Virus record (IMG/VR): IMGVR_UViG_3300037462_000333
Span: 1-25,085 of that record
Origin: a virus
Taxonomy: Duplodnaviria; Caudoviricetes
DNA: 25,085 nucleotides
Direction: 5' to 3' (one strand)
The notes below the pieces were generated by a model. It ran no database searches and had not been told where the DNA came from. It worked only from the letters and a program-made list of their open reading frames with translations. This document shows positions 1 through 25,085 of this stretch, in pieces. The position numbers and the translations under genes were made by a program. Within the stretch, counting starts at the first letter, position 1. Every line of letters starts with the position of its first letter.

Positions 1-2
1 TG

Positions 3-146
3 ATGGCGGCGCAGATCATGGCGGAGGTGGAACGGCAATCCGGGGCATCGGTGACGATCGAGACCGCGATCATGCAGAGGGTGCTGGAAGCCCATGTCCG
101 CGAACAGCTCGACGCCCTCGCCGACCTTAGGGTCTCGCTTGCATGA
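3..146 (+). CDS. C-terminal part of the probable terminase small subunit (gene starts before the window)
   Basis: Open frame ...MAAQIMAEVERQSGASVTIETAIMQRVLEAHVREQLDALADLRVSLA* ending TGA at 144-146 and overlapping the large terminase start. Position is typical of a small terminase. Confidence 0.6.
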   Translation: MAAQIMAEVERQSGASVTIETAIMQRVLEAHVREQLDALADLRVSLA

Positions 147-2160
147 TGAGGATCACGAACAGGAACTGACGTCGAACAACCTGACCAAGGGTCTCGACCT
201 CGGCTTCGACGGCGCTGAAGACCTGCTTCGGGTCTGGCGTCAGGGGCTGCGCCCCGACCCGAACCTGACGGTGTCGGAGTGGGCGGATCAGCATCGCTGG
301 CTGTCGTCGCGCGGCGCGGCCGAGCCGGGGCGCTATCGCACCGCCCGCGCACCCTATCTGCGCGAGATCATGGATGCGCTCTCGCCCGGCCATCCCGCCC
401 AGCGCATCACCTTCATGAAGGCGGCGCAGGTCGGGGCCACCGAGGCGGGCAACAACTGGATCGGCTTCGTCATCCATCACGCACCGGGGCCGATGCTGGC
501 GGTGCTGCCGAGCCTCGAACTGGCGAAGCGCACCTCGCGCGGCCGTCTTGATCCGCTGATCGCGGATAGCCCGGCGCTCCGCGAACGGGTGAACCCGGCC
601 CGGTCGCGCGATGCGGGCAACTCGATGCTGTCGAAGGAGTTTCCCGGCGGCATCCTTGTGCTGACCGGTGCCAACTCTGCCACCGGCCTGCGGTCGATGC
701 CTGCGCGCTACGTGTTCCTCGACGAGGTCGACGCCTATCCGGCCTCGGCCGACGAGGAAGGCGATCCGGTCACGCTGGCGGAAGCCCGGACCACCACCTT
801 CTCGCACCGGCGCAAGGTGTTCATGGTCTCGACCCCGACGATCCGGGGGCTGAGCCGGATCGAGCGAGAATTCGAGGCCTCCGACCAGCGGCGCTACTTC
901 GTGCCCTGCCCCCAATGCGGCACCATGCAGTGGCTGCAGTTCGACCGGCTGCGCTGGGCAAAGGGGAAGCCAGAAACCGCCGCCTATCATTGCGAAGGCT
1001 GCGAGAGGCCCATCGCCGAGCACCACAAGACGGAGATGCTGGCCCGCGGCGAATGGCGGGCGACAGCGGTTTCCAAGGATCCGAAGGCCATCGGGTTCCA
1101 CCTCTCGGCGCTCTATTCGCCCTTGGGCTGGAAAAGCTGGTCCGACATCGCGCGTGAATGGCTCGCGGCCCAAGGCTCGGATGAGACGCTGCGCGCCGCG
1201 CGCAACACGCTGCTGGGCGAGACATGGGTCGAAAGCGGCGACGCGCCAGAATGGCAACGGCTGGCGGATCGGCGCGAGGCCTGGAAGCCGGGCACCGTGC
1301 CAATGGCAGGCCTGTTCCTGACCGCGGGCGCTGACGTCCAGAGGGACCGGATCGAGGTCGATATCTGGGCCTGGGGCCGCGGGCTGGAAAGCTGGCTCGT
1401 CGATCACATCGTCATTCCGGGCGGGCCTGACGATCCGGCAGCTTGGGACAAGCTGACGGCGCTGCTCGGGCGGTCTTGGCAGCATGCAAACGGCGCCTTT
1501 ATGACCGTGGCGCGGCTCGGGATCGACACCGGCTACGAGGCCGCGGCGGTCTATGGCTGGTCGCGCAAGGTCGGGTTCGAACAGGTCGCGCCGCTGAAGG
1601 GGCTCGAAGGGTTCAACCGGTCGGCACCCGTCTCGGGCCCGACCTTCGTCGACGCCACCATCGGCGGCAAACGGCTCCGCCGCGGTGCCCGTCTCTGGTC
1701 GGTGGCCACGGCGACGTTCAAGGCGGAGACCTACCGGTTCCTGCGGATCGAACGTCCATCGGACGAGGACCGGGCGCTGGGCGTGCTCGATGCGGCGGGA
1801 ACTGTCCACATCCCCGGCTGGGCGGACACCGAATGGCTGAAGCAGCTGGTGGCCGAACAGCTGGTCACGATCCGCAACAAGCGCGGCTATGCCCACCAGG
1901 AATGGCAGAAGTTGCGCGAGCGGAACGAGGCGCTGGACTGCCGCGTCTATGCCCGCGCCGCAGCGTGGATCCTCGGTGCCGATCGGTGGGACGAGGCGAC
2001 CTGGCGGCGGCTTGAGGCGCAGGCGGGCGTGGAAACTCGCCTGCCGGTGGCCGTCGCACCTGATGCGACCGCACCCGATCCGACCCAACCCAAGGCCGGA
2101 ACCCTGACCACGCCGCGCCGGAGACGGCGGGCCTATACCCCGAACTTCATGAGGGACTGA
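139..2160 (+). CDS. Phage terminase large subunit, lambda GpA family
   Basis: Lambda-type N-terminus (TVSEWAD), Walker A-like KAAQVGATE, Walker B YVFLDEVD, Zn-binding CPQC...CEGC, nuclease region GADVQ and C-terminal RNEALDC. Start probably TTG 139 (AGGG upstream, overlapping the upstream stop). The ORF track opens at 94. Confidence 0.95.
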   Translation: MHDEDHEQELTSNNLTKGLDLGFDGAEDLLRVWRQGLRPDPNLTVSEWADQHRWLSSRGAAEPGRYRTARAPYLREIMDALSPGHPAQRITFMKAAQVGATEAGNNWIGFVIHHAPGPMLAVLPSLELAKRTSRGRLDPLIADSPALRERVNPARSRDAGNSMLSKEFPGGILVLTGANSATGLRSMPARYVFLDEVDAYPASADEEGDPVTLAEARTTTFSHRRKVFMVSTPTIRGLSRIEREFEASDQRRYFVPCPQCGTMQWLQFDRLRWAKGKPETAAYHCEGCERPIAEHHKTEMLARGEWRATAVSKDPKAIGFHLSALYSPLGWKSWSDIAREWLAAQGSDETLRAARNTLLGETWVESGDAPEWQRLADRREAWKPGTVPMAGLFLTAGADVQRDRIEVDIWAWGRGLESWLVDHIVIPGGPDDPAAWDKLTALLGRSWQHANGAFMTVARLGIDTGYEAAAVYGWSRKVGFEQVAPLKGLEGFNRSAPVSGPTFVDATIGGKRLRRGARLWSVATATFKAETYRFLRIERPSDEDRALGVLDAAGTVHIPGWADTEWLKQLVAEQLVTIRNKRGYAHQEWQKLRERNEALDCRVYARAAAWILGADRWDEATWRRLEAQAGVETRLPVAVAPDATAPDPTQPKAGTLTTPRRRRRAYTPNFMRD

Positions 2161-2372
2161 TGGACCTGGAAAGAATGCAGGCCCTGCTGACCGCGCTGCA
2201 GGAAGCCCGCTTCGCCGGGCTGCGCAGCGTCAGCTACGACGGCAAGACCGTGACATACGGCTCGGACGCCGAACTGGCGGCGGCCATTCGGGATCTGGAG
2301 GGGCGGATTGCCACCGCCTCAGCCACGCCCCGTCGCCGCCGTTGGGGCACCGTGGCCAGCAAGGGGCTGTGA
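2160..2372 (+). CDS. Head-tail joining protein, gpW-like
   Basis: 70 aa between terminase and portal, with the gpW-like pattern SVSYDGKTVTY..D.EL..AI..LE. Confidence 0.85.
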   Translation: MDLERMQALLTALQEARFAGLRSVSYDGKTVTYGSDAELAAAIRDLEGRIATASATPRRRRWGTVASKGL

Positions 2373-2374
2373 GG

Positions 2375-3886
2375 ATGGTGCTCGACGCTTTCCGCTCCCG
2401 CCTTGGCTCGATCATCGGCGGGTTTGACGCTGCCCAATCCCACCGTCGCATGCGCGGGTTCCGCGCCACCCGCGCCCATGTGAACACGCTGATCGCGTCC
2501 TCGGGCGAGACGATTACCGCCCGGGCTCGATGGCTGGTCCGCAACAATGGCTATGCCGCAAACGCCGTCGATGCCTTCGCCAACCACGTCGTCGGCGACG
2601 GCATCAAGCCGTCCTCGAAGATACCTGAGGCCGCGAAGAAGGAAGAGTTGCAGAAGCTGTGGCTGGCGTGGACCGACGAGGCCGATGCCGAGGGCCTGAC
2701 CGACTTCTTCGGGTTGCAGCGCCGGGCGGCACGCGAAGTCTTCCTGGCAGGAGAGGTCTTCCTGCGCATCCGCACCCGGCGGCCGGAGGATGGCCTTACC
2801 GTGCCGCTGCAGCTGCAGATGCTGCCCTCGGAAATGCTGCCCCAGGACATGACCCGCATCCTGCCTGGTGCCGGGTCGATCCGGCAAGGCATCGAGTTCG
2901 ACGGGATCGGACGGCGCGTGGCCTATCACTTCCTGCGCCGCCACCCGGGCGACATGACCGATCCGGGATTGGCCGGGGAAACAGTGCGCGTGCCCGCCTC
3001 GGAGGTGATCCACATCCTGGACCCGGTCGAAGCAGGCCAGTTGCGCGGTGTCTCACGCTTTGCGGCGGCTGTCGTGAAGCTCTTCACCCTCGATCTCTAC
3101 GACGATGCGGAACTCGAGCGGAAGAAGACCGCGGCGATGTTCGCGATGTTCATCACCTCCCCCGCCCCGGAAACCGCCCTCGATCCGGCCGAGGATGATC
3201 TCGAGGTGGAACCCGGCCAGGTGGTCCGCCTCGATCCGGGTGAAGATGTAACGACCCCCTCGACGCCGGATTCCGGCAGCACCTATGAACCTTTCCAGTA
3301 CCGGACGCTGTTGCAGATCGGCGCGGCGCTGGGCGTGCCCTATGGGTACCTCACCGGCGACACGGCGAAGGGGAACTTCTCGAACACCCGGATCGCGCTC
3401 GTGGACTTCCGTCGCCGCATCTCTGCCTTCCAGCATTCGGTGATGGTCTATCAGCTCTGCCGCGCGGTCTGGACGCGCTGGATGGACATGGCCGTGCTGG
3501 CAAGCGCCATCGACCTGCCCGGCTATGCCACCGACCGGCGGCAATACCTCGCTTGCGACTGGCTTCCGACCAAGTGGGACTGGATCGATCCGGCCAAGGA
3601 CGCCGCGGCGGAGATCCTGCAGATCGAGGCGGGCCTGAAATCCCGCACGCAGGCCATCGCCGAGCGCGGCTATGACGCCGAGCAGGTCGACCGGGAAATC
3701 GCCGCGGAACGCAAGCGCGAGGCGGACCTCGGGTTGGACTTCCGGCGGCCGGGATCCCCTGCGCAGGCCGCAGGTGGCGGCGCGGGGCAAGGCACCGCTG
3801 AGGGCGAGCAGGAAAATCAGCAGGACAGCGGCAATCAGGATGACGACGGCGAAGGCCGGGAACCCCGACCCCCGGAGGAAGGATGA
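2375..3886 (+). CDS. Phage portal protein, lambda family
   Basis: Motifs RARWLVRNNGYA, GEVF, GQLRGVSRFA, LTGD..KGNFSNTR and WIDPAKD. ATG at 2375, 2 nt after the gpW stop. Confidence 0.95.
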   Translation: MVLDAFRSRLGSIIGGFDAAQSHRRMRGFRATRAHVNTLIASSGETITARARWLVRNNGYAANAVDAFANHVVGDGIKPSSKIPEAAKKEELQKLWLAWTDEADAEGLTDFFGLQRRAAREVFLAGEVFLRIRTRRPEDGLTVPLQLQMLPSEMLPQDMTRILPGAGSIRQGIEFDGIGRRVAYHFLRRHPGDMTDPGLAGETVRVPASEVIHILDPVEAGQLRGVSRFAAAVVKLFTLDLYDDAELERKKTAAMFAMFITSPAPETALDPAEDDLEVEPGQVVRLDPGEDVTTPSTPDSGSTYEPFQYRTLLQIGAALGVPYGYLTGDTAKGNFSNTRIALVDFRRRISAFQHSVMVYQLCRAVWTRWMDMAVLASAIDLPGYATDRRQYLACDWLPTKWDWIDPAKDAAAEILQIEAGLKSRTQAIAERGYDAEQVDREIAAERKREADLGLDFRRPGSPAQAAGGGAGQGTAEGEQENQQDSGNQDDDGEGREPRPPEEG

Positions 3887-5196
3887 TGCACCACACCCAG
3901 ATCGCCCAGCGCGTGTTCAACACCCCGCTGATGGTCGATCCCGCGAAGGCGCTGGCCTTCCTGACGGGGCTTGGCCCGCGGATCACCGGCCGCGAGATCA
4001 GTGTCGATGGTCTGGAGGTCACGGCCGAGGACCAAACCAGTGCCACCCAGCCCGCTCGGGCGTCCCTCTTCGGTGATGACCTGACCAACCGCCAGGCGCG
4101 GAATGGTGGCCAGCCCTTCGCGGTGGTGGACGGGATCGCCGTGATCGAAATCGCGGGCACGCTGGTGCATCGCGGGGCCTGGATCGGGCAGTCTTCCGGC
4201 CTGACGTCGTATGAGGGGATCGCAGCCCAACTGCAGGCGGCCCTCTCCGACCCGGCGATCCGCGGCATTGCCCTCGACATCGACAGTTTCGGCGGGGAAG
4301 TGGCCGGGGCCTTTGACTTGGCCGACCGCATCCGGGCGGCGCGGGCGCAGAAGCCAGTCCACGCCTTCGTCGCGGATCACGCGCTGTCCGCCGCCTATGC
4401 GCTGGCCTCCCAGGCCGACCGCATCATCCTGCCCCGCACCGGCGCCGTCGGCAGCATCGGCGTGGTCGCGATGCACAGCGACATGAGCGGGGCGCTCGAC
4501 CAGAAGGGCATCGCCGTGACCCTGATCCATGCAGGCGCCCGAAAGGTCGATGCCAATCCCTACCAGCCCCTGCCCGAGGCCATCCGCGCCCGGATAGAAG
4601 GCGAGTTGGAAGTCCTGCGTCAGCTCTTCGCCGAAACCGTCGCCGAGGGTCGTGGCCGCCGCCTGGACACACGCCAGGCGCTGGGCACCGAGGCCGCCGT
4701 GTTCCGCGGAGAGGCGGCCGTCTTCGCCGGTCTTGCCGACGAGGTGGCCGATCCCGTCACCGCCTTCCGCGCTTTCGCCGCCGCACCCCGCGGCACAACC
4801 ACCCCCAGAGGAAAGGGCCCGATGATGACCACCACCCCCGAAGACCATGCGCAGCCTCCGGCCGCGCCTGCTGCCAGCTCCCCGCCGGAACCGGCGCCGA
4901 CCGCGGCAGTCGCACCGCCGCAGACGGAAGCGGCTGCGATGTCGTCCGAAGCCATCCGCGCCGAGGCGGCCGAGGTTGCGCAGGTCTGCGCGCAGGCCGC
5001 ACGCCTCGGCGTCCAGATCGACGCCGCCGATGCCGTCGCCAAGGGCGTGAAGCCCGAGGCCCTGCGCGCCAAGGTGCTGGCCGATCTCGCCGCACGCAGT
5101 GACGCGGCGGGCATCATCGCCACGGCCCCGGCACCCGGGGCCAAGGAAAGCCCCATCGTCGCGGCCGCCAAGAAATCCGCCGCCGCCTCGCGCTGA
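3883..5196 (+). CDS. S49-family prohead protease fused to a C-terminal scaffold domain (lambda gpC/Nu3-like)
   Basis: LDIDSFGG, SAAY (catalytic Ser region) and GSIGV motifs, followed by a Pro/Ala-rich linker and helical tail. ATGA overlap with the portal stop. Confidence 0.92.
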   Translation: MMHHTQIAQRVFNTPLMVDPAKALAFLTGLGPRITGREISVDGLEVTAEDQTSATQPARASLFGDDLTNRQARNGGQPFAVVDGIAVIEIAGTLVHRGAWIGQSSGLTSYEGIAAQLQAALSDPAIRGIALDIDSFGGEVAGAFDLADRIRAARAQKPVHAFVADHALSAAYALASQADRIILPRTGAVGSIGVVAMHSDMSGALDQKGIAVTLIHAGARKVDANPYQPLPEAIRARIEGELEVLRQLFAETVAEGRGRRLDTRQALGTEAAVFRGEAAVFAGLADEVADPVTAFRAFAAAPRGTTTPRGKGPMMTTTPEDHAQPPAAPAASSPPEPAPTAAVAPPQTEAAAMSSEAIRAEAAEVAQVCAQAARLGVQIDAADAVAKGVKPEALRAKVLADLAARSDAAGIIATAPAPGAKESPIVAAAKKSAAASR

Positions 5197-5250
5197 CAAT
5201 TACGGCCGCGCTAGCCGCACCCCATACCCCAACATCACGGAGACTGAGCC

Positions 5251-5631
5251 ATGCCCGTCCTGACGGAACCGCCCAGCATGGGCGATGTCCTCAAATACGA
5301 GGTCAACCCGAACTACACCCGCGAGGTGGTGACGCTGCTCGCGGGCACGCCCTATCCCGTCGGCGCAGTCCTCGGCCGCATCACCGCCAGCGGAAAATAC
5401 AAGCTGGCCACCAGCGGCGGCACCGATGGCGCGCAGACCGCCTCGGCCGTCCTGCTCTATGCCGTCGATGCGACACTCGCGGACGCCACCGGCATCGTCG
5501 TCGCCCGCGGCCCCGCCATCGTCTCGCGCGCAGGCCTCGCCTACGACGCCACCGTCGATGACGGGGCGAAGATCACCACCAAGATCGGCCAGCTGGCCGC
5601 CGCAGGCATCATCGCCCGCGACGGCGTCTGA
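5251..5631 (+). CDS. Head decoration protein (lambda gpD-like position)
   Basis: 126 aa with G.VLGRITASGKY and DG.QTA.AVLL patterns, GGAG RBS, located between protease and capsid. Confidence 0.88.
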   Translation: MPVLTEPPSMGDVLKYEVNPNYTREVVTLLAGTPYPVGAVLGRITASGKYKLATSGGTDGAQTASAVLLYAVDATLADATGIVVARGPAIVSRAGLAYDATVDDGAKITTKIGQLAAAGIIARDGV

Positions 5632-5680
5632 CGCGCACCAGTCAGCCGCGTTCTTCCCCTCATTCCCCCGGAGCAAGTCC

Positions 5681-6706
5681 ATGACCCTCGTCCGCAATCC
5701 CTTCGACGCTGGCGGCTATTCGCTGGCCGAGATGACGCAGGCCATCAACATCCTGCCCAACCTCTACACCCGCCTCGCCCAGATCGGCCTCTTCCGCTTC
5801 GAAGGGGTCAGCCAGCGCTCGGTCATCATCGAACAGTATGAAGGCGTCCTGAGCCTTCTGCCCTCCGTTCCCCTCGGCGGCCCCGCCACGGTCGGCACCC
5901 GGGAAGGCCGGTCCATGCGCAGCTTCGCCCTGCCGTGGATCCCGCATGACGACGTGATCCTCCCCGCCGACATCCAAGGCTCCCCCGCGCTGGGCGGCGC
6001 CTTCGACGCTGCCGATCCCCTCGTCGAAGTGATGAACCGCAAGCTGCTGCTTATGCGCCGCAAGCATGCCCAGACCCGGGAATACATGGAGATGAACGCG
6101 CTGCGCGGCATCGTGAAAGACGGCGCGGGCACCACCCTCTACAACTACTTTACCGAATTCGGCCTGGCGCAGATCTCTGTCGACTTCGTGCTCGGCACCG
6201 CGGGCACGAACGTGCAAGGCAAGGTCCGCGAGGTGCTGCGCGCCATCGAGGACAATCTTCTAGGCGAGGCCATGACCAGCGTGCACGCCCTCGTCAGCCG
6301 CGAATTCTTCGACAAGCTGATCGCGCATCCGAAGACCGAAGAGGCCTACAAGTTCTACGCCTCGACCGGCGCCCAGCCTCTGCGCGAGGATGTGCGGCGC
6401 AACTTCCCCTTCGGCGGGATCCTCTTCGAGGAATACTCTGGCACGGTGACCCTCTCGACGAAGGCCGCCGAACGGCTGGTTCCGGCGAACGAAGGGATCG
6501 CTTTCCCGCTAGGCACGATGGACACCTTCACCACCTATGGCGGCCCGGCGAACCTCCTGGAAACCGCCAACACCATCGGCCTGCCGCTCTACGCCCGCCA
6601 GCATCTCGACGAGAAAGGCCGCTGGATCGAGGTGATGACGGAAGCCTCGATCCTGCCGGTGAACAAGCGGCCGCGCCTCGCGATCCGACTGCACACGTCG
6701 AACTGA
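5681..6706 (+). CDS. Major capsid protein (lambda gpE-like family)
   Basis: 341 aa from ATG 5681 with GGAG RBS. Motifs MTQAINILPN, TREY...NALRG, FGGILFEEY and terminal P...RP. Confidence 0.93.
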   Translation: MTLVRNPFDAGGYSLAEMTQAINILPNLYTRLAQIGLFRFEGVSQRSVIIEQYEGVLSLLPSVPLGGPATVGTREGRSMRSFALPWIPHDDVILPADIQGSPALGGAFDAADPLVEVMNRKLLLMRRKHAQTREYMEMNALRGIVKDGAGTTLYNYFTEFGLAQISVDFVLGTAGTNVQGKVREVLRAIEDNLLGEAMTSVHALVSREFFDKLIAHPKTEEAYKFYASTGAQPLREDVRRNFPFGGILFEEYSGTVTLSTKAAERLVPANEGIAFPLGTMDTFTTYGGPANLLETANTIGLPLYARQHLDEKGRWIEVMTEASILPVNKRPRLAIRLHTSN

Positions 6707-6718
6707 CGGACGCAGCCC

Positions 6719-7033
6719 GTGTCCGTCTTTGCTGCCGCCATGGACCGCCTCTTTACCCATGCCTCCATGGCGGCCCCTGCCCTCTGGATCTCGGCCACCA
6801 CGTCCGAGGAACGCCCGATCCGTATCATCCGGCGCGCCCCGGATCGCGTCACCGACTTCGGCGCGGGGCGATTCTTCAGCGACACGACGGTGGTCGACGT
6901 GCGCGTGTCCGATCTCCCCGCCCCGCGCCCGGGCGACGTGATCGTCATCGGAGCGGAAAGCCATGTGATCCAAGGGGAACCACTACGCGACCGCGAACGG
7001 CTGATCTGGACCCTCGATCTGAGGCCCGCATGA
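6719..7033 (+). CDS. Head-tail joining/adaptor protein (gpFII-like)
   Basis: 104 aa, GTG start, beta-rich with P.PGD.I.I and terminal W.LDLRP, immediately after the capsid gene. Confidence 0.75.
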   Translation: MSVFAAAMDRLFTHASMAAPALWISATTSEERPIRIIRRAPDRVTDFGAGRFFSDTTVVDVRVSDLPAPRPGDVIVIGAESHVIQGEPLRDRERLIWTLDLRPA

Positions 7034-7647
7034 AGCTGAAGCTGGAAATCAGCCCCGACCTTGCCGCCCTGATGCAGGCCGAAATCGCCGCCGGTGAAAG
7101 GGCCGTCACCATCGCCATGCGCGAGGCGGGCGCGGGCCTCAAATCCGCCTGGCGCGGCCAGATCACCGGCGCGGGGCTTGGCACCCGGCTTGGAAACTCG
7201 ATCCGGCTCGCCACCTATCCCAAGGGCGGCGAAAGCCTGAACGCCGCGGCGCTGGTCTGGTCGAACGCCCCGGTGATCGTCGGCGCGCATTACACAGGGC
7301 CACTGATCCGGTCGCGCAATGGGTTCTGGCTCGCGATCCCCACCCCAGCCGCAGGCAAATCCACGCGGGGTGGCCGGATCACCCCCGGCGAATGGGAGCG
7401 CCGCACGGGCCTGCGGTTGCGGTTCGTCTACCGGCGCGGCGGGCCCAGCCTGCTGGTGGCCGAGGGGCGACTGAACAGCAAGGGGCGCGCGGTGGCCTCC
7501 CGCGCGAAAACAGGCCGCGGGCTGACCACTGTGCCGATCTTCCTGCTGGTGCCGCAGGTCAAGCTACGCAAACGGCTGGATCTGGCGCGGGATGCCGAGC
7601 GGGCTATCGACGGCGTCCCGGGGCGGATCGTAGTGGAGTGGAATTAG
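7030..7647 (+). CDS. Neck/tail completion protein, DUF6441-like
   Basis: Basic 205 aa protein (WLAIPT, VPIFLLVPQV.L.KRLD) typical of alphaproteobacterial prophage neck regions. ATGA overlap with the previous gene. Confidence 0.75.
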   Translation: MKLKLEISPDLAALMQAEIAAGERAVTIAMREAGAGLKSAWRGQITGAGLGTRLGNSIRLATYPKGGESLNAAALVWSNAPVIVGAHYTGPLIRSRNGFWLAIPTPAAGKSTRGGRITPGEWERRTGLRLRFVYRRGGPSLLVAEGRLNSKGRAVASRAKTGRGLTTVPIFLLVPQVKLRKRLDLARDAERAIDGVPGRIVVEWN

Positions 7648-8450
7648 CGCGGGGCCTCGTCCTTGCCATCCTGATAAGCACCAACCACCCAGATGAAGCT
7701 CTGAATGTCGATGCGATCACGTGGGTTCAAATCACGCAGTTCGCGGCTCGTCTGGTCCACGAGTTCAAGAAGGCTGACATAAACGTCGAAGTTCAAACGC
7801 GCCTCATAGACTGACGCAAAGGGATGCCCAACGCGCAAAGCATAGTCCTTGGTGACCTCGGGCTTGAGAAACATGTGCCGTTCTGGACGCCAGAGATATG
7901 GCAGATAGGTCACGATGGTCCATTTGGCGGCGTCGAACGGCCTCAGGACGTTTTCCAGTCGCGCGAGAGAATTCTTGTCATCGTGTTGCGCAAAGGCTGC
8001 TGCGGCTTGAATGACTGCATCTGCACTAGGACCCCGAAATACGTCCTGAAGTCTCGTTTTCTCAAATGGGGAAAGCATGTTCGTCGCGCGAAAGGCAGAC
8101 AGTACCGCCTCACCAAACCCTGACCCTGTCAGGGCCTTTTCAAGCGGTGCGGTTGTGTCCAGCTTGTTCTTCGCAGCCAGCTTGTAGTCTCGTTCTTGAG
8201 CGGCATACCCTTCTGACTGAAATCCTTCTGGGAAGAATTTGAGGAAGCGGCTGCGCGCACCCGAATAGCCAAAGTAATTCGGGTCAGACTTGCCCGCTTC
8301 ATCGTGGAGTTGCTGCCAAACCCTATCCGCGTCATCTCCTTCGACGCACACCTTTCCATCGGCCAGCCCGAAGAACTTGCTGTCCTTCTCCACAAGCCTC
8401 AGGGCCCTTTTCCCAAGATTCCCTTGGCGAATGGTTCTTGCTGCGCCCAT
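7644..8450 (-). CDS. Accessory (moron) hypothetical protein, 268 aa; candidate defence / DNA-recognition protein
   Basis: Only protein-coding gene called on the minus strand. Lower GC (sampled line 8041-8100 is 31/60 GC), GGAG RBS 7 nt before ATG, natural globular composition, motifs FPEGF..ERDYK, KWTIVTYLP.L..P..HMFLKP and PRDRIDIQSFIWV. Confidence 0.85.
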   Translation of the reverse strand: MGAARTIRQGNLGKRALRLVEKDSKFFGLADGKVCVEGDDADRVWQQLHDEAGKSDPNYFGYSGARSRFLKFFPEGFQSEGYAAQERDYKLAAKNKLDTTAPLEKALTGSGFGEAVLSAFRATNMLSPFEKTRLQDVFRGPSADAVIQAAAAFAQHDDKNSLARLENVLRPFDAAKWTIVTYLPYLWRPERHMFLKPEVTKDYALRVGHPFASVYEARLNFDVYVSLLELVDQTSRELRDLNPRDRIDIQSFIWVVGAYQDGKDEAPR

Positions 8451-8559
8451 TGCTGTGCTCCGATCAATGACTCTTGTTCAGGCTAACTGCTCCTCGGGTC
8501 GCAAATAAAGGTCCGAAAGCAGTTTTGCCTCAACGACTTGCCCTTCTGCATCGAGAAAC

Positions 8560-8982
8560 ATGCCCACTAACCGCGAATCCGCCCTCGCCGCGCTGCACGC
8601 TCGGCTGCAGCCGCTTGCCGCCCTAACCCTGCGTGACGAGATCCTGCCCGAGCGGATCCCGGCGACTGGGCTGATCATCCTGCGCGACGGCCAGCCGGGC
8701 GAGCCGGAAGTGACGCTGTCGCCGCTCCGCTATCACTACCAGCACCGCGCCGAGCTGGAGGTCGTCGTCCAGGCGGGCACCGGCCAGACCAGCGCCTTCG
8801 ATGACCTGATCGTCGCCATCGGCGCAGCGCTAGAGGCGGACCGCACCCTCGGCGGCCTCTGTGATTGGGTCGAAGCCGAGGCCCCTGCGTCGGTCGACCT
8901 GCCCGTCGAAGGCGCAGCCGCCCTCAAGGCAGCAGTGATCACCGTCGTCCTACACTATACCACCACCGGCCCCCTGGCCTGA
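8560..8982 (+). CDS. Probable tail terminator/completion protein (family often mislabelled acyl-CoA transferase)
   Basis: 140 aa directly before the tail tube, with AL.ADRTLGGLCD and terminal Y.T..PL motifs. Confidence 0.75.
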   Translation: MPTNRESALAALHARLQPLAALTLRDEILPERIPATGLIILRDGQPGEPEVTLSPLRYHYQHRAELEVVVQAGTGQTSAFDDLIVAIGAALEADRTLGGLCDWVEAEAPASVDLPVEGAAALKAAVITVVLHYTTTGPLA

Positions 8983-9006
8983 CACCCCACATTCAAGGAG
9001 ACCCCC

Positions 9007-9951
9007 ATGGCACGTGCGCAAGGCGCGCGGGCGCAGATGGCGCTTGCGTTCGAGACCAGTTACGGCACCCCGCCCGCGGGCGGGTTCACGAAGATGCCGT
9101 TTGCCAGCACCACGCTGGGGTCGGAACAGCCGCTCTTGAACAGCGAACTGCTGGGTTACGGCCGCGACCCTCTGGCGCCGATCAAGGATGCGGTCACGGC
9201 GGATGGTAATGTGGTCGTGCCCATCGATGCGAGCGCTTTCGGTTTCTGGCTAAAGGCCGCGTTCGGAACGCCGATCGTCACCGGCGCGGCAACAGGGCCG
9301 TTCACACACGAATTCCGCTCCGGTGCCTGGTCGCTGCCATCCATGTCCATCGAGACCGGCATGCCGGAGGTTCCGCGCTACGCGATGTATTCCGGCTGCG
9401 TGCTCGACAGCCTCAGCTGGCAGATGCAGCGGTCCGGTCTGCTGACCGCGACGGCCAGCCTTGTCGCACAAGGGGAAGCCATCGCCAGCGCCTCAGCTGC
9501 GGGCACACTGGCAGACCTCGACCTCCAGCGCTTCGGCCATTTCAACGGGGCGATCACGCGCGACGGCCAGCCGCTCGGCAACATCATCTCGGCCGAGATC
9601 ACCTATGCCAACAATCTGGACCGGGTGGAGACCATCCGCTCGGATGGCCGGATCGACGGGGCGGACCCCTCCATTGCCGCATTGACCGGCAAGATCGAGG
9701 TGCGCTTCGCCGATCAGGTGCTGGTGAACCAGGCCATCGCAGGCGATCCCTGCGCCCTGACCTTCGCCTACAGCCTGCCCTCGGGGGAGAGTTTCAGCTT
9801 CACGGCGCACGCCGTCTATCTCCCGCGCCCCCGGATCGAGATCCCGGGGCCGCAGGGCATCCAGGCCACCTTCGACTGGCAGGCCGCGCGCGACGCCAGC
9901 TTGGGCCGTATGTGCACCGCCACGCTCGTCAACGACATCGAGGAGTATTGA
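9007..9951 (+). CDS. Phage tail tube (major tail) protein
   Basis: 314 aa, strong AAGGAG RBS, MARAQGARAQMALAFET.YGT.P start, beta-rich, precedes the chaperone and tape measure genes. Confidence 0.88.
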   Translation: MARAQGARAQMALAFETSYGTPPAGGFTKMPFASTTLGSEQPLLNSELLGYGRDPLAPIKDAVTADGNVVVPIDASAFGFWLKAAFGTPIVTGAATGPFTHEFRSGAWSLPSMSIETGMPEVPRYAMYSGCVLDSLSWQMQRSGLLTATASLVAQGEAIASASAAGTLADLDLQRFGHFNGAITRDGQPLGNIISAEITYANNLDRVETIRSDGRIDGADPSIAALTGKIEVRFADQVLVNQAIAGDPCALTFAYSLPSGESFSFTAHAVYLPRPRIEIPGPQGIQATFDWQAARDASLGRMCTATLVNDIEEY

Positions 9952-9953
9952 TC

Positions 9954-10391
9954 ATGCTGCGTCTGAACCTCGCCCGTGAGGCTTGCTGGCTGGACCTTGC
10001 GCTGGGCGTGCGCGTGAAGGTTGAGCCCCTGACCACGGCCATCATGGTCGCCGCCCGCACCGACCCGGCCGTTCGGTCCATTGCGCCCGGTACGCCCGAT
10101 GACAGCATCGCGGTGGTCTTCGCCAAGGCCATCGCCACTCGCGCCATCATCGACTGGGATGGTGTGGGCGACGCCGATGGTACCGCGATCACCGTCAGCT
10201 CAGAAGCCATCGACGCGCTTCTCGATCTCTGGCCGATCTTCGAGAAGTTCCAGACGGCTTACGTCGCCAAGGGTCTGGAGCTCGAGGCGGAAAAAAACGT
10301 CTCGGCGCCCTCGCTGACTGGGTCTTCGGTGGGGGCGAAGGATACTGCCAGGCCTGTGAAGGGAGCTGCCCGGACTGCCCGCAAATCCTGA
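9954..10391 (+). CDS. Tail assembly chaperone (gpG-like), zero-frame product
   Basis: ATG 9954 after an AGGAG RBS, IIDWDGVGDADG motif, contains the slippery heptamer A AAA AAC at 10292-10298. Confidence 0.8.
   Translation: MLRLNLAREACWLDLALGVRVKVEPLTTAIMVAARTDPAVRSIAPGTPDDSIAVVFAKAIATRAIIDWDGVGDADGTAITVSSEAIDALLDLWPIFEKFQTAYVAKGLELEAEKNVSAPSLTGSSVGAKDTARPVKGAARTARKS
10277..10337 (+). promoter_or_regulatory. Programmed -1 ribosomal frameshift signal (SD-like GGAG, slippery A AAA AAC, downstream hairpin)
   Basis: GGAG 10277-10280, heptamer 10292-10298, 7-nt spacer, then a 12-bp stem 10306-10317/10326-10337 (3 G-U pairs) with an 8-nt loop. Confidence 0.75.
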
Positions 10392-10621
10392 ACGCCCCCC
10401 TGAGCCATGAGGGCTGGCAGATCTGGGATCTAGCGCAGCGCATGGGCGGCCAGATCCGCGCCATCCCAGGCGCGGTCCTCGGATGGGACATGACGGCCGC
10501 ACTGGCGATGGCCGCCGCCATGGGCATTTCACCCCGCGCCGTCGTCGAACTGTTGCCGGTGATCGAGGCTGTGATGGTGCGCAAGTTGAACGAAGAGAGA
10601 GAAGGTCGCCGCGATGGCTGA
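10298..10621 (+). CDS. Tail assembly chaperone gpT-like segment, expressed as a G-T fusion by -1 frameshift (not in the ORF track)
   Basis: The -1 frame is open from the slippery site to TGA 10619-10621: RLGALADWVFGGGEGYCQACEGSCPDCPQILNAPLSHEGWQIWDLAQRMGGQIRAIPGAVLGWDMTAALAMAAAMG...RKLNEEREGRRDG*. It overlaps the tape measure start. Confidence 0.75.
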   Translation, partial: RLGALADWVFGGGEGYCQACEGSCPDCPQILNAPLSHEGWQIWDLAQRMGGQIRAIPGAVLGWDMTAALAMAAAMGISPRAVVELLPVIEAVMVRKLNEEREGRRDG

Positions 10622-13076
10622 GAAGCGCGTTTCCGTCCGCCTCGCGGCCGTCGGCGGCCGCCAGGTGCGCGCCGAACTGGAAGGGATCGGCGAGGCCGGG
10701 ACGCGGGGCTTCGGCCGTCTGTCGCGCGAGATGGAGGCTGCGAACACCCGGCTTGCCGCCTTTGCCCGGCGGGCCGGGATCGCCATGGCTGCGGCCGCCT
10801 CCGCCGCCACCGCAGGCCTCGGCATCATCGTGCGCAACGCGGCCCAGAGTGCCGACCAGATCCGGCAGTTCGCGCAAGTGGCCAATGCCACGCCCGAGAG
10901 CTTCCAGCGCTGGGCGGCAGGGGCGCGCACGGTCGGGGTCGAGCAGGAGAAGCTGGCCGACATCCTGAAGGACGTGAACGACCGGGTGGGGGATTTCCTG
11001 CAGACCGGCGGCGGGCCGATGAAGGACTTCTTCGAGCAGATCGCCCCGCGTGTGGGCGTCACGGCCGAAGAGTTTGCACGCCTGTCGGGGCCGGAAGCCT
11101 TGCAGCTCTACGTGACCTCGCTCGAGAAGGCGGGGCTCAGCCAGCAGGAGATGACCTTCTATCTCGAGGCCATGGCCTCGGACGCCACGCGCCTTCTGCC
11201 GCTCCTGCGCGATGGCGGGGCCGAGATGACCCGCTTCGGCGATCAGGCCCGCTCGGTTGGCGCGATCCTCGACGGTGAGGCGCTGTCCTCGCTCCGCCAG
11301 ACCCAGATCGCACTGGGCAGTCTCGGCATGGTCTTCGACGGCATCCGCAACCAGATCGCCGTGGCCGTGGCGCCTGCGGTCACCTGGCTGGCTGAGGCCT
11401 TCGTGACCCTTGCCTCCGAAGGTGGCACGCTGCGGATGGCCCTCGATACGCTGGGCGAGAACATCGGCCGCATGGCGTCTTATGCCGCGGCCTTCGTGGG
11501 CGTGATGGCGGGGCGCTGGGTGGCGGGGCTCGCCGCCGCGGCGCTCTCCGTCCGAGGGCTCGCGACGGCACTCGTTGTCCTGCGTGGTGCGCTGATCCGC
11601 ACTGGCATCGGGGCACTGATCGTCGGTGCGGGCGAGTTGATCTTCCAGTTCGGACGGCTGGTGCAGGGCACGGGCAGCGTTGGGGCCGCGCTGGGCCTCT
11701 TGGGCGATCTCGCCCGTGAGGTCTGGGATCGCATGAAGCTCGGCATGGTCGCGTTGGGTCTCTCGATCATGGCGGGCTGGGCCGAGATCAGCGCAGGCAT
11801 CACCGCCGCCTTGCAGACCGGTCTCGAGGCGGTGGTGGGATTCGGGAATGCGACGCTGAACACATTTCAGGGGGCGATGGAGGCGGTGAAGGTGCTCTGG
11901 TCGGCGCTGCCTGCCACCATCGGCGAGTTCGCCTATGGCGCGGCCAATGCGCTGATAGGCGGGGTCGAGGCCATGCTGAACGGCGTGGCCGCGCGCATCG
12001 ACGGCTTCCTTGAAGGGATCAATGCCGGTCTCGACGTGCTAGGCATCGAGAAGCGGGTGCCGCTGATCGGCACCATCGAGCTGGGCGGGATCGAGAACCC
12101 GTTTGAGGGGGCTGCGGCCAATGCCGGGGCGGAGGCGCGTGCTGCGTTCGAGGCGGCCTTCAACAGCGATCCCATCGCGCCGCCCGATCTCGGCCTGACC
12201 GCCGCAGCCGAGGCGGCGCGGGGCGAAGTGGCGCGACTGCGCGACATGATGGGTGAGGTGGCGACAGCTGCCACTGCGCCCCTGCAGTCTGTCGCGGCCA
12301 TGCGAGAGGCCGTCTCGGCCTCCGGCACCGAGGCTGCCGACGGGCTCGAGGACGCGCGCACGGCCGCGACAGGTCTTGGCACCGCCCTGCAGGGAGCGGG
12401 CGAGGCTGCGGAAGCTGCGGGCAGTTCGGGGCGCGGCGCAGGCGATGCGCTGCGCGAGGGGGCCGATGCCGCGAAGAACGCATGGGAGGCCACGGCCGAG
12501 GCGGTGCGCAAGGCGCAGGAGAAGTCGCGCGAGATCGCGCAAGGCCTCGCGCAGGACATCACCGGCCCGATCAAGGAGGCCCTGACCTCGGGGGAATTCA
12601 CCTGGGAGACTTTTGCGGGGGCGATTTCGCGGATCGCACAGAACCTCGCCACGCGGCTAATCGATCTGGCCTTCAAGCCCATCGAGAACGCCCTGATCAA
12701 CGCCTTCTCGGGCGGTGGCGGGTTCTTCGGCAGCCTCTTTGGTTTTGCCAAGGGCGGGGTCTTTGCCGGGGGCGCGGAACTGACCGCCTTCGCGCGGGGT
12801 GGTGTGGTGAACCGGCCGACGGTGTTCCCCTTCGCCAAGGGCGTGGGCCTCATGGGCGAGGCAGGGCCGGAGGCCATCCTGCCCCTGCGCCGCGGCAAGG
12901 GCGGCAGGCTCGGGGTCGAGATGAATGGCGATGGCGACGCTGCAGCATCCTCCATGTCGACGCGCATCATCAATGTGCTCGACCCGTCTGTCGTCGGCGA
13001 CTACCTCGCCACGCCTTCTGGGGAACGGGCCATCCTGAACGTCATCCGCCGCAACCGGGGCGCCATCAATGCCTGA
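10614..13076 (+). CDS. Tail tape measure protein
   Basis: 820 aa, Ala/Gly-rich and helical, with hydrophobic mid-segments and C-terminal FAKGG...GLMGEAGPEAILPL. Follows the chaperones. Confidence 0.93.
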   Translation: MAEKRVSVRLAAVGGRQVRAELEGIGEAGTRGFGRLSREMEAANTRLAAFARRAGIAMAAAASAATAGLGIIVRNAAQSADQIRQFAQVANATPESFQRWAAGARTVGVEQEKLADILKDVNDRVGDFLQTGGGPMKDFFEQIAPRVGVTAEEFARLSGPEALQLYVTSLEKAGLSQQEMTFYLEAMASDATRLLPLLRDGGAEMTRFGDQARSVGAILDGEALSSLRQTQIALGSLGMVFDGIRNQIAVAVAPAVTWLAEAFVTLASEGGTLRMALDTLGENIGRMASYAAAFVGVMAGRWVAGLAAAALSVRGLATALVVLRGALIRTGIGALIVGAGELIFQFGRLVQGTGSVGAALGLLGDLAREVWDRMKLGMVALGLSIMAGWAEISAGITAALQTGLEAVVGFGNATLNTFQGAMEAVKVLWSALPATIGEFAYGAANALIGGVEAMLNGVAARIDGFLEGINAGLDVLGIEKRVPLIGTIELGGIENPFEGAAANAGAEARAAFEAAFNSDPIAPPDLGLTAAAEAARGEVARLRDMMGEVATAATAPLQSVAAMREAVSASGTEAADGLEDARTAATGLGTALQGAGEAAEAAGSSGRGAGDALREGADAAKNAWEATAEAVRKAQEKSREIAQGLAQDITGPIKEALTSGEFTWETFAGAISRIAQNLATRLIDLAFKPIENALINAFSGGGGFFGSLFGFAKGGVFAGGAELTAFARGGVVNRPTVFPFAKGVGLMGEAGPEAILPLRRGKGGRLGVEMNGDGDAAASSMSTRIINVLDPSVVGDYLATPSGERAILNVIRRNRGAINA

Positions 13077-14217
13077 ACTCTGGCCTTTCCCGGCGGCGCA
13101 GGAGATCACCGAGGTGCTGGAATGGCGCACGGATGTGCTGCAGTCCCAGGCTGGCGAACAGCGCATCGCGCTCAGATCCCGCCCGCGGGAGATCGTCACG
13201 GTCCAGCATCGCTGCGACGCGCTGGCCATGGCGCGGGCGGCAGAACTGGTGCGGGCGGGGTTTGCCGCCGAATGGCGGGTGCCGCTCTGGAACATGGCGA
13301 TGCAGCCTACGGCGGATCTGGCGCAGGGGGCGACGGAGATTGCCGTCGACACCGCCATGGTGGATTTCCGGGCGGGGGCCACTGTGGCGATCGCGGTGGA
13401 CGGACGCGAGCCATCGCTCGCGGAGATCGTCAGCGTCGAAGCAGATCGGCTGATCCTGATCGAACCGCTGACAACGCAACTGCCCGCCGCAACCGTGGCG
13501 GCTCAGCGCGTGAGCATCGCGCCGGTGCGGGCAGGAGTTCTTTCAATCCCTGTCGAGATCGCACGCCGTCGCCAGAATGACGGGATGGTCTCCGCCACCT
13601 TCCTGATGCGCGATGCTCCGGATCTGACCGCGCCAGTGCTGCCGACCTATCTCGGCCGCGCGGTACAGATCGACCCGAGCCTGACCCGTTCGCCGATCAC
13701 CGCCAGCCTTCGCCGTGCCGTCGAATATGTCGACAACGGTTTCGGGCCAGTCGTGGTCGAGCCGCTGCGGGATCTGTTCGAGAGGGGCGAGGCGATCACC
13801 CTGAAGGCGCAGGGCGCGGTGGAACGTTTGGCGTTGCGCCGCTGGCTCTGGTCACTCCGTGGCCGACAAAGCAGCTTCTGGTTGCCGACCTGGGGGCGTG
13901 AGCTGCAGCTGCGTGCGGCCATGACTTCCGGATCCACGCTGATGCGCGTGGTGCCCGTTGCGGAACTGGCGGCCTATGTCGGGCGCGCCATCCTCCTCGA
14001 GATGCCGAGCGGGTTCCGGTTCCGGACGATCAACGCGGCTGTGGCGGACGGCGCGGATCACCGGCTGACGCTGTCTTCGAGCCTCGGCGAGCCGGTGGCC
14101 ATCGGGACGAAGGTGCATTTCCTGACGCTGGTGCGATCGGATGCGGATCGCGTGGAGATCCGGAACGGCGCCGTGGCCAGTGAAGTGACCCTGCCGGTCG
14201 TGGAAGTTCTGGAATGA
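13069..14217 (+). CDS. Tail-tip/baseplate protein, probable distal tail (Dit-like) with two related halves
   Basis: 382 aa directly after the tape measure gene. GEQRIALR..PR near the N-terminus, and a paired WRVPLW / FWLPTW motif. Confidence 0.6.
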   Translation: MPELWPFPAAQEITEVLEWRTDVLQSQAGEQRIALRSRPREIVTVQHRCDALAMARAAELVRAGFAAEWRVPLWNMAMQPTADLAQGATEIAVDTAMVDFRAGATVAIAVDGREPSLAEIVSVEADRLILIEPLTTQLPAATVAAQRVSIAPVRAGVLSIPVEIARRRQNDGMVSATFLMRDAPDLTAPVLPTYLGRAVQIDPSLTRSPITASLRRAVEYVDNGFGPVVVEPLRDLFERGEAITLKAQGAVERLALRRWLWSLRGRQSSFWLPTWGRELQLRAAMTSGSTLMRVVPVAELAAYVGRAILLEMPSGFRFRTINAAVADGADHRLTLSSSLGEPVAIGTKVHFLTLVRSDADRVEIRNGAVASEVTLPVVEVLE

Positions 14218-15074
14218 CCTACGCCACCATCGAGTCCTCGACCGCCGAGGGCCGCCCCTATTACCTCTACCAGTTCGTCGAGGGCGATCAGGTCTGGCGC
14301 TTCACGAGCCGGGCCATCGACTGGACCAGTGCAGCCAGCGAAGGCGATGCGATCACCTGGGAACCAGCCGCCATTTCCCATGGCGATGTGGTGCAAACGA
14401 GCGAGATCGAGCGAGGGCGGCTGGAACTGACCTGGCCGCTGTCGCACCCCTTCGCGCGCCGCTTCCTTGCGCCCTTGGGCAACACGCCCGTGACGCTGAC
14501 CATCTTCCGTGGCCATGAGCAGGTGCTGGGCGAGACAGTCGCCCATTGGAAGGGCCGCGTGGTGGGCGCCGAGGTCGAGGGCGTGCGGATCCTTCTGAAC
14601 TGTGAATCCGTCTTCAGCACCCTACGCCGGGCGGGGGTGCGGGCGAAGTACCAGCGCCTTTGCCGCCATGCGCTCTACGGCCGTGGCTGCGGGCTCGACA
14701 TCGGGTTCCACTGTCAGACGGGCACCGTGACGGCCGTCTCGGGCAATGCCCTGACCGTCCTGGAGGCGGCGGGACAACCCGACGGCTGGTTTCGTGGTGG
14801 GGTGCTGCGGTTCGGGGCGCAGCTTGGGTTCATCACCGGCCATGTCGGAACGACCCTGACCCTGTCGCGCCCGATGCCGGAACTGGCGGCAGCTCTCGCA
14901 GCTCCCGAGGTCGACCCCGAGACCGGCGATCCTCTCCCCCTTGTCGCCGACCTCGCTCCCGGTTGCGACCTGCGCGCGGCCACCTGTGCGGCCAAGTTTG
15001 GCAATCTCCCGAACTTCGGCGGCTTCCCCGAGATCCCCGGCCGCAACCCCTTCGGCGGCAGTTCCATCGTCTGA
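14214..15074 (+). CDS. Baseplate hub protein, BR0599/DUF2163 family (lambda gpL-like, probable Fe-S cluster)
   Basis: CRHALYGRGC and PGCD....TC..KF.N..NFGGFP.IP..NP motifs. Confidence 0.88.
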   Translation: MTYATIESSTAEGRPYYLYQFVEGDQVWRFTSRAIDWTSAASEGDAITWEPAAISHGDVVQTSEIERGRLELTWPLSHPFARRFLAPLGNTPVTLTIFRGHEQVLGETVAHWKGRVVGAEVEGVRILLNCESVFSTLRRAGVRAKYQRLCRHALYGRGCGLDIGFHCQTGTVTAVSGNALTVLEAAGQPDGWFRGGVLRFGAQLGFITGHVGTTLTLSRPMPELAAALAAPEVDPETGDPLPLVADLAPGCDLRAATCAAKFGNLPNFGGFPEIPGRNPFGGSSIV

Positions 15075-15079
15075 CCGAA

Positions 15080-15123
15080 GCGCTTGCAGAGAAAGTTGCC
15101 CGACTTTCTCGGTTCGCAAGCGC
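15080..15123. repeat. Intergenic palindromic element (interrupted stem-loop)
   Basis: GCGCTTGC(15080-87)/GCAAGCGC(15116-23) enclosing GAGAAAGT(15089-96)/ACTTTCTC(15103-10). Confidence 0.65.
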
Positions 15124-15144
15124 GACCACTGAGAGACGCCATCC

Positions 15145-15393
15145 ATGGTCTGGACCTTCATCGCGCGGCTCGTCCTTGGGCTCGTGCTTTCGGCGATTTC
15201 CTATGCGCTGAGCCCGCGGCCCAAGGTCGAGAAGCCGCAAGCGGCGGGGCTCGACGATTTCACGCTGCCAACGGCAGAGGAAGGCCGGCCGATACCGGTC
15301 GTTTTCGGCACGGTGCTGATTACCGGCCCGAATGTCGTCTGGGCCGGGGACCTGAAGGTCGATCCCATCAAGAAGAAAGGCGGCAAGAAGTGA
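15145..15393 (+). CDS. Small tail-tip assembly protein (N-terminal hydrophobic helix, PTAEEGRPIPVVFGT motif)
   Basis: 82 aa. The P.PVVFGT motif and Lys-rich end are typical of tail-tip proteins following BR0599. Confidence 0.75.
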   Translation: MVWTFIARLVLGLVLSAISYALSPRPKVEKPQAAGLDDFTLPTAEEGRPIPVVFGTVLITGPNVVWAGDLKVDPIKKKGGKK

Positions 15394-15620
15394 CCCGCGT
15401 GACGATCCAGGACCTGCGCGCCGCCCGCTACTGCCTCGCGGGCGTGCGGCCGTGGTTCCGGCGCCATGGGCTCGACTGGCAGGCGTTTCTGGACAGCGGC
15501 ATCGAAGCGGACGCCTTGCGCGCCACCGGCGATGCGCTGGTCGAACCGGTGATCCGTCAGGCCGAGGTGCGACTGGCTGCACAAGGAATGTCCGACACGG
15601 AGGCGAGCAATGGGCGGTAG
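15390..15620 (+). CDS. Small tail-tip associated hypothetical protein
   Basis: GTGA overlap start at 15390, motif YCLAGVRPWFRRHGLDWQAFLDSGI, overlaps the next gene start. Confidence 0.72.
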   Translation: MTRVTIQDLRAARYCLAGVRPWFRRHGLDWQAFLDSGIEADALRATGDALVEPVIRQAEVRLAAQGMSDTEASNGR

Positions 15621-18600
15621 GAAAGCCCAGACCGTCGGCTACCGCTATTCGCTGGGGGTCCATCTGGCACTCTGCCACGGGCCGGTCGATGCGATCCGCG
15701 AGATCCTCGTCGACCGTCGCACCGCCTGGTCCGTCACGACTGGCGGGGGTTCCTCCGGAGGCGGCGGTGCAGCAGTAGAGACGCGGATTGGCACGGTCAC
15801 TGGAATGACCGCCACGGCGGCACTGGCAGGCGACAGCGGCGCAACCATCAGCTTCCCCGGCACCCGCGCAGGCGTGCGCATCGGGCAGGACTTTCGCCTG
15901 GCGCTTGCGAATGGCAGCAGCCAGACGATCACTCTGCAGGCCGTCACCTTCGATGCCGCGACCAACACCACCCGCTGGACCGTGCTGCCCGAAGCCCTGA
16001 GCTTCGCCGCCCAGACCGTCTGGGTCTTCGAGTCCACCACCGGCGCCAGCAGTGCCGGTGCCGGTGGCGGTCGCATCCGGATCGACAAGCCCGACCTTTT
16101 CGGCGGCGAGAGCCGCGAGGGCGGCATCCGTGGCGACGTCGATGTGCTGATGGGCGGGCCAGGACAGGGGGCGAACGACTATCTCGCCGCGCGCATGGGT
16201 GGGGACGTGCCTGCCTATCGCGGCCTCTGCAGCCTCGTGCTGCGGCAGGTCTATCTCGGCATCAACCCGTACCTGAAGCCATGGGCCGTGCGCGTGACCC
16301 GCGTGCTGACAGGCGAGGCAGGCGCGGCACAATGGTATCCCGAGAAGGCGGCCATCGTGCCCGAGGCCAACATCTCGGATGCCGCGATCTACATCGCCCT
16401 CGACGTTTCGGGCTCCATGTCGGGCACGCGCATGTCGGCCCAGAAGGCAGGCGTCGCGGCGCTCATCCGCGAGATCGCCGCGGGTGTGGATCCTGACCGG
16501 CCGAACGATATCCGCATCGTTCTCTGGAACGTGGCCGTCGCAGGATCCATCGAACGGCGCAACATGGGGCCTGCGGACTATGCCGCGCTCGAGGCCTGGA
16601 TGCTGGGGCTCTCGAACTTCACGAATGGCGGCACCAGCTTCAACGCGGCCTTTACCGAGGCAAACGCCTTCTTTGCAGGCAGCGGATCCAAACGCCGGAT
16701 CGTCATCTTCGTGACCGATGGAGAACCCGCACCCGTCTCTTCGGTCGATGCGGCGCTGGCGATCATCCGCACCCTGCCGCCTGCGGACATCTTCGGCTTC
16801 AACATTGCGCTCGCCGACACCTCCTACACAGCGCGCATCGACAACACGCCGGTCGACGGGGTGCCGGTGATCCCGCCCGGGAACCCGCAGGCGCTGGTCG
16901 CGTCGCTCCGCGGGGCCTTCGGCAACGGCCCTGACATGAACCCGGCCCATATCATCCGGGAATGCCTGACCAACCGCGACTGGGGCCTTGGCTATTCCTA
17001 CGTCGAGATCGGGGCGAGTTTTACCGCCGCCGCAGATGCGCTCTATGCCGAGGGCTTCGGGCTGTCGCTGATCTGGCAGCAGGACAGTTCCATCGAAGAG
17101 TTCATCGCCAGCGTCCTCGACCATATCGACGCCACGCTCTTCATCGACCGGCGCACCGGACTCTGGGAACTCAAGCTGATCCGGGCGGACTATGTGGCTG
17201 CGACGCTGCCCCTGTTCGACGAGACCAACGTGGTGGACTGGGGCCGACTTGGCCGCCGGTCGCCCTCCGATCTGGTGAACTCGGTGACGGTGCGGTTCAC
17301 CGATGCCTGGACCGACGACACCGGCGCGGTCAGCGTGACCGACACCGCCCGCGTCCAGGCGATGGGCGAAGTGCTGGCCACCACGCTCGACTATCCGGGC
17401 ATCCGCTATCAGGGACTCGCCGTGCGTGTGGCCGAGCGCGACTTGCGTGCACTGTCGGCACCACTCCTGACCGGTGAGATCGTCGTCAACCGCGAAGGGG
17501 CAGACCTCGGACCCGGCGACGTGATCCGGCTGCGCTCGACGCGGCTGGGTCTGGATGACGTGGTCATGCGCATCTCGGAGATCGGCCAGGGCGACGGGCG
17601 CGACAATGGCATCCGGCTGAAGATCGCGGAGGACGTCTTCGCGCTGGGCGCGACCGCAATCGCGGGCGGTCGCATGCCCACCGGCACCGGTGTCGCTGCT
17701 CCGCCGCGGGCATTGGCCCGGCGCATGGTCGACGAAGCCCCGTACTGGCTTCTCGTCCGCGAGCTTGGCCACAGCGAGGCCGACCGCCGCCTCGCCGAGG
17801 ATCCGGACGCAGGCGCGCTGGTCGCGACCGGTGAACGCCCCAGCGCCGATGCGCTGGCGGCCCAACTCTGGATCGATCCCGGCACCGGACCTACGCAGGA
17901 GGGGGTGGTGGCCTTCACCCCGACAGCGTTGCTGGGCGCCGACGTGACGGACAGCCCAGAAGCGCGCGTGATCCCGGTGACGGGCTGGCGCGACATTGGC
18001 GAGGTCGAGATCGGCACGCTGGCCAGCATCGGCGGCGAGCTGGTCCGTGTCGACGGGATCACGCCGACCAGTATCACCGTGGGTCGGGGTTGCCTCGACA
18101 CCGTCCCGCGCGCACATGCCTCGGGCACGCCGGTCATCTTCTTCGACGGGGTGGCGCGGATCACCGAGGACAGCTGGGCGGCAGGCGAGACGCTGGCCGC
18201 GCGGCTCCTGCCCGAGACCGGACGCGGTACGCTGGCCTTCGCGCTGGCCCCGGAAGATGCCGTGACGCTGGACAGCCGCGCCATCCGCCCCCTGCCGCCC
18301 GGGCGCGTGCAAGGGAATGGCAGCTACGCCCCCAATGTCGATGCGCTGGTCATCGGCCCACTCGCCCTGACCTGGACGCATCGTGACCGGCTGACCCAGA
18401 CGAGCCCCGTGATCGTCGATCACACCGGGGCCTCGATCGGCCCCGAACCGGGTGTCGGCTACATCATCGAGGTGCGCTGGGTGGATCCGGATAGCGGCAT
18501 GGCCATCCTCCCCGCAGGCGTGGTGATCGATGCAGGCACAGCGGCCAGCTGGACCCTTGCGCCGGAGGCCATCCCGGAACTCGGCGCCCCGGATCGCACG

Positions 18601-18741
18601 GCCGAGATCGAGCTCGCAGTCCGTTCCCGGCGTCTGGTCGAGGGCAGCTGGGTCACCGACCGCGAGGCGCGGTGGTTTCGGCTGACGGCGCCCTTCGCCG
18701 CCGGATGGGACCGCGGCTGGGGTTTCCTCTGGGGCACCTGA
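15610..18741 (+). CDS. Central tail/tip protein (Phage-tail_3 / gpJ-like) with inserted VWA domain
   Basis: 1043 aa with LCHGPVD, PDLFGGE.REGG, PAYRG, DMNPAHII and PGDVI tail motifs. VWA MIDAS DVSGS...GGT...VTDG at about 16381-16920. Ends GWDRGWGFLWGT. Confidence 0.88.
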   Translation: MGGRKAQTVGYRYSLGVHLALCHGPVDAIREILVDRRTAWSVTTGGGSSGGGGAAVETRIGTVTGMTATAALAGDSGATISFPGTRAGVRIGQDFRLALANGSSQTITLQAVTFDAATNTTRWTVLPEALSFAAQTVWVFESTTGASSAGAGGGRIRIDKPDLFGGESREGGIRGDVDVLMGGPGQGANDYLAARMGGDVPAYRGLCSLVLRQVYLGINPYLKPWAVRVTRVLTGEAGAAQWYPEKAAIVPEANISDAAIYIALDVSGSMSGTRMSAQKAGVAALIREIAAGVDPDRPNDIRIVLWNVAVAGSIERRNMGPADYAALEAWMLGLSNFTNGGTSFNAAFTEANAFFAGSGSKRRIVIFVTDGEPAPVSSVDAALAIIRTLPPADIFGFNIALADTSYTARIDNTPVDGVPVIPPGNPQALVASLRGAFGNGPDMNPAHIIRECLTNRDWGLGYSYVEIGASFTAAADALYAEGFGLSLIWQQDSSIEEFIASVLDHIDATLFIDRRTGLWELKLIRADYVAATLPLFDETNVVDWGRLGRRSPSDLVNSVTVRFTDAWTDDTGAVSVTDTARVQAMGEVLATTLDYPGIRYQGLAVRVAERDLRALSAPLLTGEIVVNREGADLGPGDVIRLRSTRLGLDDVVMRISEIGQGDGRDNGIRLKIAEDVFALGATAIAGGRMPTGTGVAAPPRALARRMVDEAPYWLLVRELGHSEADRRLAEDPDAGALVATGERPSADALAAQLWIDPGTGPTQEGVVAFTPTALLGADVTDSPEARVIPVTGWRDIGEVEIGTLASIGGELVRVDGITPTSITVGRGCLDTVPRAHASGTPVIFFDGVARITEDSWAAGETLAARLLPETGRGTLAFALAPEDAVTLDSRAIRPLPPGRVQGNGSYAPNVDALVIGPLALTWTHRDRLTQTSPVIVDHTGASIGPEPGVGYIIEVRWVDPDSGMAILPAGVVIDAGTAASWTLAPEAIPELGAPDRTAEIELAVRSRRLVEGSWVTDREARWFRLTAPFAAGWDRGWGFLWGT

Positions 18742-18774
18742 TCCCGGAATTCACGACAACAAACGAGGACGAGC

Positions 18775-19452
18775 ATGCCGGAACGGATCATGCCGGGATT
18801 GGGGCTGCGCGCCTTCTACGATCCCGGCCAGCGCAACTGGGGCACCAGCCTCAGCGAAGACCTCCGCCGCCTCTCGGCCCTCGTGCAGGCCCGCGCGACC
18901 TCACGCACCACGCCGCTGCCCACCACCGGAAGCGCGGGCCAGATGCTGATCGTGCCTGCTGCGGCAGGCGCCAATGCCAATGCGCTGGCGCTCTGGGACC
19001 AGTCGCCCGCCGGGGCAGCGGCATGGGTCTATCTGACCCCGCAGGAAGGCTGGCAGGTCTGGGTCGCCGACGAGGCGCGACACGTGCGCTTCACGGCCGG
19101 GGCATGGGTCGAGGTGCCGCGCCCGGGTATCGTGCGCATCCGCACTCTGACCGTCACCAGCCACATGCTGGAAGCCGTCGATCTTGGCAGCATACTCGAG
19201 ACCACGGGATCGTCGGCCGTCACCGTGACGATCCCTGCCGAGAGCGCCGTCCCCTTCGAGACTGGGTCGCTGATCAACGTGACACAGGTCGGCGCCGGGG
19301 TCGCGAGCGTGACAGCGGCGGCAGGGGTATCGCTGAATGGCGTCGTGGGTGGTTCCGTTGCCCTCGACGGCCAATGGTCGGGGGCCGCCCTCGTGAAGCG
19401 CGGGGGCGACGCCTGGATCATCCAGGGCGCGCTGGCAGGAGCCGTCGCATGA
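18775..19452 (+). CDS. DUF2793-like tail fibre/adaptor protein
   Basis: N-terminal LALW....W.YLTPQEGWQVWVADE...RF..G.W typical of DUF2793, plus a C-terminal beta domain (VTIP...F.TG..I.V.Q.G.G). GAGGA RBS. Confidence 0.8.
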   Translation: MPERIMPGLGLRAFYDPGQRNWGTSLSEDLRRLSALVQARATSRTTPLPTTGSAGQMLIVPAAAGANANALALWDQSPAGAAAWVYLTPQEGWQVWVADEARHVRFTAGAWVEVPRPGIVRIRTLTVTSHMLEAVDLGSILETTGSSAVTVTIPAESAVPFETGSLINVTQVGAGVASVTAAAGVSLNGVVGGSVALDGQWSGAALVKRGGDAWIIQGALAGAVA

Positions 19453-20315
19453 GCCTTCTGATGATGCGCGGCGCCATCCTCGCGCAAGGCGGGGATGCTG
19501 CGCCCCCGGTCGACATCGGCGCGGTCTGGCAGCTCGACACCACCCGCCGCCCTCCAGGCTATACCCTATCGGACGATAACCAGACCGTGGTGAACACATC
19601 GGGCGGCACCAACTACATGCGCTGGGTGCCGACCGCCAAGGCGATCCTGCCCACGGACGGGCGGCGCTATTGGGAAGTCCTTTGCGCCCCGGGGGCCACC
19701 ACCTTCGATGGCTACATGGGCGTCGTCGCGGCCGCGCAGCGCGAGGAGTTCAATGTCGGCCTCAACCCCATCACGCTGGGCTCGATCGGCTGGCGTGGCA
19801 CCGGCGCGCTCTGGTCCTCGGCCACCGCAACCGCCGAACAACGCCTGACCGGTCTGCCCACCTTCGGCGCGAATGATGTGCTGATGTTCGTCCTCGATCC
19901 AGCCCTCGGAGGTCTCTGGATCGGCAGGAACGGGATCTGGCGCAACGACCCAGTCAGCACGGCTGCCACCTGGACGGCAGGCGGAAGCCCCGCCTTCTAC
20001 CCGCAGGTCCAGGGGCGCAATCCCGGTGATGGCGGCACGCTCCGTTCGCTGCCCTCCCAGTTCAGCTATCCGGTGCCCCCGGGCGTGATGGCGCTAGGCT
20101 ATCTCGATCCCGATCTGCGCTTCTTCGACGCCGCAGCCTTTCTCGAGATCGGCTGGGGCAGCGGCCTCAGCATCGCGGGTGCGTCCCTCTGGATCAGCCG
20201 GGGCGGCGGGACGCATCTCACCGCCGCCGATACCGCGCTCTTTCTCGAGCACGGTGGGGGTCGTGGAGCCACCTGGACCCAAGCCAACCTCTACATCGAA
20301 GTGGAACTGCCATGA
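19449..20315 (+). CDS. Tail appendage protein with SPRY/B30.2-like domain and four C-terminal 17-aa repeats
   Basis: ATGA overlap start at 19449. SPRY-like motifs LSDDN, GRRYWEV, MGV, DVLMFVLD....LWIGRNG, FYP and F.Y.VP.G. Confidence 0.7.
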   Translation: MSLLMMRGAILAQGGDAAPPVDIGAVWQLDTTRRPPGYTLSDDNQTVVNTSGGTNYMRWVPTAKAILPTDGRRYWEVLCAPGATTFDGYMGVVAAAQREEFNVGLNPITLGSIGWRGTGALWSSATATAEQRLTGLPTFGANDVLMFVLDPALGGLWIGRNGIWRNDPVSTAATWTAGGSPAFYPQVQGRNPGDGGTLRSLPSQFSYPVPPGVMALGYLDPDLRFFDAAAFLEIGWGSGLSIAGASLWISRGGGTHLTAADTALFLEHGGGRGATWTQANLYIEVELP

Positions 20316-21310
20316 GCTACATCCTGCATCTCGGCCACCAGCCGACCGACGTCTCGGGTATTTCCGGGCTTCTGAACACCACCGCCATCGGCTTCGACGC
20401 CAACCTCGACGTCAACGGCATCCGCTTCATCGCCTCGCGCAGCTATGCCATGCCGTTCTCCCTCGGGTTTGCGGCCCCCACTGGCGATCTCTGGCTCGGC
20501 TTCCGCTACGTGCCCCCCAATGGGGACGCGGACCTCATCACCGAGGCCAATGCCAGTTTCATCGAGTTCTTCGACGCGAACCAAGTCCGCGTCGCGCAGA
20601 TCCAGCCGGTGGCCAGCACCGACCGCTACCACGCCGTCGCACGCGGCGACACGACGGTACAGGGCAACTCGAGCTACACCCCGCCGAATGGCCAGCCGCA
20701 ATGGATCGACGTCCGCGTAGCGGTGGGGGCCAGCATCACCATCGACTTCTATGTCGATGGCGTGCTGCAAAGCTCGGCCACGGCCGCCAACACCCAAGGC
20801 AAGGGCAAGCCGGTCCAGATCGTCTTTCCGAATGTCGGGCTGCACGGCACCAGCAGCACCCGCACCTGGTACTATGCGCATTTCGCGGTGCTGGACGGGG
20901 TGTCGACCATCGGGCGGCGCTTCGTGCGGCGTACCCCCAATGCCATCGCGACCTTCAGCCAGATGGCAGGCAGCATCGACGCCCTGAAGGATGAGGATGT
21001 CAGCACCCGTGTGTCGAGCAACGCGGCCGGGCAGAGGTTGTCCTTCTCGCTGACTGGGCCGACCGGGCCTGCGGCCGTTGCGGCCATCGCGGGCGTGCAT
21101 GTGAAGCAGGTCGCGCAGGCGGGGACAGTGGGGCCGCAGGCGGTCGCGGGTTTCCTGCGCATGGGCGGGGTCAATCATGATGCGGCGCCGGTCACCGTGC
21201 CGTCTCTTGCGCCGAGGGGCGTCTATTCCACATGGGCGCTGAACCCCACCGACAGCAGCGCCTGGACCAGCGTGACCCTGCCCGCCGAAGTCGGGATCCT
21301 TTCCGTATGA
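20312..21310 (+). CDS. Putative receptor-binding tail protein (ConA/LamG-like plus jelly-roll domain)
   Basis: 332 aa, beta-rich, W..V.V....DFYVDG motif and C-terminal NPTDSSAWT...EVG. ATGA coupling on both sides. Confidence 0.62.
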   Translation: MSYILHLGHQPTDVSGISGLLNTTAIGFDANLDVNGIRFIASRSYAMPFSLGFAAPTGDLWLGFRYVPPNGDADLITEANASFIEFFDANQVRVAQIQPVASTDRYHAVARGDTTVQGNSSYTPPNGQPQWIDVRVAVGASITIDFYVDGVLQSSATAANTQGKGKPVQIVFPNVGLHGTSSTRTWYYAHFAVLDGVSTIGRRFVRRTPNAIATFSQMAGSIDALKDEDVSTRVSSNAAGQRLSFSLTGPTGPAAVAAIAGVHVKQVAQAGTVGPQAVAGFLRMGGVNHDAAPVTVPSLAPRGVYSTWALNPTDSSAWTSVTLPAEVGILSV

Positions 21311-21597
21311 GCCCGCGCCGTTCCGGAGAAGGCCATGTCCGCATGCCGGATGCCGAGTTCGAGGAGCTCCTCGCGCGGGCAGCCGAAGAGGGGGCGAAGC
21401 GCGCGCTGGCCGATGTCGGACTCGACGGCAAGGAAGCCGCCCTCGACATCCGCGACCTGCGCGCGTTGCTCGATGCCATCCGCTTCGTCCGCCGCACGGC
21501 CGTCCAGAGCGCGGTCCACCTGATCACCACCGGCGTCATCCTGGCACTGCTGGCGGGCATCGCGCTCAAGCTGAAGATCTTCGGCAGCGGGCCCTGA
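21307..21597 (+). CDS. DUF6127-like membrane protein, possible holin
   Basis: 96 aa, AAEEGAKRAL..GL...A..DIRDLR.LL plus one C-terminal hydrophobic helix, directly upstream of the endolysin. Confidence 0.72.
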   Translation: MSPRRSGEGHVRMPDAEFEELLARAAEEGAKRALADVGLDGKEAALDIRDLRALLDAIRFVRRTAVQSAVHLITTGVILALLAGIALKLKIFGSGP

Positions 21598-21639
21598 CGG
21601 GAAAGAATTGCCGATTTCAACATCAACACGACCACCCCG

Positions 21640-21661
21640 ACCCGCCCCTCGGCGGGTTTTT
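21640..21661 (+). terminator. Rho-independent terminator-like hairpin upstream of the endolysin
   Basis: ACCCGCC-CCTC-GGCGGGT, whose final T starts a run of five T (21657-21661). Confidence 0.7.
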
Positions 21662-21679
21662 CCATTTGGAGGATCCCCC

Positions 21680-22354
21680 ATGCCAACCCTGTCCTTTCCG
21701 ACCTGGCGCGACGTTCCCGAGAAGGCTTGGCGCTGGCCCAGCTTCTCGCCCGCCGAGATCGCGTGCCGCGGCACCGGCGCGATCAGGATCAACACCGAGG
21801 CCCTGGACAAGCTGCAGGCCCTGCGTGACCGGCTGGGCAAGCCACTGATCGTGCGCTCCGCCTATCGCAGCCCCGAACACAACCGCGCTGTCGGCGGGGC
21901 TCCGGCCTCGAAGCACATGCAGGGCACCGCCTTCGACATCGCCATGGCGAACCATGATCCTGTTGCCTTTGAGGCAGCAGCGCGCGCGGTCGGCTTCCTC
22001 GGCTTCGGCTACTACCCCCGGTCAGGCTTCATGCATATCGACCTCGGGCCTGCCCGGTCCTGGGGCGAGCCCTTCTCGACGCGTCCCGTCCCCTTCGCCC
22101 CGGAACTGCCACCCGCACGCGAGGTCCTGTCGGAAAGCCGCACCTTGCGCGGTAGCGGGGCTGCAGGGGCAGCCACCATCGGCGCAGCCGGTGTGGAGGT
22201 TTTGCAGGACATCCTCGCGGAAACCCAGTCCACGATCCAGCCGCTGGTGCCTTATCTCGACACGCTGCGATGGGTGCTTATCGCCATCGCGCTGATCGGC
22301 ATTGCCATCACGATCCACGCGCGGATCGACGACTGGAACCGGGGTCAGCGATGA
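21680..22354 (+). CDS. Endolysin, peptidase M15A (Zn D-Ala-D-Ala peptidase-like) with C-terminal membrane segment
   Basis: GGAGG RBS. SAYRSPEHNRAVGGA..SKHM.G.AFD and FMHID zinc-site motifs. C-terminal hydrophobic WVLIAIALIGIAITIHA. Confidence 0.88.
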   Translation: MPTLSFPTWRDVPEKAWRWPSFSPAEIACRGTGAIRINTEALDKLQALRDRLGKPLIVRSAYRSPEHNRAVGGAPASKHMQGTAFDIAMANHDPVAFEAAARAVGFLGFGYYPRSGFMHIDLGPARSWGEPFSTRPVPFAPELPPAREVLSESRTLRGSGAAGAATIGAAGVEVLQDILAETQSTIQPLVPYLDTLRWVLIAIALIGIAITIHARIDDWNRGQR

Positions 22355-22596
22355 TCGACTGGCTGCTCACCCATGGCCCGGTGCGTAAAGCGTTGGGCCT
22401 GATCCTCACCGCCGCAGCTATCCTGCTGTTCCTTCTGGACCTCCGTCGCGCCGGTGAACGCGCCGGGCGCGTCGCCGAACGGCTTGATGTCCAAGAGAGA
22501 AACGATGCCATCCACCGCCAGATGCTCGATGCTGCCGCCCGCCGCCCTCCTGATCGTGACGCTCTGGCTGACCGGCTGCGCGATGGCAGGTTCTGA
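22351..22596 (+). CDS. Inner-membrane spanin (Rz-like)
   Basis: N-terminal TM helix ALGLILTAAAILLFLL followed by a charged coiled-coil. ATGA overlap with the endolysin. Confidence 0.7.
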   Translation: MIDWLLTHGPVRKALGLILTAAAILLFLLDLRRAGERAGRVAERLDVQERNDAIHRQMLDAAARRPPDRDALADRLRDGRF

Positions 22597-22753
22597 TGTG
22601 GGGTCGCCCTGCCCGCCCGTGGTCGATTACACGGCAGCCGATCAGGCGCGGGCCGCCGAAGAAGTCGAGGCGTTGCCAGAAGGGGCCGTCATCGTCCGGA
22701 TGCTTGGCGATTATGCCGTGCTGCGCGATCAGGCGCGGGCGTGCCAATGGTAA
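22505..22753 (+). CDS. Outer-membrane lipoprotein spanin (Rz1-like)
   Basis: Signal peptide with lipobox LTGC, Pro-rich CPP, second Cys near the end. Overlaps the Rz-like gene in another frame. Alternative start at 22529. Confidence 0.7.
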   Translation: MPSTARCSMLPPAALLIVTLWLTGCAMAGSDVGSPCPPVVDYTAADQARAAEEVEALPEGAVIVRMLGDYAVLRDQARACQW

Positions 22754-22802
22754 TTGCTACCCAACGCGTCGAAATCGGTTCGAGATTTGGGCGCTTCCCC
22801 TC

Positions 22803-22832
22803 TTGCGACGAAGATGTGCTCCGGGTCATTCT
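22803..22832 (+). promoter_or_regulatory. Possible sigma70-type promoter for the DUF262 gene
   Basis: TTGCGA-18 bp-CATTCT in the intergenic gap. Weak match. Confidence 0.3.
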
Positions 22833-22865
22833 AGGCGAAGGGTTAAACCGTTCACTGGGCGATTG

Positions 22866-24824
22866 ATGCAGATTTCCTCGATCCTCGATTACATCGACAA
22901 TGGCCACATGGCGCTGCCAGAATTTCAGCGTGGGTATGTTTGGGGACGAGAACAGGTTCGAGGACTTTTCCAGTCGCTGTATCGCGGGCATCCTGTAGGG
23001 AGCCTTCTGGTATGGGCGACGGACGCGTCCACAGCCACGCATCGCGGCGATGGCAAGCTTGCACCAGGTGTCGTCAAGCTCCTTCTGGACGGCCAACAGC
23101 GCATCACCTCGCTCTATGGCGTGATCCGGGGGAAACCACCGCGCTTCTTCGACGGAAACGCAAAGGCGTTCAAGGATTTAAGGTTCAACCTCGCAAGCGA
23201 AGACTTCGAGTTTTATCAGCCGATCAAAATGCGGGACGACCCGCTCTGGATCGACGTGACCGAGGTCATGCAGAAGGGAAATGCGGGCATCGGCGCGTTC
23301 CTGACCACGCTCAGCCAGAACCCAGAAAATCTGCCGAAGATCGGTGAGTATGTCGGCCGTTTGAACCAGCTTCTCGGAATTCGCGACAAGGCGTTCCACA
23401 TCGAGGAGGTCACGGGTGCCGACAAGACGCTCGATGTGGTGGTCGACATCTTCAACAGGGTGAACAGCGGCGGAACCAAGCTTTCGAAGGGCGATCTGGC
23501 GCTCGCCAAGATCTGCGCAGACTGGCCCGAAGCGCGCGACACAATGAAAACCAGTATCGCGCGCTGGCGCTCGGAGGGCTACGACTTCACCCTGGATTGG
23601 CTGCTGCGCTCGGTGAACACGGTCCTGACGGGCGAGGCGAAGTTCCTCTATCTCCACTCGCAGGGGGCTGACGAGATCGCCAGCGCCCTGAAGCGCGCGG
23701 TCAAGCACATCGATACTGCGTTGAACATGATCGGAGGGCGGCTGGGCCTCGACCACGACCGCGTGCTATTCTCCAAATTCGCCGTCCCGGTCATTGTTCG
23801 GTATCTGGACAGCCAAGGCGGGCATCTCGATGCGAAGACCCGCGACAAACTGCTCTTCTGGTTCGTCCAGACCGGGATGTGGGGGCGCTTTTCAGGATCT
23901 GTCGAGAGCTTCATCGACAAGGACCTTGGGATCCTTGAGCAGAGCGGCGGGGATCTGGACAAGCTGATCGGCGAACTGCGATTGGCACAGGGCGGACTGC
24001 GGGTCGAACCTGGTCACTTTCACTCGTGGAGTGTTGGAGCGCGGTTCTATCCGGTGCTGTACATGCTCACCCGCATGACAGAGGCACGGGATTGGGGCAC
24101 GGGCCTGCCGCTGAAGAACAACCTTCTTGGCAAGATGAGCCGTCTCGAGGTCCATCACATCTTCCCACGCGCGCGTCTGTACGAAGCAAATTACGCTCGG
24201 GCCGAAGTGAACGCCCTAGCGAACTTCTGCTTTCTGACGAAGGACACGAACCTCGCGATCTCGGATCGTCGACCTGAGGATTATTTCCCCGAGATCGAGG
24301 CCGCACACCCCGGCGCACTGCGGTCTCAGTGGGTCCCCGATGATCCGGCGCTCTGGCGGATTGAGAACTACCGCGACTTCATGGAAGCACGCAAAGCGTT
24401 GCTGGCCGAAGCCACGAACGCTTGCCTCGCATCCCTGCTGCACGACGACACCTCATGGCTTGATGGTTCTCGGGCAGCCAAGATCACGGATCGGGTGCTT
24501 CTGGGCGGCATTGCGAGCGAAGATGAAGCCAAGGAACTGGAAGCCCTGAATGCTTGGGTGGCGGCTCAAGCGCTTGCGCACGGGCAGATGGCCTATGACT
24601 TCGTCGACCCGGAGACGGGAGAACAGCGTGCGATCTTCGATCTGGTTTGGCCGAGTGGTGTACAGGAAGAACTGACGGAGCCTGTGGCTGTCCTGCTTGG
24701 CGAAAGCGCGGAGCTCATCTCTATGGCCAGCTCTGCCGGGTTCCGGTGCTTCACGTCAACAACGGCGTTCAAGTCCTACGTCGTCAGCCTAAATGCGCCG
24801 AATGCCGGTCTTGCGGCAGAGTAG
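22866..24824 (+). CDS. GmrSD-like DUF262 + HNH (DUF1524-like) protein, putative modification-dependent (type IV) restriction nuclease
   Basis: DUF262 motifs P.FQRGYVW, LLDGQQR and IF.RVNSGG..L. Nuclease motif EVHHIFP...N...N...L....N. Extra C-terminal domain of about 100 aa. 652 aa from ATG 22866. Confidence 0.88.
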   Translation: MQISSILDYIDNGHMALPEFQRGYVWGREQVRGLFQSLYRGHPVGSLLVWATDASTATHRGDGKLAPGVVKLLLDGQQRITSLYGVIRGKPPRFFDGNAKAFKDLRFNLASEDFEFYQPIKMRDDPLWIDVTEVMQKGNAGIGAFLTTLSQNPENLPKIGEYVGRLNQLLGIRDKAFHIEEVTGADKTLDVVVDIFNRVNSGGTKLSKGDLALAKICADWPEARDTMKTSIARWRSEGYDFTLDWLLRSVNTVLTGEAKFLYLHSQGADEIASALKRAVKHIDTALNMIGGRLGLDHDRVLFSKFAVPVIVRYLDSQGGHLDAKTRDKLLFWFVQTGMWGRFSGSVESFIDKDLGILEQSGGDLDKLIGELRLAQGGLRVEPGHFHSWSVGARFYPVLYMLTRMTEARDWGTGLPLKNNLLGKMSRLEVHHIFPRARLYEANYARAEVNALANFCFLTKDTNLAISDRRPEDYFPEIEAAHPGALRSQWVPDDPALWRIENYRDFMEARKALLAEATNACLASLLHDDTSWLDGSRAAKITDRVLLGGIASEDEAKELEALNAWVAAQALAHGQMAYDFVDPETGEQRAIFDLVWPSGVQEELTEPVAVLLGESAELISMASSAGFRCFTSTTAFKSYVVSLNAPNAGLAAE

Positions 24825-24842
24825 CAGCATGCGACAGTACTC

Positions 24843-24893
24843 TGTCAGCACCGCTTTTCAGGGGGACTGGTCGAATGTTGACCAGGTGTTGAC
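24843..24893. repeat. Putative integrase arm-type binding sites (TGYTGAC repeats)
   Basis: TGTTGAC at 24876-82 and 24887-93 (11-bp period), plus an inverted TGCTGACA at 24843-50, about 70-120 bp from the tRNA 3' end. Confidence 0.45.
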
Positions 24894-24910
24894 AAGAATT
24901 TGGAATGACG

Positions 24911-24935
24911 AAAGCCGAGCGTTACGCTCGGCTTT
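24911..24935. terminator. Perfect hairpin, probable bidirectional terminator between the convergent DUF262 and tRNA genes
   Basis: AAAGCCGAGCG-TTA-CGCTCGGCTTT: 11-bp stem whose outer AAA/TTT arms give a short U-run on either strand. Confidence 0.75.
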
Positions 24936-24961
24936 GAAGTTTTTGATAAGTCTGGTATTTT

Positions 24962-25038
<77 letters not shown>

Positions 25039-25085
25039 CCATGTCCCGAGGGCTGAGAATGCGATCGGGGGTAGTTGATATCGTT

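Follow-up and report, generated by a model that had tools for sequence, protein, structure and literature searches.

The window analysed here, the whole 25 kb (25,085 nucleotides) of a virus record, encodes a cluster of head, neck, tail and lysis genes of lambda-like type. Against the + strand of its head-neck-tail genes lies P0001 (7644..8450, - strand, 268 aa), encoding a small N-terminal β domain and a domain with a predicted helix-hairpin-helix (HhH)/OGG2 fold. A DUF6441 neck gene (PF20039; 7030..7647, +) flanks it on the left and the tail terminator (phrog_4204; 8560..8982, +) on the right, the interval between them (7645..8559, no strand) forming a hypervariable cargo slot. The frame opens with ATG and ends in a TAA that overlaps the TAG closing the convergent DUF6441 gene. 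P0001 has a GC content of 0.55 (GC3 0.60) against 0.70 (GC3 0.84-0.85) in both flanking genes, matching the initial annotation of an antisense, lower-GC gene inside a + strand morphogenesis operon; the remaining window up to 22595 has a GC content of 0.68. Between the ATG and the tail terminator start lie 109 bp, with a Shine-Dalgarno-like GGAG (8458..8461, -) 7 nt 5' of the ATG, in agreement with the ribosome-binding site and upstream region of about 110 bp described earlier. A putative -10 hexamer, TAnnnT (8480..8485, -), lies 29-31 nt 5' of the ATG in 5/5 divergent slot copies checked, among which the GGAG is likewise conserved; a consensus scan of P0001 for promoter and terminator returned no site.

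With the two flanks as separate queries, 157 viral loci were obtained (the best 80 of each search, out of about 600 matches). Loci with both flanks supplied 101 distinct slot sequences, and within this best-80 sample all 101 slots are filled, with 348-2,930 bp of cargo in either orientation. The P0001 family occupies four of them and other cargo the remaining 97, which bears out the gene's presumed status as a moron. The slot ORFs, some of which may be shadow frames, number 183 in 118 clusters, including 91 singletons. At two control junctions the spacing is ≤12 bp in 137/138 loci (head-closure/DUF6441) and exceeds 300 bp in 10/145 (terminator/tube). We annotated 99 of the 183 ORFs, and 12 match defence-type families: DRT9 (L170 2324-3871), prokaryotic viperin (pVip; L183 6034-6888), PvuRts1I (L176 865-1746), an OGG-like PF21790 protein (L166 3094-3861), AbiV, Abi_C, FRG, PD-Lambda-2B-like, PDC-M24B, WYL, HNH and NERD. 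Toxin-antitoxin parts account for 6/99 and MuF fusions for 3/99; a few are unrelated (histidine kinase, globin, polysaccharide lyase, transposases), and 60 of the 99 representatives have no Pfam match. Filled with such varied cargo, 12 defence-type matches included, the DUF6441/tail terminator slot is therefore a hotspot for cargo in which defence is clearly represented.

The commonest slot cargo is a set of MuF-domain fusions with variable C-termini, one of them CdiA_C-like (L154, L185, L168, L110, L201, L167, L117). Variable DNA reaches the tail terminator start codon in 99 slots (window 8500-8562; L100-L255), whose last 60 nt before that gene contain no conserved Shine-Dalgarno sequence.

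P0001 itself gave no protein-family match and no PDB sequence match. It has 1,172 homologues among 2,357 candidates, so its reading frame is not a chance one, and its family comprises 1,054 representatives in a 50% identity library. Comparison with eight slot homologues gives dN of 0.10-0.18 with synonymous sites near saturation, and dN/dS of 0.03-0.06 in the six of eight pairs for which dS was computable. Ten viral contigs and three bacterial genomes carry the family in this slot, and the 10 slot copies placed in a quick tree form one clade (SH-aLRT 99). Since these copies are monophyletic, and purifying selection has acted while they diverged to 74-84% identity, their sequences suggest a single capture followed by long retention. 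The distribution of the gene family is patchy (9/401 and 7/401 genomes).

P0001 is modular. Its N-terminal domain (residues 1-57; 8280..8450, -), predicted to form four strands and one helix, corresponds to the distinct short domain of about 55 aa that had been noticed earlier. The C-terminal domain (residues 58-262; 7665..8279, -) is all-helical, with a predicted HhH-GPD glycosylase fold nearest OGG2. The model displays the two-lobed helical HhH architecture of the HhH-GPD superfamily, and the nearest solved folds are repair enzymes, namely OGG2 Tm1821 (3n0u), MjOgg (3knt) and SsOgg (3fhg), at 6-10% identity; the glycosylase-type fold proposed in the initial annotation is thereby well supported by structure prediction. 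Conserved residues of this domain are E86, K90, E130, W177, T181, K196, D245, D248, Q250 and W254, and the motifs first quoted from the sequence recur across homologues. Two fusions named in the initial annotation are also real: a sister family has a DUF3553 Tudor-like domain in place of the P0001-type N-terminal domain, and in McrB-like proteins adjoining McrC the P0001-type domain stands N-terminal of AAA_5. A fused nuclease or GTPase effector is present in homologues L256 and L270-L274. Three further proteins of about 420 aa (P0289, P0313, P0390) have three parts: DUF3553, the P0001-type domain and an unannotated C-terminal domain.

Bacterial genomes reveal other homes for the family. Among the best 80 of 161 loci, the prophage slot accounts for 3, and at 21 the gene follows drmMI and/or precedes drmA in class I DISARM-like operons. 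For the other 56, neighbours in the subset scanned include type III RM, Zorya, Gabija, Druantia E, GmrSD, SIR2, Abi_alpha, SoFic and PDC candidates, and many are metabolic genes. GmrSD-like genes lie ≤10 kb away in 5 of the 80 loci, and in the window. An enrichment of homologues beside defence genes, raised as a test by the initial annotation, is thus found, in DISARM-like operons and near systems such as Zorya, Gabija and Druantia E. DISARM-associated copies are scattered over the tree, where starred branches force at least four changes of DISARM label. Across 400 evenly sampled Hyphomicrobiales genomes (centre excluded), drmB occurs in 16, the P0001 domain in 6 and both in 1. The six closest control DISARM operons carry varied cargo in the drmMI-drmA gap, with the P0001 family in one; all six are without an HKD-bearing DrmC, whether or not a P0001-family gene is present. 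Because drmB and the domain are so rarely found together and the gap cargo varies, the family is a passenger in a second variable slot and not a DISARM subunit; its candidacy as a core class I gene (drmD/MI/A/B/C) was rejected on its presence in only 1/6 closest control operons. The window gave no PADLOC match for DISARM, and the 24 window proteins scanned contain no Drm-type domain.

At one locus (L289, on a long branch) the P0001-family gene is intact between frameshifted drm genes. There, at 4500-15200, the decayed drmD/drmMI/drmA and the intact gene lie inside the remains of a prophage belonging to the same family, in which other low-GC DNA fills the DUF6441-terminator slot. Alphaproteobacteria also harbour a DISARM-like subtype of class I in which no HKD DrmC follows drmB (L277-L282, L016-L083), often with an HTH-M78 (RmrA-like) gene and a 170-aa gene in the drmMI-drmA gap. 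Downstream of the lysis genes, the window encodes a 742-aa GmrSD_N protein (PF03235; 22596-24824, +; GC 0.60), likely a second modification-dependent defence cargo; a 69% identical copy stands beside a DISARM operon holding the P0001 family (L069). A Phage-tail_3 protein with an internal VWA domain is encoded at 15610-18741 (+).

The HhH and GPD-loop region can be placed at residues 159-208 (7827..7976, -) from predicted secondary structure and a by-eye register against Tm1821. The Tm1821 segment from Trp-Lys to Leu-Asp, whose Lys and Asp we take to be the catalytic pair, aligns without gaps and with matching secondary structure to W177-T178 through L195-K196, which makes T178 and K196 the inferred catalytic positions in this by-eye register. 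On that register the catalytic Lys of OGG2/EndoIII bifunctional glycosylases is replaced, position 178 being Thr in 55 and Pro in 34 of 106 sequences; an alternative register for the Lys gives W177 (106/106), and K176 occurs in 59/105. The catalytic Asp, 18 residues on at a helix N-cap, is by the same by-eye alignment also replaced, by K196 (94/106, Lys or Arg across the 106 sequences) followed by P197 (96/106); E198 occurs in only 54/106. At the C terminus, where a Dag1-type motif would read D-x3-W when mapped by spacing, the family has Q250-x3-W254 (position 250 is Gln in 88 and His in 10 of 103). E86, K90, D245, D248, Q250 and W254 are common to the P0001 family and the McrB fusions; E130 is not. 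With Thr/Pro and Lys at the catalytic positions of the by-eye register and Gln in the C-terminal motif, canonical glycosylase chemistry is unsupported. The initial interpretation is thus borne out for the moron, the fusions, the HhH-type fold and the defence neighbours, but not for canonical chemistry.

On context alone, P0001 very probably has a defence role of some kind, a judgement this firm because it sums over binding, enzymatic, accessory and other-trigger readings. The reading that we favour over the others, with a probability of roughly 0.4, is that P0001 is swappable hotspot cargo acting as a single-gene anti-phage protein, whose modelled OGG2-like domain would bind non-canonical phage bases without canonical excision. 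Driven by an antisense promoter of its own, the protein would be expressed in the lysogen and could flip bases into a pocket formed by E86/K90/Q250/W254; once bound, it would block phage transcription or replication. The small N-terminal domain, standing where relatives carry McrB, nuclease or Tudor partners, may serve as a DNA-affinity or host-protein adaptor. Since OGG2 is the nearest fold, modified guanine is our first guess at the ligand.

An enzyme is an unlikely but credible alternative: an active non-canonical glycosylase/AP lyase, with E130 or E86 as acid and K196 as nucleophile, that would destroy modified phage DNA in the manner of Dag1. Such a role would suit a family without a fixed partner, in which E130 is conserved only in effector-less forms and Lys fills the inferred active-site N-cap in 94/106 sequences, and the Dags, solo HhH-fold enzymes on mobile AT-rich DNA, offer a parallel (bioRxiv 2025.10.29.685425). 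K118, D184 and W188 are reported to be essential to Dag1 (bioRxiv 2025.10.29.685425), yet by spacing these map to Thr, Gln and Trp in P0001, and most of the other conserved residues are common to McrB-fused domains, where the nuclease comes from McrC. We consider it improbable that P0001 is instead an accessory sensor passing modified DNA in trans to DISARM, McrBC or GmrSD. The scattered DISARM-like loci (21 of the best 80 of 161) and the nearby GmrSD-like genes, the window's included, would fit this role, but drm genes are absent from the prophage clade, the contents of the drmMI-drmA gap vary in themselves and include the family in 1/6 closest control operons, the missing HKD DrmC is indifferent to the family, and the gene outlasts decayed drm genes in the one long-branch case.

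It is also rather improbable that a defence protein of this kind is set off not by a modified base but by, for instance, a phage protein, an abasic site or a DNA end, perhaps leading to abortive infection. The strong defence context is silent on the ligand, and DUF3553 of the sister family is Tudor-like and related to a domain that binds RNA polymerase (PMC6511836); against this, the pocket-type residues are conserved with domains in the McrB specificity position. The least probable reading, in which P0001 has no anti-phage role but repairs DNA damage, protects against it or is neutral cargo, draws on the repair enzymes among the closest solved folds and on the many solo copies among metabolic genes, and sits poorly with the patchy distribution, the movement between defence slots and the purifying selection.

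P2/P4 and lambdoid moron hotspots lie between conserved core genes; their cargo varies, is low in GC, can point either way and includes known defence systems. The neck slot resembles them in its variable low-GC cargo of either orientation and its known defence systems, and differs in its alphaproteobacterial phage group, lambda-like head and position inside the neck genes; our literature search found no description of this neck-gene hotspot or of the P0001 family and its slot. McrBC type IV restriction, with its concept of an McrB specificity domain, is related in that McrB-like proteins carry the P0001-type domain, whereas P0001 has neither GTPase nor nuclease. OGG2 8-oxoguanine glycosylases are housekeeping enzymes, unlike the mobile P0001, which on the by-eye register has not kept their catalytic pair.

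END nucleases (iEndoIII) are described as having an HhH EndoIII/OGG-type domain without catalytic residues, with McrB-like GTPase fusions (PMC12191111). P0001 likewise appears to be EndoIII/OGG-type and, by its inferred register, without catalytic residues, and relatives of its domain are also fused to McrB-like GTPases; in contrast to the END proteins, it has no PLD, NucS or McrB domain, only the 57-residue N-terminal domain. P0001 had no hmmscan match to PF21790 (OGG-like) and no profile match to one PF21790 protein, the END paper having used HHpred. The claim that inactive glycosylase folds sense hypermodified phage DNA was built on swapping domains in fused nucleases; a stand-alone form that occurs in nature, here of 268 aa, opens binding, specificity and any cryptic chemistry to direct testing. 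If true, our reading would explain what a large unannotated family, many 'DUF3553 domain-containing proteins' and an McrB specificity domain do, and the contents of the slot, cargo without Pfam match included, amount to a ready-made list of candidate defence genes.

Dag1 and Dag2 are single-gene HhH-fold defence glycosylases on mobile AT-rich DNA near defence genes (bioRxiv 2025.10.29.685425). P0001 shares with them the single gene, the (predicted) HhH fold and the C-terminal x-x3-W, and its family is found in the same kind of mobile, AT-rich, defence-linked location. It differs in its extra N-terminal β domain and its prophage and DISARM context, the Dags residing in Vibrio integrons; defence against 7-deazaguanine phages is a reported Dag feature. 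P0001 may resemble an END sensor or a Dag in its working, yet it departs from each in a defining feature. A fuller picture, more doubtful than probable, is of an effector-free END-type sensor defending alone, its OGG2 fold with the catalytic pair replaced (Lys at the Asp position) stopping modified-DNA phages by binding or new chemistry. It would be the stand-alone version of a domain that moves between McrB, HNH-like and Tudor partners, housed in an undescribed neck-gene hotspot where alphaproteobacterial prophages keep about a hundred other candidate defence genes.
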